From assembly GCA_964016885.1 (NCBI GenBank), contig OZ024755.1, positions 28,396,001 to 28,460,000 on the forward strand: DNA of 64,000 nucleotides, written 5' to 3'. Shown piece after piece: positions 1-64,000 of the stretch. Under the pieces are notes generated by a model. The model worked only from the letters and a program-made list of their open reading frames with translations. It was not told the DNA's origin and did not search any database. This DNA is from Eledone cirrhosa. Its lineage: Eukaryota. The first letter of the stretch is position 1. The number at the start of each line of letters is the position of its first letter. Made by a program: the position numbers and the translations under genes.

Positions 1-45
1 CGGCCAAATGAGCCTTCTGGCTTAAGACGGACTTTAGACTTAGAC
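1..45 (+). mobile_element. 3' tail of a V-domain tRNA-SINE (cut by the window edge)
   Basis: ggccaaatgagccttctggcttaagacggactttagactt nearly matches the 3' end of the SINE at 20979-21020. Confidence 0.7.
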
Positions 46-537
46 ATATGCATACTTGTATGTGTTGTATGTATGTGTGTAGGTTTTTACGATGTATGTT
101 GGTTTAAACTTTTCCTGTTTGCTTCTTCCCAAGACTCGTTATATAAGGACCACCTTAATATTTCCCAGTTTAAGAGAGTGGAATATAGAGTGTTACTCGT
201 CTGCCAGTTATTGGAGATCAAGTGGTTTCGTCTAGCCCTCCCTTCCTATGTCCTTTGTTTGCTAATATTTTATATAGTTACGCTAATTCTTTGTTTTCGT
301 TTGTGTTTGTGTGTTTGTTTGTTTGCTTTGTGGCATGGTTTCATTATACTTTCTGTGTGTTTAATTTCTTAATGAGGACGGAAGTGAAAAATTAAATTCC
401 CCAGCGCAGAACATCAAAACATGTTTCTATATAAAAAATAATATTAAGTTTCATGTAACCTTTAAGGGAATGAAGAAATATATATATATATATATATATA
501 AACACGCACATATATATAAATATATTTATGTGTATAC

Positions 538-567
<30 letters not shown>

Positions 568-568
<1 letters not shown>

Positions 569-773
569 ATTGATAGTACCAACAAGTAATTAGTAGTCGG
601 CAATAATGTCAAGGTCACACACTTGGTATAGCAAAAGAAGAAATCCGTTTCATGAAAACTTTTAAAAGCTTTAGCCTTACACGCTAGAGGAGGAAGTTGC
701 TTCTTATATAGATTGACTCTTTCTTACACACATACAACACACACACACTTACAAACCAAACTCACTTACACAC

Positions 774-843
<70 letters not shown>

Positions 844-897
844 TGTTATACTTTGGGAGGGTCATGTTGCCAATAAGAAAGTATAAATTCAGAAACG

Positions 898-993
<96 letters not shown>

Positions 994-1092
994 ATGTATA
1001 TCCATATAAGAAGCAATTTCCTCATCTAATGTGTAAGGCTAAAGCTTTTAAAAGGTTTCATGAAATGGATTTCTTCTTTTGCAATACCAAAT
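568..1092. mobile_element. Inverted pair of (TA)n-embedded inserts (probable PLE-type fold-back split by microsatellite and a later insert)
   Basis: 625-712 is the reverse complement of 1003-1090 with few mismatches; outer ends abut (TA)n. No hammerhead core is recognisable. Confidence 0.55.
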
Positions 1093-1099
1093 ATATATA

Positions 1100-1741
1100 T
1101 ATACAGTAATAACAAATGTGAAGTCTAAATTCCAAAGAGGGCTCGATAAGGATAAATATATATCAAATGTATAAGAACCATAGAGCAAATATTTATTAAA
1201 ATAACAGATTACAGAATTCCTGCTTTCACCCTTAACGGGATCTTCTGAAACCCCCCCAAAAATCAATCTGGGAATGCAGAAGTAAATATTTCGAAAAACA
1301 TTGCAACCGAAGGAAAACAAGAAGACGATTCTTCGGTGATTCTTCGGTTCGTGAAGACGTTCCCTGGCAATGGACGGAAAAAAGCGAAGATAATACGTCG
1401 TTATGTGGACCGATGAGAACAAATATACGCAATTTTAATAACCTCTGTCATTTTCGTTCAACTAATTTATTTCGGTGTCCTAAATAGAATATTAGTCTAA
1501 TGACTCTATTTATACCATAATTGTTTTTTTGTCTTTGCGTGTATTTGCTCTCATCGTTCCACATAACGACGTATCATCTTCGTTTTTTTCCGTCCATTTC
1601 CAGGGAATGTCTTCACTAACCAAAGGATCGTCTTCCTGTTTTCCTTCGGTTGCAACATCTTTTGAAATATTTACTTCTGCGTTCAAAGAATTGATTTTTT
1701 TTTAGAAAGCAGCGATTCTTTGCTTAAACTTTAATCTGTTA

Positions 1742-1750
<9 letters not shown>
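1100..1750. mobile_element. Fold-back insertion of hammerhead family D (long arm minus, short arm plus)
   Basis: About 1195-1410 is inverted at about 1555-1750. The minus arm has cagaaga-tcccgttaagggt-gaaag at 1222-1247. Homologous pieces lie at 20578-20712, 39738-39800, 42221-42290 and 49628-49730, all in or beside (TA)n. Confidence 0.7.
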
Positions 1751-1797
<47 letters not shown>

Positions 1798-1802
1798 CAC
1801 AC

Positions 1803-2076
1803 ACCTGATAGTTGCAAACTCATGTTCCAGCATTGCCATAGCCCGATAAAATGCTCAAAAATGTGAGGCACGAATGTGGCTCTTTAAACCAGCTAGAAAC
1901 TTGCACCCTCTGGCACATACATAGCAACTGTAGGCTTTTCTTGGACTCTCCATTGCTTTGTTCTGGCTGTGTGTTCTCATGTGTCTTTTAAGAGACCTTC
2001 CATGCTAGCACATTCCTTGCCGTATTCCTTACACCTTTTCAGATCATAATCTACACGAGGCCTGCTGATATGACAG
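1803..2076 (-). mobile_element. RTE-clade LINE 3' end with C2H2 zinc fingers
   Basis: The minus strand translates, with one frameshift, to ...CKEYGKECASMEGL/KRHMRTH...YSCYVCARGCKFLAGLKSHIRASHF*, followed by a short 3' UTR resembling those at 28995 and 38243. Confidence 0.65.
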
Positions 2077-2181
<105 letters not shown>

Positions 2182-2293
2182 TAAAAGAAATTCCAACTTT
2201 GTCTGATTTACTCGTTTTATTTACAATCCTTCAAAATTTATAATGGTATTAGAATGAAATAGTATGGTAGAATATTAAATGTTAAGTGTTAAT

Positions 2294-2332
2294 TGAACAA
2301 GTACTTTCATGCTTTCGCAATCTTCAGGTTCA
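2294..2332 (-). ncRNA. Minimal type I hammerhead ribozyme motif
   Basis: tgaac-CTGAAGA-ttgc-GAAA-gcatgaaagta-CTT-gttca: 5-bp stem I, vestigial stem II, stem III with one mismatch. Confidence 0.6.
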
Positions 2333-2401
2333 TAATGTGTGGTGACAGTCAAGTGTGCAATTTTCAACAATATACATATACATACACACGCATACATATA
2401 C

Positions 2402-2679
2402 GATAAGGATACGGAACAAGTATTCAGTGTTGCAGCATAACATATTTAATAACATATTACATATATTTCACTATCTTCAGCTCGAGGCAAGACCTATTAT
2501 AGATCGAACCTGACTCTGTAATCGAAAGATTGTCAGATATGCTGGCTATATGATCTCGTCTCCAATTCTATGTGTTACAGAGTCAGGTTCGATCTATAAT
2601 AGGTCTTCCCTCGAGCTGATCGATAGTGAAACATATGTAATATGTTATGATGCAACACTGAATTCTTTTTGCTTATCCT
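2402..2679. mobile_element. Fold-back insert with minimal hammerhead-like cores in both arms
   Basis: 2402-2521 is inverted at 2575-2679. Cores are ctgaaga-tagt-gaaat-atat-gta (minus) and ctgatcga-tagt-gaaac-atat-gta (plus, from 2616). Stem I is not evident. Confidence 0.55.
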
Positions 2680-2733
2680 TATAGTATTATACTCTGGTCT
2701 GCGCAATGGTCAACCTGCATACGCCTACCATAC

Positions 2734-2864
<131 letters not shown>

Positions 2865-3131
2865 ATGTAGAAAAGTAACACATGAGTTGATATATATACA
2901 AATAAATAGTAGATGGGAAAAACATTTTTCAGTAGAAAACGTTGAAGAAAATCTTTCAGTGAAATATCAAAAAATTAATTTATTTACAATACCGGTTTCA
3001 GCATTATATACAAGTTGCATATTTGTACAAATAGTGACAATAATAATAAAAAAAGAAGATTAATTTTCACATACATGTTTAGAGAAGAGAGTTCATTTCT
3101 CTGTCCATCCTTCTCTGTTAATAGCTTTATA

Positions 3132-3169
<38 letters not shown>

Positions 3170-3171
3170 TA

Positions 3172-3253
3172 TCGGAAATTTACAATAAATTGAAGAGAAA
3201 CCCAGCAAATCCGTGTACTTTTATATATTGGCACCATGACATTCCCAAAGTAT

Positions 3254-3324
<71 letters not shown>

Positions 3325-3489
3325 GAAGGAAATGTGGTAAGGAGCCAGGTGGACCATAACCCACCAAAGTACTCAATACTTAGGGTAGTAGAGTGGGTAA
3401 TAGGAACGAGTAGGACCCACTCTACTACCCTAAGTATTGAATACTTTGGTGCGTTATGGTCCACCTGGTTCCTTACCACATTTCCTTCG

Positions 3490-3552
<63 letters not shown>

Positions 3553-3900
3553 TACTTTGGGAATTTCATGGTGCCAATATATAAAAGTACACGGATTTGC
3601 TGGGTTTCTCTTCAATTTATTGTAAATTTCCGATCGGTTGGTTGGTTCGAGAACCGGGTGGCTGTCTATACCGTCAGCTTCACCCTCGCAACGTATGACA
3701 ATATCTGCTTCAATACTCGTTTTCAGATAAGAAATCTTGCAAAACAAATTCAAATAGATATTCAAAACAACGAACAGCGGAGGACGCGTTTCGCACCTTT
3801 CCGACAGACAACCTTTCCCCCACCCCGGAAAAAACCCCCCAGTTGATGGATGTGAATCCGAAATATTTAGGGACAATTAAATCTCTCCCAAGGTAACTCT
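3172..3900. mobile_element. Two opposed copies of (TA)n-insert family C around a family A palindrome
   Basis: 3172-3260 is the reverse complement of 3549-3633. The same terminus (ttgttatactttggg) recurs at 843 and 41384. The minus strand has gaaacgcgtc at 3783-3792, a hammerhead 3' half. Confidence 0.55.
3321..3492. mobile_element. Family A palindromic insert in (TA)n
   Basis: Two roughly 77-bp near-perfect inverted arms, each ending ...ccacatttccttcgtt(at)n. Confidence 0.8.
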
Positions 3901-4167
3901 CTCTCGTGTTGTTATTTTTATTTTATCCTTTATACTCTTTCCTTCATTCCTCTACACGTCTTATACACGCCACGCATCTCAACGTACACCCACTTCCATC
4001 TCTCTCTCCACCATCGGATCTTGTTACCCGGAGATTTACCCACTTGCATTGTCGAGGCTTCCAAACGACTTAAAGTAATTTACCTTATTATTCCACAATG
4101 CTTCAATCAAACTTCAATACTCTCTTAATTCAAATATATATACATATATACTCTCTTTCTCCACCCC

Positions 4168-4219
<52 letters not shown>

Positions 4220-4724
4220 GTAAAGTGTGTGCGCATTATAGGATCATGTCATCTATTTTCTTTGCTTATACTACACATAGGGCTACATTATCAACATGAA
4301 GTCTCATGTCACGACTCTTGTGAGAAGTTTTGTAGAATCAGCAACCCTACATTTCCTCAAGCATTTTTATTCAGATAATATTGAAACAGTTGATAGACTT
4401 TTGACATAACAGAAACTTCTGCTTCGGTATTGTTGTTTCTTTCTTTCCCTAATAATGTAATACAGGTAAATGTATGTGTGTGTGGTTGAGTATATATTTA
4501 TAGAATTTCTTTTTTTTCCTCTTGCGACGTTTTTAACAACTGTTGATGAATAATTGTCTCTACACATTTGAACATGTCGTTAACGATGCAATTAATATGG
4601 CAGAATCTAGCTTGCAAGTGCCATGCATTAGTTGCTGCATTACTTCTAGTCTAGTTTAATTTCTCTAAATATCAACCAGCTTCTTTCCCGGATATGAAGT
4701 AATTCGAGCTCTATCATATGAATT

Positions 4725-5475
4725 ATCCCTTTACGGTCTGAGTTCAAATCCCGTTGAGGTTAACTTTGCTTTTCATCCTTACGGGGTCGATAAAATAAAG
4801 TACCAGTAATGTACTGGGTAATTGTTGGCCTTGTGCCAAAAGTAGAAACAATTATTTTTGGATTGGCCGTAGTATCGGTAGAGGATCGGATGTCATGCTT
4901 TGATGCATAGAGTTACAGCCCGTTACGTTCTGAGTTCAAATCCGTCCGAGGTTAACTTTGCCTTTCATCCTTACGGGGTCAATAAAATAAAGTACCAGTA
5001 ATGCATTGGGGTCAATAAAATAAAGAACCAGTAATGCACTGTAATAATTGCTGGCCTGGTGCCGTAAATAGAAACAATTATTTTTGGATTGGCAGTATCG
5101 GGAGAGGGTCGGACGCCATGCTTTGCAGCATAGAGTTACGGCCACTTACGGTCTGAGTTCAAATCCCGCCGAGGTTAACTTTGCTTTTCATCCTTAAGGG
5201 ATCGATAAGATAAAGCCCCAGTAATGCACTGGGTAATTGCTGGCCTTGTGCCAAAAGTAGAAACAATTATTTTAAAGAATTATCATGGAGGCGGATTGGC
5301 AATACCATTAAAGTATCGAAGAATAGCCTTTGCGTCATATAGTTACGTACCTTTACGTTCTAAGATAAAATCTATTTTTTTCCGTTTAGCTTTGCCTTCC
5401 ATCCTTACGAGGTTGATAAAATAAAGTACCAGTCAAATACTGGGCCCAATATAATTGACGTTTCTCTCCCCACAC
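4725..5475 (+). mobile_element. Head-to-tail array of four Meta-domain tRNA-SINEs
   Basis: Repeated tggcagtatcggtag (A box), gagttcaaatccc (B box), gcctttcatccttacggggtcgataaaataaagtaccag (Meta-type domain) and tail ggccttgtgccaaaagtagaaacaatt. The last copy is older and longer. Confidence 0.85.
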
Positions 5476-5974
5476 ATGCTGGTCTTCTGCCTATGAATAA
5501 TTTCTAAGAGTTCTGTTAATTTAAAATGTGATTGATCGACTATCTATTGAAAGACATCCTAGCTAATACGAGATACTCAGCCTGGCTTCAGTTTCGTCTA
5601 GAAATAGCAACCAAATTTCCCTCAAATCACACCATTAAATTATTACGATGTAGCAGCAGATGTAATAAATACCATATTTAAATGTGTGCAAGAATTCTTT
5701 ATAAAAAGAATCACCATTCATTTTCCTTGATGCATTTTCCAATGATGCAGGCATTATTTTATTACGAAATTGAATTAATTTTCAAATTAATCATTTCTAC
5801 TGTTATATTTTCTCTTTTTTTCACGGCTATTATCGTCGTCCACAAACTGTTTCGAGTATTACACAAAAGAAATAAAAATTGCTTTCATATAATATGATTT
5901 CGCTTATTTGAAAACTATAAGAAAATATGAAAGCAGATAATTTTCGACTTGTCCATACGTTTTCATCTACAATA

Positions 5975-6960
5975 ATAGTTTCTACTTTTGGCACAAGGCC
6001 TGCAATTAATCCAGGACATTACTGGTGTGCTATTTTATTGACCCTGTAAGGATGAAAGGCAAAGTTAACCTTGGCGAGATTTCAACTCAGACCGTAAAGG
6101 GTCATAACTCTATGCTGCAAAGCATGGTGTCAGACGCTCTGCTCTACCGATACTGCCACTTCACCGCCCTAATACATAATAATTGTTTCTACTTTAGGCA
6201 CAAGACCAGTAATTATCCCAGTGCATTACTGGTACTTTATTTTATCGACCCCGTAAGGATGAAAGGCAAAGTCAACCTCGGCGGGATTTGAACTCAGATC
6301 GTAAAGGGACGTAACTATGCTGGAAAGCATGGCGTCCGACTCTCTACCGATACTGCCACTTCACCGCCCTAATACATAATAATAACAACATGTATATGAG
6401 TGTGAGTGAGTGAGTGAGTGAGTGTCAGTTTCTCTGTCGGTGATTGTCTCTGTGTGTGGTGGTGGTGGTGGTGGGGGGTGCAGTAATGCGGGAGAATATA
6501 CTATTTTCGAATCCTCCATAAAATAGAATACTAGTCAAGTACAGAAGTCGTGATAGTCTATTGCTGCAAAGCATGGCATCCGACGCTCTACCGATACTGC
6601 CAATCCACTTCCTTTCAATAATTGTTTCTACTTTTGGCACAAGGCCAGTAATTATCCCAGTACATTACTGGTACTTTATTTTATCGACCCCGTAAGGAGG
6701 ATGAAAGCTAAAGTTAACCATGGCAGGATTTGAACTCAGAAAGTAAACCGCCATAACTCTATGCTGCAAAGCATTGTTACTGACGCTCTACCGATACTGC
6801 CAATCCATCTACAATAATTGTTTCTACTTGTGACACAAGGCCAGTAATTATAATCAGTGCATTACTGGTACTTTATTTTATCGACCCTGTAAGGATGAAA
6901 GGCTAAGTTAACCTCGGCGGGATTTGAACTCAGAGTGTAAACGGCCGTAACTCTATGCTG
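5975..6960 (-). mobile_element. Cluster of 4-5 Meta-domain SINE copies
   Basis: Reverse-complement copies at about 5975-6170, 6180-6370, 6560-6606 (head only), 6619-6806 and 6815-6960. Confidence 0.85.
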
Positions 6961-7289
6961 TCGATTTTTTCATATATCTCGTTTGATTTTTCTGCCACAT
7001 TCTGAACGTAAAATCGTGTGTTTAAACAAATATGTTTTGTCCTATGGGAGAATCATTGCAACAATAAATTCATATGCAGTGTTGCTTTTCAATTCCGCCT
7101 TATTAGTCAAATAGAAAATCAATTTATTAATGAACTGATTAATTGGTTTTCAAATATCCTTTGTCATGGCTTCTGATGTGTTCGATTTGTATGTGCCCAT
7201 CGTTCAAATCCTCCTTAACAGCATTTAATTTATGTTCTTTGTTTGACAATCAGTATCCCATTGAGCAGTTTCTGAGAGACGAACAGTCA

Positions 7290-7405
7290 AGACTGTGGGG
7301 TTAAGGAATTGGTGTAGCTTCGGGTTTAGTCCTACATGTCGACTGTGGGGTTAAGGGATTGGTGAAGCAATAATGTAGCTTCGGATTTAGTCCTACATGT
7401 CGACG
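7290..7405. repeat. Local tandem duplication (about 50-60 bp, twice)
   Basis: gactgtggggttaagg(a/g)attggtg...tagcttcgg(g/a)tttagtcctacatgtc occurs twice. Confidence 0.8.
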
Positions 7406-7545
7406 TCTCATATTAAAGACTCGAGTTTACCAATGTTCGTGAGAGGAATTTGGTCCTGAAACACGCCATACAAACACACACAGACAAATATAGATAGATA
7501 GATAGATATTCATACATACATACATACATTTATGTTGACTCGCTG

Positions 7546-7592
7546 TCTTATCTGATGACCTTGTGAGTACACAGGTGAAACTTCTGAATAAC
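7546..7592 (+). ncRNA. Degenerate hammerhead motif
   Basis: CTGATGA (7552) - cc(t)tgtg agta cacagg-t - GAAAC; the cleavage triplet is not intact. Confidence 0.4.
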
Positions 7593-7674
7593 AATATATA
7601 TCCCGTACCGATATTATAGAATCATATCTATATCTATATCTATATATATCTATATATATCTATATATATCTATA

Positions 7675-7747
<73 letters not shown>

Positions 7748-8899
7748 AATTTTCAGTATAAATATATAACAAATTATTGAGGCAACAGATTATTAGTCGT
7801 TCGAAGTCTACTCAATCATGAACAATATTTAAAAGGCGTTCGGGTAATGACTCGCTAGGATACATAATATTTAAAGAGTAATATGATTCATGGAACATTG
7901 GCCTTGTAATGATGTTTAAAAAGAATCAACAACACTGAGCTTTGATTTTATTCACAATATAATGTACAGTACATTATTTGGATTTTCTTTTTACTGTCTG
8001 TTGGTTAAATAGTTAACCTAATTTGTCATTTTGACAGTTGTAAACAGAGGTAAAATTTAGTTCAATGTTGGTGCTACAATATATGTAATATTGAGCTAAT
8101 ATATTGACTAGAGAAATAATCTATCAGCGTTAAATAATGCTAGACCTGACGAACAAATCTGTGCTACACTGGCAGTGAACATATTATTTAACATCTAAAT
8201 GGAGTATAACTATTGTTTGCAAGGATAAGAAGGTAAGCAAATTCATTTGACACTACCTATATCTCAACGACATATACAACTGAAGGCTATACATGGTGCA
8301 GTGGTTGTTTATGAGACGCATCTTGTTGGCCTAACTTCCCGTTCCAGCGGCAATTTAATACGATTTTTACAGATATTTTGGGCAAAGTTTCATGCTGATA
8401 CTTGATAGTTATATTCATGCCTCTGAGATAACTAATAGTTATTAATATAGAAAATATGACTAAATAAACCACTGAAATGCCACGACTGAAACGCTATGTA
8501 TTTGGGTTTCACTTGGTGTTAACCAATAATTATGCCACAAAACTCAACCTAGAAACGAATTTGTAAATCTTACTACATACGGCGCAAGACGCTTGACTTC
8601 ATTCTATTTCACCTGCATGCGTGATCGATATAGATAATACAATTCTTTAAATCAATGTTAACTGTTATTGAAGCATATAAACAAACAAACAGCATTTACG
8701 TTGCTTTGAATGCTAAGAATCAATTAGTATGAAAAACATAACAACAAAGAAAATATAATGGTATAATTGTTTTTGAGAAAGTGAATACAACTTTTCAGAA
8801 ATATGAAAAGTGAGCTAATATATTTCGTTATCGAAGGTAATATATATTTTATTGATAATATTGATTTTTATTAATATTCGATTGCGTGACAACAAAATC

Positions 8900-9205
8900 C
8901 GATGAATAATATAAAACATACTGGAGTAAAGAATAGAACATTTCGTAGACAATTAATTTGAAGAAGAAAACCATGTATATTAGAAGAAGCGAGGAATATT
9001 CGTTTCAGCAATACTATTTCTACATCCCACAACATGGGCAAAGAACCAGAAGCATTCAAAACTATATGAAATATATTGGGAGTTGCTTTAATCATGACAT
9101 TCGACTGAAAAAGAGTGAAATATATACGTGAAGCAGCCAGGGACAGTGAGGCATGGAGATCTATTACTGAAGCCAACCCACGTTCCACCTACACCAATAG
9201 AGCCA
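8900..9205 (+). mobile_element. Highly decayed RTE-like 3' end
   Basis: 9130-9170 translates EAARDSEAWRSIT, resembling the RTE C-terminal (M/A)xDRxxWRxxV motif. Upstream sequence is full of stops. Confidence 0.35.
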
Positions 9206-9451
9206 AGTTAATTATCATCATATATATGCAAGAGAAAGAATTAATATTGCTTCCTTTCTGCTAATAAAAAAAAAACGACAATATATATTGTAGTAAAACA
9301 GGGTAACTTTAGTGTGGCATTGAAAACATTGTCGAGAATGTTAAACATGTGTCAATATATTTGATTATTGAATGCAATAGAAATATTATTGATAACCTAC
9401 CACATCAATATATATTATGGAGCGAAAGCAAATGTTGGAGATCGATATGAA

Positions 9452-9651
9452 NNNNNNNNNNNNNNNNNNNNNNNNNNNNNNNNNNNNNNNNNNNNNNNNN
9501 NNNNNNNNNNNNNNNNNNNNNNNNNNNNNNNNNNNNNNNNNNNNNNNNNNNNNNNNNNNNNNNNNNNNNNNNNNNNNNNNNNNNNNNNNNNNNNNNNNNN
9601 NNNNNNNNNNNNNNNNNNNNNNNNNNNNNNNNNNNNNNNNNNNNNNNNNNN
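9452..9651. other. Assembly gap (200 N)
   Basis: Run of exactly 200 N. Confidence 0.99.
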
Positions 9652-10150
9652 GATGGAAAGACAGATTATACGGATCCACAGATACACACATACAAAATAA
9701 TATAGTAATTTTATTTTTAATATAGAAATAATAAAAAGGAAGGAGGAAACGAAAGGATAGAAAGAATAGGGAAATATAGAAACAAAAAGAGGAGAGAAAG
9801 ACAGAAGAAAAAGATCGGGAAGGAGAGGTGGTGAAAGGGGAGGGTGATTGGATTTTGGGTCTAGGGTAGAAGTGCTGCGCCCCGCTGATAAGACGGCAAA
9901 AGTATTCCCCCGTACGATGGCCAATGACACCTGCTGCAACAGCCAACCAACCTCGCGTGGCTCCCTCCTCAGACGGGGTACCGGCGCTCCGAACTTGCGA
10001 AGGAGCTTGACAGTACGGAGTCCGAGTATGCCTGAGGTCTCGTCGGCGACAGGTACAAAGAGAAAGCGGCGGGACAAACCCCGGTATTTGTTTATTCTGT
10101 GTTCTTCTGCGAGACGGTCTGCAAAAGAGCAAGGGTGTACCGTACCCCAC
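9652..10150 (-). mobile_element. CRE-clade non-LTR retrotransposon 3' fragment (restriction-like endonuclease end)
   Basis: AEEHRINKYRGLSRRFLFVPVADETSGILG...LLRKFG...REVGWLLQQVSLAIVRGNTFAVL fits the CRE pattern AExxKxxKY..FxPxxxETxG..LxQxxSxAxxRGN. Confidence 0.75.
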
Positions 10151-10896
10151 AAGAATCCATTCACCCTTATACTCACATACACTTGCACATACATTCATGC
10201 ACGCGTATAAATATAAATCCATACACATTCATATTGCATAAAGGAAAAGACACACAAAAGCACAAAAAATAAAAAACCTAGAATTTCATTCAAACAAATT
10301 CAACTACCCACGCAGAACATAATTTGTACACAACTAAATATTCACTTTCAATAAATTTTACATTTTCAATTCTCTCAACTTTGACCAAACGTCCTCCAAC
10401 TTCTCCTCTCTTACAGATTTGTTTACTCGTAAACTATGTTGTTGGCCAATGAAACTTGTTTCTATATTTTCAAGTTAGTTTCTTCCTCGTAACAAGCGTA
10501 TTTATATAGTTATCTCTACGTCGTTTATATCAAATACACAATGACATACTCTCTCTCTCTCTTTCTTTTTCCTACTCACTGTCCAGGAATCGCTTTTGTA
10601 TTTCACTCTCTGCATTACAGCTTCTTATTGGTCTCTATATAATGAGTAGAATAAAAATATATCGGACGCCCACACAAGTAGACAATACGCGTAGACACAA
10701 TGCACACACACACACCGCGCGCGCACACGCACAAATACATACACACACGTGTATCTGTGTGTGCGTGCGTGTGTGTGTGTGTCAGAGAGAGAATATAACC
10801 TCAGTAATGTCAGTCACACTAATGATTAATTAATATCAGTTTCTCACCACTATTCCACCACTTCTCAAATATTTCCCTAACATTTTTGCAACTGGT

Positions 10897-10946
<50 letters not shown>

Positions 10947-11404
10947 CTGATGCTTGCTAGAGTTGATACGAGGTAAGGACAGATACATGACTTAAACACA
11001 AGGCCTCACTCACACTATACATCTCTTCTGCACTCCCATATCTCCACCAACGATAGACCCGCACACACTGCACCACTATTGCACATATACACGGATGTTT
11101 AACTCCGTGCACACATACATCACTGCACATTTCACTGCACCTGATCAAGCCTGCACTTTTTCAACAAAAAAAAAAAAGACGCTCACCGTTCTTTTTTTAA
11201 TTTTTTCTTTGTATCCCAGTCTTTCTCTTCTAACTTCACTCTTTTCCGATAAAGGGCTAACATCTGTTACGCTGAGACATTGTTACTATTTATCACAAAC
11301 ATGAAATTAATAATTGTAAATGATCTGCATGACTATATCCTTTTTAATACTTACCCCCTCTCTCTCTCTCTCTCTCTCAATATATATATATATATATATA
11401 TATA

Positions 11405-11576
11405 TAGGAACGAGTAGGACCCCGACGGCTGAGCTCAAGCCGTTTCGACGGCTAATTCTGGACTAAATCTAGATTTAGTCCAGAATTAGCCGTCGGGGTC
11501 CTACTCGTTCTTATTACCCACTCTACTACCCTAAGTATTGAGTACTTTGGTGCGTTATGGTCCACATTTCCTCCCG

Positions 11577-11578
<2 letters not shown>
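11405..11578. mobile_element. Family A fold-back insert in (TA)n
   Basis: Short minus arm starting ataggaacgag, centre tctaga, long plus arm with gtattgagtac; internal deletions. Confidence 0.8.
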
Positions 11579-11621
<43 letters not shown>

Positions 11622-11789
11622 ACAAAAGCAAATACTACATCTACTAGTATCATACGGAAGCATTGAAATAATTATAATGAATGTACGCTTTATGTAATCG
11701 CAGCACCTTTCTTAATGTTATTCTGATACTGAATTTCCATCTTAACTCACTACGAATGCAAAGAGCTTTCTTGTGCTTACCAAAACAAC

Positions 11790-12281
11790 TGTAGTGACCT
11801 ACATTCCGCGGGCTCACATACATTCTCTGTGCGTGATTTGGCTCAGCTCAGCCAATCAGCGCCAGTAGAAGAGGATGTATCCCTACGCGTTCTGAGGGAG
11901 AAATAGCCCGCAAAGATTTGAGGACGCCACCACTTCCAAGCTAGACGACTTCCAGGCTATATGACTCGCAGCTTCGACCGTGCTAAGGTAAACAACCATT
12001 TTTCTTGCGCCGTGAAATCACTAGCCAATATGTAACACAACGATTTAACCACGGCCTGGCAACGCTTCTCTCAGCCAGTAGCCCGTGTCTTTCTGGAATC
12101 TTAATTCGTTTGTTTAATTTCTCTTGGCATGCCAGCTCAACCTTTGTTAATAAATAACGTAAAAACAAGCTAAAGTCGTGGTCGATATTCCTATCATATC
12201 TTTCTACCAAACCTGGTTCCTCGTGGCAACCTTACCAACTTCTAAATACTTCTCCGCTAAATTGGTGACTTATATACTACA
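11790..12281 (+). mobile_element. Possible solo LTR
   Basis: TGTAGT...ACTACA termini, CCAAT near 11851, TATA-like ggctatat near 11955, AATAAA near 12150 and PBS-like tggtgac at 12263. No matching TSD. Confidence 0.35.
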
Positions 12282-12414
12282 AAGAGAAACATTCATTTCC
12301 TTTACAACTTTTACTGAACACACACATATACACACACACACAAACACACACACACAAACACAAACACACACACACACACATATAGTTATAATGAAAGAGA
12401 GAGAGAGAGAGAGA

Positions 12415-12461
<47 letters not shown>

Positions 12462-13061
12462 AGAGACAACGTGATCAATTAGATTATCATTTGATCCCCC
12501 TTTCATCACATTCAAATCAGTTGAGATCAGTATGACATAAGAGATTATTAACATCTGTATAGGAACTCAGTTATTTTCCTTAAAGTATGGAATTACCTGA
12601 TATATCGACACAGTTGACACACAGACGTACGAAATAATGCATTACGATGTATCAGTAATTTTTCTTTGATACATATTATGCTTACCAAACTAATTATACT
12701 AGATTAACTACATCTAATGTCTTCCATAATTTGTCATATTTGATTATACCGTTGCTGTTGATAATTATGAAACGAACCTAACAGGAAACAAATATGGTCA
12801 CTCTTTTGTCGAGAAATTATAGTAGTGCTAACTAAATATCTGAGCCTGATCGAGCCATTCCCAACTCGATGCGAGAGCTTCTGATATAATGATTACTAAC
12901 GAGGCTCTATGTGATAAAAAAAACATATGTTGATGACCTCTAATAATATGCGTACATGCATAAACAAACGCATACTTATATATGTCATAACTATTCCTTA
13001 TATATTTACCGACCATCAGGCAGGATGTGAAATGAAAAAAAGGAAGAATCATTTGCGTATA

Positions 13062-13129
<68 letters not shown>

Positions 13130-13465
13130 CTGCCCTTTGACACAAGTGTGCAAGAAAAGCAGTAGGAGAAAATTAACCGATTCTAGGATGTAAAGTGAGA
13201 ATTTAAATGCGCTGTTATGAGATCAAGGTCGACCCCATTATCATAGGAGCACAAGGTACTATCTCGAAGAGTTTTCAAGGACGGTTAAAGAACATTAGTT
13301 CAGCCCTCTTTTTTGGAACACTTCAATAGGCATGCTTGCTGAGAACAGCAACAACCAGCCGATACGTCCTGAATATCCGAAGCAGCAGGTAGCGGTTTGA
13401 TCTTCATTAGAACAAACTTTACACTTAAATAACATCAATGACTGAGACTCCATGAAAATAATAAT

Positions 13466-13655
13466 AATTGTTTCTACTTTTGGCACCAGGCCAGCAATTA
13501 CCCCCAGCGTATTACTGGTATTTTATGTTATCGATCCCGTAAGGATGAAAGGCAAAGTTAACCTTGGCGGGATTTGAACTCAGACCGTAAAGGGACGTAA
13601 TTATGCTGGAAAGCATGGTGTTCGACCCCCTACCGATATTGCCAATTCACCGCCC
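13466..13655 (-). mobile_element. Meta-domain SINE
   Basis: Full copy with the tail running into (AAT)n; ctccatgaaaataataataat is present on both flanks (TSD-like). Confidence 0.85.
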
Positions 13656-13710
13656 TTATGTCTCCATGAAAATAATAATAATAATAATAATAATGATAAT
13701 AATAATAATA

Positions 13711-14110
13711 ATTGTTTCTTTTATTGGCCACAAGGGCCGACATATGGGGAACACTACAAAGACAGGAACAGTGTTTTACATACATCAACGTGTAACCAAT
13801 ATAAACAATAATTTGATAGTCTGGATAGGAGAAACGGAGACATATGCATCACAACTTTTATTTTTGTATATGTGTTTACTGAGTCTTATATTCTTTATAT
13901 GCAATAAATACATAAAAATAATTGAGAAATATCTAATATTAACATAATATTAAAGGGGATGGAAGTAAAAAAAAAGGGAAATGAAAAGAAGAAAAATAAA
14001 TAAAAGGATCAATCAACGAAGGAAGGGGAGCGCGGAGGACAGAGACTACACCCCAGACTGAGCACTGTTTCACCAGCGCCCCGTGGATAAAATGGCAAAA
14101 GCGTATTTTT
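13711..14110 (-). mobile_element. LINE 3' end in (AAT)n: last CRE-like codons plus 3' UTR
   Basis: 14070-14103 minus reads AFAILSTGRW*, matching TFAVLSAGR of the CRE fragment near 9900. The terminus is ggcccttgtggccaataaaagaaacaa(tta)n. Confidence 0.55.
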
Positions 14111-14299
14111 AAATACATTGATGGATTTGAGTTGTAAGAAAATTGAAGAACGAATCGCAATCGCCAGTTGTTGGATTGGTTGAAATAACAGTAAAATCTT
14201 TCAGAAATCACACAAATCACATTAAAAAATGAAGGGTTTGGTGAGATAATCCAATATATTCTATTTATGAAAAAGAAAAAAAGAAAAAGAAGAATGTCA

Positions 14300-14622
14300 C
14301 ATCTAGAGAGCTTTTAATTAGGTACAAACTATGCAGTGTGGAAATGCCATAACGGACTCAGATCTGGCGTTGGACGTGCACAAATCACTGTTGCAAAATG
14401 GGGGCATTTAAAGGATGGGGACGTTGTGTGTGACTGCGACATCGAACTACAGACTACGCAGCATCTCCTGATATTCCCCCCCTGCTAGAACATCCCTGCA
14501 CAGCATTGGACTTTGGTAGATTTTAATGAGAAATGACGGCAATTTGTTCAACAGTGACACAGCCACATCTAGCCTACCTTTGTAACTGTTACTCTTGTGG
14601 ACACGACAAGAAAGAAAAAAAA
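14300..14622 (+). mobile_element. Ingi/Vingi-like LINE 3' end
   Basis: WKCHNGLRSGVGRAQITVAKWGHLKDGDVVCDCDIELQTTQHLL fits WxxLNRLRxGVGR..KWG..CxCG..QTxxH, followed by an A-rich tail. Confidence 0.65.
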
Positions 14623-15414
14623 GCAATTAAATATTTGATGGATCACAGATGGTCTGGTGCTAAACAAGTCGAAGTTCCTGTACAAAGTTTAGTTTTGAGA
14701 TGATCAACACATCTACATCATATGGTCCCTTTTGCTGTCAGTGTTTCACTTTGACACACACAAATGAAATTCAAGCGAATCAATGTCGAATCAACTGAGA
14801 CGAAACAGCAAATAAAAACGTATTAGTAGGTGAGCGAAAAAGACGATAGAAGTTTAAAAAATGGAGCGCAGAAATTCTCAAAGATAAGAATAAAAAGACA
14901 AGTAGACAATCAGGAAATACTTGCAGGAAAAATATCGATAGTATGAATCTCATAGAATACAAATTAGTAAGATAAAATAATCGAAGAATCAACAAGAAAG
15001 AATGTATCTCACGATATCAGAATCAGACATATGTACCTATTTACTCATACCTAAACGCAGGTACACACACACACGCACACACACACACACACAGAGTTAC
15101 AACAGTGACATAAACAGGTACTTATGTTTCGTTGGGTTCTGGAGCCCAACTCGTGCGAACTGTCATGAGAAATATTAAAATAAAAATGGCCTATTTATAG
15201 CAAATTCGTCGTATGATCTCAGTCCTCTTAACCTTGGATATTTCTACCAAACATTAACTACAGAAAGTTCTCCAGGAAAGTTAATCAGGAATCTTTATAA
15301 AATCTTAACAAAGAACTTACTAGATCTACATGACCAAATCATAATTTATGAAATTAAATTAAATTGTTTAGAACTACAAGTGAAGTCATTATTTTCATTT
15401 TTTTAAATACATAC

Positions 15415-16107
<693 letters not shown>

Positions 16108-16249
16108 ACATATATATATTTATATATATATATACATATATATATTTATATATATATATACATATATATATTTATATATATATATACATATATATATTTA
16201 TATATATATATATACATATATATATATTTATATATATATATCTATCTAT

Positions 16250-16844
16250 CTAAGGCGGGTAAAATTCCCGAGATCCATGGACGAGTTCTCTCCAGCGGTC
16301 TCTGTCCCTCATTATCGCTGCCATGTCCTGCATCTCCAACAGACCAGTGTCTGTCCTTAGGGCATCAACATATGTTAGCCTTGGTCTTCCTCTTCCAGTA
16401 TGTACATGCAGGGGCTCCCACAGGACCACTGAGTGCAGTGTCAACTCTGGATGTCGGTGAGCATGTCCAGCTAACTCCAGTCTCCTCTGTGCTACTCTCG
16501 AGCTGACGTTTGGGAGGCTCCCGTACAACTCTGAGGTCTTCATCCTCAGTTTATACTGATTAATGTTCAGAGCCATCCTCAGCATTCTCGTGTTGCACCC
16601 ATCCACCATCTGAGTGAGTTTCTTGGTCAGCGTCCAAGTCGCGGACCCGTACAACAGCACAGACTTCACTACAGCAACGAAGAGACGGATCTTCAGGTCT
16701 CACGAAGGTCCGACTTCCACACCGATTTCAAGCTGTGGCACGCCGACCAGGCTTTGTTCTTTCTCTCAACCATCTTCCGTATTCCCAATTTTTGCTCCCA
16801 AATCCAGGAAGTCCTCAACCAATTCTAGCGGCTTCCCGCTTACA
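16250..16844 (-). pseudogene. RTE-clade retrotransposon, 3' segment
   Basis: SVLLYGSATWTLTKK...RRLELAGH...[11 protein letters not shown]...[11 protein letters not shown]...FYPP*; closely similar to 51038-51619. Confidence 0.9.
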
Positions 16845-18000
16845 CTGAGGTCAGAGAGGAGGCACTGATAGAGAAGATCAGAAGTGTGGATAGAGCGGTT
16901 GACAGGTCTGGATATAAGGAGAACTGGATGATCATCAACGAGATCACAGGGAGGAAGAGAAGGTGTTCGAGTCAGATCCAGTGAACAAGGCCCGAGGATA
17001 GTAAGAGGAAATGGCTGGGCTATTTTAGGACCCTACTAGGAGAGCCGTATTCCACAGCCCAGAACACTGGAGAGATCAGGCGGCTGTTTGAGGAACTGGA
17101 TATTTAGAGAGGACCCTTCACCAGAGAGGAGCTTCAGAGAGCCAAGAAGAAGATCAAGGAGGCAAGGCTCATGTAGAAGATGGAGTGGCATCAATGGTGA
17201 TGAAGAGGTGTGATTTTGATGATATCATCCTCGGGTTCTGTAACCAGGCACTGGAGAAAGGAGTTGCCCCGAATCAGTGGAGGATCAGTAACATCGTCCC
17301 AGTGCCAAAGAAGGGAGATCTCTCTAACACAAAAAACTACAGGGGGATCTCACTGACGTCACTTGTGGCAAAGACCTTCAACAGGATGATTCTTAACAGG
17401 ATCCAGCCTGAGATGGATAAGAAGCTCAGGGAAAACCAGGACGGCTTCAGAGAGGGAAGATCAACCACCAGTCACATCCTGATGCTGAGGAGGATATTAG
17501 AGGGAGCTAGAGCAAAGTGCCTTCCTGCGGTCATGGTTTTCATTGACTTTAGGAAGGCCTTTGATTCTGTGGACTGTCACTGCCTGAATAAGATCTTACA
17601 GGCTTATGGAATCCCCAAGAAGATAGTGGACCTGATATAACTGCTCTACACCAACACTGATGGGATGACAGAGTTCTTTGAGATACTGGCTGGAGTGCTC
17701 CAGGGAGGTACATTGGCTCCCTACTTTTTTATCGTCGCATTGGACTATTGTATGCGCCTTGCACTGGAGAAACACCAGGACTCTGGCTTTACTGTAACAC
17801 CGGCTCAGAGTAGGAGAGTTAAGGCGAAAAAAATATCGGATGCTGAATTTGCCGACGACATAATTCTGGTGACAAAGACAGTGAAGGAGACAGAGGGGTT
17901 GATGCAGGAGGTGGAGACCGTGTCGATTGAGTGTGGGGCTGAGAATGAATGAGATTAAGACGAAGTATCTGGTAGAGAATATTAAGAAGCCAGAGGAGAT
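16845..18000 (+). pseudogene. RTE-clade reverse transcriptase, inverted 5' segment of the same insertion
   Basis: YRGISLTS, NQDGFREGRST, FIDFRKAFDSV, GVLQGGTLAPYFF and FADD motifs, with stops and frameshifts. Confidence 0.9.
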
Positions 18001-18474
18001 ATATAGATATATTAACATATATACAGGACACCAAGATGAAAAACTGGAGTATAACTGAGCATGTATCCTACATTCAAGGATAAATGTTGTCGAAGAGCTA
18101 TAATCTTAATAAGCATTTCTAGCTTGGCACACGCCCCCAATATTGGCTAATTGCTATGGACAATTACATGCATTTCAGAATTTGACTAAGACTTAGAAGG
18201 TTGAATTTTTATGTTGAAAGTGCCATTATTTGAATAGTGAATGTAAAGAGATTTTAGTAAATACCACAAAGCAATTTGTTAGTTAGACAACTGATATGTT
18301 CATTCTAGTGAACGACTAATTATGCTGCTGTATTACTCGTCAAAACTGACAGGGGTTGTTTCTGTATCATTTCTATTATTGTAACTTCTCTCCATTTTAT
18401 ACGTATGTAAACACACGAAAATGAGAGCACATACTCGCACTAATAGAGAGAGGCACACGCACACAAACACACAT

Positions 18475-18508
<34 letters not shown>

Positions 18509-18630
18509 GTATATAGATATATACATAATTAGAATTTAGCTTCCACACATATATACAAACATTTATGTGAATTTCGTATATATAAAGATATACGGTATGT
18601 TTAATAAAGAGACATTTAGAAAGCCTCAGC

Positions 18631-18736
<106 letters not shown>

Positions 18737-18968
18737 CTTGGCAAGCTATTTAGAACACTGGTTTAACCGCTTTACTTCCCTCCAAAGAAGAGGTATTATC
18801 TCGAAAATTAAGGACATTTAAATAAATCTAAGGTAAAAGACTAATTGTCAACAATATCTTTTGCATTTGTATTTTTTTTAAATTCTATGTCTATACCTGC
18901 ATTGTTTGGCTTTACAAATTCAAACGTTTATACCAATGCTTCAAGTGAAAGTGAACTATAACTTCCTG

Positions 18969-19032
<64 letters not shown>

Positions 19033-19036
<4 letters not shown>

Positions 19037-19500
19037 ATTAAAATACTGGAGCGTGTTGGAGTTAAACACCCTCTTCGTATTATAGAAATGACAGTAAAAG
19101 GTATAGCTCAATGTAGTTAAACATAGCCAAAAAATTAAGAGAGTAAAACAAAGAAGCCTTTAATACATCAAACATAGCCAAAAAATTAAGAGAGTAAAAC
19201 AAAGAAGCCTTTAATACATCAAAAGTTTTTATTAGCCGACAATGTTTCGTCCTATTATGGACTCATCAGAGCAATTAAAACAACAAGAAGTAATATCGGC
19301 AGATACAAGCCGGAAGCTCCGAAGAATATGGAGTGTAAAGTCTTGCAAAAATATATAATAAAAATAATGAAAAAAAAAATATAATAAGAATAACTAAGGA
19401 TGTAGATAACATTAAGAACCATATTACAAATATAGTCCAAAGCAAATAACCTAAAGCTAAACAAAGGTGGTTATATAGAGCAGGAATTATATATAACACA
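19033..19500 (-). mobile_element. PLE-type terminal fragment in (TA)n
   Basis: Contains the hammerhead at 19226-19280 followed by AATAAA, and a 51-bp tandem duplication at 19119-19221. Confidence 0.6.
19226..19280 (-). ncRNA. Type I hammerhead ribozyme
   Basis: ttgct-CTGATGA-gtcc ataata ggac-GAAAC-att-GTC-ggc: canonical core, 4-bp stem II, minimal stem III. Confidence 0.8.
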
Positions 19501-19535
19501 ATGTAATATAATATAATACATTTTATAATAATAAT

Positions 19536-19632
<97 letters not shown>

Positions 19633-19724
19633 TATAATAAAAAGGACGATTTGTTATGTCTTCATAAGCTCATCCGACGAACTTTTGATTCCAGAGTTGG
19701 GCTAGATCGATACAGATCGAAGCA

Positions 19725-19754
19725 TGAGCTGATGAATAGCGAAACGCGCCTCAC
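19725..19754 (+). ncRNA. Minimal hammerhead, decayed
   Basis: tgag-CTGATGA-atagc-GAAAC-gc-g(-)c-ctca, then AATAAA. The U of GUC appears to be deleted. Confidence 0.5.
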
Positions 19755-19796
19755 TACTCAATAAACGTAATAAAGACATAACAAATATTCCGTGTT

Positions 19797-20152
19797 AGGG
19801 TCTGACGCTATGCTTTGCAGCAAAGAGTTACGCCCCTTTATGGTTTGAGTTCAAATCCCGCCGAGGTTAACTTTGCCTTTCATCCTTACGGGGTCGATAA
19901 AATAAAGTACCAGTAATGCACTGGATAATTGCTGGCCTTGTGCCAAAAGTAGAAACAATTATTATTAATTGGCAGTATCGGTAGAGGGTTGGATGCCATG
20001 CTTTGATGCATAGAGTTACGGCCCTTGCCATTCCGAGTTCAAATCCCGCCTAGGTTAACTTTGCCTTTCATCCTAACGGGGTCGATAAAATAAAGTACCA
20101 GTAATGCACTGGGTAATTTGCTGGCCTTGTGCCAAAAGTAGAAACAATTATT
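19797..20152 (+). mobile_element. Two tandem Meta-domain SINEs
   Basis: Same consensus as 4725-5475, joined by attattaa. Confidence 0.85.
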
Positions 20153-20340
20153 ATTACACTCTGCTTAGTCCTACACCTCTATACTTACTGGAAACTACGC
20201 TTCGAGCGCTAACTCTGGGGAACCTACAGTAACTGGACGTTACATTCCTTAAACATATATATGAAAATATTCAGGACACCGACGACTGAGCTCCGGCCTT
20301 TTCGACAACTACACCCGAATATATATATGTATATATATAT

Positions 20341-20560
20341 AGGAGTCGATCGACTTTCGTCAAATCGGACCGAGGGAACAATGTTTCCGTTGGTCTTTCC
20401 AATTGCTAATACTATCTATCGGTCGCAACTCCAGGTAGAAGGAGCAACGTGAAATAAAGTGTCTTGCCCAAGGACATAACGCATCGCCTGGTCCAGGAAT
20501 CGAACTCACAACCTTATGATTGCGAATCCAATTCTCTAACCACTCAGCCACACGCCTTCA
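20341..20560 (-). mobile_element. tRNA-derived SINE (second copy at 39251-39470)
   Basis: A box tggctgagtgg, B box gagttcgattcc, central gtccttg(a/g)gcaagacactttatttcacgttgctcc. Confidence 0.8.
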
Positions 20561-20577
20561 CATATGTATATATATAT

Positions 20578-20712
20578 GTATTAAAATAACATATTAAAGG
20601 TTAAGCAAAGAATCGCTGCTTTCACCCTTAACGGGATCTTCTGAAACTCTACGGTTCTTATATATCTGATATATATTTATTCTTATCGAGCCCTCTTTGG
20701 ATTTTAGTCTAT
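20578..20712. mobile_element. Family D fold-back insert with variant hammerhead (minus, 20598-20648)
   Basis: The short arm carries the ribozyme; the long arm 20646-20712 is homologous to the reverse complement of 1120-1185. Confidence 0.7.
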
Positions 20713-20725
20713 ATATATAATAGTG

Positions 20726-21020
20726 TGGTGAGGGTGTTGGACTAGTGGTAAAGGTGTTGGGCTTACGATCATAATGTCGTAGGCTCGATTCCTGGGTTGC
20801 GCGCTGTGTTCTTTAGCAAAACACTTCATTTCACGTTGCTCCAGTATACTCACTTGAAAATGAGTACCACCAATAGCTGGAGGTTTAACCCTGCGATGGG
20901 CTGGCGTCCTGTCCAGGGGGGGGGGGGGGAGTCTTGTACTCTCAGTCGCTTCACGCCATGAAACAGGGATACGCACCGGGCCAAATGAGCCGTTCTGGCT
21001 TAAGACAGACTTTAGACTTT
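20726..21020 (+). mobile_element. tRNA-SINE with V-domain-like segment
   Basis: tRNA-like head, the shared central domain, and ccctgcgatgggctggcgtcctgtccagggg, which resembles the V-SINE domain. Confidence 0.7.
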
Positions 21021-21257
21021 AGATATATAATATTAGACATTAGAAATGTATGCATGAGAGAAAGAGAGGGGTGTGGTGACATAGATAGGAGAGGGCAAAC
21101 AGAAGAAGAGCTATCGTCGTGAGAGACAAAAGGAAAGACATATTAGATAAAAACATAAAAAGGAAACCCCAGTGTTTGTTGAGTTAATCTTTAAAACGAG
21201 GATTTCATATTCAACGAACCCACACTAGTACACAGTATACATAGACACAATATAGAC

Positions 21258-21432
21258 TGTTTCTACTTTTGGCACAAAGCTACCAATTACCCCAGTGCAT
21301 TACAGGTACTTTATTTTATCGACACCCGTAAGGATGAAAGGCAAAGTTAACCTCGGCGGGATTTGTACTCAGAACGTAAACGGTCATAACTCTATGCTGC
21401 AAAGCATGGCGTCTGACGTTCTCTCAGTACCG
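21258..21432 (-). mobile_element. Meta-domain SINE
   Basis: Consensus match. Confidence 0.85.
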
Positions 21433-22084
21433 TCCTGATACATAATATCAACATGTATACGAGTGTGAGTGAGTGTGTGTTTATGTTTCAGTTTGTCTAT
21501 GTGTGTATATATGTGTGTGTTTGTATCTGAGTGTGTGTGTGTGTATTTATGTGTGTGTGTGTGTGTGTGTTTATCTGTGTGTGTGTGTTTGTCACTGTGT
21601 GTGTGTATCTGTCTGTGTGTATATTTGTGTATGTGTATATGTGTGTGTGTATCTGTGTGTGTCTTAGTGTGTGTGTGTGTGTGTGTGTTTGTCTGTGTGC
21701 GTAGTGCGAGAGAATATACTATTTTTGTAGCCATAAAATAGAAAAACTAGTGAAGTACCGAAGTGGTGATAGTCAATTGCCACTAAACTGGTGGGCAAGC
21801 CTTAAAATAGGTGAATTTTGCGGCAATATTTATGGTTTGAATATATAGGTCAGGCATGGAAAAGCAGTAGTTATAAGAAAGTAGGAAAAACATTTGAAGA
21901 GTTGTCCATACGCAAAACAATGACAAATACATACTCTTTCTCTCATATTGGTTTCCATTCAAGTTTTCGCAATCACTCACACACGCACACACACTCACAT
22001 ACACACATATATATACATATAAATTTACATATATATATATATATATATATGTATGTATCCCAATCTCCCTCTCCCTATATACAT

Positions 22085-22258
22085 ATCTTCGCAACTCCAC
22101 CTGGGAGTTCTTGGTCTCACCCTATCCGAATTCTCATAATGAAGGGCTTCTGTCCGAAACGTTGAAACATCCTCCACTTCCACCAAGCGTGAATCTAATA
22201 TAACTGTATACAAATGGTCTCCTGTACTTTCTCCGTTCATTTTCAACTATATACTGTA
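22085..22258 (+). mobile_element. Older PLE-type end with decayed hammerhead
   Basis: ataatga-agggc ttct gtcc-GAAAC-gtt; the downstream agcgtgaa..taata segment is shared with 23503-23720 and 57165-57290. Confidence 0.5.
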
Positions 22259-22587
22259 TATATTTCCGATGCATGGTATTGCTGGCCATAGGCAAGCCCC
22301 TAGCAGGACTAACAAGCGACGTCCGTGATGCTCATGCGTAAGTATGGCATTACTCGAAATCGTGTTTCAGCCATCATATATAGAATACGAATAAGGGTAG
22401 TTCCTAGAGTAAGTAAAGAGACGGTAAAATATGAGGAATCGAAACCCCCCACATCACGGATGACATCGAATGTTTTTAACACCACCGTAAAAGGCGTTGA
22501 CCAATAATTCCATCTTCTTAATTTTATAACTTGTAGCTAGGGAAATTGAAGTTTAATGTTAGTCTCCCAACGCTAATGACCATAATA

Positions 22588-22882
22588 ATTGTTTCTACTT
22601 TTGGCACAAGGCCAGCAAAATTATCCAGCGTATTACTGGTACTTTATTTTATCGACCCCATAAGGATGAAAGGCAAAGTTAACCTCAGCGGGATTTGAAC
22701 TCAGAATGGCAAGGGTCGTAACTCTATGCGTCAAAGCATGGCGTCCGACCCTCTACCGATACTGCCAATTCACCGCTAATAATTGTTTCTACTTTAGGCA
22801 CAAGGCCAGCAATTACCCAGTGCATTACTGGTACTTTATTTTATCGACCCCGTAAGGATGAAAGGCAAAGTCAACCTCGGAT
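22588..22882 (-). mobile_element. Two tandem Meta-domain SINEs
   Basis: One full and one 5'-truncated copy. Confidence 0.85.
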
Positions 22883-23320
22883 AACTATAAAACAGAGTTA
22901 ACAAAATCGAATCAATACCCAAAGAGATCGCAAAAGATTTTCATTTCTGTCTATATAATACGTCTAAGTGTATTTGATATTTGAATAGATGTGTCAACTG
23001 TTATTTATATTGGTCGAATATTATTTTGGTCCTTTAAGATGCAGACATTTCAAATGTATATATAGGGTAGTATATATATATATATGTAAATAGATGGTGA
23101 GAAGGGGTGATGCATACAAATTTGAAAGGTAAGCGACATAAGATTAACGACAATATATATATATGTATATATTGTTTTTTTTTGTAATTTAATCTTTACT
23201 TTCTCTTTTTTCTCACTCACTCACTCACTCACACACACTCACTCACTCACTCACTCACTCACTCACACACATACACACACACATACACACACATATATAT
23301 ATATATATATAGAGAGAGAG

Positions 23321-23466
23321 AAATTGCTTCTACAGGACTAGAACTGTTTCATTCGGGAGAATGAAAGAGTTCTAGTCCTGTAGAAGCCATTTCTATATTA
23401 AATATTTATACTCTATGTATTGAGTACCTTACTTACTGTGTTTAACCATGATTGAACACGGGATAA

Positions 23467-23468
<2 letters not shown>
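23321..23468. mobile_element. Family B fold-back insert
   Basis: gcttctacaggactagaact..ttcattc / gaatgaaa..agttctagtcctgtagaagc hairpin, then gtattgagtac; homologous to 42761-42940 and 49753-49925. Confidence 0.75.
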
Positions 23469-23507
<39 letters not shown>

Positions 23508-23589
23508 AAAATTGAACGGGAACAAAACAGAGAGGCAGTACAAACAAAGGTTTATTAATTTCACGCTCTTGAGAGTGGGGTGGTGGTGG

Positions 23590-23630
23590 GGAACGACGTT
23601 TCGGCCATAAGCCCTTCTTCAGGTGAAAAG
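23590..23630 (-). ncRNA. Hammerhead core in a PLE-type end (23503-23720)
   Basis: CTGAAGA-agggc ttatg gcc-GAAAC-GTC; stem I is poor. Confidence 0.6.
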
Positions 23631-23714
23631 TGTGTGGGAAGAGAGTTCAAAGGCTGTGTAGGGGAGTGGTGGAGAGACATATAGCAAAAAGGGGCTGAGA
23701 GGAAACGGTGCAAA

Positions 23715-23783
<69 letters not shown>

Positions 23784-24239
23784 ATAAGTCTATATATGTA
23801 TGTATGTGTATATATGTTTAAGAAGCCAGAATGGAGATCAAGAATGGAGAGAGATTGTCACCTCCTTAGCGTAGAGAGAGAGGTGGAAATATATATGGAG
23901 CAAGGCAGCGGGTGGTTGTAAGGAAGAGATGAAAGTATAAGGTTGTTTGCAAGACAAGGGGTTGGTGGAGATGCATATTGAGTGAAGTTGCAGATAAGAC
24001 ATGTGTGTTTGAAAGAATCACTGACATATGTAATGGGTATGTAGACACACAAACATAGAAACGCTCTCACAGAAACAGGTAATTCCCATATATACTTTGA
24101 GAATTATGTAATATGCGATGTATAATATAAGTGTAGCTGGAACTATACCTCTCTCTCTCTACCTTGCTACATGTCTATTTACCATTCTCCCTCCCTCACT
24201 CCCTATATATGTATATATATACATATATATATATATACA

Positions 24240-24588
24240 TATTAAAATATAAGTATTAATAAAATAGATGTTCTTTTGATCAATTACATTTTATTATACA
24301 TATTTCGGATGTACAACAGTACGTCCTCATCAGACAAAATATAATGATACATGACATACCCTGAGATGTTAAATGGTTAAGATTTAATCAAGGTAGTTTG
24401 ATGAGGACGTACTGTTGTACATCCGAAATATGTATAATAAAATGTAATTGATCAAACGAACATCTATTTTATTAATACTTATTTTAATATTAATAACTCC
24501 AGAAAATTATTTATGCCGTTGAGTGCTTCCAATCTACTGTAAAACTAATTCTTTGACATAATCACTCACAATATTGTTTAACACTTTA

Positions 24589-24590
<2 letters not shown>
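24240..24590. mobile_element. Fold-back insert of hammerhead family E
   Basis: 24240-24332 is inverted at 24399-24490; the long arm continues through ttgagtgc to (TA)n. Confidence 0.8.
24284..24344 (-). ncRNA. Type I hammerhead ribozyme
   Basis: ttatattttgt-CTGATGA-ggacgtac tgtt gtacatcc-GAAAT-atgt-ATA-ataaaatgtaa: 11-bp stem I (with GU pairs), 8-bp stem II with one mismatch. Confidence 0.8.
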
Positions 24591-24673
<83 letters not shown>

Positions 24674-24855
24674 AATAGTGAAAAGAATGAAATTAAACAA
24701 AAAACGGTTAATTCATAGTAAAACTCATTATTTTACGATCGTTTCTGGGTTGTAGTTATCCGTATGTCCATTCTATTATTGATCTATGTAAAATATACAT
24801 ACGTCTTCATTACGTCTTCATACGGCTTAGACCCTACCATTAATTGGTCGATTTA

Positions 24856-24896
<41 letters not shown>

Positions 24897-25000
24897 AAAT
24901 AGTAGTAAGGAAAAAGATTTGTTCAGTAGAAAATGCTGAAGAGATTCTTTCAGTGTAATATCAAACCATTTATTTATTTTTGTTCCATATTTATACAAAT

Positions 25001-25479
25001 AATTGTTTGTACTTTTTGGCACAAGGCTAGCAATTACCCAGTGCATTACTGGTACTTTATTTTATCGACCCCGTAAGGATGAAAGGCAAAGTTAACCTCG
25101 GCGGGATTTGAACTCAGATCGTATGAATTGTATAACATAATTGTTTCTACTTTTGGCACAAGGCCAGCAAATACCCAGTGTATTACTGGTACTTTATTTT
25201 ATCGACCTCGTAAGGATGAAAGGCAAAGTTAACCTCGGCGGGATTTGAACTCAGAATGGCAAGGGCCGTAACTCTATGCGTCAAAGCATGGCGTCCGACC
25301 CTCTACCGATACTGCCAATTCACCGATACAAATAATAATAATGAAAAGTGGAAGAAAAATTATTAGTTTTTGCATACATATTTTGAAAGGAGAGTTCATA
25401 ACTATGTCCGTATTTGTCCTTCTTTCTCTGTTAGTTGGCTGACAGAAGTAGCAGTTTTGATTTTTTGGTTTGAATTATA

Positions 25480-25520
<41 letters not shown>

Positions 25521-25813
25521 TTGTCTGTCTGTCTGTCTTTTCCTTATGTATTCCCAAATGGCTCCACCAAATCGAATCAAATTTTACAAATTAGACCTCG
25601 GAAATAATAACGTAATTTTTATTTTCATTTGGATCAAAGCAATATAACTCTTTATCTAAAATAATTGTTTCTACTTTAGGCACAAGGCCAGCAATTATCC
25701 AGTACATTACTGGTACTTTATTTTATCGACCCCGTAAGGATGAAAGGCAAAGTCAACCTCGGCGGGATTTGAACTCAGATCGTAAAGGGACGTAACTATG
25801 CTGGAAAGCATGG
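25001..25813 (-). mobile_element. Three Meta-domain SINEs (25001-25125, 25138-25325, 25663-25813)
   Basis: Consensus matches. Confidence 0.85.
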
Positions 25814-27571
25814 CTAAGTAAATGGAAATTGAAATAAAAACATTCAGAGATTGCTTTTCTCAAACTTCAAATAACTGTAAGACACTAGAATATTTACAAA
25901 ATTTCGTCTGTTTTTCCATAGGAATGCATACATAAACCACTTGAAAATTAAGAATTTCAAAGTGTCATATTTCAATGAACTTTTTCGTTAAAATTCTCGT
26001 AAATCGCCATATTTATTAATGTATTGCGCAATGATTATGCCGGAGTTATAACTGATGAAATCCTACAAAGATCTATGAAATTATGTATAAAGACATTTTT
26101 ATCTATTCACTGAAGATTGAAAGATCTCTACAAGCCTTCCACATTTATATGTACATAGAAGTAAAATGTAGAAAAAGAAAGAAAATCTCTAAATAAACAT
26201 CGTGACGGTTTGTTAACAGATTAGCATGACTAAATTATTTACTGAGCCATGACATATCTGGCTTATAATTTACTTCAGAGTTGAGTTTTAGCACGAGCAC
26301 GCCTACTAAATAAGTGAGATTTGATAAGTAATGTTCATTTCGATTCTTTTACTGAATCTGTAACTCGAGGACTGTTACTGAAGGGGGAATAAGCAGGAAA
26401 AATAACTCATGTTTATTAATAATTTTGATACGATTTAAATTTCAGTTAGCTTTCACATGTCTTACAATTAGCTAATACAAATATGTACTGGAGTAATTAT
26501 GACCGTATGCACTCTAATAGGTGATACCGTTATGAATATTTTATCACAGATTAAGAAGGGAGACACAGTGGATACCGACAGGAATTGAACTGGCGTCTTA
26601 AAACAGATTAATTGAATTAGGTACTGAGTTGTGTTGCTCTATTGATTCTGCCATCAACTATTCTCCTTTAACAGATACATATAGTTTCCTCATCTATGTA
26701 CATAGATCCAATTAGTAGATGGAGGAACATATATAGACTCCAGTACTATGTTCATGAGAAGATCGAATGCCATCATCATCGAAATATTGTATTGTTTTAT
26801 GTTATGTTTTCCGGTAATTTACGCTCTTAGTTCAAATACTACTAAATTGAACTTTGTGTTTCATCCTTCTGTGATGAATAAACTAAGTTGTAAGTCAAGA
26901 TGCAGGTTAACTCATTCACATATTTTCTCTTCTATTGCTTCTCTCAGTCTCCCCAGAAATGACTATGTTGCATTGCGAAGCGCCATGTGAGATCACTCGT
27001 AGTTGCTCTTGATTCCAAGAAATAACAAGAAAAAGTTAAGCTATGAAGCCATACTACAGATACTCTGGACACGGCACAGGGAATAACTCTATGGTATATT
27101 CTGAATATTCAATAATTATCTCTCCTTCTAACATTTATACATTGTGCCTTGGGACATTTATCTTTTGATTTTCGAATAAATTTAATAAATTATTTATATA
27201 TTGGGATTTAAAATGTTAGAGAAGGAACGCGAATGAAACACGAGAAAGCGGCGTGTTGCACCATAAATGTGTATGTGGAGTTAGGTTATATGTGAGCGAA
27301 TGGTTGTGCTTGTAGTCATTCGAAGCTGATGATTCACGCCATTAATTGTTGCTGCACAAAATATTGATCTGTTAGGAATCCCACTCGTCGCCGGAGAGAC
27401 CGAACATAGCAAACCATTTTACAAATACTCCCTGATACTTCACGGAATTGCCCGGTTTTCCTGCCATTCTTCGGGCGTCATATACATGCATACGTACACA
27501 CACACACTGACACACACACACATACGCACACACATATATACACACACACATATATATATATATATATGTAT

Positions 27572-27889
27572 AAAGGTGCTTGGCTGAGCGGTTAAATCAT
27601 CAGGCTTACAATCGTGAGGTGGTAAATTCGATCTTCGGACCGGAGTTTGTGTTGTGTTGTGTTCTTGACTAAGACACTTTATTTCACGTTGCTCCGGTTT
27701 ACTCAGCTGTAGAAATGAGTTGCGACATGACTGGTGCCACGCTGTATCGGCCTTTGTCTTTCCCTTGATCAACATCGGTGGCTTGGAGAGAGGAAAGTTG
27801 TATGCATGGGCGACTGCTTGTCTTCCACAAACAACCTTGCCCGGATTTGTGCCTCGGAGGGGAACTTTCTAGGATCAAATCCCATGGTC

Positions 27890-27892
<3 letters not shown>
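27572..27892 (+). mobile_element. tRNA-SINE with a distinct tail
   Basis: Head tggctgagcggtt..aattcgatc, shared central domain aagacactttatttcacgttgctcc, and a 3' half unlike the other SINEs. Confidence 0.7.
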
Positions 27893-27934
<42 letters not shown>

Positions 27935-27937
<3 letters not shown>

Positions 27938-28154
27938 AAGTAAAAGTTAAGTTGAAATATCCAAGAGTAAGAGCACTCATTCCATAGGACGAGTTTAGTA
28001 TAAATAATTAGAATAGTGGCATAGACAGGTACTAAAGTTTCGTTGGGTCCTGGGCCCCAATTTCTTCAGCCTGTCCTTCATTTTTCCCATGACAGGCTTT
28101 AAAAATTGGGGCCCAGAAACCAACAAAGCTGAGTACCTGTCTATGCCACTGTTG

Positions 28155-28160
<6 letters not shown>
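27935..28160. mobile_element. Fold-back insert of hammerhead family F
   Basis: 28005-28075 is inverted (diverged) at 28090-28160. A decayed relative lies at about 15095-15165. Confidence 0.75.
28024..28075 (-). ncRNA. Type I hammerhead ribozyme
   Basis: gacagg-CTGAAGA-aa ttggg..cccaa c-GAAAC-ttta-GTA-cctgtc: perfect 6-bp stem I. Confidence 0.85.
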
Positions 28161-28204
<44 letters not shown>

Positions 28205-28205
<1 letters not shown>

Positions 28206-28700
28206 CATATAAAGGAAGACTAAAGTCTGTTAATTATATTATATTTTAATTAACGTTCGTTTCTTCCACATCATAAAACATATAATTTATTATTAGTTAA
28301 TCAATTATATGAACAAATGATTGGATTCATCAGAATTAATTTAGAAAATCGTGAATTTACATCTTCGAATCATTTTGCATACAACCTTGCACCAACAGTG
28401 AATGCTTACATTTGAATATACACTACCTCGATTCTTCAAGATTGTATGCAAAATGATTCGAAGAGGTAAACTTGTTTCTTGTATTTATTTTATTAATTCT
28501 GATAAATCCAATTATTTCTTCATATAATTGATTAACTAATAATAAATTAAATGTTTTATGATGTGGAAGAAACGTGTGTTAATTAAAATTCAATATAATT
28601 AACTGTCTTTGGTCTTGTTTTTCGTTAAATGTTCCCGCTGTGAGTGTATTTAAATGTCTAAAATAAGTATTTCATACAAATAGAATTGTATGTAGCCTTC
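28205..28700. mobile_element. Large fold-back insert with extended-stem-II hammerhead in both arms
   Basis: 28216-28389 is inverted at 28437-28616. Minus arm 28246-28339 reads ttaatt-CTGATGA-(about 60 nt)-GAAAC-gaac-GTT-aattaa. Confidence 0.7.
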
Positions 28701-28769
28701 TGAGTAGTTTACTGTAATATCCTTTTCACCTACCCTTCTATGTATTCTTATTCGAAAATGTATTCTGAA

Positions 28770-28801
<32 letters not shown>

Positions 28802-28808
28802 TTCTCTC

Positions 28809-28959
<151 letters not shown>

Positions 28960-28994
28960 GCAAACATCCATACCATGACGTACATGCATACATA

Positions 28995-29434
28995 GTGGCT
29001 GCCAACTCATTTTCGAGTACGGCCACTACTTTATATCCATGTAGGAGAAGCCCTACCGATGCGCTGAACGAGTGTGACTTTTTAGTCCAGCCAGCGACTT
29101 GAAAACTCTTGTACAAACACTACACTTGTGACAATCATTGACACATAGTGCTAGGCCCATGGTACCATGTGACGACAAGTGCAGAGAGATCTCCAGATAT
29201 AAATCAATGCCTGTGCCGTGAAGCTTTTATAGTGAGCAAAGGCACTGCACAAAGCCAGTCCCACTCTCTTAACCAAGATGATATTTACCAAAAAGAAGAA
29301 TAAGTCAACATAATTGGATACCATCAGGGTTGCAGGTGTTATATCAGAGTTTTCCTTCTCCTAGAATTCTGCCTTGACAAAGGGCAAAGGAGCTCTTAAG
29401 AGTCAATGGCCATCCAAAATCACTGGGAGAGATG
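28995..29434 (-). mobile_element. Non-autonomous bipartite RTE-derived element
   Basis: 13-bp TSD acatgcatacata (28982-28994 and 29435-29447). The 3' part encodes CSVCTRVFKSLAGLKSHTRSAH*; the 5' part has ctaggagaaggaaaactctga. A second copy lies at 38427-38818. Confidence 0.7.
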
Positions 29435-29715
29435 ACATGCATACATACATACATGCATACATACATACATACATACATACATACATACATACATACATGT
29501 AAGTAATTCTCCACTTGACACAACCAAGGAGTTGCATCTATGGATCTGTGAAGAATTACATGTATGTATGTATGTATGTATGTATGTATGTATGTATGTA
29601 TGTATGTATGTATGTATGTATGTATGCATGCATATATATATAGAGAGAGAGAGAAAGAGAGAGAGATGAATAGATTTACGATGTTTAACTAGCTAGCTTA
29701 TTAGATAGATAGATA

Positions 29716-29987
29716 TGTTTCTTTTATTTGCCACCAGGGCATCAAAAGTGGGACAAGTACAATGGGGGGAGTTTACAAAACAAGGCGTCCTCAATAGGGA
29801 GGAGGCAATAACAATATATAAAAATAAAATCAAATATAACAAAAAATAAAATTATAACAAAATCCTCAATAGAGAGGAGGCGCCTTGGGGAGTCGCACAC
29901 ACCCCCGTAAAAAGTGTGCAACCCTTCTCCTCAGGAGCACAGAGAGGGGGTGCTCCCTCGTTCCTTCCTCTTTTTTTTTTCTTTTTA
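29716..29987 (-). mobile_element. Tx1/L1-like 3' UTR fragment in (GATA)n
   Basis: Highly similar to 40144-40400 and flanked by GATA repeats on both sides. Confidence 0.7.
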
Positions 29988-31449
29988 CTAGATAGATAGA
30001 TTGATAGATAGCTAGATACATGGATAGATACAGAATGAAATATAGGATTGATTAACTAAATGAAGTAAACCAAAGAAACGAAAGGCTGAACTATTTAGAA
30101 AAGAAAGAGGGATACATATTTCCTTAAAAGGATGAATGTGTTTTGTTGGTTTTTTCCATCGGTCACAGTTTCTACAATTTGTAGGAATAGAAACGTCGAA
30201 TAAATCAACTTTAGTACTTCATGAATTTTATTTTATTAATACCGGAAAGATGAAATACAATTGGAAAGAATGACTCTATGAAATGTTTTCTCATTTAGGC
30301 AAAATTCCAATTATTTTTTTTTTTCCTTACGTTGGGTGACACCAGTATTTGACTGGTACTTCATCTTATCCACTTTGGAAGGATCAAATGCACAGTGGAA
30401 AGGCAAAACCGGAAAGTATTCAGCTATAACGAATGTATTTCATTCGGCGCGGTTTACAATTGTGATAATCCACAGCTGTCCACAGATTTACATGAAATGG
30501 GTGTGATTGTTGTTGCTTGTTAGGCTGTTATTGTTACTAATGTTGTAGCTTTGCCTTTCATCCTTACAGGGTCGTTAAAATGAAGCACCAGTAATGCACT
30601 GGGGCCGCTTTAATCGACGTTTCCCTCCCACCCACGTTGCTGACATTTTGCCTATAGTAGAAATCGTTATTGTTGTATATAGGCGTTTGTTGATGGCATC
30701 GTAAAGTTTGAATGCTGTTAGGTATCAGTTCCTGAAAAGCTAAAGTACATAATTTGAAGGGAGTAACAAACGAGACGGCCATTTTTTGGCAGATCTGGTG
30801 GAAGTATGGAAAGCCAAGTCAATCTAGAATATATGACAGAACATACAGGTAATAACTGATAGAACATTCGGAAGAGATCGAAATAAGAATGAATAGGATA
30901 AGAAGAATTAATAAAATATATTTAATACTTAAGAATACTTAAATTTATTAACAAACATGATTATTCATTACAGAAAGTATTGATAAGACGATAACAAATG
31001 ATAAAATTGAAGATTGAAGAGAGGAAAAAGTTGGTAATGAGGGGTTAAATGAAGGAAACGTGAGGTAGGTCGGTGGTGGTAAACTCAGCCCCTTTTTTTT
31101 CTGAGCAGTACTTTCTCAGCTGCGCCCCTCGTACAAGATGTCCAAAAAGTAATGAAATATGAAAAGGAAAACAAAAAAAAAGCTGCAAGGTGAAGGAAAA
31201 ATTAGAAATCACTAAGCTTGTGAACAGGTAAAAATAACAAAAAGCCTGAGAGGAAGAAAAAGAGAATAGGTATAGGGGTTGGTTGTGGGGGCTGAAATGA
31301 AGAGGGGAGGATGTAATCAGATAGTGGAGGGCGAGATAAGCTGTTGCAGTTCATGAGGATGATGCTGATGATGCTGATGATGATTTTAATGAGGATGGTA
31401 ATGATAATGATAATAATGATAATGATGGTGGTGACGGTGATATGGATAA

Positions 31450-31555
31450 TAATTGTTTCTACGTTTGGCACAAGGCCAGCAATTATACCAGTGTATTACT
31501 GGTACTTTATTTTATCGACCCCCGTATGGATGAAAGGCAAAGTTAACCTCGGCGG
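31450..31555 (-). mobile_element. Truncated Meta-domain SINE
   Basis: 3' half of the consensus, inside an (ATG/ATA)n tract. Older copies lie at about 26845-26890 and 30548-30665. Confidence 0.8.
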
Positions 31556-31832
31556 TGATAATGATGATAATGATAATGATAATTAGGATGGTGATAATGA
31601 TGATAATGATAATGATAATTAGGATGGTGATGATGATGATGATGATGATAATGAGGGTGATGATGATGATAATGATAATTAGGATGGTGATAATGATGAT
31701 GATGATAATGATAATTAGGATGGTAATAATGATGATGATGATAATGATAATTAGGATGGTGATAATGATGATGATGATAATGATAATGATGGCACCCGTC
31801 AATCAACTTTATCATAAACATTGACGTCGTTG

Positions 31833-31880
<48 letters not shown>

Positions 31881-31882
31881 CC
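31555..31882. repeat. Compound (ATG/ATA)n repeat with about 36-42 bp higher-order unit, then (ATC)n
   Basis: Recurring aattaggatggt every 36-42 bp. Confidence 0.85.
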
Positions 31883-32280
31883 AAGACAGCAGTGACCGAG
31901 ATGAAGGCGACGACGGGGAGAGCTGATTGTGTATTAGTTCGTTTGATACAGTGAAAGAAAGGGAGTGAGGTAAGAATGTGAGTATGTGTGTGTACGTGTG
32001 TCAGTGTGTGTGTGTGTGTCAGTGTGTGTGTGTGTCAGTGTGTGTGTGTCTGTACGTGTGTATGTCAGTGTGTGTGTGTGAACGTCAGAGAAGTGTGAGG
32101 GTTGAGAAAGCAATGTGCATGAGAGAGAGAGGGGGTGAGAGAGAGGAGAGAGAGAGGGGGAGGGGGGGATAGTGAGGTGAGAGAGAGGTGAGAGAGCCGA
32201 AGAATATATATATGTATAAGTGTGAGGGAGTGAGCATGAAGGGGAGTATAATGAGGGTGGCGGGTGGGTGTTAGATGAAA

Positions 32281-33527
32281 GAAGACGAGCTGTAGGAGAC
32301 AGAGAGAGATAAAGTAAGAAGTTAAAGAGAGAAGAAGACGAGGTGTAGGAGACAGAGAGAGATAAAGTAAGAAGTTAAAGAGAGAAGAAGACGAGGTGTA
32401 GGAGACAGAGAGAGAGATAAAGTAAGAAGTTAAAGAGAGAAGAAGACAGGGTGTAGGAGACAGAGAGAGATAAAGTAAGAAGTTAAAGAGAGAAGAAGAC
32501 GAGGTGTAGGAGAGAGAGAGAGAGATAAAGTAAGAAGTTAAAGAGAGAAGAAGACGAGGTGTAGGAGACAGAGAGAGAGATAAAGTAAGAAGTTAAAGAG
32601 AGAAGAAGACGAGGTGTAGGAGAGAGAGAGAGAGATAAAGTAAGAAGTTAAAGAGAGAAGAAGACGAGGTGTAGGAGACAGAGAGAGAGATAAAGTAAGA
32701 AGTTAAAGAGAGAAGAAGACGAGGTGTAGGAGAGAGAGAGGGATAAAGTAAGAAGTTAAAGAGAGAAGAAGAGGAGGTGTAGGAGACAGAGAGAGATAAA
32801 GTAAGAAGTTAAAGAGAGAAGAAGACGAGGTGTAGGAGACAGAGAGAGATAAAGTAAGAAGTTAAAGAGAGAAGAAGACAGGGTGTAGGAGACAGAGAAA
32901 GATAAAGTAAGAAGTTAAAGAAAGAAGAAGACGAGGTGTAGAAGACAGAGAGAGAGAGATAAAGTAAGAAGTTAAAGAGAGAAGAAGACGAGGTGTAGGA
33001 GACAGAGAGAGAGATAAAGTAAGAAGTTAAAGAGAGAAGAAGACGAGGTGTAGGAGACAGAGAGAGATAAAGTAAGAAGTTAAAGAGAGAAGAAGACGAG
33101 GTGTAGGAGACAGAGAGAGATAAAGTAAGAAGTTAAAGAGAGAAGAAGACGAGGTGTAGGAGACAGAGAGAGACAAAGTAAGAAGTTAAAGAGAGAAGAA
33201 GACGAGGTGTAGGAGACAGAGAGAGATAAAGTAAGAAGTTAAAGAGAGAAGAAGACGAGGTGTAGGAGACAGAGAGAGATAAAGTAAGAAGTTAAAGAGA
33301 GAAGAAGACGAGGTGTAGGAGACAGAGAGAGATAAAGTAAGAAGTTAAAGAGAGAAGAAGACGAGCTGTAGGAGACAGAGAGAGATAAAGTAAGAAGTTA
33401 AAGAGAGAAGAAGACGAGCTGTAGGAGACAGAGAGAGATAAAGTAAGAAGTTAAAGAGAGAAGAAGACAGGGTGTAGGAGACAGAGAGAGATAAAGTAAG
33501 AAGTTAAAGAGAGAAGAAGACGAGGTG
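32281..33527. repeat. About 51-55 bp purine-rich minisatellite, more than 20 copies
   Basis: Unit gaagaagacgaggtgtaggagac(ag)nataaagtaagaagttaaagaga. Confidence 0.95.
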
Positions 33528-33899
33528 AGAAGGAAATTCATCAAAAATGAGAGAAACATTGCAAATGAGAGAGATGGAGGGTTAGAAAGTGAAAGATGGT
33601 GGAGATATGAAGATATGAACGTGTGAAGATAGATGTGGTGGGATGTCAAGTAGGAGAAACAGTATATCTGTGTGTAAGAGGGGGTAGAGGATTGTGGAAG
33701 ATACATATATATATATATATATATATAAAAAAAAAAAATATATATATATATATGATATATATATATATATGAAAAAAAATAAAAATATCCAATACTAATA
33801 ATAATATAATTAAACAACTCCACTATCCGGGAGCTTCCAACAGTAATGGTTGCATTTTTTAAGGGTATGTCAATATTTATTTATAAAACATCTATATTA

Positions 33900-33964
33900 T
33901 ATTTTGTCTGATGAAAGCACACCATAATTTAACTTGGTGTCCTTGAAATATGTATAATGAAATA
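33900..33964 (+). ncRNA. Type I hammerhead ribozyme (family E relative)
   Basis: tattttgt-CTGATGA-aagcacacca taatttaact tggtgtcctt-GAAAT-atgt-ATA-atgaaata. Confidence 0.75.
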
Positions 33965-34003
33965 AATATAGTTTTATAAATATAGTTTCCATTTGTTAAT
34001 ATC

Positions 34004-34032
<29 letters not shown>

Positions 34033-34036
<4 letters not shown>

Positions 34037-34216
34037 AGAAAGTATGAACCCCCGACCGCAGAGCTCAAGCCGTTTCGACGGCTATAATAGCCGTCGAAAC
34101 GGCTTCAGCTCTGCCGTCGGGGTCATACTTTTTCCTATTACCCACTCTACTACCCTAAGTATTGAGTACTCTGGTGCGTTATGGTCCATCTGGTTCCTTA
34201 CCACAATTCCTTCGTT
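34033..34216. mobile_element. Family A fold-back insert
   Basis: Hairpin centred on ggctataatagcc; the long arm has gaaacggcttcagctctgccgtc and gtattgagtac. Confidence 0.8.
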
Positions 34217-34223
34217 ATATATG

Positions 34224-34275
<52 letters not shown>

Positions 34276-34431
34276 GATAGATAGATAGAGAGAGAGAGAG
34301 GGGGTAGTGAGAGCGAGAGTTAGTGAGTAAGTGAGAGGTGTGTGTGTGCGTGTGTGTGTGTGTATTATAGTGCAGGAGAAAAAGTGAGAGAATATGAAGA
34401 AATGTTTGTGTATATCAGTGAGAAAGAATGT

Positions 34432-34511
<80 letters not shown>

Positions 34512-34699
34512 AAGCAAGAATATGCCGAGAAGAAGGAGCGAGGGTGCCAAAGAAAATGAGACGGTGAGACCGAAGGAATTAGAAAGTAGTTTGTGTATGT
34601 GTGTGAGAGAAAGAGAAAAAAAAGATGCCTGTCTCTCTGTCAGAGGTAAATAGAGAGTAGGGGGTAGAGAGAATGGAGATAGAGAGAGTGGAAAAGAAG

Positions 34700-36900
34700 G
34701 CAGTGGGAGGGAGAGGGTAGAAGAGAGAATGGAGGAGAGAAGTGGAGGAGAGAGAGGGTGTTGGAGATAGAAGGGGGAGAGAAGTGGAGGAGAGAGAGTG
34801 TGGGAGATAGAAGGGGGGGGGGAGAGATTGGTGGAGAGAGAGAGTGTGGGAGAGAGATTGGTGGAGAGAGAGTGATGGAGAGAGAGAGTGTGTATGTGGG
34901 AGATAGAAGGGGGGGGAGAGAGATTGGTGGAGAGAGTGTGGGAGAGAGATTGGTGGAGAGAGAGTGATGGAGAGAGAGTGTGTATGTGGGAGATAGAAGG
35001 GGGGAGAGAGATTGGTGGAGAGAGAGAGAGTGTGTGTGTGGGAGATAGAAGGGGGGGGGGAGAGATTGGTGGAGGAGAGAGATAGATGGAGAGAGAATGA
35101 GAAAGAGAGTGGAGGAGGTGGAGTGTTGGGGAGAGAGAGAGAGTGGTAAATATGAATGAAAGAAAGAAAAAATAAAGAGAGAAAGTAAGCAGGAAAGTTG
35201 TGTGAAAAAGAGAGAAAGAGAGTGAAAAGATTTAGAGAAAAAAATTTGGAGACTTGGAAAAGTAAGAGAATTAGTTGTGGAGAGAGACACAGGTAGAGAG
35301 GGAGAATAGAGAGTGAGAATAGAGAGGGAGGATAGAGAGGGAGAATAGAGAGGGAGGATAGAGAGGGAGGATAGAGAGTGAGGATAGAGAGTGAGAATAG
35401 AGAGGGAGGATAGAGAGGGAGAATAGAGAGGGAGGATAGAGAGTGAGAATAGAGAGGGTGAATAGAGAGGGAGAATAGAGAGGGAGGATAGAGAGGGAGA
35501 ATAGAGAGGGAGGATAGAGAGGGAGAATAGAGAGGGAGGATAGAGAGGGAGGATAGAGAGGGAGAATAGAGAGGGAGGATAGAGAGGGAGGATAGAGAGG
35601 GAGGATAGAGAGTGAGGATAGAGAGGGAGAATAAAGAGGGAGGATAGAGAGGGAGAATAGAGAGGGAGGATAGAGAGGGAGAATAGAGAGGGAGGATAGA
35701 GAGGGAGGATAGAGAGGGAGAATAGAGAGGGAGGATAGAGAGGGAGGATAGAGAGGGAGGATAGAAAGGGAGGATAGAGAGGGAGGATAGAGAGGGAGGA
35801 TAGAGAGGGAGAATAGAGAGGGAGGATAGAGAGGGAGAATAGAGAGGGAGGATAGAGAGGGAGGATAGAGAGGGAGAATAGAGAGGGAGGATAGAGAGGG
35901 AGGATAGAGAGGGAGGATAGAGAGGGAGGATAGAGAGGGAGAATAGAGAGGGAGGATAGAGAGGGAGAATAGAGAGGGAGGATAGAGAGGGAGGATAGAG
36001 AGGGAGGATAGAGAAGGAGGATAGAGAGGGCGGATAGAGAGGGAGAATAGAGAAGGAGGATAGAGAGGGAGACTGGAGAGTGAGGATAGAGAGGGAGACT
36101 GGAGAGTGAGGATAGAGAGGGAGACTGGAGAGTGAGGATAGAGAGGGAAACATTGGAATGGAGGGAGAGTGGAGAGTGGGGATAGAGAGGGAGACATTGG
36201 AATGGAGGGAGACTAGAGAGTGAGGATAGAGAGGGAGACTGGAGAGTGAGGATAGAGAGGGAGACTGGAGAGTGAGGATAGAGAGGGAGACTGGAGAGTG
36301 AGGATAGAGAGGGAGACTGGAGAGTGAGGATAGAGAGGGAAACATTGGAATGGAGGGAGAGTGGAGAGTGAGGATAGAGAGGGAAACATTGGAAGAGAGG
36401 GAGACGGGAGAGTGAGGATAGAGAGGGAGACTGGAGAGTGAGGATAGAGAAAGAAACATTGGAATGGAGGGAGACTGGAGAGTGAGGATAGAGAGGGAGA
36501 CTGGAGAGTGAGGATAGAGAGGGAGACTGGAGAGTGAGGATAGAGAGGGAGACATTGGAATGGAGGGAGACTGGAGAGTGAGGATAGAGAGGGAGACTGG
36601 AGAGTGAGGATAGAGAGGGAGACTGGAGAGTGAGGATAGAGAGGGAGACATTGGAATGGAGGGAGACTGGAGAGTGAGGATAGAGAGGGAGACTGGAGAG
36701 TGAGGATAGAGAGGGAGACATTGGAATGGAGGGAGAGTGGAGAGTGAGGATAGAGAGGGAGACTGGAGAGTGAGGATAGAGAGGGAGACTGGAGAGTGAG
36801 GATAGAGAGGGAGACATTGGAATGGAGGGAGACTGGAGAGTGAGGATAGAGAGGGAGACTGGAGAGTGAGGATAGAGAGGATAGAGAGGGAGACTGGAAA
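34700..36900. repeat. Purine-rich compound minisatellite (14-bp and 26/44-bp units)
   Basis: gaggatagagaggg/gagaatagagaggg arrays at 35293-36060; gactggagagtgaggatagagaggga with an optional gacattggaatggaggga at 36060-36900. Confidence 0.9.
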
Positions 36901-37108
36901 GTGATAATAGTGAGGGAGGGAGACAGTGGAATAGAGGGAGGGAGATGGAATGGTGAGGTAGATAGAGATATATCACTGGCAACAAATGAGATGAAAGAGA
37001 GTGGGGCGAGAGGGGTAGAGTGAGAGAGATCAAATAGACAGAGATAGATCGATAGATAGAGAGAGAGAGAGAAATATATATTCAGAGAGAGAGAATGGGG
37101 AGAAAAAG

Positions 37109-37176
<68 letters not shown>

Positions 37177-37254
37177 CTAAGCGAAAGAGATTGAGAATGC
37201 AGGTAGGAAAACAAAAACAAAAAAAAGAAATCCTAGAAACATATGTATGCGACC

Positions 37255-37757
37255 GTGTGTGCGTGCGTGTCCACGCACTTGTGTGTGCGAGTGTGTTTAC
37301 ACACTTGTGTGTGCGTGTGTGTCCACGCACTTGTATGTGTGCGAGTGTGTTTACACACTTGTGTGTGCGTGTGTGTCCACGCACTTGTGTGTGCGAGTGT
37401 GTTTACACACTTGTGTGTGCGTGTGTGTCCACGCACTTGTGTGTGCGTGTGTGTCCACGCACTTGTATGTGTGCGAGTGTGTTTACACACTTGTGTGTGC
37501 GTGTGTGTCCACGCACTTGTATATGTGCGAGTGTGTTTACACACTTGTGTGTGCGTGTGTGTCCACGCACTTGTATGTGTGCGAGTGTGTTTACACACTT
37601 GTGTGTGCGTGTGTGTCCACGCACTTGTATATGTGCGAGTGTGTTTACACACTTGTGTGTGCGTGTGTGTCCACGCACTTGTATGTGTGCGAGTGTGTTT
37701 ACACACTTGTGTGTGCGTGTGTGTCCACGCACTTGTATGTGTGCGAGTGTGTTTACA
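37255..37757. repeat. 54-bp TG-rich minisatellite
   Basis: Unit gtccacgcacttgtatgtgtgcgagtgtgtttacacacttgtgtgtgcgtgtgt, about 9 copies. Confidence 0.95.
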
Positions 37758-37960
37758 GGTGTGATTGCTGGTGAGAAAGTAGTAGAAAATAATGGAGAAA
37801 AAATTATTACAGGTAAACGAATAAAAAGGTGTCAAATATAAAACTGATAGGAGGAAAGCAGTCACATCCATACATACATACGTATATACGTGCATACACA
37901 CATACATACATATATAGATATACATACGTACATATATACATACATACACACATACATACA

Positions 37961-38034
<74 letters not shown>

Positions 38035-38080
38035 CATACATACGTACATATATACATACATATACACATACATACATACA

Positions 38081-38158
<78 letters not shown>

Positions 38159-38426
38159 CATACGTACATATATACATACATATACACATACATACATATA
38201 TACGTACATATGTACATGTACGTACATATACATATATACATGATAGCTGCCCCCTCGTTATCGAGTATGGCCATTGCATGATATACCATTATTAATAATT
38301 ATTAATTAATTCTATCGTGCAATGCCTGTGCGTGAACATTTTTTAAGTGATGAACGCATGTGCACTGAACCAATCCCCCTCTCGGAGCGACAGTAGCTAT
38401 AACCCGAAAAGAATACATACATATAT

Positions 38427-38818
38427 GGTGGCTGCCAACTCGTTTTCGAGTACGGCCACTACTTTATATCCATGTAGGAGAACCCCTACCGATGCGCTGA
38501 ACGAGTGTGACTTTTTAGTCTAGCCAGCGACTTGAAAACTCTGGTACAAACACTACACTTGTGACAATTATTGACACACAGTGCTGGGCCCATGGTACCA
38601 TGTGACGACAAGTGCAGAGAGATCTCCAGATATAAAGCAATGCCTGTGCCGTGAAGCTTTTATAGTGAGCAAAGGCACTGCACAAAGCCAGTCCCACTCT
38701 CTTAACCAAGATGATATTTACCAAAAGGAAGAACAAGTCAATATCATTGGATACCATCAGGGTTGCAGGTGTTATATCAGAGTTTTCCTTCTCCTAGAAT
38801 TCTGCCTTGAAAAAGGCT
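38427..38818 (-). mobile_element. Second copy of the bipartite RTE-derived element
   Basis: Near-identical to 28995-29385. A short RTE-type 3' stub also lies at 38243-38280. Confidence 0.75.
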
Positions 38819-38875
38819 AAGTTGTCATCTTACATATATACGTACATAGATACATACATACATACATACGTGCGT

Positions 38876-38929
<54 letters not shown>

Positions 38930-39470
38930 AGACATGGTTTGGGTGTTCGGCTCACGATACTTAGAGCGGGGGTTCGATTCCTGGCATCACGTATTCTCCT
39001 TGAGCAAGACACTTTGTTTCACGCTGCTCCAGTCCACTCAACTAGCAGAACTGTAGCAGTACTTTCTAATTGGAAGGGCTGAATCTACCCGGGATTTAGG
39101 TTAAGGGTGCTTGTAGTTATAGAATGCTCAGGCCCTTCCTAGTTAAATTCTCGAGCAGAATGTTTCTTTGATCGAATTTAACTTAAAGACAGGTTGTCGT
39201 GAACCGAGAAAGGGCCAGTTTATATGTGTGTATATATATATATACACACATGAAGGCGTGTGGCTGAGTGGTTAGAGAATTGGATTCGCAATCGTAAGGT
39301 TGTGAGTTCGATTCCTGGACCGGGCGATGCGTTATGTCCTTGAGCAAGACACTTTATTTCACGTTGCTCCTTCTACCTGGAGTTGCGACCGATAGATAGT
39401 ATTAGCAATTGGAAAGACCAACGGAAACATTGTTCCCTCGGTCCGATTTTGACGAAAGTCGATCGTTCCT
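38930..39470 (+). mobile_element. Two adjacent tRNA-SINEs (38930-39220, 39251-39470)
   Basis: Both have a B box gttcgattcc and ttgagcaagacacttt.tttcacg.tgctcc; their tails differ. Confidence 0.75.
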
Positions 39471-39489
39471 CTATATATATATATATATA

Positions 39490-39800
39490 TAACGACGGAA
39501 GTGTGGGAAGTAACCAGGTGGACCATAACGCACCAAAGTACTCAATACTGGGTAGTAGATACTGTCGAATCTCAGGGTAGTAGATACTGACGGAGCTCAG
39601 CCGTCGGGGTCCTGACTCTTTTCCTATATATATATATATATATATATAGATATGTGTGTGTGTGAATATAAATATACACACACCCCACCGCAGGCACAAA
39701 CACGCACACACATATATATATATAGTAATAATAATAAATTTGAAGATCCCGTTAAGGGTGAAAGCAGCGATTCTTTGCTTAAACTTTAATCTGTTATTTT
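39490..39800. mobile_element. Family A fold-back (39490-39626) and family D stub (39738-39800)
   Basis: Motif matches to the other copies; both are bounded by (TA)n. Confidence 0.7.
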
Positions 39801-39813
39801 TATAAATAAATAA

Positions 39814-39848
<35 letters not shown>

Positions 39849-40064
39849 CGTGTGTGTGTGTGAATATAAATATACACACCCCACCGCAGGCACAAACACA
39901 CACGCATATGTATATATATATATATACACACATACACAGAGATAGATAGATAGATAGATATGTTTCTTTATTAGCCACAGGGGTACAAAAGAAGGGGACA
40001 AATACAAAGGGAGAAGTTTACATACAATAAAAACGTGTAAAATGTTATCACAAATGCAATTTAA

Positions 40065-40104
<40 letters not shown>

Positions 40105-40143
40105 GTAGGTAGGTAGATAGATAGATAGATAGATAGATAGATA

Positions 40144-40663
40144 TGTTTCTTTTATTTGCCACCAGGGAATCAAAAGTGGGACAAGTACAATGGGGGGAGT
40201 TTACAAAACAAGGCGTCCTCAATAGGGAGGAGGCAATAACAATATATAAAAATAAAATAAAATATAACAAAAAATAAAATTTATAACAAAGTCCTCAATA
40301 GAGAGGAGGCGCCTTGGGGGGTCGCACACACCCCCGAAAAAAGTGTGCAACCCTTCTCCTCAGGAGCACAGAGAAGGGGTGCTCCCTTGGTCTTTCATCT
40401 TCCTCACCTATAGTCTGATGTAGAGTGAAGGCCCATTCACACGGGCCATTCTCGCCACTTTCACCCATCTTTCATAGAAACGGCTGGGGTGCAGCACCTC
40501 TCTCTCCATCCTGATCCTTCTTCCGAAATGATATCGGAAGAAACGGACCAGTTGTTGGCCAGAGAGAAAGGTGTCTGACCTCAGTCCTTTCAGACGCGTC
40601 CACCATACAACCTCTTTCGCCATGGCTATTACGCACAGAAACACCGCCTCTCCTTCGTTTTTG

Positions 40664-40665
<2 letters not shown>
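40144..40665 (-). mobile_element. Tx1/L1-clade LINE 3' fragment inserted in (GATA)n
   Basis: FKNEGEAVFLCVIAMAKEVVWWTRLKG...FYERW resembles the L1/Tx1 ORF2 C-terminus (AKxxIWxxR..F..W). It ends aataaaagaaaca(tatc)n. A stub lies at 39961-40060. Confidence 0.65.
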
Positions 40666-40718
<53 letters not shown>

Positions 40719-41337
40719 ACATGCCACCCATACATTCATACATCCATATATGCATGCATACATAGTGATGTTATTGAGAAATACCGATAGAAATGTAAGC
40801 AGACCAAGAGTTAAACGGAGAGAAATGTAGACGAATAGACGGCAACGCAGACAAGAGGCACACACCTGTTGTACACAGGTAGACCAACAGACAGGTAGAC
40901 AGACAGACAAGGTAGATACACAGACAGGTAGACAGACAGACAAGGTAGACAGACAGACAAGGTAGATACACAGACAGGTAGATACACATACCAGCAGACA
41001 CGTTGATAGAGTGTGTTGTCAAAACAGTAAGTTCGAAACATTTTAATAGTAGGACAAGTAGCGGGGTAAATGTTACAAAACCAATGTGTCTGTGTGTCTG
41101 CGTAGGCGTATGTGTCTGTGTGTGCGCTTGTGTTTGTCTATATATGCATGTATGTATGGATAAAGTGTGTATGCATGAATGAATGTATGATAGTACGCGC
41201 ATATGTGCATATATATGTAAGTATGTATGTATATATAGGTATGTATGTATATATATATGTTTATATATATATATATTTATATATGTATATATATATATAT
41301 GCATGTATTTGTGTATGTATGTATGTATTTATGTATG

Positions 41338-41388
<51 letters not shown>

Positions 41389-41484
41389 AAACTTTGGGAG
41401 GGTCATGTTGCTAATAAATACACGTGTTCATATAAAAAATAACGTAAAACAAATTCAAAAACGAATTATATATATATATATATA

Positions 41485-41519
<35 letters not shown>

Positions 41520-41807
41520 TATATGCATATATTATATATGTATATATGTATAGATAAAGAAAGATAGGAGACAAAGAAAATGCTAGACATAGCAGATGAT
41601 ACAGGTGAAACGCATAACACAATGAGGAAGTAAAAAAAAAAAATCTAATAGCATAAAGATAAGAAATCAAATTTTAACATAAAATTGACATGAATGAATT
41701 GATAGAAATAGTATATTTTTACAAGAAAACATACACAAGCACACACATATATACACACTGGTGCGCGTGCGTGAGAACATTTACACACACACACACACAC
41801 AAACACA

Positions 41808-41856
<49 letters not shown>

Positions 41857-41857
<1 letters not shown>

Positions 41858-42103
41858 AGGAAGGAATTGTGGTAAGGAACCAGATGGACCATAACGCACC
41901 AGAGTACTCAATACTTAGGGTTGTAGAGTGGGTAATAGGAGAATGTATGACCCCGACGGCAGAGCTCAAGCCGTTTCGACGGCTATTTCTAGACTATTTC
42001 CAATATATATATATATATATATATATACGTGTGTGTGTTACTGTGTGAATGTATGTGTGCGTGTGTATATGTGTGTGTGTTTTATTATCTCTCTCTCTCT
42101 ATA

Positions 42104-42135
<32 letters not shown>

Positions 42136-42150
42136 CACACAGAAATATAT

Positions 42151-42216
<66 letters not shown>

Positions 42217-42287
42217 AGTTAGTTTCAGAAGATCCCGTTAAGGGTGAAAGCAGCGATTCTTTGCTTAAACTTTAACCTGTTATTTTA

Positions 42288-42339
<52 letters not shown>

Positions 42340-42482
42340 GGCCGTTTCAACAGGTAGCTCCAGAGTGTGTCAGGAACTCGCTGAGGGGGTCCCGACCTCT
42401 TATACTATAACCTTTTACTTCAACATCAAGTATTGAGTACTCTGTTGATTAATTGTCTAACCAGTTTCAAACTGAATCGAAG

Positions 42483-42538
<56 letters not shown>

Positions 42539-42743
42539 CGAAGGAAATGTGGTAAGGAACCAGGTGGATCATAACGCACCAAAGTACTCAATACTTGAGG
42601 TAGTAGAGTGGATAATAGGAACCAGTAAGACCCCGACAGCTGAGCTCAAGCCGTTTCGACGGCTAATTCTGGACGCAGAATTAGTCCAGAATTAGCCGTC
42701 GAAACGGCTTGAGCTCAGCTGTCGGGGTCTTACTGGTTCCTAT
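41857..42743. mobile_element. Run of (TA)n inserts: family A (41857-42003, 42536-42743), family D (42221-42290), divergent A-like (42339-42485)
   Basis: Each is bounded by (TA)n; shared gtattgagtac and hammerhead halves. Confidence 0.75.
42221..42271 (+). ncRNA. Variant hammerhead ribozyme (CAGAAGA core)
   Basis: agttt-CAGAAGA-t ccc gttaa ggg t-GAA-agca gcgattctt tgct-T-aaact: stems I, II and III all pair. Confidence 0.7.
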
Positions 42744-42760
42744 ATATATATATATATATA

Positions 42761-42940
42761 GATGAGATTCTACAGGACTAGAACTATTTCATTCTTTAGA
42801 AATCTTCAGGAATCCTGATGATTTCTAAAGAATGAAACAGTTCTAGTCCTGTAGAATCTCATATATATTAAAACTTTTATACTCTGCTATGTATTGAGTA
42901 CCTTACTTACTGTGGTTACCTCCGATTCAACCCGGAATAA
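42761..42940. mobile_element. Family B fold-back with back-to-back hammerheads (minus 42766-42814, plus 42810-42858)
   Basis: gattc-CTGAAGA-tttctaaagaat-GAA-atag ttctagtc ctgt-A-gaatc on minus; CTGATGA version on plus. Confidence 0.8.
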
Positions 42941-42971
42941 CGTAGATTAAGCAGAAATAAAGTGAGGTAGT

Positions 42972-43002
<31 letters not shown>

Positions 43003-43016
43003 TAGTGAGAGATAGA

Positions 43017-43052
<36 letters not shown>

Positions 43053-43210
43053 AGAAGTAGAAAAAGAGGGTGTGTATTGTTGAATGAAACAAAAAAAATA
43101 GTGATACATTCATACATGGATTACAAATAGATAGATACAGAGTAACACAGGCTGAAAGAGAGAAACTAGTTTATCATATATACACACCTGTAACGATGCA
43201 TACATATATA

Positions 43211-43258
<48 letters not shown>

Positions 43259-43342
43259 CATATATATACATATATGTATATATATATTTATGTATATATA
43301 TAAATATATGTATATAAATTTATTATTATGACTATATATATG

Positions 43343-43396
<54 letters not shown>

Positions 43397-43500
43397 TGTA
43401 TATAAATATATATATGTATATATATACACATGAATATATAAATATATATATATGTGTATATATATATATATATATATGTGTATATATATATATAAATATT

Positions 43501-43532
<32 letters not shown>

Positions 43533-43617
43533 TATATATTTATATATATATATACACATATATATATATATATTTATATATACATGTTTATATATATACA
43601 TATATATATTTATATAC

Positions 43618-43669
<52 letters not shown>

Positions 43670-43685
43670 GTATATATATATAAAC

Positions 43686-43727
<42 letters not shown>

Positions 43728-43951
43728 ATATATATAAATATATATAAAAATATATATATATATATGTGTGTGTATATATATAAATATATATAAAAATATA
43801 TATATTTATGTATATATATGTATATATTAATGTATATATGTACGTTTGTGTGTGTTTGTGTGGGCGTGTGCCTGTGTGTCTGTGTAAAAAGAGAAAAAAG
43901 TACACACACGCATTCACTCCCACTCACTAATATATATGTATATATCTATGG

Positions 43952-44048
<97 letters not shown>

Positions 44049-44094
44049 CACACACACACATATATATATATATATTTATATATATTTATATATT

Positions 44095-44150
<56 letters not shown>

Positions 44151-44178
44151 TGAGTGTGTGTGTGTGTGTATATATATA

Positions 44179-44241
<63 letters not shown>

Positions 44242-44258
44242 ATATATATATAGATAGA

Positions 44259-44336
<78 letters not shown>

Positions 44337-44554
44337 GTACACATACATATATATACACATGCATATAAATATATATAGTTGCATAGATAAGAAGTAATGT
44401 TACACTCTAGAAAGTGTGTTACAGATCGAGATGATAGGGCATGTCACATAGTGAAAGTAATTGTTAGTAAATATAGATGTATGTATATATATATATATAT
44501 ATATACACACGCATGTATATATAAATGTACACACACACACATATATATATATAA

Positions 44555-44600
<46 letters not shown>

Positions 44601-44737
44601 GAAAGGTATAGAAAAAATTGTAACAAAAAGCCATATATATATGGATATATCTATATATATATACATAAATATACACATATATATCTATATCTATATATAT
44701 ATTTACATATAAATAGAGATATATGTATACATGTGTC

Positions 44738-44791
<54 letters not shown>

Positions 44792-44840
44792 TGTATGTAT
44801 ATGCATCTATATAAACATATACACACACACACCTGCATAC

Positions 44841-44880
<40 letters not shown>

Positions 44881-44924
44881 GGGTATGTATATATATATAC
44901 ACACATATACGCGCACACACACAC

Positions 44925-44961
<37 letters not shown>

Positions 44962-45200
44962 TATATGTGTGTATATATATATATCTGTGTGTGTGTATAT
45001 ATATATATATACATGTGTGTATATATATGTATATATATATATACATGTATGTGTATATATATACACACACACTCACACACACTCACACACACATATATAT
45101 GTACACACACACACATATATATATATAAACAGAAACACACACATATATATATATATATACTTATACACGCACACATTCATTCATAACAGGTGGTTGTATA

Positions 45201-45252
<52 letters not shown>

Positions 45253-45529
45253 GTATGTAGTATGTCATTCTTGAAAAGTGTTACTTTAGATGAGATGATA
45301 TTGAAAATGTGTGCTGACACAGGCCAGCATACACTCACCTAAGTGTTAGGGATGCCCAAATCCAGGGATTTCCATAGACAGAACAAGCAATGGTGTTAAT
45401 ATTTCCACTAGATTGCAGAATACTAATTCGGTTCTTAAGTCGAAATTAATCAATACTGGAAACACCGCAAACACAACCAGTGATCTGAGAGGATAAATAT
45501 ATTGTCTGTGTGTCTGTCTGTGTGTGTAT

Positions 45530-45572
<43 letters not shown>

Positions 45573-45664
45573 AGCATGTGTGTGTATGTGTGTGTGTGTG
45601 TGAGAGAGCATGTGTGTGTATGTGTGTGTGTGTGTGTGTGTATGTGTGTGTGTGTGTGAGAGAG

Positions 45665-45695
<31 letters not shown>

Positions 45696-45859
45696 CTGTG
45701 TCTGTGTGTGTGTGTGTGTATGTGTGTGTGAGAGAGCATGTGTGTGTATGTGTGTGTGTGTGTGTGTGTGTGTACGTGTTTGATTGTGTTCGTGTGAAAG
45801 TTTATATACATCTATCTATATATATGTGTGTGTGTGTGTGTGTGTTTGTATGTGTCTGT

Positions 45860-46620
45860 GGTGATACGGGGATTGACGTGTTGGTTGTTGTGGTTATTAT
45901 AGTAGTGGTGGTGGTGGTGGTGGTGGTGGTGGCGGGGGTGGTGGATGTGTTAGAGGTGGTGGTGGCGGTGGTGGTGGTGGTGGATGTGTTAGAGGTGGTG
46001 GTGGATGTGTTAGAGGTTGTGGCTGTGTTAGAGGTGGCGGTGGTGGTGGAAGTGTTAGAGGTGGTGGTGGATGTGTTGTTAGTGGTGGTGGTGGTGGTGG
46101 TGGTGGATGTGTTAGAGGTGGTGGTGGTGGTGGTGGTGGTGGTGGATGTGTTGTTAGTGGTGGTGGTGGTGGTGGTGGTGGAGGTGGCTGTGTTAGAGGT
46201 GGCGGTGGTAGTGGAAGTGTTAGAGGTGGTGGTGGTGGTGGATGTGTTGTTAGTGGTGGTGGTGGTGGTGGTGGGTGTGTTAGAGGTTGTGGTGGTGGTG
46301 GTGGATGTATTGTTAGTGGTGATGGTGGTGGTGGCTGTGTTAGAGGTGGTGGTGGTTGATGTGTTAGTGGTGGTGGTGGTGGATGTGTTAGTGGTGGTGG
46401 TGGTGGTGCATGTGTTAGAAGTGATGGTGGTGGTGGATGTGTTGTTAGTGGTGGTGGTGGTGGTGGTGGATGTGTTGTTAGTGATGGTGGTGGATGTGTT
46501 AGAGGTTGTGGTGATGGTGGTGGTGGTGGTGGTGGATGTGTTGTTAGTGGTGGTGGGTATGGTGGTGGTGGTAATGGTGGATATGTTAGTAGTGGTGGTG
46601 GTGCTGGTGGGAGTAGTTGT
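45860..46620. repeat. Degenerate (GTG)n compound repeat
   Basis: (gtg)n interrupted by gatgtgttagag and gatgtgttgtta modules. Confidence 0.9.
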
Positions 46621-46840
46621 ATGTACACCATAGTTTTCTTTTAGTCGGTATATACACAGTATCACATGTATATGTCTATAAATTGTGTGTCAGTGAGGTT
46701 TTGTTTCGTATGCAAGTTTTGTTTTCTTGTGCAGCGACGTGACGTGTACACACAAACACACATAATCGCGCACACACACACACACACACACAAACACACA
46801 CAATCGCGCGCACACACACACACACACAAACACACATAAT

Positions 46841-46908
<68 letters not shown>

Positions 46909-47111
46909 TAATCACTCACACACACAGACACACATAATCACTCACAAACACACATAATCACTCACACACACAAAATCACTCACACACACAAACACACATA
47001 ATCACACACAAACACACATAATCACACACATAATCACACACAAACACATAATCACACACATACACACATACACACATACACACACATATATATATATGTA
47101 TATAGATAGAT

Positions 47112-47970
47112 ATGTTTCTTTATCTGCCACAAGGCCGCAAAAAGATGGGGACAAATACAGAGTGGGGAGTTTACATACATGCGTGTAAAAAAATAGAATG
47201 AATAAAAATATCAAATAACAAATAACAATTAACAATTGAAATCCCCGATAGGGGGCGAGGCGTTACACATGGGTTGTACAGACCCCGAAAAAATGTACAA
47301 CCCTCATCTCCAGGAGCACCAAGAGTTAGCTCTAGATAGATAGATTGAAAGAGGGAGAGGGAAAGAGTTGATATATAGATTGTTGCATAGAAAGGTTTTG
47401 AAATGCATTGATAGCTACCTAGCAAGCTAGCTAGTTGGATGGATAATTTCATAAACACATTGATAGATAGATATATTTCTTTATTTGCCACAAGGGCGCA
47501 CAAGAATAGGGGACAATACAAAGACACATGCCGGGGATTTTACATACAGTCGTGTAAAAATATTGAAACAAACAATTATAACAATCGAAATCCCCAATAG
47601 GGGGGAAGCGCCACAAATGGGTTGTTTAATACCCCGTCGATAGAACAACCCTCAACTTCAGGAGCGTGTTGTGCAAGTGCGCCCTTCTTCCTTTTGCTCT
47701 CTTCTTTAACCTACAGGCTTATACAGAGAGAAGGCCCAATCACTCGGGCCATTTTCGCTTCATTCACCAACTCTTCAGTAAATTTACTGGGGTGCAGTGC
47801 CTCTCTCTCTCCACTCTGATTCTCCTTCTAAAGTGATACTTAAAGAAGGGAATCAATTGTTGTCCGGAAAGAATGGTATATGTCCTCAGTCCTCTCAATC
47901 CCGCCCACCTTATAACCTCTTTCACCATAGCCCCTGTACAGAGGATAACCGCCGCTCTTTCCTTTTTGAA
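47112..47970 (-). mobile_element. Two Tx1/L1-like 3' fragments at GATA sites (47112-47330, 47473-47970)
   Basis: Translation FKKERAAVILCTGAMVKEVIRWAGLRG.. aligns with the 40408-40665 peptide; both 3' ends run into (tatc)n. Confidence 0.65.
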
Positions 47971-48138
47971 AGAGACAGACATACAGAGAAATAGAGAGAG
48001 AGGTGGAGAGATAGAGAGATAGGTAGAGAGAGAAGTAAATGGGTAGATAGATAGAGTGAGAGATAGATAGATAAATAGACAGACAGATAGACGCAGTGAT
48101 AGAGATAAAGGTAGAGAGAGAGGTAGATAGCTAGATAG

Positions 48139-48186
<48 letters not shown>

Positions 48187-48192
48187 GGATAG

Positions 48193-48225
<33 letters not shown>

Positions 48226-48300
48226 TAGGTGAATATATATATGCATGTATTTGTATGTTTACCTATCTATATTTTTGTATATGTTTGTGTGCGATCGTTA

Positions 48301-48463
<163 letters not shown>

Positions 48464-48804
48464 TATATATATATATGTGTATATATATATGCACACACAT
48501 ATATATATATATATACACACATATATATATATATATACATATATATATATTTATGTATATAGATATATAACTATACATACGTACACACACATACACACAT
48601 ACACACATATATAGATATATCATAGTATGTATGTCTGCATGACTACATGGATTATTCGATTGGTGGAATGGCGCAATCTGAGACAGTGTGTGTTCATAAA
48701 TATCGGATTTTCATATACTGATTTCATGTTGAGATGTGCTTCCATGTGCCTGAATCTTGGCTACGTTACGTACGAGTGTATGTACACAAGTTTATGCACG
48801 TATT

Positions 48805-48841
<37 letters not shown>

Positions 48842-49086
48842 GTATAAGTTTGTATGTACATGTTTGCACCAAGGAACACCTTGATTGTGTTAGCATGTAT
48901 GCGTTGATGTAATATTTATGTGTAATGTACCATGTGAATGAGTTGTTTGCCTGTAGACTTTTTAATGTGTTTACAGATGAACTCCTGGCCCACATATAAA
49001 CTGTGCATCACAATACAATATATATGATGTATTCATTCATACAATAAAACATACATACATAAACACACACACACACATATATATAT

Positions 49087-49157
<71 letters not shown>

Positions 49158-49161
<4 letters not shown>

Positions 49162-49532
49162 AACGAGTAGGACCCCGACGGCTGACCTCAAGCCGTTTCG
49201 ACGGCTAATTCTGGACTGAATTAGCCGTCGAAACGGCTTGAGCTCAGCCGTCGGGGTCCTACTCGTTCCTATTACCCACTCTGCTACCCTAAGTATTGAG
49301 TACTTTGGTCTGTTATGGTCCACCTGGTTCCTTACCACATTTCCTTCGTTATATATATATATATATGAAAACATTCAGGACCCCGACGGCTGAGCTCCGG
49401 CCGTTTCGACAGCTAGAACCGAGTTCGGAACGAGCTGTTGAAACGGCCAGACCTCAGCCGTCGGGGTCCTCAATCTTTTCATATTACCCACTCTAGTTGT
49501 ACTACCTCAAGTATCTAGTACTCTGGTTTTTA

Positions 49533-49627
<95 letters not shown>

Positions 49628-49925
49628 TATTAAAACAACCGATTAAAGTTTAAGCAAAAAATCGCTGCTTTCACCCTTAACAGGGTGTTCTGAAACTAAA
49701 AAAATCAATCTGTGACCGCAGAAGTAAATATATATATATATATATATATATATAAGATAAGTTATTCCGGGTTGAATCGGAGGTGACCACGGTAAGTAAG
49801 TTACTCAATACATAGCAGAGTGTAAAAGTTTTAATATAGAAGAGCTTCTACAGGTCTAGAACTGTTTCATTCGTGAGAAATCCTCAGAGAGCTACCTGTA
49901 GAAGCTCTTCTATATTAAGACTAAT
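49158..49925. mobile_element. Four consecutive hammerhead-family inserts: A (49158-49350), A-variant (49362-49535), D (49628-49730), B (49753-49925)
   Basis: Fold-back hairpins separated by (TA)n. The B copy has CTGAGGA-tttctcacgaat-GAAACAG..CTGTA on minus (49843-49893). Confidence 0.8.
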
Positions 49926-49928
49926 ATA

Positions 49929-49978
<50 letters not shown>

Positions 49979-49988
49979 TAGATATATA

Positions 49989-51619
49989 CAGGGAGGAAGA
50001 GAAGGTTTTCGAGTCAGGGCCCGAGGATAGGAAGAGGATATGGCTAGATCATTTTAGGACCCTACTAGGAGAGACGCCCTCCACAGACCGAAGCGCTGGG
50101 GAGATCAGGCGGCTGTTTGAAGAACTGGATATTGAGATAGAGCCCTTCACCAGAGTGGAGCTTCAGAGACCCCAGAAGAAGATCAAGGAGGGCATGGCCC
50201 ATGGAGAATATGGAGTGGCATCAGAGGTGATGAAGAGGTGTGATTTTGATGATATCATCCTGGGGTTCTATAACCAGGCACTGGAGAAAGGAGTTGTGGA
50301 GGATCAGTAACATCGTACCAGTGCCAAAGAAGGGAGATGACTCTAACACCAAAAACCTACAGGGGGATCTCACTGACGTCACTTGTGGGAAAGACCCTCA
50401 ACAGGATGATTCTTAACAGGATCCAGCCTGAGATGGAGAAGAGGCTCAGGGACAACCAGAACGGCTTCAGAGAAGGAAGATCAACCACCAGTCACATCCT
50501 GATGCTGAGGAGGATATTAGAAGCTAAGTGCCTTCCTGCGGTCATGGTTTTCATTGACTTTAGGAAGGCTTTTGATTCTGTGGACCGTCATTGCCTGATG
50601 AAGATCTTACAGGCTTATGGAACCCCCAAGAAGATAGTGGACCTGATATCGCTGCTCTACACCAACACCAAAGCCCAAGTTATTACACCTGATGGTATGA
50701 CAGATTTCTTTGAGATACTGGCTGGAGTGTTCCAGGGAGATACATTGGCTCCCTACCTTTTTATCATCGTAGTGGACTATTGTATGCGCCATGCACTGGA
50801 GAAACACCAGGACTCTGGCTTTACTGTAGCACTGGGTCAGAGTAGGAGAGTTAAGGCGAAAAAGATATCGGATGCTGAATTTGCCGACGACATAGTTTTG
50901 GTGACAAATACAGTGAAGGAGGCAGAGGATTTGATGCGGGAGGTTGAGACTGTGTCGATGAGTCTGGGGCTGAGAATGAATGAGACTAAAAGAAAATATC
51001 TGGTAGAGAATGTTGAGAAGCCAGAGGGGATCTCTAATGTAGGCGGGAAGCCACTAGAATTGGTTGAAGACTTCCTGTATTTGGGAGCAAAGATTGGGAA
51101 TACGGAAGTGATGTGGTTGAGAGGAAGAGCAAAGCCTTGAGAACGGTGCGGAAGTCGGACCTTCGTGAAGTACTGAAAATCCGCCTCTTCGTTGCTGTAG
51201 TGGAGTCTGTGCTGCTGTACAGGTCTGAGACTTGGACACTGACCAGGAAACTCACTCATATGGTGGATGGGTGGTACACGAGAATGCTGAGGTTGGCTCT
51301 GAACATTAATCAGTATACACTTAGGATGAATAACTCAGAGCTGTATGGGAGCCTCCCAAAAGTCAGCTCAAAAGTGACACAGAGGAGACTGCGGTTAGCT
51401 GGACATGTTCATCGACATCCAGAGTTGACATTGCACTCAGTGCTCCTGTGGGAGCCCCAACATAGACACACTGGAAGAGGAAGACCAAGGTTAACGTATG
51501 TTGATGCCTTAAGGACAGACACTGGTCTGTTGGAGACGCAGGACATGGCAGCGATAATGGGGGACAGAGACCGCTGGAGAGAACTCGTCCATGGATCTCG
51601 AGTATTTTACCCGCCTTAG
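49989..51619 (+). pseudogene. 5'-truncated RTE-clade retrotransposon (reverse transcriptase, frameshifted)
   Basis: RT motifs YRGISLTS, FIDFRKAFDSV, GVFQGDTLAPYLF, FADD and FLYLG; C-terminus ...[13 protein letters not shown]. Confidence 0.92.
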
Positions 51620-51641
51620 AAGAATACATACACACACACAC

Positions 51642-51702
<61 letters not shown>

Positions 51703-52533
51703 ACATATATATATGTATACATATATATACATATATATATATCATTAATAGCTAAATATGGTGATGTCCTATGCATCTATATGTATATACATTTCAAACA
51801 CTCTACTAATGATCGCTCAACGTTTGCTGGAACTGTCTACGTTGAGGACTACGAGGCCGGCATATAAGCTTCTGACAATTATATTTTTACTGATAGATAC
51901 ATAGTGATACATGAATTAGTAGCTCTAGTGGAGATGCAGTTAGTGATGGTGATGGTGATGGTGTTGGTGGTGATGGTGAAATTAGTTGTGGAGCAGCTGA
52001 TGGTCTCAAATGTCGTAGAGTGAGGGATGATATATAGAAAATTTCAAAAGTCAAGGAACCCTTTCGGATACTATATTATTCACAGAGAATGTTGCGAGCA
52101 GGTTATTAATTTTTTTTCTTTTCATACGCACCGCCATTTTCTGACGACTATTATAGCAAGACACATGCACACACACGGACACACACACATATATATATAT
52201 ATGTATATATACGCACATATATACATACTCTCATACTTTTTTTGTGTACGTTTCATGCATCATTGATCAAGCGGGTCTTCTATACTTCCGTGTAGGTCAG
52301 TCAAAACAAGTTGTATAATGCTTTCAGAAAACCTATATCTATACAGCCACATATTTTCAGTTACATACCCCCCCCCCCATATATATATATACACACACAC
52401 ACAAATGTATACACGTTTGAATGTTACGCCTACACGCCTGCGTTCTTTCTTTGTTTGAACATGAACAGGTGTGATTTTATTTTTCTTCGTTTTCTTTCCT
52501 ACTTTGTTATATTCATTTGATTATTCTTTTCTT

Positions 52534-53295
52534 AAAGATATGTCACAGGTAATTCCTGTTTCAGCAGAACTATGGGCATATATCTCTTCCTTGTCACTAT
52601 CAGGTCACTTTCTTCAAGATATGTCACAGGTCATTCCTGTTTGAGCTGACCTGTGGTCATAAATCACTCCCCTGTCACTATCACGTCACTTTTTCAAGAT
52701 ATGTCAAAGGTCATTCCTCTTTGAGCTGACTATGGCCAAAGTTCACTTCTTTGTCTCTATCATGTCACCTTTTCAAGAATTGTCACAGGTCATTCCTGTT
52801 TCAGCTGACCCTTGGTCATAAATCTCTTTCTTGTCTCTATCACGTCACTTTTGTCAAGATTTGTCACAGGTCATTCCTGTTTCAGCTGACCTGTAGCCAA
52901 AGCTCTCTCCCTTGTCACTATCACGTCACCTTTGTCAAGATTTGTCACAGGTCATGCCTGTTTCAGCTGACCTGTGGCCAAAGCTCTCTCCCTTGTCACT
53001 ATCACGTCACTTCTTCAAGATTTGGCACAGGTCATTCCTGTTTCAGCTGACCTATGGCCAAAGCTCTCTTCCTTGTCACTATCACGTCACTTCTTCAAGA
53101 TTTGTCACAGGTCATCCCTGTTTCAGCTGACCTATGGTCATAGATCACTTCCCTGTCACTATCATATCCCTTCTTCAAGATGTCTCACCGGTCATTCCTG
53201 TATCAGCTGACCTATGGTCATAGAGCTCTTCCCTGTTACTATAAATGTCACCTTCTTCAAGATATGTCAAAGGTCATTCCTGTTTGAGCAGAACT
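52534..53295. repeat. About 80-81 bp minisatellite, about 9.5 copies
   Basis: Unit aagatttgtcacaggtcattcctgtttcagctgacctatggccaaagctctcttccttgtcactatcacgtcacttcttc. Confidence 0.95.
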
Positions 53296-53371
53296 AATTA
53301 TTACTATAAGTAGCTTTTATACAGTTTGTATACATATAACCTCCTGTCATACACTGTCTTCCTATTATTTA

Positions 53372-54037
53372 AGGGCGGCAGAGCGTCACCATTCCCTTGC
53401 AGCATAGAATTAAGGCCCTTTACGTTCTGGTTTTAAATCCCGCCGAGGTTAGCTTTGCCTTTCATCTTTACGGGGTCGATAAAATAGGGCAACAGTAATG
53501 CCCCGGGGTAATTGCTGACCTTGTGCCTAAAGTAGAAACAATTATTTAAGAGGTATTTTGAAAATAAATTGGCTGTGATTTCCAGCCTGTTAACACGTCT
53601 ATGTAGACGACTACATTCATGTCACGTGATATCGCCTTGGACATTTTAAGCAGTGAACTTAGAATAAGGTTTATGCTGTTATTAAACCTCCTTCACTCCC
53701 ACCAAGCGTACAAGTGTGTACTATTGGCCCTTCCATTTTGTTTCTTCTTTTTAACTAAAATATTTATACTCTGCATTGTATTGAGTCCTTTACTTACTGT
53801 GGTTACCCCGAATTGAATATATGTTAGCTATAACTATGTATAGCATATAACTATGTTTGTCTGTGGCTAGCTTGGCTATCGGTAGAGGGTCGGACGCCAT
53901 GCTTTGAAGCATAGAGTTACCTCCCTGTATGATCTGAGTTCAAATCCCTCCGAGGTTAACTTTGCCTTTCGGGGTCGATAAAATAAAGTACCAGTAATGC
54001 ACTGGGTAATTGCTGGCCTTGTGCCAAAAGTAGAAAC

Positions 54038-54041
<4 letters not shown>
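53372..54041 (+). mobile_element. Two Meta-domain SINEs (53372-53545, 53872-54041) and a family B tail stub (53755-53820)
   Basis: Consensus matches. Confidence 0.75.
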
Positions 54042-54119
<78 letters not shown>

Positions 54120-54439
54120 ATATATCTGTATATTAGGAAAAGAAATTGAAAATGCAACTAGAGTCTTTTAAGAATATTTATTCATTTACTTTACCGGCTT
54201 CACAGTTCTTATGGTTTTCAAAAGTAAAATTGAGATGGCGAGTTTGTGTTTTTGTTGTGTTTCTACTCTCTTTCTCTCTCGCTTTCTCTCTCTCGCTTTC
54301 TCTCTCTCTCTCTCTCACTCTCTCTCTCTCACTCTCTCTCTCTATCTCTCTCGCTGCAGACACAAACAATACAGCGTGTTCTTTGTTATATGCTAAGTTT
54401 GATGCAAGGAGATTTGCTTCTGACATTTGGAAGCCTCTC

Positions 54440-54760
54440 GACTCAGATGAGGTTAATGATTGTGATGTTTAGTTTAAATCCTTCCCGTTCGACTTCTACG
54501 TTAAAGACATGTTGGTGGAGAGACTTCAAATGTGGCGAAGTTGGGCCGATAAATAATTGTAGGTACTGTACATTGCGAGGTTCGAGGGAGTGTTGGACAC
54601 AGTGTAGGTGATATGACGAGAAGAAAGGAGTTTAGCTACACTCCGTGGGTGAAGAGGATATGAGTTTGGCCAGATATGTGGAGAAGATGCAATTGCAGAA
54701 GCGCCAAACAAGGCAGAGAAAGGAAATGTGTTAGTCAATGGCGTTACACAAACCAGAGGA
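54440..54760 (-). mobile_element. Decayed CR1/Jockey-group LINE C-terminus
   Basis: Minus-strand ISFLCLVWRFCN...YLQLFIGPTSPHLKSLHQHVF...FKLNI resembles SLCLFYRY..F..RTSxLWNSLP..F..FK. Confidence 0.45.
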
Positions 54761-54932
54761 GTGATATTGAGACATATTTAAATTATATCTCAGCGAAGAA
54801 ACAGATTCGAAGGTAGATAAACAGTAACTGATAAACGTTAAATCTCCGCGGAGTAATGACATTTCATTTTCTAAGAAATTGACATAGGAAATAGACATTT
54901 GATCGGTCGATCAAGATAGACAGATAGATATA

Positions 54933-55321
54933 TGGCAGTATCGGTAGAGAGTCGGACACCATGCTTTGAAGCATAGAGTTACGTCCCTTTATGATCTGAG
55001 TTCAAATCCCGCCGAGGTTAACTTTGCCTTTCATCCTTACGGGGTCGATAAAATAAAGTACCAGTAATGCACTGGGTAATTGCTGGCCTTGTGCCAAATG
55101 TAGAAACAATTATATCTATCTGTTATATAGGGCGGTGGATTGGCAGTATCGGTAGAGGGTCGGACGCCATGCTTTGACGCATAGAGTTACGGCCCTTGCC
55201 ATTCTGAGTTCAAATCCCGCCGAGGTTGACTTTGCCTTTCATCCTTACGGGGGTCGATAAAATAAAGTACCAGTAATGTACTGGTGAATTGCTGGCCTTG
55301 TGCCAATAGTAGAAACAATTA
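54933..55321 (+). mobile_element. Two tandem Meta-domain SINEs
   Basis: Both end agaaacaattatatctatctgttatata. Confidence 0.85.
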
Positions 55322-55461
55322 TATCTATCTGTTATATACGTGTGTTGTGTTGGAGTAAATAACTATGTGTATACTCTGGGAATGTATCTTACATTGCCCA
55401 TTGAGTGCGCTGAGATACAACCGGTACCGGCATTGATAAAAATGCTGGGTCCGTCAACCCT

Positions 55462-55504
<43 letters not shown>

Positions 55505-55511
<7 letters not shown>

Positions 55512-55900
55512 GTGAGGTTTTTTTTACAAAATGAAAAATAACCGAGGTGTCCTACACGAGTGAAAGTATAAAGAAAAAGAGATGAAATCGAAAATGCAAC
55601 TGGAGTCTTTTTTTTTTTTTTTTTAAATATATAAATTTATTTGGTTCCTTTACCGGTTTCTCAGTTCTTCTGCTTTTCAAAAGTAGAGTTGAGATGGAGG
55701 GTCTGTGGTTTTTCTCACATCTCCAGATGTGAGAGACATACATCTCCAGATGTGAGAAAAACCACAGACCCTCCATCTCAACTCTACTTTTGAAAAGCAG
55801 AAGAACTGCCAAACCGGTAAAGGAACCAAATAAATATATATATTTAAAAAAAAAAAAAATAAGACTCCAGTTGCATTTTCGATTTCATCTCTTTTTCTAT
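55505..55900. mobile_element. Near-perfect 150-bp fold-back insert in (TA)n
   Basis: 55572-55722 is inverted at 55748-55897. The minus arm has cagaaga-actga-gaaac-cg-gta. An older relative lies at 54135-54265. Confidence 0.7.
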
Positions 55901-55904
55901 ATAC

Positions 55905-55950
<46 letters not shown>

Positions 55951-56102
55951 GAGATGCTTTATGTGTTCACTAGATGCTTTATTTATTGTTGGTTTTGGGT
56001 TACGTGTGCATTATTTATATATAGGACATTCAACGATTGTTTGCATCGGTTCAGCGTGTCTACGTTTGTTGGTTTTACTTGCTTTCTTACATATATACAT
56101 TC

Positions 56103-56133
<31 letters not shown>

Positions 56134-56137
56134 TACA

Positions 56138-56252
<115 letters not shown>

Positions 56253-56259
56253 GTACATA

Positions 56260-56416
56260 TTAATTATTAGTACAAATTACAATGTTAAACAGTAAATGTT
56301 GGTCTTTGTGTATATTAGTACTAAATGTATATATATATATGTATATATATAGTACGATATATATAGTACTATATATATAGTACTATATATAGTACTATAT
56401 ATATAGTACTATATAT

Positions 56417-56465
<49 letters not shown>

Positions 56466-56518
56466 TTATTAGTACAAATTACAATGTTAAACAGTAAATG
56501 TTGGTCTTTGTGTATATT

Positions 56519-56554
<36 letters not shown>

Positions 56555-56612
56555 TATTAGTACGAATACAAAGTTAAACAGTAAATGTTGGTCTTTGTGT
56601 ATATTATTACTA
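56260..56612. repeat. Three copies of a 63-bp unit separated by (TA)n
   Basis: aattattagtacaaattacaatgttaaacagtaaatgttggtctttgtgtatattagtacta at about 56262, 56464 and 56552. Confidence 0.9.
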
Positions 56613-57164
56613 TATATGTAAATATATATATATAATTTAATTAAATTAACAGGGGGTCAGACTGGTAAAGTTACTTTAAAGTTTTAATGTTGAAAGACAC
56701 TATACATATTTAATGGTTACGTAATATCCTAGCGACATCATCAGGTTTGGATTGCATAATTAGTTAATCAATAAAGGAATTAGGGAAACCCCAGACATAG
56801 CACTAAGAAAATTTAGGCAATATTTGATTCGGAGATAGCCCGCGATATAAGTGTTTTGGTGCTGAAGAACATTTCCAAAGCTTGTCAATGCAAAGCATTT
56901 CGGGTTTGGTAGTCACGACCAAGATGGATGTGGGGCTTGTCTGGTGGTGACATACACCCTGCTGTTATAGATACTACTATGCCGTTAATCATAGCCACCC
57001 GGCCCACAGCAATAGAGGTGAGAGACATACATCCTGCTGTCGAACTTTTTCCAAAGAATTTTTCATTACAACGAATCTTTTTTACACCTCTTTAATTTCG
57101 TTAAAACGGAATTTCCCTATATTTATATATATATATATATGTGTGTGTGTGTATGCATGTATGT

Positions 57165-57290
57165 GAAAGGTAAACAGAAAACACAATCGGTACAGTATAT
57201 GGAAGGTATATATTAGGTTAACGCTTGATATATCAGGAAGTGGGTATCGGACCCTAGTCCTTCATCAGAAGAAAGAATGAGAAATAAGAT
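57165..57290 (-). mobile_element. Older PLE-type end with decayed hammerhead
   Basis: CTGATGA-aggac tagg gtcc-GATAC (GAAAC mutated). Confidence 0.45.
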
Positions 57291-57657
57291 AGATTGAAGG
57301 GCCGGGCTGGTTGGAATTGGAAAAAATGTCTTTAGATAAAAATAACAGGTCCCAGTGTGTTTATGTGTGAGTGTGTGTGTGTAAATAAGAGTAGAAAGTA
57401 GAAAGGTCGACCTTGTAAATGATACGCCACGAATTATTTAAGATGAATAACTCTAATCTGCAAATCATGGTCCTCGACGTTCTACCGTTTTTTGCAATCC
57501 ACTGCCCTAACCTACTTCTAAAATAATACAATTCAGTGGCATAGATCAGATTAATAGGATACTCCTACAAATATTTTATCGTGCTGCCGTTTTAGAAAAT
57601 ATATTTCATCAGCTGCGCTTTCTGGATCTAAATTTGAAAAAATGGACATTATAATTT

Positions 57658-57765
57658 AATCCCGCCGAGGTTGACTTTGCCTTTCATCCTTACGGGGTCG
57701 ATAAAATAAAGTACCAGTAATGCACTGGGTAATTGCTGGCCTTGTGTCTAACGTAGAAACAATTA
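57658..57765 (+). mobile_element. 5'-truncated Meta-domain SINE
   Basis: Consensus 3' half; attataatttaat on both flanks (TSD-like). Confidence 0.85.
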
Positions 57766-58881
57766 TAATTTAATTTGAATAATTTTTCATTTCATTGAAA
57801 AGAATATTAAACCATTAAAGTGAGGATTTTACGAGCAACTAATAATATCTATTAATTGACCCTTCCTTAATGCACGATCGTTTGCCTTCCATCGTATCTC
57901 TTTGACCTTGCTCGTTGAATCTTCTAGCCTCCGTGAGAAGGCGGTAACACGTACATTGGAAATCACTGGAACAATATTTTAAACATGGCAGACATGATCA
58001 ATTTAGATTTTTTCAAGAATTTTCTTGTTTCGAACAAAAACTGTCTTTTTTCATTTTCATCATCTCAAAATAACACGAACAAAGATACATTTATATTCGT
58101 TACTTTGGCACGTAATGATCACACACTCACCGGCAGCTTGTCATTGGCAATAAATTCGGTTCGTTTTTACAAATGCACAATAGTGTCAGGTGGCAAATTG
58201 TTCAATATTATCTTTCGTAAATAAGCTATTTTGAATCGTCATAATAGAATTGAGATATTAACACAACAAATATTAAATGTGAAATAAAAGACGAAGTAAA
58301 GTATCTTCTGAAAAACAGATCCAAAAATATTTGCTGTATGTTATGATTTACTGATTGTGAAAAGATAAAGCAAAACGACAGCTGCACTGAAAACAACATT
58401 TAAAAATGTCAGAGTGGGATTGCATGAGCCGAAACAGCGCTATGTTATCCTTATATAGACTAACGTCAGAACTAAAATATATCGAAAGTTCTGAACGAAG
58501 ATAAGTATATTTAGCTTTAAACCTAGTTGTGTTGCTTTAAATGTTCTCTCTTTTTAGGTTAGGTTATTTTAGGCATTTTCTATATTGATGTAAAAAAGCA
58601 ATAAATCAATACAATCTGGAGAAGTATTGTAAATAAAAGCCTATATTCTGATATATTCTGTCTATATCACTTAATATTTCTTACATGTTGTGTAATACAT
58701 GGGTTTTTTTTTTTCGTTATTTAATTCTTCGTTGATTTTCTTTTACTATGAATGTCTCTGATATTCGATAAAGCTAATTTTAAGAAAGAGTGCGATAAGT
58801 TATGTGATTGATAAATTGTACAGTCAGCAAAAACACCTATATATATATATATATATATATATATAGATGTGTGTGTATATA

Positions 58882-58980
<99 letters not shown>

Positions 58981-59020
58981 ACATGTCTCTCTATATATAT
59001 ATACATATGTATATATATAC

Positions 59021-59122
<102 letters not shown>

Positions 59123-59187
59123 GTCTCTCTCTATATATAGACATATGTATATGTATATATATGTCTCTCTCTATATATAGACATATG

Positions 59188-59235
<48 letters not shown>

Positions 59236-59384
59236 TCTCTCTATATATAGACATATGTATATATATATACATATATGTCTCTCTCTATATATAGACATAC
59301 GTATATATATATATGTATGTCTCTCTCTATATATAGACATATGTATATATATATATATGTATGTCTCTCTCTCTATATATAGAC

Positions 59385-59448
<64 letters not shown>

Positions 59449-59466
59449 CTCTCTCTATTTATAGAC

Positions 59467-59545
<79 letters not shown>

Positions 59546-59606
59546 CATATATATGTATGTATATACATATATATGTATGTATATACATATATATGTATGT
59601 ATGTGC

Positions 59607-59680
<74 letters not shown>

Positions 59681-60672
59681 CGGTATGATGTCTGTTTGAT
59701 AAACAGGTGAACGCAAGCAAGAACACTGCACTTCAATTGTATCTATCCAGGATAAAAGTGGCGATCGAACCTATGAGAATTACCATGTATGTAATAAGCA
59801 AGACAAAAGTTACGTAATCCTTTTTATTATAAGTATCTCTTTGACACGAGCATTGAGCTGTTATACGATCGTTACAACAGACACCTACGCAAGTGTGACG
59901 ACACCTGAGGTTAACACAAATATATGAGTGGGATGACGTGTTTTAGGCTAACGTTATCATCTTTGCGAAACATAATTGCATTAACATCTGATGACGTCAA
60001 ACAGTTACCGGTTACTGTTGCAACGATCGTATATATAACAGCTCGATGCTGGTGTCACAGAAATACGCATAATAAATATGATTATCTAACCTCCTCTGCC
60101 TTAACGTTTATCTCATTTATACATACAATAAGGATAATAGCAAAGCTCAGATGTAGAAGTTGAAAATTCCTTGCTTCATAAAGCTGTGATAGGTATTTCA
60201 TAGCTACGTGATGTTTCGATCGCATAACATGTAACGCAATATTATCACACAGCATCTTATACGATAACTTTATGTTTCCAATGCCATACAATCTGAAACC
60301 AAGGGAGCCGACCAATATGGTGTTTCAATTAACACACCACAGAAAGACAAAGACAAGAGAAAAATGATAGAGAAACTAGAGCTGGAGGCGAAGTCGAAGT
60401 CAGGATGAGATAGCGAGAACCAAATGTAATTGATTACTGAATGCGTGATGAAAGAGCTTTAGCAATTACGTAAATATTTCATTGGTTGTTTAAGCAACCG
60501 ATGAATTAATTTCCTGATTAAGAATATTACACTGAAGTGAAACTTAACTATTGACTATATCCCATAATTTATTTTGTCCATGCTGTTGTTGATGTGGTAA
60601 GGTTGTATATGTCCCTTATTATCAACACGTATCATTCACTACCATCTCTGGCGTGATATTTCTTTTCATTAA

Positions 60673-60893
60673 CCCTTTAGCATTTAAGCCGATCGTATCC
60701 GGCCAGGATTCTCTCACCTCTTTTTGTTCAAACCGGCTGTAACTAGCCACTCATACTTATGTTAAGGTGTTGTTCTCAAAATAAATAATATCACAATCTC
60801 CTCGATTCGATATTATGTGAGATAATTATGTGAGATAAAGCCTTTCTCGTGAGAATACAATAGTAAGTATAGAGTAATGTAAATGCTAAAAGG
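60673..60893. mobile_element. piggyBac-type MITE
   Basis: TTAA|ccctttagcattta ... taaatgctaaaagg|TTAA: 14-bp TIR with one mismatch and a TTAA TSD. Confidence 0.75.
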
Positions 60894-61839
60894 TTAAGAA
60901 AAGAAAGATGCAGCGTTGGGAATCGTGGTAGCGTTTACTTTAACAGGAGATGGGATTTAAACTGAGAATGTACTGAACGACCATAAAATCAAAACCAATT
61001 TCATAAACCCGGAAAAACACTGCCCTAACATTTGTAATATATTAATCGACTCGACGGCAACGAGATGGAAAGCAAAGTTCATACCGGCAGTATTAGGAAT
61101 TAGGTTGTGAGAAGTTGGAACAAATACCGAATCACTGAACCTTCCGTTCTAACGACTTGATATCTAAACTATAATAAAGGAAGGTCTGCGGGATTGCGTA
61201 CGGTTTATTTTTTTTTATATCCGTTTGTAAAATAAGTTGGATTACTTTGTATAAATAATGAATAAATATTACATAATTTATCTACTAAATTTCGTGGCTG
61301 TTGATTAAATATATTTTGTTTATTTAAAGATTCACTTCTTTAAAATTTCTGAAATGTCAACACTTCCGGTTGGCTCTCCCTTAAATAAACATATTAATTT
61401 TCTGTCACTAATTTTCTCCTAATGCAGTTTATATATAATATCGTCTTTTTTAATGTACCATGGATTACGTTACTGATTACATAAGACAGTGTAACGCAGT
61501 CTTCGCTCAATTTCTATGTATTATATATTGTCAATTACGATATTATTTGATGTATCATATCTACATGTATATATACCTGCGTATAATATCAATATACACA
61601 CATACTAGCAGAAAACCACCCGAGGGGTGGTTTTTCTGCTAGTATTTCATAATATACCTTAAACTGAATTATCCTATCCCATGAAACAGCAAATTAATGT
61701 CGCAAACATTAGGCCCAGATTTCTACACCATTGCAAGACATCTTTGGCAATTAACATTTACCATAGCTTCGGGGTCGAATCCTGCCTTCTGAATGAAAGC
61801 AGGCTGACGGAAATTATATGGAAGTCCGTTAAATCGACT

Positions 61840-61980
61840 CTATCTTTAATTTAAAGGGCTACTTTTGCCACACGTTGCGCCCCTCTAAGGCTCTGCAATT
61901 TACACGCTAATGTTCAGAGTAGGCTGTTCAATTGATAGAACAATTAGAAAACTCATCTTCACAACTAGCAGTGAGCCTTT
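61840..61980 (+). mobile_element. Old SINE 3' half related to 39070-39220
   Basis: Weak similarity (aagggct.., ag.aggctgttc..ttgat.gaa). Confidence 0.35.
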
Positions 61981-63081
61981 CCATCATTCTATACGTCGTT
62001 CCATATTTAACATATGAAGTGTGTGATTTGGAGTAGAGTTGAGTTCTATTACGGCTACTAGTGCTAGTTGATTGAGCGAGCTCATATAAATCTTCCTATT
62101 TGCTAGAGAAATCCCCACAAGTTACTGATAGGTAACACTCTTCTACTCCTATTAGCACTCGTTCTCATTCTCTCATTCACAACATTACGGAATGTCAGTG
62201 TTCGATTAATGAAAATCGAAGCCTTACATGTAAGTAGGCAAACAAGCACCGACTATCAAGCAGAAAAAGTATATCATTTATCTTTTAACACTCTCACAGA
62301 CATAGAAACACTTAGACTAACATATAAACATGCAACTACACACAAAAACATACATAATCACTACATTACATACATGCGTATAATACTCCACATATACGCA
62401 CATAGATGCATGTGTACATGTGTACATATAAAGATATATACACTACGAATAGTAGAACTAAACACATAACAACAGAAATATGATCGAGAGATATCGATTT
62501 TATTATCGACATGGGAAATCCACATGAAGATGAAAGGAAGGTGTGTTTATATTTGCGTGTGTGTGTGTGTGTGTGTTTGTAAACATATATGTATGTACGT
62601 ATACAAACACACGGGCACACTCATAGAAACACAAACATATACAGAACATATATATGTCTGTCTGTCTGTGTGTGTGTGTGTGTGTGCGCCTTAGTGAGAG
62701 CAGTAGAATGATAGTGGAATCGTGTGGCAGTGTGGGGAAACCCCCTTGTCGAGATGTAAATGAGCTGATCAAGGACGCAGTGAATTGTGTTATAAGATAA
62801 AGAGACAGGTAGTCAGTCAGTCAGTCAATCAGTCAGATAACAGTGGGAGGTGAGAGAGGGAGAGAGAGAGAGAGAGAGAGATGTGAGATAGAGAGAAGGG
62901 GCGGGGGGGGTGTAGATGCTGGTGGTGTGGTGGTGGTGGTGGTGGTGGTGGTGGTGGTGGTGGTGGTGGTGGTGTTTTGAAAGGGAGCGAGATGTAGAAA
63001 AGTACATGAAAGAGAAACACGTTCAGACGAGAAAAAAACCGTATGCTTGGAAAATCACACACACGCACGCACACATACGCC

Positions 63082-63164
<83 letters not shown>

Positions 63165-63382
63165 TTGGAAGTGTACGAGTGCATATGTATGAGTCTGTGC
63201 ATGATTATACATATATGTTTGAATATATATATATATATATAGTCATACATATATATATGTTCATGCACACACTCATATATATATATATATATAAAATTAC
63301 ACACACAAACACAAACACACACACACAAATATATATATATATATATAAAATTACACACACCAACCCACACACACACACACAA

Positions 63383-63414
<32 letters not shown>

Positions 63415-63524
63415 TTGTGTGTGCGTGTGTGTGTCTGTTTGTATGTGTGTGAGTGTGTGTGTGTGTTTCTACAGATACAAACGCCAGGAACAGAGATAAT
63501 GGGTTGTTGGCGAAGTGGTATGAA

Positions 63525-63563
<39 letters not shown>

Positions 63564-63847
63564 GAGAGAGAGATAGAGAGAGAGAGAGGGTAAGCAAAGA
63601 GAAAGAGAGAACGAGAAGGAATGAAGGAAAGACGAAATAGGTTACGTTTTTTTTTTTCTTTCTTTTCATTCACCTATTTGAACGCAACATCGCATTTGCA
63701 CGTTAAATTGTGTGTGCGTTCATATAACACACACCTGCAGACATTTATTTATATATGCATATACAAACATACACACACTTACATACATACTCAGTTAAAC
63801 TCACACACACATGTATGTATATATATATACATATATATATATATGCA

Positions 63848-63942
63848 TAACGAAAGAGTTGTGGTAAGGAACTAGATGGACCATAACGCACCAGAGTACT
63901 CAATACTTAGGGTAGTAGAGTGGGTAATAGGAAAATATATTT

Positions 63943-63947
<5 letters not shown>
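63848..63947 (-). mobile_element. Family A long-arm fragment in (TA)n
   Basis: ggaccataacgcaccagagtactcaatacttagggtagtagagtgggtaatagg. Confidence 0.8.

Positions 63948-64000
<53 letters not shown>

Follow-up and report, generated by a model that had tools for sequence, protein, structure and literature searches.

A hammerhead motif with A in place of core uridine U4, a candidate slow ribozyme, in a high-copy Penelope-like retroelement of Eledone cirrhosa

The hammerhead motif at positions 42221-42271(+) of the window (the whole 64-kb stretch of Eledone cirrhosa DNA that we analysed) carries A at core position 4, and A4 is the state of the young source lineage and the genome-wide consensus of the family to which this copy belongs. 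Judged by motifs and architecture, the parent is a member of the Hydra clade of Penelope-like elements (PLEs). Reading the motif as a slow but still selected self-cleaving ribozyme of this young, high-copy retroelement is the explanation that we prefer, with a probability of about 0.5.

A descriptor with a relaxed core folds 42221-42271(+) as a type I hammerhead, in which three helices (stem I, 5 bp; stem II, 3 bp; stem III, 4 bp) surround the core and the structure opens at stem I, an arrangement that is the same across subfamilies. In this fold, the 5' strand of stem I (AGTTT, 42221-42225) is followed by the core C3-A4-G5-A6-A7-G8-A9 (CAGAAGA, 42226-42232), with A4 at 42227 in place of the canonical U4. 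The segment 42233-42245 contains U10.1 (42233), stem II (CCC/GGG) with loop II GTTAA, and U11.1 (42245), giving a U-U closing, and leads to G12-A13-A14-A15.1 (GAAA, 42246-42249). Stem III (AGCA/TGCT, 42249-42265) encloses the 9-nt loop GCGATTCTT, and its G15.2-C16.2 pair is swapped with respect to related hammerheads. The CUU triplet lies at 42264-42266, with the cut predicted after 42266 from the hammerhead numbering, and AAACT (42267-42271) forms the 3' strand of stem I. Positions 42272-42280 would prolong stem I distally as its 3' strand; the matching 5' partner (ACAGAT...) is found in longer copies and is absent here because of truncation. Both the letters and the descriptor fold thus agree with the earlier note, which had described three stems, CAGAAGA, U-U and CUU at this place. 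Compared with the core C3 U4 G5 A6 N7 G8 A9, in which U4 is regarded as essentially invariant and N7 is the sole free position, the motif departs at position 4 and agrees at the remaining positions, with N7 variable. G12, A13 and A14, the A15.1-U16.1 pair and H17 are all present, but the R10.1-Y11.1 pair is replaced by U-U. Rfam models at gathering thresholds gave no match in the 64-kb window, where they also missed motifs with canonical cores, and the output of a generic repeat finder was dominated by microsatellites.

The proposal of the earlier note that the source element itself carried the variant was supported, as the consensus from many copies is CAGAAGA and not CTGAAGA, the outcome that the note had named as refuting it. 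In the 3.0-Gb genome, an exact 30-mer with A4 occurs 18,366 times (reversed-pattern control, 0), and the same 30-mer with C, G or T at position 4 occurs 181 times together, in a mixed set; looser, matched patterns gave 26,846 CAGA and 931 CTGA sites. When 30 loci were chosen by protein similarity, CAGAAGA was present in 36 of 39 motif anchors, and the other three were junctions in two cases and, in one, a copy bearing small deletions. We read 30 CTGA loci, of which 28 are inversion junctions with position 4 at their centre and 2 are in-line point changes. These junctions read CAGA on one strand and CTGA on the other because the arms are joined at the near-self-complementary TTC-A-GAA, and an ancestral CTGA subfamily was ruled out since 28 of the 30 are two-armed insertions of this kind. 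A search for a U4 sister family with the nearest protein relative (57% identity) returned only the CAGA family itself, and no variant at position 4 appeared among the rows listed for contigs of four sequencing runs (threshold 3%, or 1% for two of them). In one sequencing run the depth rises at the motif, a signal that is unreadable as an RNA start.

Several hundred two-armed insertions in the genome are joined exactly at core position 4 (for example L097, L098, L100 and L113). Such junctions recreate a canonical CTGAAGA on one strand, without a stem I partner, and are a marker of cDNA arm joining.

In the window, the motif is contained in a 78-nt, 5'-truncated copy of the 3' end of the element (42218-42295, +), inserted into (TA)n and terminating at the first of the two fixed 3' ends of the family. 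The earlier note had also reported the variant core, with all stems paired, at 1241(-), 20637(-) and, as CAGAACA, at 49687(-). The cores are there, but the minus-strand copies are damaged. A more diverged copy at 1107-1432(-), one arm of a two-armed insertion whose partner arm lies at 1483-1754(+), has CAGAAGA at 1247-1241 and lacks the 3' strands of both stem III and stem I; its cut site is deleted. The two-armed insertion at 20574-20710 consists of the arm 20648-20574(-), with CAGAAGA at 20643-20637 and one mismatch in stem I, and an inverted tail arm at 20647-20710(+). The copy at 49628-49731(-) has CAGAACA at 49692-49686, with private changes at G8 and 10.1. In another two-armed insertion (39722-39808), the plus-strand arm begins at G5, and C3 and A4 are lost.

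By extending long copies we obtained a near-complete element, at locus L061. It contains a pLTR (4209-5165) with a tail to 5254, an ORF (5284-7422, with one stop), a second pLTR (7467-8421) and an inverted tail arm. The two pLTRs are 99% identical, the hammerhead motif sits near the 3' end of each, and in the two-LTR copy the predicted cut of the upstream motif lies 159 nt before the position of the ORF start codon. As read from the translation, the single ORF has a reverse transcriptase together with a GIY-YIG-type endonuclease at its C terminus, in an element with pLTRs, inverted arms and a tail. Open frames of 713 codons for the RT-endonuclease were found in 3 of 30 protein-selected loci, copies with open frames carry A4, and the best 150 endonuclease matches are 97-100% identical. 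A Pfam search with two pieces of the L061 ORF and a PDB search with the ORF gave no matches. The translations contain RWR, SDKT, CNCRNRADC, CDLC and CKH, and the marks of the Hydra clade given by Craig et al. 2021 (PMC8557442) include an RWK-like motif, DKT for DKG, a CxCX5C linker, and CxxC and CxH in the endonuclease. Copies of the family sit in (TA)n, and insertion there is likewise a feature of this clade. Hydra-clade elements are generally shorter than 3 kb and this one reaches ~3.2 kb, owing to its 1-kb 3' region. The family has fixed 3' ends at two sites 89 nt apart, used by 41 and 77 of 153 arms, and both lie downstream of the predicted cut, by 29 and 118 nt.

Two other identities were considered for the family and set aside. 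A non-LTR retrozyme, built from tandem non-coding units that are each a few hundred bases long, does not fit copies that are truncated ends of a coding element, arranged in inverted pairs and not in tandem arrays; and identity with Hydra-1_Obim was ruled out by the hammerhead listed for it, which differs. At locus L023, a stretch downstream of the motif resembles, as we take it, a copy of U2 snRNA.

In order to place these letters among those of relatives, we used as outgroup 78 related metagenome elements (37-46% protein identity), scanned with the descriptor leaving position 4 free. A hammerhead was found in 61 of the 78, and in the other 17 the same descriptor found none in the contig. The 57 distinct motifs have U4 in 56 cases, C4 in one and A4 in none, their triplets are GUH in 56 and AUA in one, with no CUH, and none has the swapped G15.2-C16.2 pair. 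As judged from this comparison, A4 and the swapped pair are derived and family-specific, and CUU is family-specific. The U-U closing, which the earlier note had regarded as an oddity, turned out to be ordinary for the Hydra clade, since it occurs in 30 of the 57 outgroup motifs and, by our own count in File S2 of Craig et al. 2021 (PMC8557442), in 14 of 25 Hydra families, all 25 of which have CUGA and GUH; a natural U10.1-U11.1 mismatch is also on record (Perreault et al. 2011, PMC3088659). A loose A4 pattern gave 120 stretches in viral contigs, none of which folds as an A4 hammerhead. One metagenome contig (L503) has a repeated hammerhead with a swapped G3-C8 core (GTGATCA) at 285 and 2788, on the strand opposite to a Hydra-like ORF.

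The family also includes older subfamilies, whose copies are 7-10% diverged from their own consensus, against 1.3% for the young ones. With position 4 left free, older copies had A in 79 of 93 cases, T in 7, G in 5 and C in 2 (hand tally), and the three T4 copies that were read among the 7 older-pattern ones were all junctions. With positions 4-9 free, a hand tally of the first 100 of the 247 matches gave A4 in 95, T4 in none and T at N7 in 21, and a scripted count of the first 30 gave 28, 0 and 6; copies picked by an anchor outside the motif had A4 in 17 of 18. Compared with the young consensus, the three older consensuses differ by 18.5-26% in the flanks and at 0 of 17 structural positions, counting only those not fixed by the search pattern, in subfamilies whose grouping needed a recognisable motif (Fisher p 0.008-0.035 per subfamily, in three tests that share history and are not independent). 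The subfamilies agree at the core positions other than N7, A4 among them, and in the stems, and the changes fall on N7 and the loops: loop II varies in sequence and length (GTAATA, GTATA, GCTTA and GCTTTA in older subfamilies), and loop III reads GAAATTCTT or GAAATTGTT. Since the structure is kept while only N7 and the loops change, these alignments point to a fold maintained by selection. The kept set is the catalytic set with N7 free, which argues, as we infer, for residual catalysis or at least for the full tertiary fold; conservation of the fold fits a role in protein binding and catalysis equally well.

In longer copies, ACAGAT and ATCTGT can pair into a distal stem I helix that lies behind a U-rich bulge. 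One pair of this helix changes from T-A to C-G between older subfamilies, with small numbers of copies (4/7, 3/6 and 4/4); at this covarying pair, young copies have T opposite T in 22 of 22 cases, a mismatch. In 62 of 67 older copies the first letter of loop II is a purine, and in 65 of 67 its last letter is A, in agreement with the loop 2 features described by Dufour et al. 2009, namely a key A at the 3' side of the loop and an R:A opposition. The distal helix, the U-rich bulge and the R...A loop II are kept, and are candidate elements for a tertiary contact between loops I and II.

Thermodynamic folding with ViennaRNA places the hammerhead secondary structure at -4.8 kcal/mol, 4 kcal/mol above the minimum of -8.8, in a model that leaves tertiary contacts outside; stem I pair probabilities are below 0.1, and the fold does not exceed shuffled sequences in stability. 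The program favours the pairing of UUUCA with UGAAA, a competing hairpin in which A4 and U11.1 take part and whose pair probabilities are 0.3-0.7 with A4, compared with 0.03-0.06 in a natural T4 copy; this hairpin was not favoured in the one older copy that was folded.

Copying of cut linear RNA would yield arms that begin at the cut. The predicted cut coincides with just 2 of 152 arm 5' ends, and genome-wide 95 copies start there, compared with 63 that start three bases upstream of it and 69 that start three bases downstream, so that the 5' ends of copies do not pile up at the predicted cut. This is weak evidence, because the anole element, which cuts with protein, also lacks read ends at its cut.

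Arm 5' ends do cluster at the 5' edge of the motif, with 22 of 152 within 14 bases (equivalent to 5085-5098 of L061); this cluster could be due to microhomology, to an RNA start or to a structural stop. Another peak of 5' ends, at 4967-4975, reflects a private deletion of the reference copy and was disregarded.

The earlier note had proposed either an active non-canonical ribozyme or a tuned-down one, and the comparison across copies and relatives favours one that is selected and probably slow. In our preferred reading, reverse transcription would start just 3' of the cut, and fast cleavage would sever the start sites from the template. As a fast cut without re-ligation would separate the 3' ends from the body of the element, a weak ribozyme may be tolerated or even favoured. 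Cleavage would be slowed by U4A, the CUU triplet, the 3-bp stem II and the A4-favoured hairpin UUUCA/UGAAA, and residual activity would be sustained by tertiary contacts through the distal stem I helix, the U-rich bulge and the R...A loop II, perhaps with help from the element's own protein. A minority of transcripts would then be cut, for release of the mRNA from read-through RNA or for circularisation, and uncut or re-ligated RNA would serve as template. Slow or conditional cleavage has precedents. Metazoan PLE hammerheads are described as slow in vitro (Cervera and de la Pena 2014, PMC4209133), a natural U4C variant in a viroid is slow in vitro and supports infectivity (Perreault et al. 2011, PMC3088659), and in the anole PLE the hammerhead needs protein in order to cut and can be dispensed with when insertion is assayed in vitro (Frangieh et al. 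2024, PMC11167929). Against this reading stand the lack of enrichment of copy 5' ends at the predicted cut, the ViennaRNA result and the T-T mismatch in the distal helix of young copies, and also the comprehensive mutagenesis reported by Roberts et al. 2023, in which, in the portion consulted, all single mutants of the CUGA turn are low in activity.

The main rival, which we regard as a serious contender although on balance improbable, is that the fold does not cut and has a structural role, being bound by the RT-endonuclease or positioning the two downstream starts of reverse transcription. That U4A strikes the uridine turn, that ends are not piled up at the cut and that both fixed 3' ends lie no more than 118 nt from it are all in its favour. 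So is the insertion of the anole PLE in vitro, which needs no hammerhead cleavage (PMC11167929), and so are the Naiads, which reach very high copy number without canonical hammerheads (Craig et al. 2021, PMC8557442, in the part consulted). The pattern of conservation speaks against it, as the kept positions are those of the catalytic set (G5, A6, G8, A9, G12, A13, A14 and U16.1, with N7 free) and H17 is still a cleavable base, while binding alone need not preserve the whole set.

We also consider, tentatively and with no greater expectation, that the motif could be an active hammerhead that dispenses with the U-turn uridine, in which A4, the swapped 15.2-16.2 pair and the loop-bulge contacts would form a working alternative core, tuned or switched. 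The switch might be the A4-U11.1 hairpin, splicing at the in-core CAG or the element's protein, and one RNA would then provide both the uncut template and the processed message. If this were true, searches based on CUGA would overlook entire hammerhead families. A stronger claim, that the motif is a fully active non-canonical hammerhead in which the swapped pair and tertiary contacts offset U4A, seems to us unlikely. It would account for the coincidence of two clade-unique changes, A4 and G15.2-C16.2, either of which is seen in 0 of 57 outgroup motifs, for the conserved distal helix and R...A loop II, and for the 181 position-4 point variants having founded no subfamily in the copies read. However, swaps of C3-G8 are the only second-site rescue inside the CUGA turn in the pairwise mutagenesis of another hammerhead (Roberts et al. 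2023, in the portion consulted), and cut ends are not enriched.

Quite improbable, though compatible with the slow-ribozyme reading, is that A4 is kept for an overlapping signal, either a TTTCAG splice acceptor (C3-A4-G5) or an off-switch formed by UUUCA/UGAAA. A pyrimidine tract and AG precede stem I in all subfamilies, the 5' end of helix I is where an intron of the D. virilis Penelope terminates (Cervera 2014, PMC4209133), and the pairing of the competing hairpin with A4 but hardly with T4, together with the cluster of arm 5' ends at the motif's 5' edge, also speaks for such signals. Against splicing, we found no spliced retrocopy for two upstream donor candidates (5 genome-wide pattern matches, with the flanks of 3) nor among 111 non-native upstream contexts, a test that is weak because Penelope copies usually retain introns; against the off-switch, the hairpin is not favoured in the older copy folded. 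In the 3' region of L068, strong splice-donor-like sites occur in the pLTR at +84, +116 and +445 past the stop codon. These donor-like sites and the pyrimidine tract and AG before stem I make a 5' UTR intron of Penelope type possible in the element. Last, the idea of a decaying relic, inactivated by U4A in one source copy that chanced to amplify, appeals to the fact that a single burst can fix any change and to the mere 1.3% divergence of the young subfamily, and it is largely refuted, being now very improbable: A4 and the stems persist in three or more older subfamilies, whose copies lie 7-10% away from the respective consensus, over a span in which the flanks came to differ by 19-26% and loop II took on other sequences and lengths.

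Hammerheads in Penelope elements, Hydra elements, the U-U closing, U3-A8 cores and U4C are already published. With the Hydra-clade hammerheads of Craig et al. 2021 (PMC8557442), the present family shares the 3' position, type I, a short stem II often with U-U, (TA)n targets and the protein motifs; it differs by CAGA and CUU, where the 25 Hydra families, found with a descriptor that favours CUGA, all have CUGA and GUH, and by its 9-nt loop III and distal stem I helix. The minimal PLE hammerheads of Cervera and de la Pena 2014 (PMC4209133) have in common with it the location in pLTRs, a U-rich 5' flank, many truncated and inverted copies and an expected low activity. They have a short palindrome (also in the U3-A8 variant) where the present motif has a real 4-bp stem III, and, unlike their U3-A8 variant, the present change is at position 4 and has no compensating core partner. 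Among the natural core variants of Perreault et al. 2011 (PMC3088659), a change at position 4 is tolerable in vivo and U-U closing is known, but U4A, from pyrimidine to purine, is not named in the part consulted; in the present family, ~27,000 copies have it as their consensus state, and it has lasted from one subfamily to the next. The PAc (Poseidon) element of the green anole (Frangieh et al. 2024, PMC11167929) likewise has two downstream starts of reverse transcription that define a tail, and neither element gives a sign of ends at the cut; PAc has a canonical core, a tail of 30-40 bp (89 bp here) and a hammerhead that overlaps the ORF start, whereas the present one lies 159 nt upstream. 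We found no natural U4A hammerhead in the literature searched; an earlier report or rate may exist in older papers, figures or repeat databases, which were outside the search. The published hammerhead searches that we consulted require CUGA and would leave this ~27,000-copy family invisible. The function of hammerheads in PLEs has been called unclear (Craig et al. 2021, PMC8557442), and a lineage in which one core letter changed while the remainder of the fold lasted over several subfamilies constitutes a natural experiment.

The window also contains other hammerhead-like sites. The loose CAGANGA..GAAAC pattern has 3 matches in it, compared with 0.6 expected, and two sites at which the earlier note had listed this pattern, with poor stem I, proved unrelated to the variant. 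At 41594(+), descriptor scans found no hammerhead fold and 1.1 Mb of DNA contained no relative, as expected of a chance match; and at 55650(-), CAGAAGA is formed by stem II and loop II of another hammerhead family, with a TTGAAAA core (U3-A8). This U3-A8 family is abundant, and its member at 55680-55650(-) has stem II GCAG/CTGC, a palindromic CCGG and a GUA triplet, with a second copy near 55758-55913. A further family, called family B in the earlier note (42809-/42815+/49887-), does have the U-U closing attributed to it, beside a normal CTGA core. It is found at 42760-42862, 49758-49918 and 23326-23466, with canonical CTGA, U-U and a long stem III, in inverted pairs joined within the core, and is probably another Hydra-type family. 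At least five more hammerhead-like motifs with CTGA cores, from other repeat families, lie in the same 64 kb, with sites at 2327(-), 19244-19269(-), 23598-23622(-), 28037-28069(-), 19729-19745(+) and 7552-7581(+). Finally, 16249-18000 and 49988-51620 are two decayed copies of a non-LTR retrotransposon, ~87% alike, with reverse-transcriptase-like frames.
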